From Octopus sinensis (taxonomy: Eukaryota): DNA of 64,000 nt. The notes under the pieces are model-generated. The model was not told where the DNA came from. It saw only the letters and a list, made by a program, of their open reading frames with translations, and ran no database searches. The first letter of the stretch is position 1, and each line of letters opens with the position of its first letter. Positions 1 to 64,000 of this stretch are shown here, piece after piece. Made by a program: the position numbers and the translations under genes. Location of the stretch: positions 74,152,001 through 74,216,000 of the forward strand of contig NC_043006.1 in NCBI RefSeq assembly GCF_006345805.1. The letters run 5' to 3'.

Positions 1-185
1 TTTCCAATAAGTCAGTTTCAAATTATATATATGTGTGTGGTGTATACATTTATATACATGTATACACACACATATGTCTATATGTACAGGCAAGCACACT
101 CACAAATATATGATAATTACATAAATATGTACAGACATACACATGCGCGCCGCCACAAACATCTGGACACATACACACACAAATA

Positions 186-218
<33 letters not shown>

Positions 219-1171
219 AACACACGAGACTTATGGAGTCTGTGATTTATGAATTTGTGCAGCAGCCCCTTGATTCAATTCCTCAGGTCTTCTGCTCGTA
301 CCATTGGATGGCTGTCTACTCGATTGTTCTAGCTGCTAGAATTGTCGCCCAATTATCCCTCAAAACCTATTCTCACGTATTAATAATGCTTTTAATTGAG
401 GTAGAAAACCCTTGATTATAAGGTGCTAGTCAATTATATGGAGCCCATTCCCCCTCTGTCTCTGGCTTTGTTGCTTGAAATTTTAATGCATATAATTTCA
501 GTACCAATATATGTACTTAAATCTGAATCTTCTTTTTGAACTCCAATGTTCAAAGTAATTTATATATATTTCGATTTAATTGGATTAAAATACAGTCGGT
601 CTGAAAGTCTTACCAAAAGCTGTGGAGTAAGAAAGTTTGATATTTTTTGGTTAAATAATTTGTAGTGATTTTGGCGGCGTCGAAATAAGCGTTTCTGTGG
701 AGAATGGAGAATAAAGGAAGGTCCCAAGGGCGAAATATTGGAAAGTTTTAAGGTGGGTGAAGCAATTCGACAAGTCTGTTTCCGCAGTTTGATGGATGCT
801 AATCTTGTATTCAGAATGTCTTTTATTCTATCGAGATTTCCACTTCTACATAGCGTTTCATTTTACGTGTGTGGTAAATTATTAATTACTTTTCCATTTT
901 ATGATACATTAAACAGTCTTAGGAATATATTCCTAACGAGAACTGTAACACTGTTCTGGAGAGAGTTTTGGAGGTTTTCGAGAAAATTCATTTGAGAAAC
1001 TTTTATATATTCAAATTGACATCAGTGAAGTCAACAACATGCAAGTTGTAATGTTTGAAGAAAATATGTCTTTGCTGACATATTAAAACTCTTATATCAT
1101 TGTATCATCAAACCATATTTATACATAACTGGACATGTATTTATACACACAGTCTCTCTCTTTCTCTCTCG

Positions 1172-1205
<34 letters not shown>

Positions 1206-2461
1206 AGCCATGCAACTGGATGCGTTTATAATCATAATGCATAAAATATACTTGATTGTAAAAAGCCAAATTATATGCTGTTTTCTGTAACAATACTGTT
1301 TACGTTTTGTATTTACTTGGACATTAGGTTCGCATTATGCTCAAAATCAAACTCATTCAATCGTGAACCTACAAAACAACAAAACGGGATTCTCAAATAC
1401 CATGCTTGAAAAGGTATATTATGAAACGGAATAGCTTTATGCAAAAGTAAAAAAAAATTTTTTTAAATAAACGCTACAGCATGAAGAGACAGTGTTTGTG
1501 TGAAACATTCATGTGGATTCCATATTTGCACACATAATAGTTTACTACGGAAAACTTTTTCCAGATCTAAGATATTTCATAATAGCTATATATTATTCAT
1601 ACATGACGTGACATATCACATTATGCAGCCTAACTTGAATTTGAATTATCTGTGAAAGACGCGCTAGATTGTTAACATGACTTTAAAGACTAACTCATAA
1701 TCTATGGAAGAACATATGCGTAAAATAATGTTCAGCCTATCTTATAACGAAACTATCATAACAATTTATAAAATATGTGTTCGTTATTTGGCCTTCTAGT
1801 CGAATCATAGTTCATTCACAGATGCCAAGACACTAATCAGCCTAACCAATGATTTATTTTCACATAAAATACGATATCTATGACGAAGACTAATGTTGTA
1901 TAACCTATTTCATGTGAAAATTATTCATTGATTAGGCGAATTGAAATAATGACATTGGAAAATTTCCCAAGTACATATTTAGCAGGAAGAGCATATAGTT
2001 AAATATTGGCTACATTACTCAAGGCAGCAAGTTACAAATAAATCCCAATATGCCGATATTTTATTCATAATAAGAATAAATGTCATTTGCATTAAAGACA
2101 ATTCAATAGAAAAAGGAAGAATGAGAAAATCCATGATAATTCAATAAGTCTGAATTATAGGCCTGTATCTCAAATTGTAGTCCTGTCTTAGTTAGGTGCC
2201 AAAGTTTAGAACGATTAATAAGTATATTATTTTGCGTAGAAATAATTTCAGTGATTAGGAAAATTATAATAATAGCAGTGAAAATTTTCCTTGGGGTATG
2301 TTTCTGCATAAAGAATCGTCATTAAGTACAAACTTCGATACTTGATACAGAAACTTTTTGATATTTTAAACTGGTTAAAATAAAATGACTGAAACTGCAG
2401 GCAGATGAGTTCGAAACAGAGATCTATGGTGACAACACGACACATGTTTTGGTCGTACTAG

Positions 2462-2504
<43 letters not shown>

Positions 2505-2785
2505 ATGTGTGTGTGTGTGTAAAATACCAAACACATTTGACGCTTCCAAGGTTGCTTTATAAAATGTTGTATCGAAAATCTATTCTTTAGCGTTAAAATT
2601 CACGGTAGCTTTTTATCAGCGAACCGTTTAGCACAATGGTAGAGTACTCGACCTGTATCTCAGGGGTACGTTTTTGATTCCCGTAGCTGTCTGCTGGCAA
2701 CTTCTTTTCCGTTTTATAAGTGTAAAATACTCAATCTTCCTGCTTTTTTCACAGCTATATTATTTGAATTTTACTTTCACGTCTG

Positions 2786-2839
<54 letters not shown>

Positions 2840-3610
2840 CACATATATATGTATTGTTATATGAAAGTGGGTTCGGGGCTGTAAAAAATTAAATATTTTA
2901 TACTAACTGGAAACAATTCAGATATGCCCAAGGTATATTCAAATTGGTAACAAAACTAAGAAATTGTAAGAAAGTCATTCACTCTATTTTATCATGGAGA
3001 AAATCTGTCGCTGTTAACAAATAGTTGTAAATACACTAAGACAATTCACAGTGCTGAGAAGAAAACATTTTAAAAGCAGAAATTTAACCGTATCCCAGAA
3101 ACTAGTTTATTAAAGCGAAGTGTAGCAGCTGATAGTATGGAAATAATTGTAAAAATTTCAAAAAAGTTTTAAAATTTTGAATACAAAAATAAGAATGCTA
3201 ATATTATATAACAAGAGACTTACCGTAAGTGAAAGTCAAACAAGACTGATTGTACTGTTAATAATATTATTAATAATAATAATTATAATCACAATAATAA
3301 CAGGACATATCAACAGGCGTTATATCCTGTTATTATTTTTTCTTTTTTGTATCATTTTTGTATTTATATTCGTATAACATCGTCCGTTTTTCCGTCCATG
3401 TTTCGTATACATTCGATGCTTTTTTTTTCCAAGGAATCTAATGCTCTTAGCTTTGTTTCTCCTCGGGGCTGGTCAGATTGGCGCAATCTCAAGTTTAATC
3501 AACCGAAATTGCGAGGATGATCCGGTTATCGTCTATCTGGATGTTTTGTTGTCCCTTTTTGTATCACCTAGTTGTCCGGATGTTTTGCGTTCTTGTCCCA
3601 TTTTGTATTT

Positions 3611-3664
<54 letters not shown>

Positions 3665-3686
3665 CGCGTACGTACACTTGTTATCT

Positions 3687-3738
<52 letters not shown>

Positions 3739-3748
3739 AATATGTGTA

Positions 3749-3787
<39 letters not shown>

Positions 3788-3794
3788 ATATATA

Positions 3795-3882
<88 letters not shown>

Positions 3883-3926
3883 GAGAGTATTGTAGTTCGC
3901 TTGAAGCATTGTGTAATTGTTTGTAA

Positions 3927-4427
3927 AGAATAAAATATTTTGAATGACACAACAAAGCACTATAACACAAATATTGGACTACAATAACTGGTGTAATTTA
4001 ATCATCCATAGTCTATATTTCTGAGAAAAAATTCGTTCTTCAGGTATCTCTAAGAATTGATGGAGTCGCTGCTATAATCGATTTTGCAACGGCTTCTTTT
4101 TATGTTTTTTTGTATCTTAATGTTTTTATGCATAAGTATGCAGAGTAAATACGCTCACATATTTTTGGTCAACTTTGGACACGTACACATGTATGAATAA
4201 ATCAGTGTACTCACACATACACATGCACTCACATACATATAAAAATAAAAAAAGCCGTTGGAAAACCGATTATAGCAGTGACTACATCAATTTCTAGGGA
4301 TAGCTGAAGAAGGAATTGTTATTCCGAAATATCATATCAAACTATGGAGGATTAAATAAACAACAGTTATTATAATCCGCTGTTTGTATTATAGTGCATT
4401 GTTGTACCATTCAAAAGATTTATTCTA
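3927..4427. repeat. Diverged ~175-bp inverted repeat pair with hammerhead-like core, between (TA)n tracts
   Basis: 3927-4101 is the reverse complement of 4247-4427 with mismatches. The right arm has ATAG-CTGAAGA-AGGAAT-TGTT-ATTCC-GAAA-TATCATATC at 4300-4338. Confidence 0.7.
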
Positions 4428-4741
4428 TACATATATTTATATACACATATACCTACGTACATACATATATATATACATACATACATACATGAATACACAT
4501 ATATACATATTGATAAAAACGGTAAGATAACAAAAGAAAGAAAGAGACCACGATATTATGTAAATAGAGGAATTTATCTGTAAATGTAATATGTGAGAAT
4601 TATTCGGTAGCCATAAAGAAATGGCGGCGTGGATTTCCACCTCGTCATCCGAAACTCGGAGTTTTATCATGGCTACCGAATAATTGTCCCATATTACATT
4701 TACAGAAAGATATATATATATATATATATAATATATATATA

Positions 4742-4865
4742 TATGTGTGTGTTGTGTTTCTGCTGCCACCATCGCTAGAATAAGTCCTGGGGTCGATTTG
4801 TTCGACTAAAGGCGGTGCTCGAGCATGGCAACAGTCAAATGATTGAAACAAGTAACAGAATAAAT
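4742..4865 (+). mobile_element. Family B SINE 3' fragment
   Basis: GAATAAGTCCTGGGGTCGATTTGTTCGACTAAAGGCGGTGCTCGAGCATGG tail. Confidence 0.8.
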
Positions 4866-4921
4866 AAATATATATATATGTATGTATATATATATATATA
4901 TGTGTATATATGTATATATAT

Positions 4922-5007
<86 letters not shown>

Positions 5008-5183
5008 GAGAGGGAGACAGAGTATACAACAAATAAATTACAACTACGATTTGTCTTACTCTACTATGAGGTCACTAGAAAGTACCCAGTCATTCCTGGC
5101 GTCCTACTTGTCGATATGCCTAGACTCTAAAGGCCCTGTAACTGTCCTCCGTCGCCAGTCTCTCTCTCTCTCACTAACTGTGT

Positions 5184-5255
<72 letters not shown>

Positions 5256-5257
5256 AA

Positions 5258-7230
5258 AGTAGGTGACGTACCCGGTAATTCCTGAGAAAGCGGGGTTTCG
5301 ATATTCCAATATCAAGAATTCAAAGTATGTAGCCTTTAAAACGGTTTTTGTACATTTCCAGAAAATACCGAACTGCCTTACGCAGGATCTTGCTTTTAGG
5401 AATTCCCAATAAGTTTTGAATACCCAAATTGTGAAGTCTGTTATATATCTTTATCTAGTTTCAGCTCACGAGCTGTGGCCATGCTGGGGCACCGCCATTT
5501 GGTGTTGCTACTTGATTTTACTTCACGAATGCTTCTTAGCAATTGCCATTTGGTGCATGAGAGAGTTCGATGCAGCTGCCCTCATCTGCACCTCCTGTCG
5601 TGAAGTTGGTTAATCTGGGACACCTGACAAGAAGAGATCCAGTTTTATTTTAAAGACATCTGCATCCACCCCATGCAGGTCTCTCAGATTCTTCGGGAGG
5701 ATATTGAAGAGCTGTGGGCCTCTGAAGCCCAGGCTATCACAGTATCTTGTCCTACATCTTGATGGCAAATTTGGAGTCCTTGGCACTATGCAGTGGCGCC
5801 CAGTTCTGGCATTTGTGTAACTCTCGATGCCAAAGTATGGGACAAGTCCTTCTAGGATCTTCCAGATGTAAATTATGGCATATCTTTCTCGCCTATGCTC
5901 TAAGGAATAGACTCTTAATCTCTTGAGTCTTTCCCAGTAGCTCATATGCTGCACAGAAGCTATCTTCTTCGTGTAGCTTCGTTGGATCGCCTCAAGTTCT
6001 GTGATTAACTTGACACTGGATGGTGACCATAGCTGAGAGCAATAGTCAAAAGTGGCTTAGGACAAGTGTCCTCCAGAGGACCATCATGGTTTCCTGGTCT
6101 TTTGTTCTAAAGGTTCTAAGAATCCATCCGGTCAGCCGCCTACATTTCATTGCCAATTTAGCAACATGCACATGAAAGGTTGCATCATCACTCATGTAAA
6201 TACCCAGGTCTCGCACTGATTGTGCCTCTGGGATTGCAATCCCTCCAGGTCCAGTGTATTCATTGGGTATTGCATTTAGTTTTGCATGCTGATAGCATAA
6301 ACCTTGAAACTTTTCAGCATTGAACTGCATGCTATTCTTTTCAGCCCACTTGTATATTTTGTCCAGCTCACATTGCAGGCATTTAGTGTCTTCAGGGTTC
6401 TGTATTGCCTGTGAAACTTTTGTATCATCTGCATAACTTGTGATCGTGGCTCTCTGCGTGGCTGAGGGCATGTCTGAGAGGGCCATTATGAAAAGTAGTG
6501 GTCCCAAAACAGTGCCTTACGGAACACCGCTCACTATTTGCGTGTTAATGGAAGTGGCCCCATTGGCTACTACCACCTGACTTCTATTCTATAACATCAA
6601 ATTAGTTACTCGATAGAAAGAACACAAATAATGTAGCCTCGAAATGGGCTTTAATGTGTTCCAAGAGTATATAGGACATAGGGGGAGATACTAATAAGGT
6701 ATGTATGCTAAAATCGTGAAGCATATTACGTAATAACAGAAAAATTAGATATGAGATAATAACAATTCAAAGTAAATAACTCTGAAAAGTGCTCTTGTGC
6801 GTTCACAGAGAATATTAGCCTCAGGGGTGCTAGTGTTAGTATATTCCTGAATAGGTCACTAACCGAAATAAGTGGATCTATTGATTAGGAACATCCTATT
6901 TACTTGTTTAAGAGTTGTACTGGATACACTGCAATAATTTAGTTATTTCCCGTGGCTATATATAAGGATCCCTTGCTAGATCGAATACATTATTTCCCTT
7001 GGTTTTTAAAATAAAATATATTAGATATATACAAGTATCCATTCCAGGGGCCCTATTATCGATTTTCTTCAACAATCTGAGTATGTCGTGTGGTTTACAG
7101 CCATGAGTTCTACTCATGTGTCAAGTTTCATCAAAATCGATAAAACTATGTAGCAGGAGTTAGCTAACAATTCCACAAACACAACCACACAGACAGAATT
7201 ACCCACGTGTAGCAGATGATATATAAGGAT
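5258..7230 (-). mobile_element. Possible Helitron-like host element interrupted by the CR1-group LINE
   Basis: GTAG..GTACCCGGTAATTCCTG terminus (similar motif at ~5075) and CAAGTTTCATCAAAATCG...CACAGACAGA...GATATATAAGGAT at the far end. Boundaries uncertain. Confidence 0.35.
5452..6590 (-). mobile_element. 5'-truncated CR1-group LINE (RT C-terminal half plus 3' UTR), degenerate
   Basis: ORFs 6046-6507 and 5610-5954 encode GPLLF...YADDTK...MQFNAEKFQ...DLGI and LKRLRVYSLEHRRER, typical of CR1/L2-group RT. The 3' end GGCGGTGCCCCAGCATGGCCACAGCTCGTGAGCTGAAACTAG matches the second LINE copy. Confidence 0.92.
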
Positions 7231-7585
7231 AGGACTACTTGCAACATATGACTGATTGTGTACTTTTAGAGCGCAGGAGCAGAATTGTATTGTCATTTCC
7301 GCCCAAACGCATTAAAAAATTGATGTGAGGAAGTTGTAAACAAAATTTTAAAGCGATGTATTTCAATCAATGTATTTGTGTGTAGCTTATAGCACAAAAA
7401 TGATGCTTCCATATATTCATGAAAATATCTCAAGTGACAGCTTTTAAGACCAGTCTATAAAAATATAACTTTATCCTCGTAGGATTCCGTTTTACAATCA
7501 AGGCTGAATCTGCACGGAAACATACAACTATAATGTATGAATGCATCCATCCATCCATCTCTCCCTCTCTCTCGCTCTCTTGATA

Positions 7586-7917
7586 TCTATATATATAAAA
7601 CTCAACTGTGTGTGTATCTGTATGTGTGTCTGTGTGTTTAACTTCCCGGCACATCTACTCCTAGCCAACAAATCGTAGAACCACCAAAAATGGGTCACTT
7701 AAAGTTTATGCGAATGAAAATTGAACTGCACTATTTCTGTTCCGAAATTCATCGCCCAAGTGCAAAAATCGTTAATGTGTTTGTTTAGGCCTTATCCCAT
7801 GCATTGAATAGTGAACTTTACTCAGTCAACTATTTGACGTGAACTGTGTTCACCACGCGTGCAAGCATGCGTAAATTGCATGAAAAATAAAAGTAAAAAG
7901 CCGGGCAATACTGCTAG
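7586..7917 (+). mobile_element. Non-autonomous Helitron-like element
   Basis: 5' TCTATATATATAAAA; 3' GCCGGGCAATACTGCTAG; inserted between A and T. Confidence 0.7.
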
Positions 7918-8612
7918 TATATATATATGTATATATAAATTTCCAGTATACAAATAGCTACCATTCTTCCTTGTCTCAAATACAACTCTAATCTTCACGC
8001 TCTACAACGCTGTTTACAGTACACCAACTACATCAAGATGTTTCAGAAATAAAGGATAGATAAAATATCACCGGAGAGAATCTATGTTAAGGTATAAGAG
8101 CAACTTCAACGATAATGTAAAAAAAAAAGTTTGTTTCATTCAGTAAAACAGTCCGTACGTAATTTCTCTGGAGGAGAAAAAGGCAGAGATGATAAATAGG
8201 TAGTTATATAGATTATGTATTTATTTAGGTAGTGATAGGGACAGATAGAAAGATAATCTTGGTCTACAGGGATACAATCCTTATATACATTTTAATATTG
8301 CCATGATAAAATGTATTTCTTAAAATGTTTTCTCTTTATATATACATTTATAATGTATATTTATATATTTTATATGTACTTATATATGATACGTGATCGA
8401 TAAGACTGTCAGTGTTGTTATACATGACTGATCACAATGCGGTTTGCATCGTTTGAACTTTTTAATGATGTCAACCTTGTTGGTTAGACGAACAAGCCAA
8501 TATTTCTCTTGATCAGAAGTCTAGTCCGTCACATGGTTACCGATTTACAGCTGAGTAAACTGACTGATTCACACACACACACACACGCACACACACATAT
8601 ATGTGTATGTAC

Positions 8613-8648
<36 letters not shown>

Positions 8649-9134
8649 ATACACACACACACATAGATACATACATGTATATATGCATACTTGCATATAT
8701 ATATATATGTATACATATATATATATATATGCATGTATGCATATATACATGAATGTAGTATGTGTGTGTATTTATATATGTATATATATATGTATACATA
8801 TATATGTATGTATACATATATATATATATATATATATATATGCTTGTGTGCGTGTTGCATATATTTAGGTTTTTGCCTGTGTGTTGTTTGTGTGAATATA
8901 TCAGTGTGCAAACACTCGTTCGGTCTTCTAGAAATAGCAGCAAAATCTACAGAAAACCACATAGTGTCTTAAAAACAGATAATATAGTCCGTGATAGACG
9001 CAAATCCTGGAATACATTTCATTACTCTTTGAACAGATTTATATAATAGTCAGTCTGCGAAGAGACAAATAAGTTCAAATTCTGGTGCAAATTCAACACT
9101 TTCAAGTGCGGGGTGAGTTCGATTGTATCAAAAA

Positions 9135-9897
9135 AGGTGTCGAGCTGACAGAAACGTTACCACGCCGGGCGATATGCGTAGCCGTATTTCGTCTACCGCT
9201 ACCTTCTGAGTTCAAATTTTGCCTTTCATCCTTTTGGGGTCGATAAATTAAGTACCAGTTACGCACTGGGGTTGATGTAATCGACTTAATCCGTTTGTCT
9301 GTCCTTGTTTGTCCTCTCTGTGTTTAGCCCCTTGTGGGTAGTAAAGAAATAGGTATTTCGTCTACCGCTACGTTCTGAGTTCAAATTCCGCCGAGGTCGA
9401 CTTTGCCTTTCATCCTTTCGGGGTCGATAAATTAAGTACCAGTTACGCACTGGTGCTTATGTAATCGACTTAATCCGTTTGTCTGTCCTTGTTTGTCCTC
9501 TCTGTGTTTAGTCCCATGTGGGTAGTAAAGAAATAGGTATTTCGTCTACCGCTACGTTCTGAGTTCAAATACCGACGAGGTCGACTTTGCCTTGCATCTT
9601 TTCGGGGTCGATTAAATAAGTACCAGTTACGCACTGGGGTCGATATAATCGACTTAATCCGTTTGTCTGTCCTTGTTTGCTGTGTTTAGACCCTTGTGGG
9701 TAGTAAAGAAATAAGTATTTCGTCTACCGCTACGTTCTGAGTTCAAATTCCGCCGAGGTCGACTTTGCCTTTCATCCTTTCGGGGTCGATAAATTAAGTA
9801 CCAGTAACGCACTGGGATTGATGTAATCGATTTAATCCGTTTGTCTGTCCTTGTTTGTCCTCTCTGTGTTTAGCCCCTTGTGGGTAGTAAAGAAATA
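9135..9897 (+). mobile_element. SINE family A: one tRNA-like head plus 4 tandem ~170-185-bp bodies, TSD TGTATCAA
   Basis: B box GAGTTCAAATTCC; junction AAAGAAATA|(G/A)GTATTTCGTC at ~9351, 9536, 9714; TSD 9124-9131 / 9898-9905; nested in an older minus-strand copy that runs to ~10048. Confidence 0.9.
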
Positions 9898-10669
9898 TGT
9901 ATCAATTGCAATGTTCGGCTGGTAAATATATTATCAAGCCCAGTACGCCGAAACGCAAAGTCGATTTCGGCGGAATTCGAACACAAAACGAAAAGAAAAG
10001 TTGCTTAGGATTGTGATCGACACGCTAACGATTCTACCAGCTCACTGCATGGGTTTTAGCCAGCAAACTTTCCTTTAACAGCGCAAACAGCTAGGCGGCT
10101 GCGTCACAGGGACATAACAGTGTTTAACAAATAATGTCTCTATTTAATATATATATGTATAATTAAAAAAAATAATACGTGATATACAAGCACGCACCAC
10201 TACCAACTCACAGCGATCAATTTATGTGATATTAATTACAAAGGAAGACAGAAAGAAATGCTGATACTAGGATCAATTTATGTTACCATTCTTCTAATTT
10301 GTATCCTTTCAGACTCGATTACAGAAAGTAGTTTTTCTCTCATGGGATTTCGCTTTTACGATGTTGGTCGACATTGATAGCAACTCTACTATATCTGCAT
10401 CTACGCACACACCAAAACACACAGGCGCACACACACACACAAACACACTCATATATGCACACATATACATACAAGCAAGTCGTTGAAGCTGACAGTCAGC
10501 AATAGCAAAAACAATGACAGCAGAGAGATGAAAAAGAAGAAACCCAATGCAACAGGGACATCACGTTTATCGTAAAAAGAATGAGTTTCAGGGAGAAGAA
10601 AAAGAGATAGATGTACGAAGAGAAAGACAGAGACACAGAGAGCGGGTTAAACCGACAGAGGGAGGGATA

Positions 10670-10718
<49 letters not shown>

Positions 10719-11052
10719 AATTGAGGTAGGGGTTGTAAATGCAACCCTCTATGGGGTAACGTATATACAATATACTGCTAGTGAAGTACCCAACAAAGTT
10801 AATACATAAATGTTAATGATTGCGATGCAATCAATCCATTTACTGTATTATATGGGCAAAGGTAAAATGATTTACCACAAATTACTAATACAAGATAAGA
10901 AAATGGAGAAATACATCTAAATCAAATATCAATTACCAGATAATACTCAATCACATACTTTATTAAACCACCACATAAGAGACTGTAGGGTTTTAGATGT
11001 ATTTCTCCATTTTGTTATCTTGTATATATATATATATATATATATATATTGG

Positions 11053-11094
<42 letters not shown>

Positions 11095-11604
11095 TATAGA
11101 TACGTAGTTATGTAGATAAATAGATATCCATTTCTTGTACATTTGCATTAAGAACGAAGATAATGTACTTTCCTTGCAAAAATGTATGCCACCCGTATCC
11201 TCCCCCCCCCCACACACATACATGCACATACATAAGTGTGTTTGTGTGTATATGCTATTTAATAGCTCTAAGTGTCTCTTTTGCCACTATCTGTACGTGG
11301 ATATATATATATGCATACATACATACACATATATATATATATATATAGTGAGAATTTACCAAAAAAAACCCCACAAAGACAGGTGTGTAAACAACAAACA
11401 GGTGTATCAGTTTAACGCTCGTTGAAGTGAGAAAGTCTTTTACACAAAAATAAGCATCAAAGTATGGGGTTTAGTTCACAGGTCATCTAAACGATTAGGT
11501 ACGCTAGGTAAGTGCTGTAACGGATAACTGTGGGTGGCTCCAAGGTTAAAGCTGCTCTAACTTCACCTCCCAACCTGGCTCGTTCCTTGCACCCGAAACA
11601 AGTA

Positions 11605-11639
<35 letters not shown>

Positions 11640-12935
11640 CATGTGTCGGTGTGTGTGTGCATGCATAAGTGTGTTTTCTACTATCTTACTGGTCACTCGA
11701 AACGCTTGAAATGGATGACAAATTTCTCTCAATTCACAGAACGTTGGGTTTTATACAAGAAACGGCAAATTGTGTCATGTGGTCATTGGTATACAATCAC
11801 GTAACATGGTCACACATTTATTGTAAGACTGATCAAACAAGCCTAACTTGAGGCTGCACGGGAGCCTGTTTATGAGCTAACTTCATGATAACCAAGAACT
11901 GTGTCCTTTCAATGGTTGGTTGAACCTGCGAAACATAAAAACGAAATCTCCCTCAAATCACACATATAGAGCCCTAAAAATGGGTAACTCTCGTAGGAGA
12001 ATGTATTCGCTGATCAGGGTTTGAACGCATTTTACAATATGTACAGATGAGTTGAGAAAAGCTGGGACTAAATGACAACATTCAAGAAAATCACTACGGG
12101 GTCCCGTAAGTCATAACATACGGCTTCTTAATTAGTTGGTTACATTGAAGGTTGTAGTCGCTGATATACAAAATGTCGGAACTTTTTTTATCGTTTATTA
12201 CTCATGCTGGTAAAAAACCAGCCAATTTTTTTTCCAAATCCTATATCCTACCATCTCAAGTACACATTGTGCATGAAGAGCATATAGTTAAATATTGGCT
12301 ATATTACTTAAGGCAGCCAGTTATAAATGAATTCCAATAACCCGATATTATCTTATTAAAGATATATGTCATTTGCATTAAAGGTAATTCAACTGAAAGA
12401 GTAAAAGCGAGAGAATCCGCAATAATTCTCGATAATTCAATAAATCTGGATTACAGGCCGCTATCTCAAACGGTAGTTGGGTCTAAGTTGCCAGGATGCA
12501 TACTGCTTTATCTTGTTTCACTTTGGTCTGTTTTAAACGGCGTATGATGTGGGAGAATTTGACAGGAATTTGGTAACTACTTTTAGCTGGTCATGCAGGC
12601 CCAAGCAGATTCTGATTTTGCTATTGCCATTAGTGTTGTCGTCCATGAGGATGATAGCAGCATTTATGATAATGGTGATGATGGCGACGGTGATGATGTT
12701 GTCGATGACGGTGATGAGAATGACAACGATGAGTAAGAAAGGATGATGATGATTGTGACGGAGACGGCTATGATGATTCTGTTGTTATCTTTTAATCATT
12801 GTTAAGCTGTCCATATAAATTAACTGCTTACTTCGGTTAAAATTTCGATTCGGATCTTTTTTTGATGTCGAACAATCTGAAGTTTAATATAAATGCTGGC
12901 ATTATTTCTTTCAGCATGAGTAACTTACCTCCTCC

Positions 12936-13020
<85 letters not shown>

Positions 13021-13087
13021 ATGCACGCGCGCATGTGTGTTTTTTGTGTATATATTTGTATATGTACATATCTGTATATATAGGTGA

Positions 13088-13160
<73 letters not shown>

Positions 13161-13260
13161 TAGAAGCATACATATATACAAATATGCTTATATATTTATT
13201 CCCACGCATTTATATATATATATATTACATATACATACATGTTATATATGTATACGCAGG

Positions 13261-13303
<43 letters not shown>

Positions 13304-13361
13304 GATGTATATATACATACATATATGTATATATACATACATATATGTATATATACATATA

Positions 13362-13395
<34 letters not shown>

Positions 13396-15494
13396 GTATG
13401 GATATATAATATATATAATGCATGTATAACTTATATACATATATTTATATAAATGTATATATATATATTTATTTGGTATACATACATGATATATATATAT
13501 ATCATGTTCAAGTATTTAGTTTAGGTTTCAGAGACCACTCGGAATATATCAAGAGCCTTATCCATTGCGACATAAACGAAATGCATTTCCACAGCAGAAA
13601 GTAATGTCCTTCCTTTTATTGTTCGATTTTATGCTTTGTAAACACTCAGCGTTTTCTGTTACATGTTCTGAATTACATCTTATAGTTATATTTTGTTGGT
13701 TTCATTATCCATTTACCATTCCTAAATATCTTGATCTTACAATAATTTCTCTAATGTCACTTACTTAACATTTACTTCTCGGTAAGTAACAAAACAAAAA
13801 CAAAAACAAATTTTGGTTTAACTCTTTGTTTTTGTACAACAACAGAATTAATGTAATTAGTTTCAGTGTTTTAAACTGTTGTATGTCGTGCAAAGTTCCC
13901 GCTATATATATAATAGACTTTGTATCAATTTCCACTATTCTACCATGACAGATAATAGCATTTTATTAATATGGTGCATACAATGATTTACTCATAAACA
14001 ATATGCCTTTTGTTATATAATAATTATTACTTAGAAATTTTAAGGTATTCATGTGTCTAATGCAGTTTTGGATCAATACGGAAGTTAAGTGAGAATTTAG
14101 AATCTGAGATTCGATACGGAACGGATTAACTCTGAAATTTTACGCTACTAAGTTCAAATCTTACTGAAGTTATCGATGTATTTGGTAATTCCATGTTCTA
14201 TGAAATGCGCCCCAGTAACACAGAGCGGAGGATTTTACATACAATATGACAGAGATCATTAGTTTACAAACAGTAGATTGTTTTTTGTTGTTCACGGTCC
14301 GCTTTGCAGGAAAGACACAAGTTGGGAGGAAATTGCAGGTGGGTCGAGGTTTTGGTAAAAAAAGGACTGGGTGTGCAAGGAAATTAGTGTAAGACCTGAG
14401 ATCGACATAACATGAGTGATTAGTGGAGAGTCGAATAGATCAGCTATGCCTTATAGGAGTGGTAGGAGTCCAGCTAACTTCGAGGAAAGGGAAACTTTAT
14501 AGGAGCTGTGGTACATGCAATAGAACAACTAATTAAAACTTTTACATTTTTCACATTCAGAAATTAATTCCCCCCGCTAGGTTGGTTCCTTGTTTATTTT
14601 CAGTCGTTACAGTATGTATCATATGTAGGAGTCGATTGAGTAGGTTTTATATTTCTCTTTTAAGATAAATAACCTTATCTTGACGCAAAAGTCGTTATTT
14701 GCGTGTATCTATCTACCTTACTGGAGCAAGAATCATCCTTCTTTTCTCGAACTCAAATTAAATAGGTTATACTCTGTGCGAAACAACATCATTTCTTCTC
14801 GAAATAAAATTACTTTTGATTGAACATAGCTAATGTATATTACATATCGACAAAATAAAATACCAGTTTATGGGCAAAGCTACGATACTTCCGACTTTGC
14901 AGTAGGTGGGTAAGAGTGCGCAAAGTAAATTCTTCGAACCCCACTGAAACAAAGCTGATCGAAAGCTACGAAAATCCCCACATAAAATCATTACTGTTCT
15001 GTATTATTTGAAAACCATTGTAAATTTAAAATTTAAGAATGTTACTAGAGAGCTGATTGATTATCACTTATAAGATTTGAGTTCGAGATCGTGAGCAGGA
15101 ACAATCGTTAACAGTCCTATCGGCATTTCGTCCGTCTTTACGTCCTGCGTTCAAATGCCACAGGGATCGACTTGGCCTTTCCTCCTTTCGGAGTCGATGA
15201 AATAAGTACCAGTCGATTACTGGGGTCTAAGTAATCGATTTAATCCTCTCCCTAAATTATTATCCTTGGGCCAAAATTTGAAACTAATATTAGATGTTTA
15301 AGGCAGACTCTTTAAATCATTCCTGTATTGAGAGCAACCGATTATACATTCAAATAATGTTATTTTCCTAGTGGGACTCAGTTTGTTACCCTTTCACTAC
15401 TATACATCTGCTGAAATATCATGCCTTTGATTCAATCAGTTTTAAAAATAATGAAGAATTTTATATTATAATTGTTATTATTAAATTGATGTTT

Positions 15495-15835
15495 AAGGCG
15501 GCGAGCTGGTAGAATCGTTAGCACGCCGGGCGAAATGCTTAGCAGTATTTCGTCTGACTTGAAATTCCGCCGAGATCGACTTTGCTTTTCATCCTTTCAG
15601 GGTCGATTAAATAAGTACCAGTTACGTACTGGGGTCGATATAATCGACTTAATTCGTTTGTCTGTTCTTGTTTGTCCCGTCTATGTTTAGCCCCATGTGG
15701 GTAGTAAAGAAGTAGGTATTTCACCCGTTACTACGTTCAGAGTTCAGGTTCCACCGTAGTCGACTTTGCTTTTCATCTTTCGGGGTCGATAAAATAAATA
15801 CCAGTTGAACACAGGGGTCGATGTAATTTACTCAT
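15495..15835 (+). mobile_element. SINE family A, head plus 2 bodies (second diverged)
   Basis: GGCGGCGAGCTGGTAGAATCGTTAGCACGCCGGGCG head; junction AAAGAAGTA|GGTATTTC at ~15716. Confidence 0.85.
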
Positions 15836-18089
15836 ACCAAGCTTCCCTTGTAGCAAAAATTTGAAATGAATTTTTAAACTGGTGCTTGGAACATAAGCAA
15901 ACATAAAATTTGGGTTGACGGTTTTTATTTCAACCACATTAAAACAAAGTTTGTATCACGAAGCCAGGGGCGTTTCCGAGTGGTTTGTTATCAAAAGGGT
16001 AGGGGAAGAGGGGAGTAGAAGTTTGTTGTATTCGTGCTGTAACTCATAATACATGGCAATCTCAGTACAGTTAGCTTTATTTGAGGATCGTTTAAGGCGA
16101 CAATGAAATTGTAACTGTGGACACCTACTTTGTTAAAGGCAGCAAACAAAAACTTCAAATCACACTGGCGATGCACAGCGTAATAGTAGACACCTTTTAT
16201 CCAGGCAAAACGAGCGAGTGGTTGCAGTTGAAACTCTTTTGATCAATGGTCTGCTCCATCAAGAAGGCGGAGAACATAAAAGTGCATAAGGAATAAGTTG
16301 AAGTTAATTACATTGTGTTATTAAGAAAACAAATATCTGTTACTATGGAAAAACAATACCTAATCAAACAAATAAGAAAACTTCATTAAATACTAGTACG
16401 CCGTCTGATAATGATTATGAAAACTAATTGTCGTTAAAATGGAATATGATTATAGTAATAATCCAATTTCATACTATGTGATTACAACATTAAGCAGTAC
16501 ATGTATATGCAATTTATGACACAAGAATATTTTCAAAGGGCTTTTTTCTGCATGATGAAATGACAGTTAATCGCCGGCTACAGAACTTAAGATTGTAATT
16601 TCAGAAATAGCTTTTAATGAATTCAAGTCATGAAAGTAATGAGCAAAAATGTCAGCGATTGTAAAAGTCAATTTTAAAAAGGGCGAAAGGCAAAGTCGAT
16701 CTGGGTGTTATTTGAATTGAGAACGTAAAAAGCAGGAAATGAATACCGGAAAAAGATTCAGTGCAGTAACAATTCATTACCGGTCATCCTCTTAATGAAC
16801 TGAAATTTTGACGCATAAAATTTCTTCACAAGTTTCATGTACATGAAGACTGTATAATTAGATTCACAATAACACGCTTAAACAATGCAAATTTTGGAGG
16901 AACTCGAGTTATACACAAACTTGCTCCGAAATTTTACCATATGTTTCAAAATCAAACTTCCTCTTTTGTGGCTAAGACACCCATTTTGGTTTCGTATTTG
17001 ACGTCGCTGTTTCGACGCCAGCTTATTTGCCTTCAGAAGTTTAATGTTTCTTTCGATCTCTCTCCTTCATCACAAGGAGACGGAAAGTATTTCTGTCAAT
17101 CGTATTCAATTCTTCCCTACTCTTTCTCCACCCATCTGCACGTTTACGCCTTACGTGCGCGTTTGCGCATACGCACGTACGTTTGTGCTTGTGTGTGTTT
17201 GTATCCAGTGCCAAAGTATGGCCAAAATTGACTCTCTGTCCACTCAGCTTTGTCAAATCGCCAATGTCCTAAACCATACACACAACTGTCGCATTTAACA
17301 AGGAAATTATCTCCTCTGTCTTTCCATAACGAATACGGCTATTCTGTTCATCATAGTTATGGTTTCAAATGATAAGAAAATTATCATTTTCTGTGCAGCA
17401 CATAATGTATGGTAGTCTAAAATTAAGTAACTCATTTATGTTTTGTGTATAAGTCTATATTTCATTTGGTTAACAGATTATGTAGAACACTAGGGGAGCA
17501 TTTTTCCGCTACAGTCTTCCGTAGTCAATGATATGTCATGAATACTTTCATCGAAATAGATTACTCTCTTTTAAGTATTTATTTATTTATAACTTAAGCA
17601 TCAATTATCAAATATAAATAAGACTAACAATCGATTATATAGTCTCCAGTACGTAACTGATACTTGATTTTTCAAACATCGGAAGAACGAAGAACAAGCT
17701 TGACCCACGTGTGATTTGAACTTAGAACTTAAATTTCTCTAATCAAATACCACAAGATCTTTTAATGCTAACGATTCTGCTAATCCACCACCCTTGCTAT
17801 TTGAAATATTCAATTCTTTCCTTGGCATTTGGAATGAGGAAGAAGTTGACTATAGCGAACTCAAGACTTGACTTACATTTATTTTTATCGGTCCGGTAAA
17901 ATGAAAGCCAAAATTGAGTTCAATGGTACTTGAGTACAGAGGCTAAAGAGACACAACAAAATCTGGAAGGCATTATTCTGTGTTTTAAAGATTTTTTGGA
18001 TTCAGAATATTAATATTTTCTACATATTCACATAATACGTTCTAAGGCAAATGGACGCATATTATTTGTTATCATATTTTCATCTTTAT

Positions 18090-18840
18090 TCATTTGATTT
18101 TAGTCATTGGACTGTGGTGATAGTGTGCACCACCCTGAAGTGTTTTAGTCGTATATATCGATTCCTGTATCTATTTTTGAAGTTTGGTAGATATTCCTCC
18201 TGTTTCTTTTGCAGACACAAAAACACACATTCCCGCATTGACATGCATATAAGTGTAGGAGTACCGGTCTGGATATGCTTGCTTCCAAATCATATGGGCT
18301 TGGACTCATTCCCAATGCGCGGTACGTTGGGTCAGATACTTTACTAAGACCCGGACCGACCAAAGTCTTGTGTGCGAATTTAGTAGGCGGAAACTGGTAG
18401 AAGACGTTTGTGTGTGTGTGTGTGTTTGCTTGCTTGCTTGCTTGAGTATATGAGTGTGTCTATACCTTTGTGTTTGTCCTTTCCCCACATCACCGTTTAA
18501 CACACCGGGGTTGGTTTGTTTTCGTCTCTGTAACCTAGTGATTTAGCAAAGGAAAACAATAGAATAAGAAGCAGGCTTTTAAAAATACTGAGGTCGATTT
18601 GTGTGACTGAATCCTTCAAAACGGTGTCCCAGTATGGTCGCAGCCCAATGACGGCGAAACAAGTAAAAGAAACACACAAAAAGCTTTCACACAATTTCCG
18701 TCTATCAATTTCACTCAGAAGGCTTCGGTTTGCAAATAGATATAACAGAAGACACTCGCCCAAGGTGCTGCGCAATGGGCCTGAACTTTAACCGTATGGA
18801 TGAAAAGTGAGCTACTTGACCACTCATCAACGCCTCCTGT
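18090..18840. mobile_element. Cluster of diverged family B SINE copies in both orientations
   Basis: Plus copy ~18255-18670; minus fragments ~18090-18200 and ~18680-18840. Confidence 0.7.
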
Positions 18841-18924
18841 TCACAACGGATTTTTTTTCAGAAGCCTTTGTTACTATCATTTTTAAAAACTTCACTTATA
18901 AACTTCTCAGATGCTACCCGTTCA

Positions 18925-19777
18925 TTTCTTTTCTACTCTAGGCACACGGCCTGAATTTTGGTGGGAGGGGGCCAGTCGACAAGATCGACCCAAGTACGTA
19001 ACTGGTACTTAATTTATCGACCTCGAAGAGATGAAAAGCAAAGTCGACCTCGGTGGAATTTGAAGACAGACGAAATACTGCTAAGCATTTTGCCCGGCAT
19101 GCTGGCGTTTCTTATTTCTTTATTGATCACAAGGGGCTAAACACAGAGGGGCAAACAAGGACAAAGGGATTAAGTCGATAACGTCGACCCCAGTGCGTAG
19201 CTGGTATTTAATTTATCGACCCGAAAGAATGAAAGGCAAAGTCGACCTCGTTGGAATTTGAACTCAGAACGTAAAGACAGACGAAATACTGCTAAGCATT
19301 TTGCCCGGTGTGCTAACGTTTCTTATTTCTTTATTACCCACAAGGTGCTAAACACAGAGGGGCCAAACAAGGACAGACAAACGGATTAAGTCGATTACAT
19401 CGACCCCGGTGCGTAATTGGTACTTAATTTATCGATCCCGGAAGGATGAAATGTAAAGTCGACCTCGGCGGGTTTTGGACTCAACGTAACAGCAGACGAA
19501 ATACTTATTTCTTTACTACCCACAACTGGTAGTTAATTTATCGACTACCCACAACTGGTAGTTAATTTATCGACCCTGAAAGGATGAAAAGCAAAGTCGA
19601 CATCGGTGGAATTTGAACTCAGACCATATTTCAAATTTTTCATAAAAATTCTTTTGCTTTATAAAGGATATCAGAAACCAGAAATTATAATAGAGGGATG
19701 TTTTTATAGATCTAAGCAGACGAACTACCACAATGTATTTCGCCAGGCGTGTTAACGTTTCTGCCAGCTCACCACCT
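18925..19777 (-). mobile_element. SINE family A multimer with an internal foreign insertion
   Basis: Head at ~19720-19777, about 4 bodies, two junction types, and a ~29-bp tandem duplication at ~19516-19573. Confidence 0.85.
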
Positions 19778-20385
19778 TGACCCCTCTTCATTTCGATAAA
19801 AGTTATTTAATTATTCGCTCTACTCAGTTACCTCTTTATTGAGCTAGCCTGAGAAAATGGTAGGGCATTCCATGGACAGAATTCTTAGCGTTTCCCCGTG
19901 ACTATGCTTTACCGTGAAATACGTGTACAATTCATTTAACAGTATTCCACACAGTTTCCGTAGATCCCATTCCATTCACATTGTTATCATAAATGACATT
20001 CTCCCAAGATAAATGCCAGGCTGTGGATTTGAAATATGGTTGCTCTTAGATCTATAAAAACATCCCCCTATTATAATTTCTGGTTTCTGATATCCTTTAT
20101 AAAGCAAAAGAATTTTTATGAAAAATATAAAAATTTTTTATGGATTATTATAATTTGAAATTATTATTATACAAATGCATGGTTTTATTTATGTGATTCT
20201 GTGAATAGAAATTCTTCAACTCAATCGCAACTTTAGATTTTTCAATGAAATATTACTTCTTCAGTTCCACTTCAGTAACAGGCGAAAATCAAACAAATAC
20301 ACTATCGTAAATCTTGTTCGTATCTCATTTCAATTCCATTGTTTAATGACCTCGCATCATATAAGTGTATGTGTATGTGTATATG

Positions 20386-20428
<43 letters not shown>

Positions 20429-22902
20429 ATACGTATATATATATATGTATGTGTATATATATATATATATATATATCTATATATATATATGTGTGTGTAT
20501 ATATGTATATATGTATGTATATATATATGTGTGTGTGTGTGTATATATATATGTATATATATATATATGTGTGTGTGTATATATATGTATGTGTGTATAT
20601 ATATGTATATATATATGTATATATATATATGTATATATATATGTGTGTGTGTATATGTATATATATATGTGTTTATATATATATATGTATATGTGTTTAT
20701 ACATATGTATGTATATATATATATATGTAGCGTGTGTGAGTTTATGTATGTATGCATGTATATATTTGAATGTGCGTGTGTGCGTTTGCGTGTGTGCTTC
20801 AATGTTTCCAAAGACAGAAAATTAATATTGCTCTCAGAAAGAGAATATTGATTTAATCTCAATACATTTATATTTTCAAGAAAGACTTGCTGGACTGAAT
20901 CTCACACATTTTAGGCATAAAATATCTAAACTATCTGAGTCAATAACTTAGTCTAGACTATAATCAATTTATAACCTTTACCTAACACGGATATCAAATA
21001 CAATTAGAAAATAGGATAAACTTTTTTCGGTGTGTATATATAACTGTTAGCAATCGAAATCTTTCCAATATTAAAATCGTTTTCTAGTTGAAGTTGCTGA
21101 TATCAAATTTAACAGTAGCCTCTTCAATAACGAACTCTGGATGGCAGTACTTCAATTTCGTTATATGGCAATGATTAATATAGTTCCGGAAAGTATGAAC
21201 TACCTATCATCCTTTATTTTCTTCAGTCAATAGTGCTATTTGTTGGCATTACTTTTACTTATGTATATATTGTAGTAATATAAATAATATTTATTCGTTA
21301 CTTCACAGTTCTGTTGAACAAGATGTAAACGATTTTATATAAAGGATCTGTGAATCTAGTTTTGCAATGGTGGCTCCAATCTATATTACAAACTAAAACT
21401 ACTGACTTCCTGGAGAATGGTACGAACATTACAAACATTTATTTTCATTTAGTTTATATCTTTAATTTTGTAACTGTGTATGAAATCACTCTTACTTTCT
21501 TTGTAATATAAATCATGTGCCTGGCAATTTGCATATACACAATACACAAAACATATACACAATGACAAAAGCATAACACTCGAATTCATACAACGCCATC
21601 ATTAGGAATTTGTATTAATCATTGAATTTACGTCAGTGATTGAAATTTGGAATGTAATTGATCATCGCATTATACAAAGATAAGCGGATTTTTAGTTAAT
21701 CCACGCATTACTAATGTTGATTTATATGAATTTCAAGGCCAATGGAGGAATATTGAAAGATCTCTGCAGTAGGTTTTAAAATATAAAACATTATCGTTAT
21801 ATCGAAAGCTTATGAGTTATTTACGGATTTAAAACAAAATTCTAAATAAACAAATTGTGTCTGTCACTGATTACTAGTTTCCAACAGACCAATATTTGTC
21901 GTTGAGATTAACAAGGGAATATCTCCAACTACGTCCGAAAAGCATAGGCTATATTCTCCTTGGTGTTTCCGCCGATATTTACACAATTATCTAATATATA
22001 TCAGCGGAAACCACGCATGCACACCAACATGCGCCTCACTCACGCACACAGTCACGCATATACATATGTATGCGAATGTGGGTTCTCTACAGTTACCGTC
22101 AAACAACTTGGTTTTGCTAAGTATTTACCAGTCAGAGACTATTATAGAAGACATTCCCATAAGGCACCGCACTGTGAGATCAAGCGATTTGGCGGAACCA
22201 AGTATTTGCGAAGCGTTTTATTAATTGCATAATTATACCTGCGTCATTGTATACCTGCATCAAGGCATTACAGGGTACGATTTATTTGATTCCTAAAATC
22301 TTTAGAAATAAATGAGCGTACAATGCACAGGTCTTACGGTGCATAACCCCTATTTTTCCGGAAATTTACTGCTGAGTTTTCTTGGGGAAACATCTTCTTT
22401 AATTGGAATTTCAATGATTTAGTCAGAGAAGGAAGAACAGCTTCTGTGACAAGATGCCAAGAGCACCTTGACAAGACACAGTAAAACGAAAATGTCAGAT
22501 CGAAGATCTTCAAAACGCTTACAATGATGTTGACGTCACTAAAGGCAATCAAGGACTAGGTGACGTCTCCGCTACCACAACAAAAAACAGGAACGATCAC
22601 GAGATGGGATACCAGACAGGCCAGCGTAGATCTATATTCTTGGAGGCTCCTGCCTAATGGTTATGACGTTGGATGCATTCATCATAACATTGTAGTCTCG
22701 GTTCCTGGACAAGGGGATGCATGATTAATAGAAGTATCTAGTATTCCATGTGTATTCATCATATCAAAATGGGAAATTGAGAATGTTATTATAGTTCAAT
22801 TTGTTTGAAATCTACAGTTGCGTAGGTCACAGAGTACATACAGAAGGCGAAAGAAAGCAGGAGTCTGTTTATGAAGAAACTCACCTCTTTTGTTTTGCTT
22901 AA

Positions 22903-23590
<688 letters not shown>

Positions 23591-24537
23591 TCTATTATAC
23601 ATTATGAGAGGGAGAAAGAGAGAGAGAGAACCAGTGTTGACGTCATACACACTCGCGTACATCAGTGTGACTGATCAGTGCTTGTCTTTAATTTTAAAGG
23701 ATAGTGTCCTTAAGTTTAAAAGATTTACAGAGGCTAATATATTCATTACACTGCATTCAACATAAAAAGAAAGCAGTCCAGTAGATATAGAAACTAACAA
23801 TAGAACACTCTCCATTCAAGAATAAAATTGATATTGATAAACCCTCGGTTTCTATCCTTTATAAACCTAACTTCAAGTATTAAGTATATCTTAATCGATT
23901 TTCGTGAAGTTTTTCAGATAAAACTATTGTAAATGCTATCTTAACTTTAAATCTTTCAAAAAATAAAAGCTATTCAGGTAAAAATGTATCGATGTTTGGA
24001 GTGGCCAAAATACGAATTGTTAACATTTAAGTTTGCTAAATATCTGAAATTGTATAGAAGTTCAATTGAAATCTGTGTGCATTCTCAGGGGAATAATGCC
24101 TTTTGTTCAATCTTTCTGTTTTCTTTCAAAGGTATTCTAACACATAATGCTATAATCTCTTACGATATACTCTCGATCATAAAACCTCCCGTTAAATACA
24201 GTTCCTCTAAATAGTATATCAGAGCAGTATGTATGCATACAGACATCTATGTAGACCCACATATAGCTGGCTTAGAAATTTGGCCGCCTTATATATTATC
24301 TAAATTTATAATACCGTTTCATGTACAGGGTAGACTGAACTGTATTCGACAGGCTGTTGGTATGAATAATCCTGGCGTCTTAAGGCTAATAACTCTTGAC
24401 GTTTGAATTCCTGAGGTTGACTAGGAGTAGTGTTTATTGCAACTACGCAGGTATACGGTTTTCAGATGACAAATCTTATGCATACATAAGTACATCATAT
24501 CTACAAATATATATATATATGAATGTATATATATATC

Positions 24538-24619
<82 letters not shown>

Positions 24620-24624
<5 letters not shown>

Positions 24625-24838
24625 ATTTGGCGTGTTTACGTCCCCGTAACTTCTCGGTTCGGTAAAAGAAATGATAAAATGTGTACCAGGTTTTGAAAGA
24701 TAAGTCCTGAGGTTAATTCATTTGACTAAATGTTCTTCACGCTGGTACTTCGGCATGAAGGTGCAACGCAGTGGGACTGAACCCGGAACCATGTGGTTCG
24801 TAAGCAAGCTACTTACCACACAGCCAATCCTACGCTTA
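24620..24838. mobile_element. Family B 3' fragment (+) joined to a family B head (-)
   Basis: GTGTTTACGTCCCCGTAAC..., then reverse complement of the head at 24758-24838. Confidence 0.7.
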
Positions 24839-25510
24839 CATACTGTATATACTTGTGCGTGCAAATATTTCTATTCATATAATTAATCCCGAATGATTAT
24901 CACTTTCAATTGAAAACAGATCAGCATTTCTGAACAAGCAAATTTGATGCGTGTCAGGTAATTAACATCGAAGGATCACTTTAAGCAGGCTGAGGGATTA
25001 AAGAATCTTCCTACGTAGGTCATGGTAGAATTTGAACTCACAACTATGGGGCCGGAAAAAATAAAAGACATTCAACGATATTCTCACAGTTTACCCAAAT
25101 TATCAAACTGGTTTGAAAGAATGAGAGAACGAAAGACGGAAATTTGACTTCGATAGAATTGGAATCCCGAGCACAGAACTCGGATCCTCCTGTAGAAAGC
25201 AAAACTCCGAGTCTGGAATTCTCTTGTTGTTCAACAGGGAGAGATAAAGAAAGTTTGAAAATTTTAGATTAGTGCTAATGAAAGAATAGGAAGGACACAC
25301 AGATATCAAATTAGAAATTAATGGAAGGTAGAGCCACAATGAATGTACATAATTGGTTAACATTATATTCAACTTTTTCTCAATCATTTAGTTTCTCCTC
25401 AAAATTACCACGCTCTTCCAAACTCTTTATGTTCCTCTCTCGTGCGCACGTACGCACCCACATTCCTTCTTACTCAGTTGCGTCAGATAACACTATATAC
25501 GTGAATGCAT

Positions 25511-25542
<32 letters not shown>

Positions 25543-25549
25543 TATATAT

Positions 25550-25641
<92 letters not shown>

Positions 25642-25914
25642 CATACACTTATGTGTTTGCGTATGGGAATGTGTGTTCGTGTGTGTGCATTTGTATGAAT
25701 TTAATAACGAATTTATAGGAGTGAAAAACACTGGTCTGCTGAGAGATAATATACCCTGCGGTGTAATTTAGACCGATGTCATTCCTCCATTATGGCTTAC
25801 AGGAAATTGTCGCTAACCACGAGGCCTGTTTTCAGTTTCCTGTTTCTAGTTAAAAATTGCCGACTCTCAGCATGTAACCATTAGTATTAGATCACTCTTG
25901 TAAATCTAATTAAA

Positions 25915-25937
25915 GTATATATATATATATATATATG

Positions 25938-25974
<37 letters not shown>

Positions 25975-26433
25975 CATATATATGTGTATATATATACATA
26001 TGTATGTATGTATGTATATATATACATATATATGTGTATATATATATATATCATATGTATGTATGTATGTTATATATATATATATAGATATGTATGTATA
26101 TATATATATATATACATATGTATGTATGTATATATTATATATATGTATGTATATATATATATATACATATGTATGTATGTATATATATATACATATGTAT
26201 GTATGTATATATATATACATATGTATGTATGTTATATATATACATATGTATGTATATATATATATATATATATATACATATGTATGTATGTATATATAAT
26301 ATATACATATGTAGGTATGTATGTATGTATATATACATATGTAGGTATGTATGTATGTATATATACATATGTAGGTATGTATGTATGTATATATATATAC
26401 ATATGTAGGTAGTATGTATGTATATATATATAT

Positions 26434-26499
<66 letters not shown>
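25915..26499. repeat. Compound (TA)n/(TATG)n microsatellite
   Basis: Seen directly. Similar long tracts at 3610-3885, 12940-13500, 20365-20760, 32139-32580 and 63780-64000. Confidence 0.97.
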
Positions 26500-26502
<3 letters not shown>

Positions 26503-26754
26503 TTTCTGCAAACAAAATGAATTACTATTTATAGCATACAATTTTAATTCTTGATTTGTTGAAATTATTTCTGATGATTCTGGAGATGGAAATTAATTGT
26601 TTAGTGGCAGTCGTCACCAATTTCATATAGGAAGACGATATAAGATCAAGACTCAACAATTTACCAAAACTGACAAACATGATTATCTTCATAGTCGTAA
26701 GAAGTAAAATAACAGACTAATTTACATAAAAGGTATAGCGGAATCACTATCAAA

Positions 26755-27095
26755 TCATTGGGTTGCGGCCATGTTGGAGCACCACTTTCAAGGGTTTTAG
26801 TCAAATGAATAGACCCGAGTGCTTGCTTTTTAAAACTTGGTATTTATTCTATCGATCACTTTGGCCGAACTGGTAAGTTTCCGTATATAAACTGACCAGC
26901 ATTGGTTGTCAATGTTAGAGAGGGACACACATAAACACAAAGACACAAAGACACAAACACATGTAGATGTATACTAAATCCAGTCACAAAGCTTTTGTCA
27001 CTTCGCGGCAAGAGTAGAACCCACCTGTCCAAGACTGGACACGGAAGCATGTTGTTGAGAAGCAAACGTTTATTGAGACAGTCACGCCTGCACTT
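26755..27095 (-). mobile_element. Diverged SINE family B
   Basis: GCGGCCATGTTGGAGCACCAC tail reverse complement; head remnant at ~27040-27095. Confidence 0.7.
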
Positions 27096-27294
27096 AAGAA
27101 AATATAATCAACTTTTCTGAGACAATGATAAATCTTTCCCAACTGCAAACTGACATACCTGATATCTTAGCTACCAATATCGGGTGGCTTGGTTCTTCTA
27201 TCTTTTATTTTTCTTTCATTTATTTCACTGATTGTGTTTATTTTAGTGATTATATTTGATATTTTATCCAAGTCTGGTTCACTACGATAATGTA

Positions 27295-27520
27295 GAAGTG
27301 CGTGGTTTAGTGTTTAGGGTGCTGGACTCCTGATCGTAAGATTGTGGTATCGATTCCTGGACTGGGTGACACGTTGTGTTCTTGAGCAAAACACCTCATT
27401 TCAAATTGTTCCAGTCCACTCAGCTGGGAAAAACTAGTAATCCTGGGACGGACTGTGATCCCATCCAGGTGGGAAATATATAGGCTAAGGAAACTAGCTC
27501 TTATGAGTTGGTATCACTCA
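27295..27520 (+). mobile_element. tRNA-derived SINE, family D-like
   Basis: A/B-box head and GTGTTCTTGAGCAAAACAC...CCACTCAGCTG core. Confidence 0.7.
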
Positions 27521-28195
27521 GAAAGGAATACACTACTATACTGAATGTTTTATCTTTTAATCAGGAGCGAAGGCATTCCCCAAGATCCTTTACTTGACCT
27601 CCTAGGCTGGTTGGTAGGAGAGAGTTAGGAAACTAGTACCAAAACGGAGGCTTGTTTAAAATAGTTAAACAAAATCAATTCAGTTAAACCCTTTTCTCTG
27701 TATGGAGCAAAGGGTTTCAATGATTTTTCTCCACTGTTTTCAACTTCTTCAGGTTTTGTTGGATGGTTTTATATTGTCTTCGATGCTTCTGTAACTTTTT
27801 TTCTTCGTAGGGATGATTGCCTCATGAAATCCCGGTTTCACCTTTCATAAAAGATGGATTTGCATCTATTCTTTGGTCTCTCCAGCATGAGGGATCTTAT
27901 CACAAGCTTGTACATCGCATGCGTAGTTCTTAGCTTCATGGGGGAACAGAAGCAACCATACATCATTGACTGAACATTGTGGTGGTTGCAACAGAATGGA
28001 CACCACACGATCACTCAAGATGCTAGACGTTGATTTAAGCAGGACGAGGGATTAAAGAATCTACCTACGTAAGTCTTGGTAAAATCTGAACTCAGAACGC
28101 CAAGGGTTGGAAAAATACAGCACAAGACATTCAACGCCGCTGTCACAGTTTGACAAAACCACCGCACTAGAATTCCGAGCAGAGATACTCGGAAC

Positions 28196-28803
28196 ATATA
28201 CCTATTTCTTTACTACCCACAAGGGGTTAAACACAGAGAGGACAAACAAGGACAGACAAAGGGATTAAGTTGATTATATCGACTCCAGTGCGTAACTGGT
28301 ACTTATTTACTCGACTCCGAATGGATGGAAGGTAAAGTCGACCACGGGGGAATTTGAACTCAGAACGTAAAGAGAAACGAAATACCTATTTCTTTACTGC
28401 CCACAAGGGGCTAAACACACAGAGAACAAACAAGGACAGACAAAGGGATTAAGTCGATTACATCGACTCCAGTGCGTAACTGGTACTTATTTACTCGACC
28501 CCGAATGGATGGAAGGTAAAGTCGACCACGGGGGAATTTGAACTCAGAATGTAAAGAGAAACGAAATACCTATTTCTTTACTACCCACAAGGGGCTAAAC
28601 ACACAGAGAACAAACAAGGACAGACAAAGGGATTAAGTCGATTACATCGACTCCAGTGCGTACATTGTACTTATTTACTCGACACCGAAAAGATGAAACG
28701 GCAAAGTCGACCACGGTGGAATTTGAACTCAGAACGTAGCGGCAGACGAAATACCACTAAGCATTTCGCCCGGCGTGCTAACGTTTCTGCCAGCTCACCG
28801 CCT
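28196..28803 (-). mobile_element. SINE family A: head plus 3 bodies, TSD TACTCGGAAC
   Basis: TSD 28186-28195 / 28804-28813; same junction between bodies. Confidence 0.9.
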
Positions 28804-29502
28804 TACTCGGAACGAATACATTTAAGCATTCGTTGCTCTGACGATTTTAGTAATTCAGCGCTAATTATATGTCAAATGGCTGCTATCACACTTCTGAACT
28901 AAAGTCATATTCCCCTGTATCGCAGCTTCTTTAGTCTTTTTACGTTCCTATGGCAACCGAGACAATTGTTTCTTCTAGTATTGCAATTTATTGTGTTGAC
29001 GTCGTTGGTATATTTGCTGATTAGCTTCAGGTCAACTGTGTCTGAACGGATATGTGAACAAAGCCATTCCGGCCATGACTCACCATCTTTCACTAGGTTT
29101 AAATGTATAAGTGTGCAATACATACACACATATATACATTCATGCATACATACTTACATACAAACATGTATGCATACATACATACATACACACATATATA
29201 CATACTTACATGTGTATGTACGTAAATATCAATATGTATGAATGCATATATAATAGATATTCACAAACACACATATGTATATATGTATATATATATACAC
29301 ATACATATATACATACATATATATATATATATAAGTAATACTAAGCAATAAAGGGTTTAGCAACGAATTGCCTTACCACATACCGAATTTAGAATTTCTT
29401 CTACTAAAAAGGGAGATCTCAGTAAAAACAGCAATTGGAAGGCAGACACAAACAGGTAAGAGAGAATGAATTGACGGCAATCTATCATACAATTTTAAGT
29501 TA

Positions 29503-29602
29503 TCTACGGACGCACGTTTCGAAATCAGGTTTTTAGGAAAGCATAAGAATTAAATATTAAATAATTCTACCTTACCAAAACTTCTTTTCTCTTCAGCGTA
29601 GA
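29503..29602 (-). ncRNA. Type I hammerhead ribozyme, copy 1 (intact core)
   Basis: Minus strand: TCTACG-CTGAAGA-GAAA...TTTC-GAAA-CGTGC-GTC^CGTAGA. Stem I TCTACG/CGTAGA, core CUGANGA and GAAA, short stem III, GUC cleavage triplet. Confidence 0.85.
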
Positions 29603-30069
29603 ATACTATAATCATAATGATTATATATTGAATTTTGAGATACTAGAAGGCACCACTCAACTCAGTATCAGAGCGAGCTAGAATCCGCAACTAGTATCAC
29701 CAAATTCAAAGTGTGAATGAAAAGATTGTGTCACCAGCCCCTTCCCACCCGCGTGTAGCCAAAACAAGATGCTGTGGTCATCTACTGAGATAAAATATTG
29801 TTATCCGTAATAATGAAGGGTGAAATTAATTAATTTGGAATAATTATCAATTACACCAAGTAGTCTTCGGCATGTAAAAGCCTCATTCGAGGAAAATTTA
29901 AGTAATACTAAGCAATAAAGGGTTTAGCAACGAATTGCCTTACCACATACCGAATTTAGAATTTCTTCTACTAAAAAGGGAGATCTCAGTAAAAACAGCA
30001 ATTGGAAGGCAGACACAAACAGGTAAGAGAGAATGAATTGACGGCAATCTATCATACAATTTTAAGTTA

Positions 30070-30169
30070 TCTACGGACGCACGTTTCGAAATCAAGTTTT
30101 TAGGAAAGCATAAGAATTAAATATTAAATAATTCTACCTTACCAAAACTTCTTTTCTCTTCAGCGTAGA
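30070..30169 (-). ncRNA. Type I hammerhead ribozyme, copy 2 (intact core)
   Basis: Same motif as 29503-29602. Confidence 0.85.
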
Positions 30170-30659
30170 ATACTATAATCATAAATGATTATATATTGAA
30201 TTTTGAGATACTAGAAGGCACCAACTCAACTCAGTATCAGAGCGAGCTAGAATCCGCAACTAGTATCACCAAATTCAAAGTGTGAATGAAAAGATTGTGT
30301 CACCAGCCCCTTCCCACCCGCGTGTAGCCAAAACAAGATGCTGTGGTCATCTACTGAGATAAAATATTGTTATCCGTAATAATGAAGGGTGAAATTAATT
30401 AATTTGGAATAATTATCAATTACACCAAGTAGTCTTCGGCATGTAAAAGCCTCATTCGAGGAAATTTAAGTAATACTAAGCAATAAAGGTTTAGCAACGA
30501 TTGCCTTACCACATACCGAATTTAGAAATAGCAGTCAAAGAGTTATAGCTATTTCTTCTACTAAAAAGGGAGATCTCAGTAAAAACAGCAATTGGAAGGC
30601 AGACACAAACAGGTAAGAGAGAATGAATTGACGGCAATCTATCATACAATTTTAAGTTA

Positions 30660-30762
30660 TCTACAGACGACGCACGTTTCGAAATCAAGTTTTTAGGAAA
30701 GCATAAGAATTAAATATTAAATAATTCTACCTTACCAAAACTTCTTTTCTCTTCAGCGTAGA
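30660..30762 (-). ncRNA. Hammerhead ribozyme, copy 3 (GTC duplicated at the cleavage site)
   Basis: GAAACGTGCGTC-GTC-TGTAGA: core intact but stem I register altered. Confidence 0.65.
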
Positions 30763-31262
30763 ATACTATAATCATAAATGAATTATATATGATATATTGA
30801 TTTTGAGATACTAGAAGGCACCAACTCAACTCAGTATCAGAGCGAGCTAGAATCCGCAACTAGTATCACCAAATTCAAAGTGTGAATGAAAAGATTGTGT
30901 CACCAGCCCCTTCCCACCCGCGTGTAGCCAAAACAAGATGCTGGTCATCTACTGAGATAAAATATGGTTATCCGTAATAATGAAGGGTGAAATTAATTAA
31001 TTTGGAATAATTATCAATTACACCAAATAGTCTTCGGCATGTAAAAGCCTCATTCGAGGAAAATTTAAGTAATACTAAGCAATAAAGGGTTTAGCAACGA
31101 ATTGCCTTACCACATACCGAATTTAGAAATAGCAGTCAAAGAGTTATAGCTATTTCTTCTACTAAAAAGGGAGATCTCAGTAAAAACAGCAATTGGAAGG
31201 CAGACACAAACAGGTAAGAGAGAATGAATTGACGGCAATCTATCATACAATTTTAAGTTATC

Positions 31263-31358
31263 TACGGACGCACGTTTCGAAATCAAGTTTTTAGGAAAGC
31301 ATAAGAATTAAATATTAAATAATTCTACCTTACCAAAACTTCTTTTCTCTTCAGCGTA
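31263..31358 (-). ncRNA. Hammerhead ribozyme, copy 4 (stem I shortened)
   Basis: Core intact; 5' arm of stem I reduced to TACG by a local change. Confidence 0.7.
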
Positions 31359-31873
31359 TATTATATATATGATTATATATTGAATTTTGAGATACTAGAA
31401 GGCACCAACTCAACTCATTCTCTCTTACCTGTTTGTGTCTGCCTTCCAATTGCTGTTTTTACTGAGATCTCCCTTTTTAGTAGAAGAAATAGCTATAACT
31501 CTTTGACTGCTATTTCTAAATTCGGTATGTGGTAAGGCAATTCGTTGCTAAACCCTTTATTGCTTAGTATTACTTAAATTTTCCTCGAATGAGGCTTTTA
31601 CATGCCGAAGACTACTTGGTGTAATTGATAATTATTCCAAATTAATTAATTTCACCCTTCATTATTACGGATAACCATATTTTATCTCAGTAGATGACCA
31701 CAGCATCTTGTTTTGGCTACACGCGGGTGGGAAGGGGCTGGTGACACAATCTTTTCATTCACACTTTGAATTTGGTGATACTAGTTGCGGATTCTAGCTC
31801 GCTCTGATACTGAGTTGAGTTGGTGCCTTCTAGTATCTCAAAATTCAATATATATCATTTATGATTATAGTAT

Positions 31874-31970
31874 TCTACGCTGAAGAGAAAAGAAGTTTTG
31901 GTAAGGTAGAATTATTTAATATTTAATTCTTATGCTTCCTAAAAACTTGATTTCGACGTACGTCCGTAGA
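31874..31970 (+). ncRNA. Hammerhead ribozyme in the inverted unit, probably inactive
   Basis: TCTACG CTGAAGA GAAA...TTTC GA CGTAC GTC CGTAGA: the conserved GAAA is reduced to GA. Confidence 0.6.
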
Positions 31971-32166
31971 TAACTTAAAATTGTATGATAGATTGCCGTC
32001 AATTCATTCTCTCTTACCTGTTTGTGTCTGCCTTCCAATTGCTGTTTTTACTGAGATCTCCCTTTTTAGTAGAAGAAATTCTAAATTCGGTATGTGGTAA
32101 GGCAATTCGTTGCTAAACCCTTTATTGCTTAGTATTACATACATATATATATATATATATACATAC

Positions 32167-32201
<35 letters not shown>

Positions 32202-32297
32202 CATACATATATATATATAATATATATATATATATAATATATATACATACATATATATATATATATTGTATATATATATGTATATATATGTATATGT

Positions 32298-32328
<31 letters not shown>

Positions 32329-32440
32329 ATATGTATATATATATATATGTGTGTGTATATATATATGTATATATATAAGTGTATGTATATATGTGTATAC
32401 ATATATGTGTATATATTATATATGTATATATATATATATG

Positions 32441-32497
<57 letters not shown>

Positions 32498-32762
32498 GCA
32501 TATATATGTATGTATATATATGTATATATATATATGTATATATATATGTATATATATATGTGTGTATATATATGTATAGATAGTTAGATAGATAGATCGT
32601 GAACACAATAGAAGCAGCATTAAATTAAACATGCCATCTATGTATCGTACAAAGTGAAAATAGAATGTTGAAAGCCATGATGCTCTGGTTTTTCTCTGAC
32701 AGAAAATTTCTTCATAGGCATGTTATGTTGAAACTACAGTATATACCAGAACAGTACATAAG

Positions 32763-32917
32763 TCTTCTTCTTCTGCTTCTTCTGCTTCTTCTTCCTTTTC
32801 TTCTTTTTCTTCTTCTTTTTCTTCTTTTTCTTCCTTTCTTTTTCTTCTTTTTTCTTTTTCTCTTCTTTTTCTTCTTTTTTCTTCTTTTTCTTCTTTTTTC
32901 TTCTTTTTCTTCTTCTT
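32763..32917. repeat. (TTC)n pyrimidine tract
   Basis: Seen directly. Confidence 0.95.
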
Positions 32918-32926
32918 ATTATCTAA

Positions 32927-33768
32927 CTAGCAATGCATCCCGGCGTTACCCGGATGTTATGACCTACAAGCACATTGTATTATTGGCTCCTTTCTTGTTT
33001 AACAGTGAAGAGCGGGGGGTACAATCTGCATGGCTTTGCATGAAAGTGCTTTCTGTTCTTAATAAAGATCAGAAACTATGTATTGTTTTATCATTGTCCA
33101 GAAATCAAGCATTCAAAATTTTATTTCCCTTTATCCCGACCGCAATTTCTTAAATTATAACATTTTTTCTATTTTATTTCTATCTACGTAGAAAAATACA
33201 GAGATTACGAATCTAGGATATATATATATATATATTATAGTCTGAGGTTTCTCAAAGAAACCCTCAGTGCCATTTTCCCACCACGCCCAATCATCACTTA
33301 CCAGCTTTCAAAAAGCTAAAATCTCCCAATCTTTCATTTTTGTCTGATGTTTCCCGCATGCGTAGAATTCTACTGAAATAGTAGACTTAAAAAAATACCA
33401 GACCACCACCAGAAAACCCGACATGCTAGAAACACGTAAACGACATTATTTCCGACGAAACTTCCCTGCTTTCCAAAAAGCTGAAAGTAGAATATTGGGA
33501 GTGTGTAGCTTTTTGATTGATAAGGTGCTGTGTAAAATTCTTGAAGATTCGTACTCTTAATTAATTTGGTTTGGAGAGGGAGAGAATTAAAATATTCAGA
33601 ACGTGTTTTGTGGGTGAAATCCTAATCTCCTGCACCGCAAACATAGGAATCAGAAAATTGGGAAACAAATAAGGTGGGGGAACACAAATTTCACTTCGGA
33701 CATGCTAGAGAGAAGACGTAAAGGACAGGATTTCTGGAAAGACTTCGTTTTGAGTTTATATCGAAGAT
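32927..33768 (-). mobile_element. Older Helitron-like element
   Basis: ACTAGCAATGCATCCCGGCGTTACCCGG terminus; distal GAGTTTATATCGAAGAT. Boundaries approximate. Confidence 0.45.
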
Positions 33769-35197
33769 CAAGTTTTTAAATACGCTCATCAAAAACAAAA
33801 ATTACACAATAGAAAACATCATTTCATTTGGGTTTGAGCTGTAAATTTGTACGTGTACACTGCAAGAATTAACATAATTCGTACAGGAGTTTTACCTAGA
33901 GTGTGTGTATGCATGTGTCAAAGGAAGTCTTTTATGCCATTCTTTCATTTGAAGAAGCGAAGAGATCATATGATTGTTCGTTAATTTCCGTAAAATTGTT
34001 TTAATTTCTGTATGCTTTGAAGAGAGCAGAAATTGAAAAAGAGGATAAAGTGAAAAGGCGACATTTTCTTTGAAGTGAGAGGGTAGGAACAAACAACAAA
34101 CAGTAGTTATATATACAGGGGAGCTTTAACCGTTTCTCCAATTAATTAGCACCAAATTGCTGCCGAAATAAAGAGGTGTGGGTAATAAATGGAATTATTT
34201 TAGATATTGCGGATAAATAAAATTACTACCTTAATTTATGTGAAATCGATAATTCCCAGAAGAGGTCAAAATGATTCGTTTAGCGACCAAAACATGTTCA
34301 AAGTTATGTCCTCATACTTGCGAAAACAATCATAATAATGTTAATAAATGAATAATGTTTGTTCGTGTTGTTTTTGTAAGCATATATGCACATCATAGAA
34401 TAATTTAGTAAAGAAGTTAATCATTATTAAGCTGTTGTTTTGAAAATAGTTTTTGTACGATATTTTTATATAAGTTTTTCAATTAGATCATCACTTAGAA
34501 ACAGAATTATACATCACAGAAGCAACGACGGTCTCAGGCAAATTGCTATCAAATGGGTAACAATATATCTCGCAGATGGTATAACGATTACTTATCTGAT
34601 ATGAATATTAAATACAAGTTTCTTTATTGAATATATTCGTCTTATGTTTTTCACTTGATGTCTTTTTAATAATATGAATCGCTAACAAAGAACATAAGAA
34701 CCATTGATTCCCTTTGAAGTTCATGCAGAACTTCAAGTGGAACCTGCTCTATTATTCAACGAAAAATGTATTTACATTTTAAATAAAAATTGTGAATATA
34801 TTGTAAGTTTATCATTTGTTTCTGATATACTCGTCCATATTTTTACCAGAAAAAATGATGCCTATTGGGAGCAATCTATCTTTTGGAAATATCGGCCTTC
34901 AATACAAACACACATATACCAACCTATTTACAAACATACATACATACATACAGTTATCCAACTAAGAAATCAATTTGAATTTATTGCGTATTTCGTATCT
35001 ACGTTTATCCATATACATTCATACATGATATTAGGTGTATACATTTTCTGTTGGGATACTAATACGTATTATGCAAGAATTTTGTTGCTACAGATAATCG
35101 AGATTGCGATCATTCCTTAAAAATAGTCAGTTAAAATATGGAGAGAAACGTCTCATGAGTTGAAAAGCCAATGACCTTCGCTAATGACAACCCACTT

Positions 35198-35419
35198 ATG
35201 GCAGAAACATTAGCACGTCGGGCGAAATGCTTAGAGGTATTTCGTTTGCCGTTACGTTCTGAGTTCAAATTCCGCCGAGGACAACTTTGCCTTTCATTCT
35301 TTCGGGGTCGATAAATAAAGTACCAGTTTCGCACCGGGGTCGATGTAATCGACTTAATCCCTTTGTCTGTCCTTGTTTGTCCCCTCTGTGTTTAGCCCCT
35401 TGTGGGCAGTAAAGAAATA
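35198..35419 (+). mobile_element. SINE family A monomer
   Basis: Head, B box and body ending AAAGAAATA. Confidence 0.85.
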
Positions 35420-36179
35420 TATATTGTTCCGTATAGCTCTATGGTCCGTACCACACCCAATTTTTTTTAGATTTGTGCAGCTTCAAACGATCAGACTTAA
35501 TGAGTTGCGGGTGTTTATTTTTCAAGATTCCTCATATTACAATCTCTGAAGTTTGGTTCAGGTACGTTGCAGTCCAAATACCATGAAACCACAATGTGTT
35601 CATGACAGTATTCTTGCAACTGACCTAAACGTTATTATCATATTCAATTTGTCAAATAGTTCATTTTTTCTATTCTACTTCGGACACCCTTAACACACCA
35701 AAACGTTTTTCTCTCATCTATATCTAAATACTTGTGAAACGTACAATTATTCGACTCTTGTATTATCTATTCTTTCTTGAATTCCAGTTCTTTGTTTGTC
35801 TATGTCTACCTCGTTTTGATGTCAGTTCATTTTGTCGCTTTAGTACAAAGTATATCTTAATATGCAAACTAAATTACTTAATATTTGGTAAACTCTTCAA
35901 GTGTGGACCATTTGTAGAATACAATTTTCTTATCAATGAACTGACAATGTTTGATGAGCTTAGTTCGGTTTTTTTTTTCTTATATATTATCGTAAATAAC
36001 TTTTACATCATCAGACAATTTAAACTTAATGAGCACCGAAATTGCTGTCCACTATTGAATATCCAAGTAAATATTACAATAAGGATGAAACATTTGGGCG
36101 ACTGGGCCTCAGGTCGAAACATTGTAAACAGCTAACTCCGCCATCAAAAATTGCTAAACTTATGTCGAAATTATAAACA

Positions 36180-36200
36180 ATATTATTATTATTATTATTA

Positions 36201-36242
<42 letters not shown>

Positions 36243-36378
36243 CATCATCATCATCATACTAAGACAAAACTATGTAGATGATAACAATTCCAATCAGTTA
36301 AGATCAGAAGCCACAAGAGCCACTGCCTGGTACTGCATCAGGGCTTGTTGTTATTATTATTATCATTATTATTATTAC

Positions 36379-36420
<42 letters not shown>

Positions 36421-36425
36421 TATTG
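36180..36425. repeat. Two (ATT)n tracts
   Basis: 36180-36257 and 36350-36425. Confidence 0.95.
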
Positions 36426-37216
36426 GTGGAGAAATAGCAAAATCGAAAAAGAATGTTTTTTGATAGTTCTTTCGAGTTCTTACGCTCTGAGTTACTTTCC
36501 TGCCGCGTTCGAATTTGCCTTTCATCCATTCAGATCGATATCGTGCCTGTCAGATACTAGGATCGATGGTGTATAAATCGGAAAACATTAATAGTATTGT
36601 TAGGAATATTTGTGTATGTGCATCTGTGTGTGTGTGCGCGCGCACCGGGCGTGTTGTTTGTGTCTGCATGTCTGATTTTGCGTTTGCGTGTATGTAAGCG
36701 AGAACATCTATTATGTCCGTATTTTAAAAATTTCATGTGTTACATGGTTGAAACAACCGAATGGCGATAAAATAAGTATAAGGAATAAACTGGTGTCGCT
36801 TCTATAGACAATCACTCTTCTCCTTCAGTGAACATCTGGTGATGTGCCAATGTAAGAAATCGATATCATATTAATCAATCGTAATTCATCGAAATAAAAA
36901 TACCAGATGTAAAATTGTTGCGTGTACAGAAAGCAACAGTAAATATTTTTATCATTTGGTCAGGCGGCGAAATAGCAATGACTACGGCTCTTATTAGGGT
37001 CTTAAAACTGATTATATGGGTGTGAGGGAGGTATACTTTGACTGGGGGCATGGACTTGCAACAGAGTGGACTCCTCTAAAGACACTCAAGCACTAGGGAA
37101 TGATGTTAAATCTATCAGTGTATTGATTTAATATCACCGTTTTGATCTCGATTATGATGTTATATCCATCATTATTTGAACTGAGAAAGCTAGATGCTAG
37201 AATATGTACCATAGTT

Positions 37217-37432
37217 CTTATTTCTTTATTGTCCACAAGGGGCTAAACATAGAGGGGACAAGCAAGGACAGACAAACGGATTAAGTCGATTATATCGACC
37301 CCAGTGCGTAACTGGTACTTATTTAATCGACCCCGAAATGATGGTAGGCAAAGTCGACCTCGGCGGAATTTGAAGTCAGAACGTAGCGGCAGACGAAATA
37401 CCGCGTGTAACGTTTCTACCAGCTCGCTGCCT
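37217..37432 (-). mobile_element. SINE family A monomer
   Basis: Reverse complement of the family A consensus. Confidence 0.85.
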
Positions 37433-38589
37433 TTTTGTTTTTTTGACGTTGCCAATTTTCTACGTAATATATTTAGTATAGAAACAGTTGCTGGTTTGAA
37501 ATAACCATATACATTTTTTTACCACGATTTATAATGATAAAGCAGAAGGATGAGAATTTGACGATTTTTTGCTAATTGACAGTGACAGAAAATATAAACT
37601 TATCTATCTAGGTGCACTTTTAAAAACCAGACTCTGTTTTCAAATTAGAAATAGTGATGAAGTCGCCTGTAAAGCATGTTGTCAATTCACTAAAATAATT
37701 ACCTCTGTTTTGCGTCAAGTCACTAATTGTTTTCATGGCTGAGATACGTAACAAGAACCAGCTTGTCTCCGCAAAGCTGTCAGAATATACAATGGAAAAC
37801 TCATACCTCTTAGGCTGTAAAAACAAGAATACGGAATACTTACCCGACGCATCATTAGTTTACAAAGCAGAGTTTCAAAGTTATATTATATACCGTCAAA
37901 AAAGTTGTCTATCAGTCTATTCAAAACTTGCAATTATTTGTTGACATAAGTTTAGTACATTTTTATATTACTCGGTAAATAAAGGTTCACCAATAACTGA
38001 AATGAATGATAAATATTTTCCTTCATTTTGAGGTAGGAAGCTTGCATCCCAACTACATGGCTCCTGCTTCAGTTCCACTGCGTGGCGTCTTGGGCATGTG
38101 TCTTCTAGTATAGCCTCGGGCCGCCCAAAGCTTTGTGAGTTGATTTGTTAGACAGAAACTGAAACAAACTCATCGTGTATATGTATGTGTATATATATAT
38201 ATATATATACAAATTTGTGATTTTGCAGAGGGTCAAAATTGGTAACACAAAGAGGGCAGTGAAAACAAACAGGAAGGGCTACTAAGCCTAAACTTAGTTG
38301 TAGTAAATCAAGCTTGGACAGACAAGAACGCGTCTTCCTTGTTCCAGCTACAACGGAGTGGAAGAAACACAGGTTAGGAAAAATAAGAAAGATGTGCGAT
38401 GGTTACGCGGGAGCCACGTGAGCAAGGGAGGAGAGTGATAGAGTAATAGGATACAGTAGTACGAGAAAAGGAGGTAAAAGAATACGAGAGAGAAAGAGAG
38501 AAAAATGAAAGAGTAAAAAGATCGTATAGGGTGTAAATCAGAATTATTAAGATAAAACTTACTTGGAAGAGAATGCGTGACGTTCAATC

Positions 38590-38718
<129 letters not shown>

Positions 38719-38719
38719 T

Positions 38720-38955
38720 TATGGCGTAGTGGTTAAGAGCGCGGGCTACTAACCTCAAGATTCCGAGTTCGATTCCAAGCAGTTACCTGAACAATAATAA
38801 TAATAATAATAATAACATCGAAAAATACTTTAGAAATCAGAACCCAGGTTCGAAATTTCCCGAAGATACCTGAAGAAGGCTAGAAAGTATATCAGCCGAA
38901 ACGTTGTGTTAACAAGATGAGGACAAATATCCATCGAATGTAAATAATGTAAATA
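38720..38955 (+). mobile_element. tRNA-derived SINE-like element with an (AAT)n linker and a hammerhead-like 3' part
   Basis: A box TGGCGTAGTGG and B box GAGTTCGATTCC, then ATAC-CTGAAGA-AGGCT...AGCC-GAAA-CGTT-GTGT. Inserted in a (TA)n tract. Confidence 0.75.
38866..38909 (+). ncRNA. Minimal type I hammerhead ribozyme motif
   Basis: Stem I ATAC/GTGT, core CTGAAGA, stem II GGCT/AGCC, GAAA, palindromic ACGT stem III, GUU triplet. Confidence 0.6.
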
Positions 38956-39642
38956 AAGCCACCTTTATTATATAGATGTGTGTGTGTGTGTGTGTGTGCT
39001 TGTCTTTGTGTCTTTTTTCCGCCACCACCGCTTGACAATTGGTGTCGGTGTTTTTACCTAACCGTAACCTAGCGGTCCGGGAAAACGGACCGATACGATA
39101 AGTACCAGGCTTTAAACAAAATAAGTGCTAGCACCGATTCATTCGACTAAAATCTATTGAAGGCAATGCCCCAGTATGGCCGCAGTCTAATGAATAAAAC
39201 AAATATAAAACACTGAAAGCCGATTAATTTGGGGTTGCTTTGCACTTGCAACAGCGCGGATATTATCTGTTGGGATTTCGCCGACATTCTGTGATATTTC
39301 AATTGCCCTTTCTGAGATTTAAGTATTTGTGATTTGTGAGATGTGAGTGGGAGGTCGTTATGTAAATCGGACGAAAGATCAAAGTTTTATGTCTTTGATT
39401 TTACTTCTGCGTAGTTCCCCAAGAAAAACGCCTCCGCTATTATAGCCTTTCCAGCATTAAATATAATAAAATACGAGAGGAGAAACACTGTTGAATTGTC
39501 GGTTACCTGTTTGTAGCTTATGATCTTCAGTTCACAACCTCCTCCTGCTCAGTTCTGAGCTAAAATATCCTAAATACAATGGAGACACAGCAACTAAAAT
39601 CCGGCCTGATTTACTTTTAATACTTGTTAACAAATGAATGAA

Positions 39643-39643
<1 letters not shown>

Positions 39644-39698
<55 letters not shown>

Positions 39699-39732
39699 TT
39701 TTCTTTCTTTCTTTCTTTCTTTCTTTTTCTTT

Positions 39733-39765
<33 letters not shown>

Positions 39766-40046
39766 TTCTCTCTTTCTTTCTTTCTTTCTCTCTCTCTTTC
39801 TTACTCTCTCTCTTTCTTTCTTTCTGTTCTTCTCTTTCTTTCTTTCTCTCTCTCTCTTTCTTTCTTTATCTCTTTCTCTCTCTCTTTCTTTCTCTCTTTC
39901 GTTCTCTTTCTTTCGTTCTCTCTTTCTTTCTCTCTTTCTTTCTCTCTCTCATTCTTTCTCTCTTTTTCTTTCTCTCGCTCTTTCTTTCTTTCCCTCTCTT
40001 TCTTTCTTTTTTTTCTTTTTTCTATTTTCTTTTTTTTTTTCTTTTC
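39644..40046. repeat. (TTTC)n/(TC)n polypyrimidine tract, ~400 bp
   Basis: Seen directly. Confidence 0.97.
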
Positions 40047-40109
40047 TGTTGCGTTGTATTGTAAGATCAGTCGCTGATGACGATTAACAGTGCATTTTTA
40101 TCCCGAAAT

Positions 40110-40510
40110 GTTGACAGTGCAGCTATGGTTGTGTATTTAAGGGGTTTGCTTTGCAACCACGTGATTTCGAGCCCAGAGCCGACCAGCGCTTTGTGCGTGA
40201 ATTTGATAAGAGGAAATTGTGAGAAAGTCCTTCGTATATACATATGTGTATCTGTGCGTGTGTCTGTCTGTATGTGTGTGTGTGTGTGTATGCGTGCGCA
40301 TGAGTAGTTTGTGTGTCTTTGTGTTTATGCTTGTCTCCCATTGCCACTTGGCAGCTATTGTTCTTTTTACATGCCCGTAATCTAGTGCTTCGGCAAATGG
40401 AACCGATAACATAAGTACCAGACTTAAAAATAAGTACCAGGGCCTTTTGTTAGTATAAACCCTTCAGGATAATGCCTCAGCATGACTACAGTCCTATAAA
40501 AGAAACAGAT
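40110..40510 (+). mobile_element. Diverged SINE family B
   Basis: Head, (TG)n and CCCGTAA..CGGCAAA..ACCGATA..AAGTACCAG body. Confidence 0.7.
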
Positions 40511-41086
40511 TCAATTTCACTGACGAGCCAGATCTTACAGAAAAACGAACATGGTAATGGGACCTGTCATCAAATGGAAATAATACAAAAGGAAGAAGAC
40601 TCTCTGATCACAGATTTGCTTGAATATTTCTTATGAATTATATTTTGCAACGTAAAGCAAAGCAGGAATGATTCTTATTGCAGTGCCAAACCGACAGATA
40701 ATTAACGTATTCTTATAACTGTATTCAAATTCAGATGACTTTATAACCTGGTATATTTTGAAATGCCAGTAAAATATGTCATTTCAAGAATTGTGCATTG
40801 GCATCCTAATACAATATCTTATTCTTGTTTTTGATAATACCGAAAGTACTCTGTGTTGAGCAATAGATAATAGAGTTGGTGGAACTTGAGATAGAATGCT
40901 TTATGATTTTGCGTTGCCTAAGTTTTGTGCCCTAAGTTCAAATCTCTTGGGAAACATTTTTGCTTTTCATCTTTACACGCCCATAGATTAAGAAAATATT
41001 AAGTACTAAGTTCGATGTACTCAATTATCCTGTTTCTGACACAGTGTTTCCGCAACCTATGAGTATGTCTCTACAAAGTCAATTAA

Positions 41087-41484
41087 TCTCTCTCTATATA
41101 TATAAAGCTGAAGTTGTCTGTGTATGGCAAGTTTGGTAGCCTTCAACTAACACTATCTCCTCCGAAACCCTGCGGCGCAAGTTGACCAAAATTGACAGTA
41201 TGATAGAAGAAGGCTTGCTCTTTTTTCTGTAGAAGAAAAAACTCAAATCGGACCATGTTAACACCAAAAATTATTTACATCAAAAAGTTGCTTTTTTTTC
41301 TATGAAAATCTCTACTTTTTTACGATTTTTTGACTGCTGTGTCGCCATTTTTCGGTGTATTTCAACAAGAAAAATGTTCACTTAAAGAGAATAAGAAGCT
41401 ACATAATGCAACATTTTTACTTTTGAAAAATTCCAATTCCAAAGGGTCGAAACAAACCCGAGCAACGCCGGGCGATGCTGCTAG
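41087..41484 (+). mobile_element. Non-autonomous Helitron-like element
   Basis: 5' TC...TATATATATAAAG; subterminal hairpin CCCGAGCAACGCCGGG; 3' CTAG followed by T. Confidence 0.78.
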
Positions 41485-44400
41485 TCTACAATACAGGCAA
41501 ATTTCCAAGACTTAAAGAAGATTGATTCGATAACGAATAATTGATTCCTCGGTAGCTCTAAGAAGGCAGAAATGCTCAGATTAGTTCCACGGGTGTTTAC
41601 TGAGAGATAACCAATGTCAGTGATAACGTTATAATCATGTATTAAGTCAAGAAGTCCTTAATATTCAGTGTATATATTCGGCGAGCTGGCAAAATTGTTA
41701 GCGCGGCGATGGAAATGCTTGGCGGCATTTCGTCTGTCCTTACGTTCTGAGTTCAAATCCGCGGAGACCGACTTTGCCTATCATACTTTCGGAGTCTATA
41801 AAATATGTAAGAGATGTGTATCTAACTGAATTACCTCCTCCCCTGAAATTTGAAGCCCGTATTCAGAGTATATCATATATCGGTTTCTGAAACACACAAT
41901 ATATAAGATGCACATTTATAAAACAATTATAAAATGATATCAATTTATAAACGATATCTTCTTATAAAACTATCCTTTGTTAATGAAGTGTTTCTTTGTA
42001 CTTGCAGTGCTCCAGTCATATCGTTCGTGTTTCGATGAATGAAAGCAAAATAAAGTAAGTCATTTTGACATGCTGTTTTTTAAAAAAAAACTATATTTAG
42101 CACTTGATTAGAAAATATCCGATGAAACTCTCCTTTTCTTAAATTTTAATCTTTTTGTTCATTGGTAAATTTTGACGAGAAAATAAAAATTAAAAAAAAT
42201 ATTGCGCTGAAACCCTTTGAATACATAGAAAAGAAATTAAATTTGTTATTTAAAAGCAGCAAAATGTTAAATAATGTCATTTTCTATTTAAATGATTACG
42301 AGATTTCAGAATTAGAAAGAAATATATACTGCCGAAGATTACTGATATTTCTCGAAAATGTTCATTAAATTAATTTTTTAATTTAATTCCTGATTATTCA
42401 TTTGATAATGTGTTATCTAATGTAACATTTTATAAGAATCTCTGTGATTTTTGCAAAAGGTCTTGAACTTTGTGTTTACGATTATAACTTTACCTGCGGA
42501 GATCGGAAGACCTTCTGCTGACCTGCCAAATGGAATACCTACATCTTCCTACACGATATATATGTCTCTCCTCTCTCGCGTATCATCTATTATGTCTCAT
42601 CTAAGGCCAATGGATTGAAAAGATTTGTTAGTGATCTGGTTGCAATATTTCTTAGTATTTAATTATGTCTCTATGCTTTCTGAATTCAGATCACACCGAC
42701 GTCAGATTTGTTTTTCATTGTCTGAGACGATAAAATAATGTAGTATTTAAGTTCTGGGATTGATTTAAACGGTTAATGTCTTCCTGAAAATTCCTGGCCT
42801 TATGACTATTATAAAGGCAATAATAACTCACCTATCAAATATTACACTAAATCATCCCAAAATTTTCCCCATAAATCAGCATTCTCGATCTTTTTTTCCT
42901 TTTTGTGATATTTTTTTAATCCTGGGTGCGCCAGACTATAGATGTTCACAGAAAACATCAACCGCATTAATATGATCAGCTTGCAACGCATGCAAATCCA
43001 CTCAACCACGCTCCATTTCTTCAGATTAATTAGTAAATATACACACACAAATAAACACCCTCTTGTTTCTTGTTGCATTTCACACACCTTTAAAACTTTT
43101 CAAAGCCAGTATTGAAACCTAAGAGAACTTGTGTTAATGAATATAGTATTCTTGCATTTCCCAGAAGCGAACGTACGTTTCGTGTTCAACAGCTAGGTAA
43201 TAGTCCTCGAGTTCAAAGCTTATTTTAGTCATTTCCTTATTGCTGTGTGCAGAGTACAGTCACGTCAGGTTCCAAGTTCAATTCCAGTCTAAACAAGTAT
43301 CTCACGCTATGTAACCTTGAGGTGGGTCTACGTTTTTTTTAGAATATGCTAGATAAATGGAGAGTGTGTAGAAGCCTGCTACACACAAAAACACACATAT
43401 ATATATATATATATATATATGTGTGTTTGTGTGTATGTGTGTATAAAGTGCACGCACATATATGTGTTTGTGTGTATGTGTGTATAAAGTGCACGCACAT
43501 ATGTGTATGTGTGTTTATGTATAGTGATAGAAATTAGTGACCCTTTACGCCAGATATTATGTTAGTTACTCGATAATTATAGATCTATGAAAGAAGTACT
43601 TGACTTAAGTTATCACTGTGTGGGTATGATTGACTGAAATTCTTAAACGACCTTAATACAAATGCACGAATACTAATGATGAATACTACACCTTACGCCA
43701 CGGTTCTCCTTTGTATTCAGTAGTGTTTGCCTCTTACCATTTAAGTATAACACAGCCTGTAACAAAGAACACGTCCAGTAGATACTTGCAGTTCTTAAAG
43801 AGAATTTACATATAATTATTTCACTTCACAACAATGATAGATAACAATGTAACAATATTCAGGGGGATAGACTTGCAGAGTTAATAGAAACATTGGAGAA
43901 AATCCCTTATCTTACTTTGTACGACTTTTTATGCCCTAATTTTCAATTTTGCCAAGATCAACTTTGAGTTTAATCCTTCCAGGGTCAACAAAATAAGTGC
44001 CAGTCAAGAAATGTATACCTTCGTACAGGTGTGTATTTCTCACTTAGGATTTAAGATTTTGTATTGTATCTGTATATGACATATAAATGCCCTACATATG
44101 ATTTTAAACTGCACCCTTTAGTGGTGTCATGAGTAAGGAGCTCCAGGATTTCGAGAAGTGTGAAACCACCTAGGGTTACTATGACGCAAACCAGTAGCAC
44201 CTGTGATGACCACTCCTATTGGTTAATTAGCATGTCACTATTTAGTATTCAGAAGAAAGTCACTCACGGAGTTCAATGGACTCAGTCAAATAAGACGCAT
44301 CAGGTTGTTGGGTGTTCCTCTGAGAAATAAGTAACTCCATGCAAATCCTGCATCCTGATAAACACCGGGGTTGTAGCACTCGTCGCAGTGGACGAAAAGA

Positions 44401-45061
44401 AATTTAAAATGCAAGATAGTAGGACTGGCTCTGCACAAACTATAATAATATTTATCGTGCAGATTTTTCAGCAAAGCAGGGCACCAACATTATTTGCAGC
44501 TGTGTCTTGCTCAACTCTCGTTAGTCGGAGCGACGACAGCAGACACCCAATACAAGATATAAATATTTGGTATTCACCAGTATAAGAACAAAGCTATTTA
44601 ATTATTCGCTGTATTGCAATGAACTGAAAAGTTCAAGGCTCATGAGAGTGAATGACACCTAACCGCGAGATGCTTATTTTGACACTGTATTGAATTGGCG
44701 AGCACTGTATTGAATTGGTCACTCCTATCAGCTATGAGATACCACTTCAGAAATACATGAAACAGAATTAAAATAGAATTGCTATCTAATTATTCTGCAG
44801 CTGTTTATTGGCTGGCTCCTTTCCGTCCACTAATATAAGAAGGATTGCGGCTGTCTTACGACTAGGCTTTATTGAGAGAAAAATTTACATACTTTATCGA
44901 CAAAATAATTATAGGCGCAGACAATGCTGTGTGGTTAAGAAGTTCCCTCCCAAACCTGTGGTTTCAGTTTCAATCCCGCTGCGCAGAACCTTGAACAGTT
45001 GCCCTCTATTGTAGCATTGGGCGGTTTAATGCCCTGTGAGTGAATTTGGTACATGGAAACT

Positions 45062-45479
45062 AAGGCGGCGAGCTGGCAGAAACGTTACCACGCCGGGTGA
45101 AATAGTTTGCGGTATTTCGTCTGCCGCTACGTTCTGAGTTCAAATTCCGCCGAGGTCGACTTTGCCTTTCATCCTTTCGGGGTCGATAAATTAAGTACCA
45201 GTTACGCACTGGAGTCGATATAATCGGCTTAATCCCTTTGTCTGACCTTGTTTGTCTTCTCTGTGTTTAGCCCCTTGTGGGTATTAAAGAAATAGGTATT
45301 TTGTTTGTCTTTACCTTCTGAGTTTAAATTCTGCCGTGGTCGACTTTGCCTTTCATCCTTTCGGGATCGATAAATTAAGTACCAGTTAACGCACTGGTGT
45401 CGATGTAATCGACTTAGTCCGTTTGTCTGTCCTATTTTGTCCTCTTTATGTTTAGCCCCTTGTGGGTAATAAAGAAATA
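45062..45479 (+). mobile_element. SINE family A head plus 2 bodies, nested in an old family B SINE (44910-45060), TSD GGAAAC
   Basis: GGAAAC at 45055-45060 and 45480-45485; junction at ~45294. Confidence 0.88.
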
Positions 45480-45746
45480 GGAAACAGTGTGGAGAATCCT
45501 ACACACATACACATAATTTTACATTCGGATATACACCTTGTAGTGTGCGGTTTAAAGCCCGTTCATGCTATGCTAGATTATTTGTTTTGTAAAAATGTAA
45601 AGGTCAGTTTGATTGTCCGATTGCTTCTTTTGTGTATGTTATCTCGATGGTAGGTTTTGTTGTGGTCTTTTACGATTTTATGTAACAGTATTTCATTATC
45701 GATGTATAAAGTTGTGTGTGACACGTGTACTGAATTTTATATTATA

Positions 45747-46250
45747 CTAGCAGTATCGCCCGGCGTTGCTCGGGTTTGTAAGGGAAATAACTATATAAGC
45801 ATTTTTAGAGAGTTACTTCCCTTATAAATTCGGGCTTTCTTAGCCATTTGTTTTGGTGTCTTCAAGCCATGAAGTCGTTGTTCTAAAAGAACGCTGGTTT
45901 CCTTCACAACGCATTACGACGTTGATTTCTTTACACTCCCTTCCCCACAGCTTCACGAGGGAGGGAAGGGGGAGAAGCAAACAGGTGCAGCTGTGAGCGT
46001 GGACGCCAACTCCGCCGCCATCGACATACGATGCATTTTATGCATTAAAATGGAATAAAAAATGATGTTAAATTATTTTAAAAATCGTAGACTCATCGTT
46101 GACGCGCGCTAATAGTCAGACGGGCTCGATATGAATCACGACTATAAGATACCCGAATTTGGTTAAACTGCACCGCAAAATGTGGGAGGAGTTAGGAATC
46201 TAAATCGAAGGGGACAGACACTCACACAACTAGAGTTTTATATATATAGA
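45747..46250 (-). mobile_element. Non-autonomous Helitron-like element
   Basis: Minus strand 5' TCTATATATATAAAA ... ACCCGAGCAACGCCGGGCGATACTGCTAG 3'; A|T target. Confidence 0.8.
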
Positions 46251-46635
46251 TTTCATTTTTTTACTTTCGATTCTTTGCATAAGTTATCTGACTATTTATA
46301 CGGGATGGGTTCTTTATTGTATGTCATTTCTTTGTATAGACCACAGCACACCACAACTACTAAAATGGATTGCTATACAAATAAGCGAAGCGGCGAATAT
46401 GAAGCGGATACCGTTTGACAAGTCACCTGACGAGACACAGTCGTACCTAATATACGTTACAATTTTTTACATAACATCTCACTTGCGAGTTACCAGTGCA
46501 CGATGGTTCGAAATGATCGTAGTGAATAAGGAGTCTCGTGAATTTAATTTCATTTACTTCATACACACACACACACACATACATACACACACATATATGT
46601 ATGTATATATATATATATTTACTTATATATATATA

Positions 46636-46999
46636 CTACCACTATGACCCGGCGTTGGCGGGTCATAGAGCTAGTGCATGCATATACAGCTGCGTGCGTG
46701 CGCACATACACGCGAGTACTGTCCAAATCTCCGACCAATTACATACAGCTAGCTGGCATTCATTTGGCGTATCAAGTTTCGGGCATTTTGATTGGGTTTT
46801 GGATAGAAAATTCACAAAAAGTTACTCCTATTGATTTTTAATGGCTTTGCGTGGTGACTGGGGAAATATAAAGATGTGCATGACCACCTTTGGACGGTTT
46901 TGAATGACCATAGAAAGTGTGAGCCATCTACCGGAATGTGGATTTGTATAAAGGATACACACACACACACAGACATTTTGCCGTTTATATTTATAGAGA
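46636..46999 (-). mobile_element. Older Helitron-like non-autonomous element
   Basis: Hairpin GACCCGGCGTTGGCGGGTC at the left end; CACAGACA...TTTATATTTATAGAGA at the right, like the other copies. Confidence 0.55.
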
Positions 47000-48378
47000 G
47001 ATAATGAAACATGCGTTAAATACTATAAAATGTACATGTAGGACAGTCACCAGAACCCTCGTACTTCATCAGTTATCGACCGAAGAATAAGAATACCAAG
47101 TTTCATGCCTTTAACGATAAGACTAGGAACTTCGTATGTCGGCGGTACCCGCAAAATTTGCGGAGTATTAGGGCTCGAGCAAACAAAATAATACAGTAAT
47201 TTGAAACGGTAGGCGAAGACAATAAAGAAATATATACAGCGTTGGAGCCAAACACGAGAATGATGGATTAACGCCTGGGAAAAATCCTCAAATGGATATA
47301 AAGAACAGAATTGGGAAGAGAAAAAATGTCGACTGAGCAACGTGAAATGAAATTCTTTGCTTAAGAACATGATGTATCACCTATTCCAGGTACTAGAACC
47401 ACGATCTTAAAATCCTGAATGAAAGATTCTCTCCACTGAGCTACACGCAACCAGACAGACATTTCTACACATACATATTTCTTTGTATATGTCTTCCTCG
47501 TTGAGAAGAAGGACAACACTCCGAAACGTTAGATTCCTTCACACCACGCAGGAAATCAGCTTAACAGAATATTCTTCGAAAAACGCAGTGGACTATCGTA
47601 AGGGGCTTCTGAAAGACGCATGACAAAAACTGGGTGAATGGGACCTCCAAATGGCTGCTGATCCGGGGAGGAATTATAAAATAGCTAAATGTTTACGTAT
47701 AGAGAGAAAAAGAGATGACACTTGGAATCAAGATATTACTGGTTGATCTACCTATTATACGTGGGGTTCATGCATACACACAGTTAAAGAGAATAAACAA
47801 CTGTATAGCAAATAAGGAAAAAATAAGTTCTTGCAAATCTCTAGTTAGTTTAAGGTAGTTGAAAATATTCATTCCAATTTCTTAAAGATAAAATAAAAGA
47901 TTTCCTTATTATTTTTACGATTTCTGCCAAAGGCTAATATGGAAATATATTGTATTTACAAGTTTTAGTGCAAAAAAGGTCTAAATATATATGTATGTAT
48001 GTGTGTGTGTGTGTGTCTGTCTGTCTACTTATCGATCTGTGAGTTTGTCGCTCTGTCTACCGCTCTGACTTTCTGTTGTCCTATCTATCAAGACATCTGT
48101 CTCTATATTTATCTATTTACCACTTTCTCTCTCTGTATCTCTCCCCTCTCTTCCTCTCTATTGCTCACTCTCTGCGTATAATTTGGGTTCCAGGCGAAAG
48201 GCTGAGGCCATTTTGGGACACATACACACACACACACATACACATATATATATATATATATACATGCATATATACGAATATGAATCACACACGCATACAT
48301 ACGCACACGCTCACGTGCATACACGCACACGCTCACGTGCATACACGCACACACAGATCAATACATATACGTAAACAC

Positions 48379-48421
<43 letters not shown>

Positions 48422-48884
48422 TTACATATATGTATATATTGATATATACATTTACATACATACACATCACATATATACAGCTACATACATTTATATAGAT
48501 ATGCATAAACATACATACACATTCACATATAATATATCTCATATATATTCATAAACTACTAAACCCAATGACTGAGGATGAATTATTGGCATGTATTATG
48601 GTTTCGCTAACTGGAAAGTTCTTACTTTATTACGATAAGTCATAGCTACCGTCTCTTTCCCCACGTCATTATCTTAGTGAGGCATCCACGATATGAAATC
48701 CATATGCAGGAAAAGCTGCACCAGCAATCAGCTTGTACTCATACAACTTCAATAGAATAACACAGCGTAAATTGAAGTACATTACTGAAGGACAAAACGC
48801 TTTAACCGGATCAGAAATCGAACCTATTTCCTAAAACACATGAGACCAACTTCATAAATATTAGAACATGTACTTTCACGTTTA

Positions 48885-49295
48885 TATTGTTGTTTGGTTA
48901 CGAAGTTCGCTTTATAACGACGTGATTTCATGCTCAGTACCAGAGAGCAGCACCTTGGGTAATTGATTTCCAATAGACCCAGCCCAAACATCACTTATTG
49001 AGTGAATTTCGGTGATGGAAACGGCGAAGAACAATTTGTATGTGTGCGTGTGTGTTTGTGTACGTGTCAGTGTGAGTGTTAGTGTGTGTGTCTTTGTGCT
49101 TGCTTTTGTCCCCCTGCCACCAGTTCACGACTGGTTTTGGTTTATTTACCTCTTATTTAACAGTTCGGCCAAAGAGACCGAGGGAATAACCACGAGACTT
49201 AGAACAATGAAGTTCTGTAGTTCTGTTTGTTCGACTAAAACTATCCACGTGTGGCCTCCAACACTGACACAATCCAATGACTGAAACAAGTAAAG
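48885..49295 (+). mobile_element. Diverged SINE family B
   Basis: Head, (TG)n and tail CAATGACTGAAACAAGTAAA. Confidence 0.7.
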
Positions 49296-49298
49296 GTC

Positions 49299-49340
<42 letters not shown>

Positions 49341-50597
49341 GTATTCATCCATCCACACACACACAGAGAATTGAAAACGAAGAGGAGAGTGGAGATTTAT
49401 TCACATAATCGGAAATTTTTATTAAAAAATTGTTCTACGGCATATATAAATAACACTGACCAACACATGCTTCAATTGTAGCAACTACACCTTGCTCTGT
49501 ATGCAATTATGTATCTTAGTCACTGCAATTTCATCAAGGGTCCATCACTTACGACGTTTTCAAAGTGAACTAATTCAAACAAGCTTCCTGCGTTGGTATT
49601 CAGTTGAAGATTTTAGCGTTACTTTTTAAATTCAATTGAATTTTGGTCTTATACTCACCACTAATAGTATTACTATTCATTCATAGTACACTCAATTGTA
49701 GTAGTTTTGTAGTAGTTTTACATTTTACTGCGTTGACTACATTATTTATTTAGAGGTAATTCACTTATGTTTGGATTTACACGTCAATTAATATCATTAT
49801 TATTATAACTAAAATTATTTTAGAATTACTTGCAAAACTACCTTATCACAATCTTGTTCAATCAAGTAGTATAAATTATAGAATAATTAATACAGATGGT
49901 AATTTATGTTTCTTTAAATCGTTTAAACGTATATTTTAATCCAACGTGGACATCTTATAGCCTGTTCCTGTCTTGTGTCTATAATAGTATATTTAGAAAA
50001 GAAAATTTGGTACATTTCCTCTACACAAAGATTTCATCTATTATCGCCTATTCTATAAGGTTTTGCTTTATTATTAATTTCTCAAGCAATCAAAAATACT
50101 TTTTTACTATCTTTACGTACCTAAATTATCTTACTAAGGTTGGTAATATTCGGTTTGTCCCTTTCAAACGAACTTAAATGAGTGGCAATTCTCTGCTTAA
50201 TATAACATGAGCTAACTCCTATAAAAAATATTCTCTATTCTCTGAGGTAATCTTAAATCTGCATATGATATTTTCATGTTTACAATCAGTGAAGCGAACG
50301 GAACCTGTACCTTGCACAATCGCAACTAGTGGTTTTAGTACATCCATTACTATCATCCACTCTAACTACTCTAGATGTGAATTTTATATTTTCCTGACTA
50401 TTTTCTAAGCTATGAGTCCTCTCCACAGACACAACACCCTGAGTACTTAGCTCTCTAGGATTCATATCCACAACTTCTAAACCAATTGTGGAGCTCCCTC
50501 GGGTCTCTTCAGCTTCATTGGTTGTCAAACCATAGTTCCTATCCTGATACCCACGGTTTGTCCGCTCATGTTGACATTATCGCTATTTATTGATCTA

Positions 50598-50697
50598 NNN
50601 NNNNNNNNNNNNNNNNNNNNNNNNNNNNNNNNNNNNNNNNNNNNNNNNNNNNNNNNNNNNNNNNNNNNNNNNNNNNNNNNNNNNNNNNNNNNNNNNN
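50598..50697. other. Assembly gap (100 N)
   Basis: Run of N. Confidence 1.
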
Positions 50698-51000
50698 CTT
50701 CTGCTCTTTCAGTCACCAGATTTTAGTCGAACGAATGAACTCCAGCTTTTTTTAAAACCTAGAAGCAATCCTTTTGCCGAACTGCTATGTCACGTGGTCT
50801 CGAACACACCAAAACCGATGCAAGAGAAAAACAGACACAAAAATATGCACACGGACACACAAACACACACTTGCAGACGCTCTCACACACACAAATACCC
50901 ACATACAAAAACACATACACACATTCTTACGAGCGCACAGTTTCCGTCTGGCGAATAGGGTAGGTGCTGAAGCGATCATAACTTGTTTTTGACGAGTCTC

Positions 51001-51229
51001 TTTCTTTATTGCCCACAAGGGGCTAAACCTAGAGGGGACAAACAAGGACAGACAAACGGATTAAGTCGATCACATCGACTCCAATGCGTAACTGGTACTT
51101 AATTTATCGACCCCGAAAGGATGAAAGGCAAAGTCGACCTCGGCGGAATTTGAACTCAGAACCTAACGACAGACGCAATACCGCTAAGCATTTCGCCCGG
51201 TGTGCTAACGTTTCTGCCAGCTCGCCGCT
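51001..51229 (-). mobile_element. SINE family A monomer inside mariner
   Basis: Consensus match; interrupts the transposase between the WILYDNNA and HLPYSPD segments. Confidence 0.88.
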
Positions 51230-51661
51230 TTATGACAAGAGAGTCACCAGTGAGGAGAACTCGATGACAGAGTGCATTGTTGTCATAAAGAATCCAATTC
51301 TTCGGACTCCACAGATCCAGTCGCTTTCGCCGAATATCCACCCACAAACGCTTCAAAATATCACTGTAGAACTCTCGATTGACGCTCAGGCCCTGAGAAA
51401 CGAATGCCCAATACAGCGGATGTTGAAAAATACGATGGGAATGATCTTGATTGATCTGCGGCTCTGTCATGCCTTATTCGGCCATGGAGAAGAAAGACTT
51501 TTACATTATGACGACTGCTGCTTCGTCACAGGGTCGGATCTGTACACCCAATTCTTGTCATCGGTGATGATTCTCGACATGAAAGATGGGTCATCAGCGA
51601 CACGTTGACAGAGATCTTGGCACACTTCGGTGCGATGTTCTTTCTACTAAAAGATCAGCAA

Positions 51662-51830
51662 GTACGCCTAAAGTGGCTGTGTGGTAAGTAGCTCGCTTAC
51701 GAACCACATGGTCCCGGGTTCAGTCCCACTGCGTTGCACCTTGGGCAAGTGTCTTCTACTATAACCTCGGGCCAACCAAAGCCTTGTGAGTGGATTTGGT
51801 AGATGTAAACTGAAAGGAGCTCGTCGTATG

Positions 51831-51874
<44 letters not shown>

Positions 51875-52085
51875 TGTGTATATGTTTGTGTGTCTGTGTT
51901 TATCCCCCTAGCATCGCTTGACAACCGATACGTTTATATCCCCGTAACTTAGCGGTTCGGCAAAGAGTGACCGATAGAATAAGTACTAAGCTTACTAAGA
52001 AAATGCCCTGGGGTCGATTTGCTCGACTAAAGGCGGTGCTCCAGCATGGCCACCGTCAAATGACTGAAACAAGTAAAAAAGTAAG
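51662..52085 (+). mobile_element. SINE family B (tRNA head, internal (TA)n/(TG)n, CR1-like tail), full-length, inside mariner
   Basis: GGCTGTGTGGTAAG A box, GGTTCAGTCCC B box, tail GGCGGTGCTCCAGCATGGCC..GTCAAATGACTGAAACAAG. Confidence 0.88.
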
Positions 52086-52188
52086 TGTAAACGGGGGACA
52101 AACTTGATAGAGACACGCTTCGTATTCAATTTTGACGATAGTATTGCCTGCACGGACCCATATGACGGACCAACAACATCAGCAATTA

Positions 52189-52578
52189 CTCAGTTCTACT
52201 CTAGGCACAAGGTTCGAAATTCTTAGAGAGGGGGCCAATCGGTTAGATAGACCCCGGTATGCAACAGGTACTTAATTTATCGAACCCGAATTTGAATTCA
52301 GAACGTAATTTGAACGGCGGAATTTGAACTCAGAACGTAAAGACAGACGAAATACCTATTTCTTTATTACCCACAAGGGGCTAAACATAGAGGAGACAAA
52401 CAAGGACAGACATGGGTATTAAGTCGATTACATCCACCCCAGTGCGTAACTGGTACTTAGTTTATCGACCCCGAAAGGATGAAAGGTAAAGTCGACCTCG
52501 GCGGAATTTGAACTCACAACGTAACGGCAGGCGAAATACCGCTAAGCATTTCGCCCGGCGTGCTAACGTTTCCGCCTT
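52189..52578 (-). mobile_element. SINE family A dimer inside mariner, 14-bp TSD AACATCAGCAATTA
   Basis: TSD 52175-52188 / 52579-52592. Confidence 0.88.
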
Positions 52579-53786
52579 AACATCAGCAATTATTGATTGT
52601 CCTCCGACTACCCTCATGCAAATCTGGTGAATTTTCGTGATTTCCGCTCGAAGTAGGGCTTTAATATCGCTCATCTTCCAGGGACGTTCTTCCACATTTG
52701 ATTCGCCCTTACCACTGAAAACACTGTCAGCGGCATATTGCCTCGTCGCCGTAAGCTTGCCGAAGCATGCTCAATACCTCTGTAGCAGACTTCCTAGGTT
52801 TAACGCAAAATTTTGTGTTCGCTCTTTGTTCCTCTCCATGACAAATTCGCAGACTACAGCATACACGTGATCACAAAAACAAAGAAATTCACAACTTGCG
52901 AAGTAAACCCAGTGATATCACTCGGCACTCTGCCTCATAGAGATCAATGCTAGCCCTCAATGAGCACGCAACTGTGGCCTGCTACAGAACTAAGTCCAGG
53001 AACGCTCTGATACCACCTGGGTATAAGTGTTGTGTGTGTGTTGGTGTGTGTTAGTGTGTGTTTGTGTGTGAGCGAGTGTGTGTGTATGTGTGACCGTATG
53101 TGTGTGTGGTGTGTGAAAGAGCAAATCGACCCCAGGGCATTTTCTTAGTAAGCTTAGTACTCATTCTATCGGTCACTCTTTGCCGAACCGCTAAGTTACG
53201 GGGATATAAACGTATCGGTTGTTAAGCGATGCTAGGGGGATAAAGAATTATGCATTTGAATTGGAAAATGTTTAGGATTTACGCATCGTTTGAGAATAAT
53301 TTTTCACTCATAGCTGTCATTTTCCCTCAAGGTTCACATTTTATTTTCACTAAATTGGAAGTTAATTAATATCTTCTGAAATTTTTTTAATAATGGAAAC
53401 TCGTAAATAACATTCAATATCGTCTTAACTAATGTTTTATTTGCTATAATCATATTATTGCCTAAAGTGCATCCTATTTTGAAATGTGTTTTCAAGAAAA
53501 AATTTAAAACAGATTTCCTAATACGGAGTTCTTCAGACAGAGAATCTAATAGTGCAAGATTCGCATTTAGGTGAAGCGTTTCTATGTAGTTAGCAATCAG
53601 CGGTTGTATAGATAGTTAGGGACAAAATGAAAGAGTAACGCAAATAATAATAAAGTGCAAGAAAGAGTTATACACACATATATACTTACACGCACACATA
53701 CACACACACACTCATATACATGCATACATACGTACATACATACATACATACATATATACATACATATTATATATATATATATATAT

Positions 53787-53818
<32 letters not shown>

Positions 53819-54734
53819 GAACGCACATGGCCTGAATAGTTAGATCGGGAAAATTCTAGGCGCAATCCCAGGTTTGTTCATGACCAAAGGTAGTCTTTAC
53901 CCTTATATATATATATATACCTGCATATGCACCCATATAGTAAGACCTAAATACACATGTATATATATATTTATATTTATGTATTTATTTATTTTTATAT
54001 ATGCATATAAACAAGAGAGAAAGAGAGAGAGAGAGTGTCTCTAGTTTGTATTCACATATACTCATGAACTCGTACATACACACTCTCGTAATCTTGCGCA
54101 TATGTATAGACGCATATACATCCCACACACGAGCATATACACACTATAATATCTATATATGTGAATTCACACATACACATATATATGTATATGCATGTAT
54201 ACATACGTGTATATTGTGATTAGATGGACATGTGTGTATATGTTATTGTATGTCTGCCTATGAGTGTGTATGTATATTGTTTTATTTTTAAGTATATATC
54301 CACGCTCTCACACTCGCACATACATATTTATACATTGTTGCTATCAATTCCCTTTCATGTATTACTTCCTGATGCATATTTCTCTACTTATTTAGAGATA
54401 ACCCCCATTCGGATCTATTTATGATGGCATGATAAATTAAAGAAACGACTTTATCAAAATCGCTTTGCCGACCACATTCAGTTTATGATTCTGTATTCAG
54501 TCGCTTACACACCTTAAACTTATCCGTCGCCGCTGGACTTAACAGAAGTTTAGAAATGAGGTGTAAAATTTATCAAGACATCAAATGATATTTTTACAAA
54601 TTTTTTGTTCTATGAGAAATTCAGTCTCTAAATGTTTTGACCCCGTTGAAATATCGTAACGTGAGATAAAATGGCGAGTGTGCTAAAGGCAATAAACACT
54701 ACATATTCCCAAGTTAAGCGTTCTTTTTCCTACC

Positions 54735-55330
54735 TTTGCAGGTAAGATGACGTAGTTAAAACTCTCCCTTGCTACCAGGTAGTTTCTGGTTCAGTTCCGC
54801 TTTACGGCACCTGGGTAAATGTCTCCTATTATAGACTTGCTTTGTGAGAGAATCTGTTCGGAAAAAATTGCATGGAAGCTGGTCGTATAAATAGACACAA
54901 GCGTAACTGCGTAGCAAGATCTTGTTTTCCAACCACACGGTTCCGAGTTCAGTCCGTTTGCAAAGCACCTCGGGCCGACCAAAGCCTTATGAGTGGATTT
55001 GATAGACGGAAACTGAAAAAAGCTCGTCGTATATGTGTGGGTGTATGCTTATGTGTATACATTTATGTGTGTGTGTCTTTGTGTCTCTTTTCGTTTGACA
55101 ACCAATATTGGTGGGCTTATGTCAAAAGTGAAGAATAAAAATAAGTATTGTGCGTTTATCTTACCCCACATCTTTGTAACCGGCGCTGTTTTATTTACTA
55201 ACTCGTAGAATTCCAGTTCGTGAAAAGAAAAAAAAAAGGATAGAAATACAGGCTTAACATATGTATTGGGATTGTTTTGTTCAAATAACCCTACAAATTA
55301 ACCGCTGTCTAATGACAGAAACGAGTAAAA
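54735..55330 (+). mobile_element. Nested or diverged family B SINE copies
   Basis: Two heads (~54735 and ~54900), CTCGGGCCGACCAAAGCC body and tail remnants. Confidence 0.65.
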
Positions 55331-55339
55331 GAATCACAG

Positions 55340-55559
55340 GAAGAAGTGCTGGGAAGTTCCTTGCTTTAAGGGCATCGTGAAAAGCCCGGTTGGAGGCCCA
55401 AACCTCTGCGTTCTTTTCCAGTGATTAGAAAAATCTGAAGGACTGCTGTATAAGTGTGTGAATTTGAGGGGAGAATATGTTAAGTAAATTCACAATTCAC
55501 TGACCCTCACCTGTATTTTCTTTTAGTTAAAGTCAGGAACTTTTCAGCACCTTCTTGTA
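55340..55559 (+). mobile_element. Mariner-derived MITE (~220 bp)
   Basis: Imperfect TIRs GAAGTGCTGGGAAGTTCCT / AGGAACTTTTCAGCACCTTC. Internal KCVNLRGEYV resembles the mariner C-terminus. Confidence 0.75.
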
Positions 55560-56249
55560 TATAAATGTGTGTGTACGTATATATATATATATATATATAT
55601 ATATACGAGGTGTTTGTTTAGCGTGTGCGAAAGCTTATGTGGTTCCCCCGTTTCTATTTGTATACATACATATGCCTGTATCTATATCTTTAATTTTGTC
55701 ATTTTTTTATCATTTCCTTGTAATGACTGTTCATTTTTACTTGTAATTTTTATTTCATTCTATTTTTACTTTTATTACCTATCATATAATATTTCCTTGT
55801 CTGTATTTCACAGCATGCGTGCAAACTCATTGAGCCATTCTGTCTGTTTTATCTAGTAACTGGCGCCAACTGCCTTGAATCCCTTAGCTTCTTATGACGT
55901 GGATGTGAGGTTTTTTCTTTTTCTTCCTTCCCCTTTCTCTGGATGTGTGGACAGATTTATTACCGCATATATTTAACATCAAAATAGCATTCCTCTATTT
56001 AACTCTCAACCGTATCGAAATGACTGTCAATATAAATTATATACTCTCCGTGCATAAAATCCTAGGTGTTAAATATTATTTTATCTCAATTTTAATTTAC
56101 CCGATGAAAAACATGTTTTATAAATGATGTAATTGATTTGAAATGAAAAGCACATTTGAAACAGCTGTAGTGGACCTCAGCCCAGTTGTGTTAACACACA
56201 CACACACACACACACACATACGTATATATATATATATGAAAACTAACAA

Positions 56250-56295
<46 letters not shown>

Positions 56296-56524
56296 AAAAC
56301 TAACAACTGTCCTGCCAAAAGGTGCAGTAGACCCATAGCTGTGATGAGGCTATTAGGTGTTGTTCATAGGCTCAACTATGAGTCCATTGCATCTTATAGG
56401 AGAATCAGCTGTAATTTGATGAAGTTCATAAGATATCATTTATTCCTTTGTCTTCTCATATTTTTTCAGACTACCTTCTATATAAGTCTAACCTTTCAAT
56501 ATGAAACATACGTATACATACATA

Positions 56525-56710
56525 TAGATCACGTGATCACGTGACCGACCAGGCAATCACATGTTGCTGCACATCGCTGGTCACAATGTGCTTCGCATTG
56601 TTTTAGCCTTCAAATGACGCCACCCCGCTGGCTACGCGAGCAGGCCAACAGAAGAAAGAGTGAGAGAAAGTTGTGGCGAGAGAGTACAGCATGGATCGCC
56701 ACCACCCACT
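56525..56710 (-). mobile_element. SINE body fragment related to family C (a similar fragment lies at ~8385-8560)
   Basis: Reverse complement GGTGGTGGCGATCCATGCTGTACTCTC matches 61990-62040. Confidence 0.6.
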
Positions 56711-56910
56711 GGCAGCCCGAACACCTTATGATATTTTCTGAAGCACACGTAAAATTAGATTTGATCTTGAAATTTTGTCCCTCTTTGAAGAGGAATTTTG
56801 ATCCTTCTAGAAGGTTTGGGCATATTGCGCAGTTTGGTCTACCACATTTTTTTACTTTTGCATCCGTTATTTGAGAAAACAATTTTGCCTTTGTGAGGAT
56901 CTATTTTTTT
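56710..56910 (-). mobile_element. Penelope-like element fragment (Cys-rich linker and start of GIY-YIG endonuclease)
   Basis: KCGRPNCAICP...FKIKSNFTCASENIIRCSGC resembles the CxxxxCxxC...FTCxSxN(xIY)xIxCxxC region preceding the YIG motif in PLE ORFs. Confidence 0.75.
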
Positions 56911-57314
56911 TGTGGGGATCTTTGTGAGAAAAGATATAAAGCAAAAGCTGACAACATTCTGTTTCTTCTAAACTAAATAATATTTATTTAGTCATACCCA
57001 ACAAGTTTGTTTATCTCTCTTATACCGGAAGAAATCCCTGATTACCTTCCCCTGCCTGGAACCCCATATTTCACAACCTAGCAAAGACATGACACGATGT
57101 AGATAAAGACATTTCAGAAATTTGAAAAGAAAATACGAAACTGGTTATTTCTCCCAAAACTATGTTACTATACACAAAATTTTCTAACATTTTTCTAACA
57201 AAACGACTTAAATATATTCTTTAACATTATAACACAAGCCTTCTGTAGTTTTTCACTCATTTTTATTTTTTATACATCCAGCCACGTGTTTTCATACATC
57301 AACTCTCTTACCTA

Positions 57315-57363
<49 letters not shown>

Positions 57364-57739
57364 GAGAACGTTATTTTAGATACCGATCTTATCAGGGGCT
57401 AGCATGGGAATAAAAACCTAGAAGGTAATAATTATTATTAACATTTGTCAAGTTTTGCTGCTATTTCTAGCATGGTGGTCTCTTAGATACCGTTAATTAT
57501 AATTTTAACACACACACACATATATATATACATATATATATATATATATTCTTTTTTTTCTCTAGTTTCAGCTCAGAGCTGCGGCCATGCTGATGCACCG
57601 CCGTTTTGTGCTACACTGTTATTACGAAGAACTTCGTGTAATATGTGGCACTTGGTGAAGAATGGACTTTGATATAGCTACTCTCATGTGCACCTCCATA
57701 GAACCATTATGGTTTCCTTATCTCTGGTTCTGAATGTTC

Positions 57740-58811
57740 TTAGGATCTACCCAGCCAGTCGTCTGCACTCTGTCGCCATCCTGGTAATGTGCATTGGAAA
57801 GAGGTATCATCACTCATGTCGATACCCAGGTCCCTCACAGACTTAGGCTCTGGGATTGAAATTCCCTGTGAACCAGTGTATCCTGTAAGTTTAATATTCA
57901 GTTTTGGATGCTGGTTGCGCAGGGTCAGGAATTTTTCAGCATTAACCTGCATATTATTATCCTCAGCCCATCTGTAGATTGAATCCAACTCCTGCTGCAG
58001 GTGTGCAACATCGCTGGGGTTCTGTATTTTCTGCGAAACTTTCGTATCGTCTGCATAGCTGGCCAGAGTGGCTATCCGGGCATTTGAGGGCGTATCTGAG
58101 AGGGCCACCATAAAAAGCAGTGGTCCCAAGACAGTGCTCTGTGGAACACCGCTCACCGTTTGTGTGTTCATAGAGGTGGCTCCATTAACCACTACTGCTT
58201 GACTCCTATCTTTCAGGAAGTCATGTAACCACACTCCAAGTTTTCCAGCTATACCGAGGTCACGCAGTTTGTGGCATATTATACCATGATCAACCTTGTC
58301 AAAAGCTTTTGCAAAATCAAGGTGGATTACGTCCACATTTGATTTGTTGAGTAACTGCCTCAACACCCCGTCATAATGTTGTAAGAGCTGGGTCAGGCAG
58401 CTCCTACCTGGTCGAAAACCATGCTGGGTATCACTCAGCAAGTTATTTTCCTCAAGGAATGCGATTAGTTTCTTTCTGACCATCCATTCTATGACTTTGC
58501 TGATGTGTGAAGTGAGAGATATAGGCCTATAGTTTTTGGCATCTGCTCTACTTTATGTATTGGGCATATTATTCCCTCCTTCAGCTTGCTTGGCAGTTTG
58601 CCATTCGCAAGAAAGCTCTGGAAGAGAATCTTGAAGGGTTTTGCCAGGGCATAGTACACGCTTTGAGGAGGATTGCTGAGAAACCATCTGGATCAGCAGC
58701 TGAGTTTGAGTCCACTTCATCTATGGCTAGTAGGACATCTTTTTCGCTAATGTCAATACATTCTATTGTAACCGCCTCGCTGGTTATATGTGAGGCGGCA
58801 AAGAAGTCCAC
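57740..58811 (-). pseudogene. LINE ORF2 reverse transcriptase domain (frameshifted)
   Basis: SAADPDGF, KNYRPISLTSHISK, QHGFR, LDFAKAFD and YADD motifs spread across frames. Confidence 0.92.
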
Positions 58812-58870
58812 TCATTTGTTCACTTGTCTGTGTTCCAACGGGGTGGTAAAGAAACTTTTGAACTGGTCAT

Positions 58871-60130
58871 TCAGCATCTCACTGATCTTAGTTGGACTGT
58901 CTGTGAAGGAGCCATCCTTTTGGAGGTGGGTCCTATCTTGTAGTGCACTGAGACTGTTTCTTTCGCGTAATGAAAGAAGGCCTTTGGGTTTGATTTAATG
59001 CTTTTTATAACCCGGGCTTCTTTGTCTGCTTTCTCCTTTACATAGGATTGTTGCAGCCTTTTTTCGATTTCCATCAGTTTTGTTTTTAGGCGGGATGTTT
59101 CGCTAGTTTTGGGATGTTGGTTGAGACGATTTGCAACCTTTGTCCGTCGTCTCATGAGGATCTTCCTGTCTCTTGGAATCTTGCTCCTATTTGTTTTGGC
59201 CTTGTGCTCTGGGACATATTTCTGGCATACGGCTTGCACAGAAGATATGAAACATTCTAGTTTCATGTCAATGTCTGGTGTGGAGAGACATTCCGGCCAG
59301 TCCTCTCTGACGATCTCTTTTTGGATCAATTTCCAATCTGCTTTGTGGAATTTCAGATTGGAGAGATTTCGGGTGCTTCCTTTAGGCTGTATGTCTCTGG
59401 TTACTTTTGGCCCAAACATAGACAGCTCTATTATGTTGTGATCCGAAACTGATGTCAGTGTCACTTTCACATCATGAATGATGTCCATATTGTTGGTGAA
59501 GCAGAGATCCAGAATGTTATTCGCCCTAGTTGGCTGGAGTACAACTTGCTCCATGAATAAGGCATTGGTGAGGTTGAGCAGGGACTCCACCTGTACTTGC
59601 TTGCAATGATTCCTTCCTGATAGTATGTGACCTTCGGGCCATTTGACGTTGGGGAAGTTGAAATCACCCATAAGAAATATGGTCACGTTGTGTTCCAGAT
59701 TCATGAGGATTTCTTTAATTCTTGTGAGGCAATCTTCAAACTTGCCTATGTGATTTGAGGCATCCGGTGGGCAATATGTATTGCATATGACTATATTATG
59801 TTGTCTTTTGTATACAATTAAAGTGTCACATACCGAATTTGAGTATGTCATTAAGACCTGGGGTGTGAGGTCATCTCGGATGTATACAGCAACTCCACCA
59901 TAGCTCCTTTCCCTTCTGTCTGTTCGCATTATGGCATAGTTTGGTATGTGTACTGCTGCGTCCTCTATATCAGGGTTGAGGTGAGTTTCCACAAGTGCTA
60001 TGCATAGGGATTGATTGCATGCAGTAAGATCTCGCAGGAAAGACATTTTGTTTCTATTTTGATGCAACAGGCCCCCAATATTTAGTAAAAGTATTGGGGT
60101 GACGGCTGTGCAGGCGTTAGGGGAGGCCAT
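58871..60130 (-). pseudogene. LINE ORF2 N-terminal AP-like endonuclease domain plus linker (frameshifted before RT)
   Basis: Probable ATG at 60130 (MASPNA...). EEP/APE catalytic motifs are visible in the translation. Confidence 0.9.
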
Positions 60131-60593
60131 CCCGTGTCTGTTGACTGTGGTGGTCTTGCATAGTTCCTTCTCTGGTGGGCAGGGTTCCTTCTCTGTGCTT
60201 GGTGTAGCCAGGTTAGCTGCCGGACAATTCTTTGCGCCATGCATAAAAAAGACTCTTGCTCAGCTGCTGCGTTGCGCAGAACGTCTGAGGAGCGCACTTC
60301 GTTTTTGAAACTTTTCCTGGGACACATTTCTTGTGTCCCCTCGGTAAAGCTTTTCTCTTTGAGTACCCTGAAGTTCTGGCGGGGTGTCGGGTGGGCGAAC
60401 CGGTAGTTTTTGCCGTCCTCACCATGCCAACATTTGCCCCGCACGTAGAATTTACAGGTTCTTCGGCGCCTTCCAGATTTCTTCTTTCCTGAAGTGTACT
60501 GGGTGGCATTGGATCCTCCATGGGGTTCTCTGCTGTTTGTGTGGTGGGTTGGGGTTTCAGCTTTGGTTGTTTTGCCTTTTCCTCCTTTTCCCT

Positions 60594-60597
<4 letters not shown>
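60082..60597 (-). pseudogene. LINE ORF1 remnant with CCCH-type zinc finger-like motif
   Basis: CKFYVRGKCWHGEDGKNYRFAHP (C-x7-C-x8-[Y]-x3-H) lies immediately upstream of ORF2, in a frame that overlaps the ORF2 start. Confidence 0.65.
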
Positions 60598-60627
<30 letters not shown>

Positions 60628-60653
60628 AGAGAGAAAGAAACAGAGAGATGTAT

Positions 60654-60701
<48 letters not shown>

Positions 60702-61202
60702 AAGCCCATACATCAACGATCTTTATGGACGCCCTTTTTTTCGCTTTTTCCCCATTATCTATTTTTATGAATAATTGTTTCAAGAAAATATTTTGGTGTT
60801 ATATTTGGTGTTATTCTATTTTCTTTCAGTACACATATGCCTCCCCTAAAGACACACCACATTAGAGAACCACGTCACACTATTACTATTTCTGCGTGTC
60901 TAGAATGACATTTATAAAAACACGAAAAAGTTATCTCACTTTACAATTATTTATTCATTTCTTTCTTTCTTTATTCATTTTTTCATTTATTTATTCATTT
61001 ATCTCTTTATTTATCTATTTATTTACTTTTAAATATATTTTCGCTCCCGGAAATGAGTGTATTTTTGAATACTTAATTCATCAAAATATTTCCTTTTGCT
61101 TTTATTTGAGAAGTTACTTAGTTACCTACATGGGAAGGTGACAGAACGTGCTTCTGTGTATATAAAAGTTTGTCAAGTGTATGCGTGTGTGTGGTGTGTG
61201 TG

Positions 61203-61237
<35 letters not shown>

Positions 61238-61857
61238 TAAGTGTCTGTTTGTGTGAGACCGAGAGAGAATGTGTGTGAGACAGAGAGACAGGGGGAGAGG
61301 AAGAGAAATTGAGAGAATGAGTACATTTGAAAAAGGGAGACACAGAAGGTAAAAGTACAACGATAAAAAAGCCAGTACTTATCCGAAAGTATCTATGTGT
61401 ATGTATAGTTTTTTCTGTGATGGTTACTGAAGATAAATTTATTTCATAAATAATTTACGCGCGCGCGTGTGCATGCGTGCGATTGCGTGTGTATGTATGT
61501 GTGATGTAAACATTTTACAAATAAGGTCACAGTTTTATGTAAAAATGCGTGTGTGTGCGTGCTAATGATTAGCCGTTAGAGTGTGTGCGTGTGTCTGTAT
61601 GTGTGCGTGCGCGTACATTCATCTGTGTGTGCATTTGCCGGTGAGAAATCAGGTGGGATGTGGAAACATTTTCTTTCGCAAATGTATGTGTACTGCAATG
61701 TATGTGTGTGTGCGTGTACGGGAATATATATGCGTGTATTAAAAAATATATATAGGATTAATAGAATAAGGAAGTATGCATTAGAATGTATGTGTGTAGC
61801 AGAATCACTGTCTGTATGTGCTGGAATATATATATACATGTGTATGTATGCATATAC

Positions 61858-62150
61858 ATGGAGGCGCAATGGCCCAGTGGTTAGGGCAGCGGACTCGCGG
61901 TCATAAGATCGCGGTTTCGAATCCCAGACCGAGCGTTGTGAGTGTTTATTGAGCGAAAACACCTAAAGCTCCACGAGGCTCCGGCAGGGGATGGTGGTGA
62001 TCCCTGCTGTACTCTTTCACCACAAATTTCTCCCACTCTTACTTCCTGTTTCTGTTGTACATGTGGCTGTGGAGTGCTCAGCCACTTACACGTTAATTTC
62101 ACGAGCAGGCTCTTCCGTTGATTCGGATCAACCGTAACCGACGGGGTGCT
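61858..62150 (+). mobile_element. tRNA-derived SINE family C
   Basis: GGCCCAGTGGTTAG A box and GGTTTCGAATCCC B box; body related to the minus-strand fragment at 56525-56710. Confidence 0.8.
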
Positions 62151-62180
62151 TCCATGCATATACATATGTATGTATGTATG

Positions 62181-62233
<53 letters not shown>

Positions 62234-62235
<2 letters not shown>

Positions 62236-62556
62236 GGGGGGGACTCCCGTCGGTCACGACACTGACCATGGGATTGCACCTGAAAGTTACCCTCCCAGGC
62301 ACAAGTCTGGGCAAGGTGGTTTATGGAAGACCAGCAGTCGCCCCTCTCCACGCCACCAGTGTTATCCAAGGGAAAGCAAAAGCCGATACAGCTTGGCCCC
62401 CGTGACGTCGCAACTCATTTCTACAGCTGAGTGAACTGGAGCAACGTGAAATAAAGTGTCTTGCTCAAGAACACAACAAGCAGCCGGTCCGGGATTCGAG
62501 CTCACAACTTCACGATCGTAAGTTCGACGCTCTAACTACTGAGCCATGCGCCTTCA
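62234..62556 (-). mobile_element. tRNA-derived SINE family D
   Basis: Minus strand GGCGCATGGCTCAGTAGTTAG...GAGCTCGAATCCC...CTTGAGCAAGACACT...CACTCAGCTG; related plus copy at 27295-27520. Confidence 0.8.
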
Positions 62557-62582
62557 TATATATATATATAATATATATATAA

Positions 62583-62644
<62 letters not shown>

Positions 62645-63725
62645 TATATATATATATATGTAAGTATGTATGATATATGTATGTATGTATATATGTATAT
62701 ATGTATGCATGTATATATGTATATATAGATATTTATATAGATTTCGTTTTTTTTATTTGGTTTGCAAGAATCTTTATGTGAATTCGATTGTTGAAGCGTA
62801 TTTTAATGCCTGGCTTTCTGAAAGATACGTTTAGCTTTCACTAGTGGAAGCAAAACTCTTATTTGAAGGTTGATTCTTTGCGAAGAATCATATGTGATTG
62901 TTTAAAAAGGGCTTGAATGACAATGCTAAAACATATTTGAAACAATGGACAACCGTCAAAATATCATAATGGCTGGGTAAATAAGCATCCTTAAGTGAAA
63001 CATCACATTGGTAGATAAACAAAGGTATCAACAAACAGAAGAGAGGGAAGGGAACGTTACCTTTTAAGTAACTCAGAATACTTAAAGTTAAGCTTGCCAA
63101 AGTTTGATGCAGTTTAAATTTGGAGATTGTTTGGATATTCATCGCGTACATTATTCCTAGTCAATATAAACACCGTGACAGGTGGGCAGTCGAAATAAAT
63201 AAACAGAATCCTTTTACTTTTATAAAAAGAATAAAAAAAGTATAGAAGACCCTCCATACAAAAAACCTATGTCCATTTATGCGGGAGCTCTGGGCAAAAT
63301 GTTCAATGCATGATCATCCTTGGGACATAAGTAATGTGTGTGTAAAGTTTGGTGAAAATCGGTTGGGAATTGTAAAAATGTATGCGTTCAGTGTTTGTAG
63401 TCAATTTAATAATCGTCGCTGGTGGACAGAGGAAATAAATAAATAAAATCCTTTCACTTTTATTTAAAATCTTAAAAAGTATGGAGGAGCCTACAGATTA
63501 TGAAACAGCTAGTTAATGCAAATGAATCGGAATCACATGTTCTTGGGTTTCCCTCACTCTAGAGGCCCCAGTATCGACTTATTAAAAGCTAAGTAGCATA
63601 TGTTCGGGCCTGGCATATGAAGTGGTTGTGAATAAAATTTTAAAGAAATTGGATGAAAGATGCAGAAGTTCTGAGAGGCATATTAATTTTTTGTACACCC
63701 TCCACACACACGCACATACACACAA

Positions 63726-63757
<32 letters not shown>

Positions 63758-64000
63758 GCACAAAACTTCAATGTAATAGATATTAAATATATATGTATAT
63801 ATACACACACACATGTATATATATATATATACACACATGTATATATATATATATACATATAAATATGCACACGTATAAAAATAAGTACGTATATATACAT
63901 ATATATATATATATAATATATATACATATATATATGCACACATAAAAAAATATGTACATATATATACACATATATATGTATATATATACACACACACACA

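Follow-up and report, generated by a model that had tools for sequence, protein, structure and literature searches.

Introduction

Non-LTR retrozymes and their circular RNAs are known from coral, mussel (Mytilus) and axolotl (PMC7229834), and an origin from Penelope-like elements (PLEs) is argued for the retrozymes of vertebrates (10.64898/2026.07.22.740005). The movement of animal retrozymes is still a proposal; in both of these sources the involvement of a PLE partner and of a circular template is put forward as an argument, not demonstrated. With PLE insertions, an inverted copy truncated at the 5' end is often present, and (TA)n is a favoured target (PMC8557442). It was shown for a PLE of the anole that reverse transcription begins at two internal sites, which bound the genomic tail, and that cleavage and extension affect both strands of the target (PMC11167929). 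The minimal hammerhead of PLEs has been described with a helix II of 7-8 bp bearing a bulged first base, a helix I of 4-5 bp and little or no helix III, and most metazoan type I hammerheads are described as being of dimer design (PMC4209133). Our literature search, most subscription papers being outside its reach, found no paper on a cephalopod retrozyme.

In this work, we analysed an array of hammerhead-bearing repeats in a 64-kb stretch of DNA (the window), which has the general appearance of AT-rich animal DNA with many microsatellites. The reading that we prefer, at a probability of about 0.55, is that the array belongs to a multi-copy, protein-free repeat which was likely pasted by a borrowed Penelope-type RT-endonuclease, and likely from more than one circular RNA.

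Anatomy of the array and its target

Sequence inspection and blastn revealed that TA/TACA microsatellites bracket 3.6 direct units (567-599 bp), followed by 1.3 inverted units. The left target flank is a (TACA)n/(TA)n microsatellite (29118-29334). It is followed on the minus strand by the units F1 (29335-29901, 567 bp) and F2 (29902-30469, 568 bp), both without a 24-nt hairpin sequence, by F3 (30470-31068, 599 bp), with the hairpin and several private indels, and by the partial unit F4 (31069-31417, 349 bp), which forms the inner end of the left arm and again has the hairpin, at about 31129-31152. On the plus strand, the inner end of the right arm is the partial unit R2 (31410-31573, 164 bp), with the hairpin and without a ribozyme, and its outer part is R1 (31574-32138, 565 bp), without the hairpin; the right target flank consists of (TA)n with ATAC units (32139-32582). 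At the central inversion joint the arms overlap by 8 nt (31410-31417), of which seven match. The array units are 97-99% identical to F2 by blastn, with F1 and F2 nearly the same (99.3%). Non-coding units of about 570-600 bp in head-to-tail order and an inverted block behind them, as described in the initial annotation, are thus confirmed.

Both arms have their RNA-sense 3' ends outward, F1 toward the left and R1 toward the right microsatellite, and both start there at one site (site A); F1 and R1 would thus be the first-made units of their arms. Agreement between the two outer ends is within 3 nt, and about 3 nt at each end are common to the flank: the left flank has TAA in common with the unit-unit junction, and the final TAC of the right end is compatible with the (ATAC)n flank. 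The earlier claim that both ends stop at the same nucleotide and run into (TA)n holds for the single site and for the microsatellite flanks; identity to the base is not provable.

A (TA)n target without discernible duplication and an inverted 5'-truncated copy adjoining a tandem, an arrangement that recurs in sequencing run X8, are features by which PLE insertions are recognized, and in both respects the array resembles insertions of Neptune, Hydra and Naiad (PMC8557442). Unlike these, it contains no RT-endonuclease frame, its units are in exact register, its tail measures 94 nt and both arms end at the same site. In F2, stop codons abound in all six frames and no long reading frame is present, and the RT/GIY-YIG frame of an autonomous PLE was not found in the array units. 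With metazoan non-LTR retrozymes the array shares non-coding tandem units of less than 50% GC (34-35% here), a unit size within their range of 51-972 bp, a predicted well-paired circle and a ribozyme free to fold; its 24-nt indel resembles the polymorphism of 20-odd nt of the coral retrozyme (PMC7229834). No LTR-like layout is visible in the array sequence. Inverted arms, a tail, two fixed end sites and microsatellite targets are not mentioned for retrozymes in the main texts of PMC7229834 and 10.64898/2026.07.22.740005. A scan for bacterial promoters, ill-suited to an animal genome, and a tRNA scan gave nothing above chance.

The near-identity of F1 and F2 could also reflect later duplication. 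One could thus imagine that a single unit or a short insertion was expanded and mixed at the DNA level, by unequal exchange and gene conversion, and that the inversion arose through DNA repair, with no special RNA template; local amplification from a PLE terminus was proposed in the 2026 preprint (10.64898/2026.07.22.740005). Such a history gives no reason why both outer ends should lie at one site, against a microsatellite and in opposite orientation, nor why other copies should have the same sites together with other inversion breakpoints, and we consider it very unlikely.

Putative start sites A and B and the 94-nt tail

A second site (site B) is found at 30376 in F2, with equivalents at 29807, 30974 and 31668, and between it and site A there is a tail of 94 nt (30376-30469, minus strand). 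Each unit has exactly two copies of the motif GTAATA, one at A and the other, 94 nt away, at B; ACCCTT is likewise present exactly twice, 21 and 14 nt inside A and B. When 1106 anchored contexts were ranked for likeness to A, B tied for first place. Besides the two ends of this locus, a TA-rich end at site A is present in run X14; TA ends at site B were found at 30376 and 30385 in two X8 contigs only, one of them with an altered base inside the motif. An internal start downstream of the hammerhead is also a property of Poseidon PAc of the anole, whose two end sites bounding a tail would have their counterparts in A and B (PMC11167929). The length of the tail counts against our preferred reading, 94 nt here versus the 30-40 nt reported for PLEs, as does the restriction of the site B ends to two contigs of one run.

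Site A is located 174-198 nt downstream of the predicted cut site. Since both arms start at this site, copying would have begun inside the RNA.

The hammerhead ribozyme

The elements of a type I hammerhead follow each other in the order UCUACG, CUGAAGA, 69 nt, GAAA, ACGUGCGU, C and CGUAGA, on the minus strand in the F units and on the plus strand in R1. Stem I has 6 bp (UCUACG/CGUAGA), the stem II region comprises 69 nt, and stem III is palindromic, of the dimer type. The core required of type I (CUGANGA, GAAA and UH, with stems I-III) is intact in F1 and F2 and altered in F3, and in the whole window, on both strands, a type I descriptor matched only these three units. No match was obtained in 5000 dinucleotide shuffles of a unit, and two in 5000 when stem I was relaxed to 4 bp.

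A type I hammerhead in every unit had been claimed, and this applies without reservation to F1 (29503-29602, minus strand; predicted cut between 29509 and 29508) and F2 (30070-30169, minus strand; predicted cut between 30076 and 30075, stem III palindromic). In F3 (30660-30762, minus strand) 3 nt are duplicated at the cut site, so that stem III could form within the monomer with 3 bp and a loop of 5 nt, and the first pair of stem I is G-U. Stem I is reduced to 4 bp in F4 (31261-31358, minus strand). The remnant in R1 (31874-31970, plus strand) has lost two As of GAAA and is predicted to be inactive; it carries the perfect-palindrome allele of stem III. R2 ends short of the ribozyme. Thus, two of the five ribozyme copies are clean and three are damaged or altered, a proportion that speaks against our preferred reading. 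The criterion used in 10.64898/2026.07.22.740005 is a minimum of two consecutive tandem units, each with a complete type I hammerhead, and F1 and F2 provide these.

Stem III is predicted to be unstable as a lone hairpin (+2.4 kcal/mol) and to be stable as the 8-bp self-duplex of two copies (-8.8 kcal/mol); pairing probabilities predicted for stems I and II range from 0.4 to 0.97. When cut-to-cut monomers of 567, 590 and 601 nt were folded as circles, the z scores were -4.1, -6.3 and -5.1 on the hammerhead strand, compared with -2.4 to -2.9 on the opposite one, based on 30 shuffles in each case, with 63-66% of the bases of the monomer circle predicted to be paired; these folds are predictions, and the z scores do not distinguish a circle from a multimer.

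The hammerhead had been described as minimal, a description which the 6-bp stem I, the 69-nt stem II region and the presence of stem III contradict; for the same features we rejected an assignment to the minimal PLE hammerhead (min-HHR). A half-core of the Naiad type was rejected as well, the full core and the stems being present. Type I architecture, the G10.1-C11.1 pair, a palindromic 15.2-16.2 region and predicted action as a dimer are common to the array hammerhead and minimal PLE hammerheads. It differs from them in a stem I with an internal loop and a closing stem, in the lack of an extra base before stem II, in having stem III and in a stem II far longer than 7-8 bp (PMC4209133). A palindromic stem III is also listed for PLEs of the Hydra clade in a table of PMC8557442, and type I architecture with a short palindromic stem III is shared with metazoan non-LTR retrozymes, the dimer type being as in the axolotl (PMC7229834). 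In contrast to the 69-nt stem II region found here, metazoan non-LTR retrozymes have a 4-bp helix with a terminal loop. The search with Rfam hammerhead models that had been suggested as a check gave no hammerhead match, either at the gathering score or with E relaxed to 10, likely because of the long stem II; the eight weak non-hammerhead matches that it returned represent microsatellite or chance. Pattern scans for the motif gave no match in viral contigs, and a single match in a metagenome contig (L001), in which the rest of the motif was absent, was dropped as chance.

The comparison supports a description of the array as an element of the non-LTR retrozyme type with the insertion footprint of a Penelope element and a stem II of unusual length; expression and circles would be expected by analogy. 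The element class is already known, so that the surprise is moderate. The broader suggestion of a retrozyme or Penelope-derived system agrees with the anatomy, with the family data from four runs described below and with the literature, the ribozyme itself not being of the minimal PLE type. One practical consequence is that hammerhead searches with short limits on stem II would miss whole families.

Other copies of the family

Complete or partial units were present in 20 of the 24 sequencing runs listed, from 11 studies and six organism labels; the runs may derive from other species. No RNA run is among those listed with the unit, which carries no information on expression; X8 and X14, which may be RNA, were left out as evidence of transcription. 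Contigs of four runs (X1, X2, X8 and X14), which are uninformative on RNA ends, strand and circularity, were aligned to a single unit (29912-30467), with 76% of X1 analysed; summed depth is to be read as allele share, not as copy number. In the four runs 4471, 553, 12 and 110 contigs aligned, covering 30 of 30 bins in each. The head-to-tail joint appeared as a loose end in all four, which identifies a multi-copy tandem family. There was no well-supported exit into other sequence among the 24 loose ends listed of 128, and one exit rested on a single contig.

None of the 40 variants listed of 68 affected a conserved core base, while N7 varied. The perfect-palindrome allele of stem III is common, accounting for 56% of summed depth in X1 and 97% in X2. 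One diverged X8 contig (record 29, depth 4.6) combines a change at N7 with the replacement of a U-A pair of stem I by C-G and of two A-U pairs by G-U; both of its stem I alleles are also present at a low share in X1.

Two opposite-strand joints are listed, with breakpoints different from that of this locus and both with zero overlap, which counts against our preferred reading. The X8 opposite-strand joint has the same geometry as this locus. The central joint of this locus is not one of the two joints listed from the contigs, from which its absence cannot be deduced. This bears on the possibility that the inversion, the number of units or the markers discussed below result from faulty assembly, through a read folded back on itself or through polishing with mixed copies of an abundant repeat. 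Many of the private indels of 1-2 nt do resemble long-read errors, and poor assembly is a known problem of PLE arrays (PMC8557442). However, the arms are no mirror images, as they differ in length (3.6 versus 1.3 units), in markers and in flanks, an inversion of the same geometry occurs in an X8 contig, and all five copies of the window kept alleles of low share in X1 and X2, which polishing toward the majority would tend to erase. An assembly artefact is, in our judgement, the least probable of the explanations considered.

Unit markers and the nature of the template

Two positions of the unit, 203 (30080) and 491 (30368), served as markers together with the 24-nt indel; both are variable family-wide in the run contigs, and their differences are thus not fresh copying errors. 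The combination of 203C and 491T without the 24 nt characterizes F1 and F2; in F3 the 24 nt are present together with 203C and 491G, with which F4 agrees over its extent; in R1 they are absent, with 203T and 491G, and in R2 they are present. The indel takes away most of a 9-bp hairpin (predicted at -9.9 kcal/mol), and the 24 nt are absent from what would be the first-made unit of either arm. It is a guess that they were lost by a skip on the first pass.

The left arm crosses the cut site four times and the right arm once, so that the template was circular, uncut or changed; a cut linear monomer copied without jumps does not account for the left arm. A single monomer circle, suggested in the initial annotation as a form that could be re-inserted, would yield equal units. 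The units differ, with four marker sets in four complete or near-complete cut-to-cut monomers, and for this locus we therefore rejected a template of one such circle. If the switches took place at site-A boundaries, three marker sets are enough, whereas four are needed with boundaries at the cut site; this is a weak indication from one locus.

Two alleles common to all five copies of the window are rare in X1 and X2, 30137C amounting to about 4% and 2% of summed depth and 30144A to about 13% and 3%; their presence in all five copies suits one source locus or transcript and counts against our preferred reading, although X14 has mostly 30137C and the runs may be of other species. Together with the marker mosaic across the units, it gives weight to a version of the same Penelope-type, two-ended insertion in which copying was from a linear multi-unit transcript that had stayed uncut, or from one multimeric circle, the source being a single mixed array and the hammerhead a passenger or active later. 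It was shown that insertion of the anole PLE is independent of cutting by the hammerhead (PMC11167929), and eight of nine retrozyme dimers stayed uncut in the preprint (10.64898/2026.07.22.740005). On the other hand, linear templates give arrays no longer than their source, and a family maintained in this way would shrink; moreover, the core, unchanged in the variants listed, and the one candidate compensatory pair suggest selection on cutting. We regard the uncut multimer as a serious contender, though rather unlikely.

Proposed mechanism

Several circles appear preferable to an uncut multimer, given the conserved core and the fact that arrays cannot grow from linear templates: a conserved cutter combined with arrays of more than one unit would call for some step that restores length, a circle for example. 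Under the preferred reading, tandem arrays would be transcribed on the hammerhead strand, and neighbouring ribozymes are predicted to pair through the palindromic stem III and to cleave at GUC^C; by analogy with known retrozymes, a host ligase may close the resulting monomers, about 570-600 nt in length. A Penelope-type enzyme would then cleave the two strands of a TA microsatellite and extend both DNA ends, starting at the RNA-internal site A, on a template that would be circular, uncut or changed. At least three marker sets are present among the units, which excludes one monomer circle as the sole template, and the changes of marker set fit boundaries at site A, where the enzyme would come full circle. 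The two cDNA ends could finally be joined through the overlap of 7 of 8 nt that is observed at the centre.

Several published observations count against this reading. Insertion of the anole PLE is just as efficient when its hammerhead is inactive, and the RNA used is mainly unprocessed (PMC11167929), eight of nine Xenopus retrozyme dimers were uncut in vitro (10.64898/2026.07.22.740005), and PLE hammerheads are poor cutters (PMC4209133); also, no autonomous partner element was found.

A more elaborate version, which we consider distinctly unlikely as a whole, would have a Penelope enzyme roll round foreign RNA circles, recognize ACCCUU..AUUAC at both start sites, prime from both DNA ends, skip the 24-nt hairpin on the first pass and switch circles at the start site, the 69-nt stem II representing a form of hammerhead missed by current models. 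The array family constitutes defined test material, with two putative start sites that have a motif in common and a predicted cut site, and its marker-bearing units allow a distinction between one circle, more than one, and a linear multimer.

A Penelope-like fragment elsewhere in the window

A sequence link between the array and a named PLE was not found: four short unit motifs gave no match in the supplement of PMC8557442, where line breaks can hide matches, and the hammerhead given there for Hydra-1_Obim differs from that of the unit. A separate observation concerns a decayed PLE fragment (56700-56885, minus strand), unlinked to the array and 25 kb away from it, which retains the CxxxxCxxC linker together with the initial residues of the GIY-YIG region. 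It is identical in 50 of 62 residues to P0002, a 326-aa partial protein in which the linker precedes a C-terminal nuclease region, lacks three residues and ends before the catalytic motif. A Pfam search gave nothing at the cut-off for the fragment and, for P0002, GIY-YIG only under the cut-off (E 0.014). To judge from the layout described in PMC8557442, the fragment is a Neptune/Nematis-type piece. It had been taken as a sign that partners for the repeat exist in this genome; as a real piece of a PLE it shows the past presence of such elements there, and in its decayed state it indicates neither an active partner nor the mover of the repeat. Naiad and Hydra families that target (TA)n are listed for octopus in PMC8557442.

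In one of the direct units of the retrozyme-type array, F3 (30470-31068), the cut site carries a 3-nt duplication (30660-30700, minus strand), with which stem III becomes a 3-bp helix closed by a 5-nt loop. The predicted energy of this stem is 0.0 kcal/mol, versus +2.4 kcal/mol for the dimer-type form. Thus, by way of its 3-bp stem III, the F3 hammerhead might be able to cut as a single copy, as judged from structure prediction; the duplication may equally be an assembly error.

In contigs of the sequencing runs aligned to the unit (29912-30467), A>G and T>C together made up 16 of the 32 changed places in run X8 and 22 of 46 in run X14; in run X1 the share was 5/16. The proportions in X8 and X14 could reflect RNA editing on both strands, or simply more diverged copies. 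A single contig of X1 departs from the unit at 30234 into unrelated sequence, possibly because another element was inserted within a copy of the retrozyme family.

Two splice-like motifs were spotted by eye on the minus strand: a donor-like GUAAG in stem II (around 30142) and, downstream of the cut site, a pyrimidine-rich, acceptor-like AG (around 29973). No skip joint was present among the joints listed for the contigs of the four runs.

Tandem arrays of a 184-bp repeat occupy 28198-28738 and 9218-9902, one of them lying 600 bp to the left of the retrozyme array, and neither contains a match to the hammerhead descriptor. A scaffold gap of 100 N spans 50598-50697. The broken frames at 57740-60259 and 5610-6516 (minus strand), parts of which resemble an endonuclease and a YADD reverse transcriptase, are presumably of LINE type, and a short frame at 51156-51473 (minus strand) resembles what we take to be a decayed piece of a mariner-type transposase.
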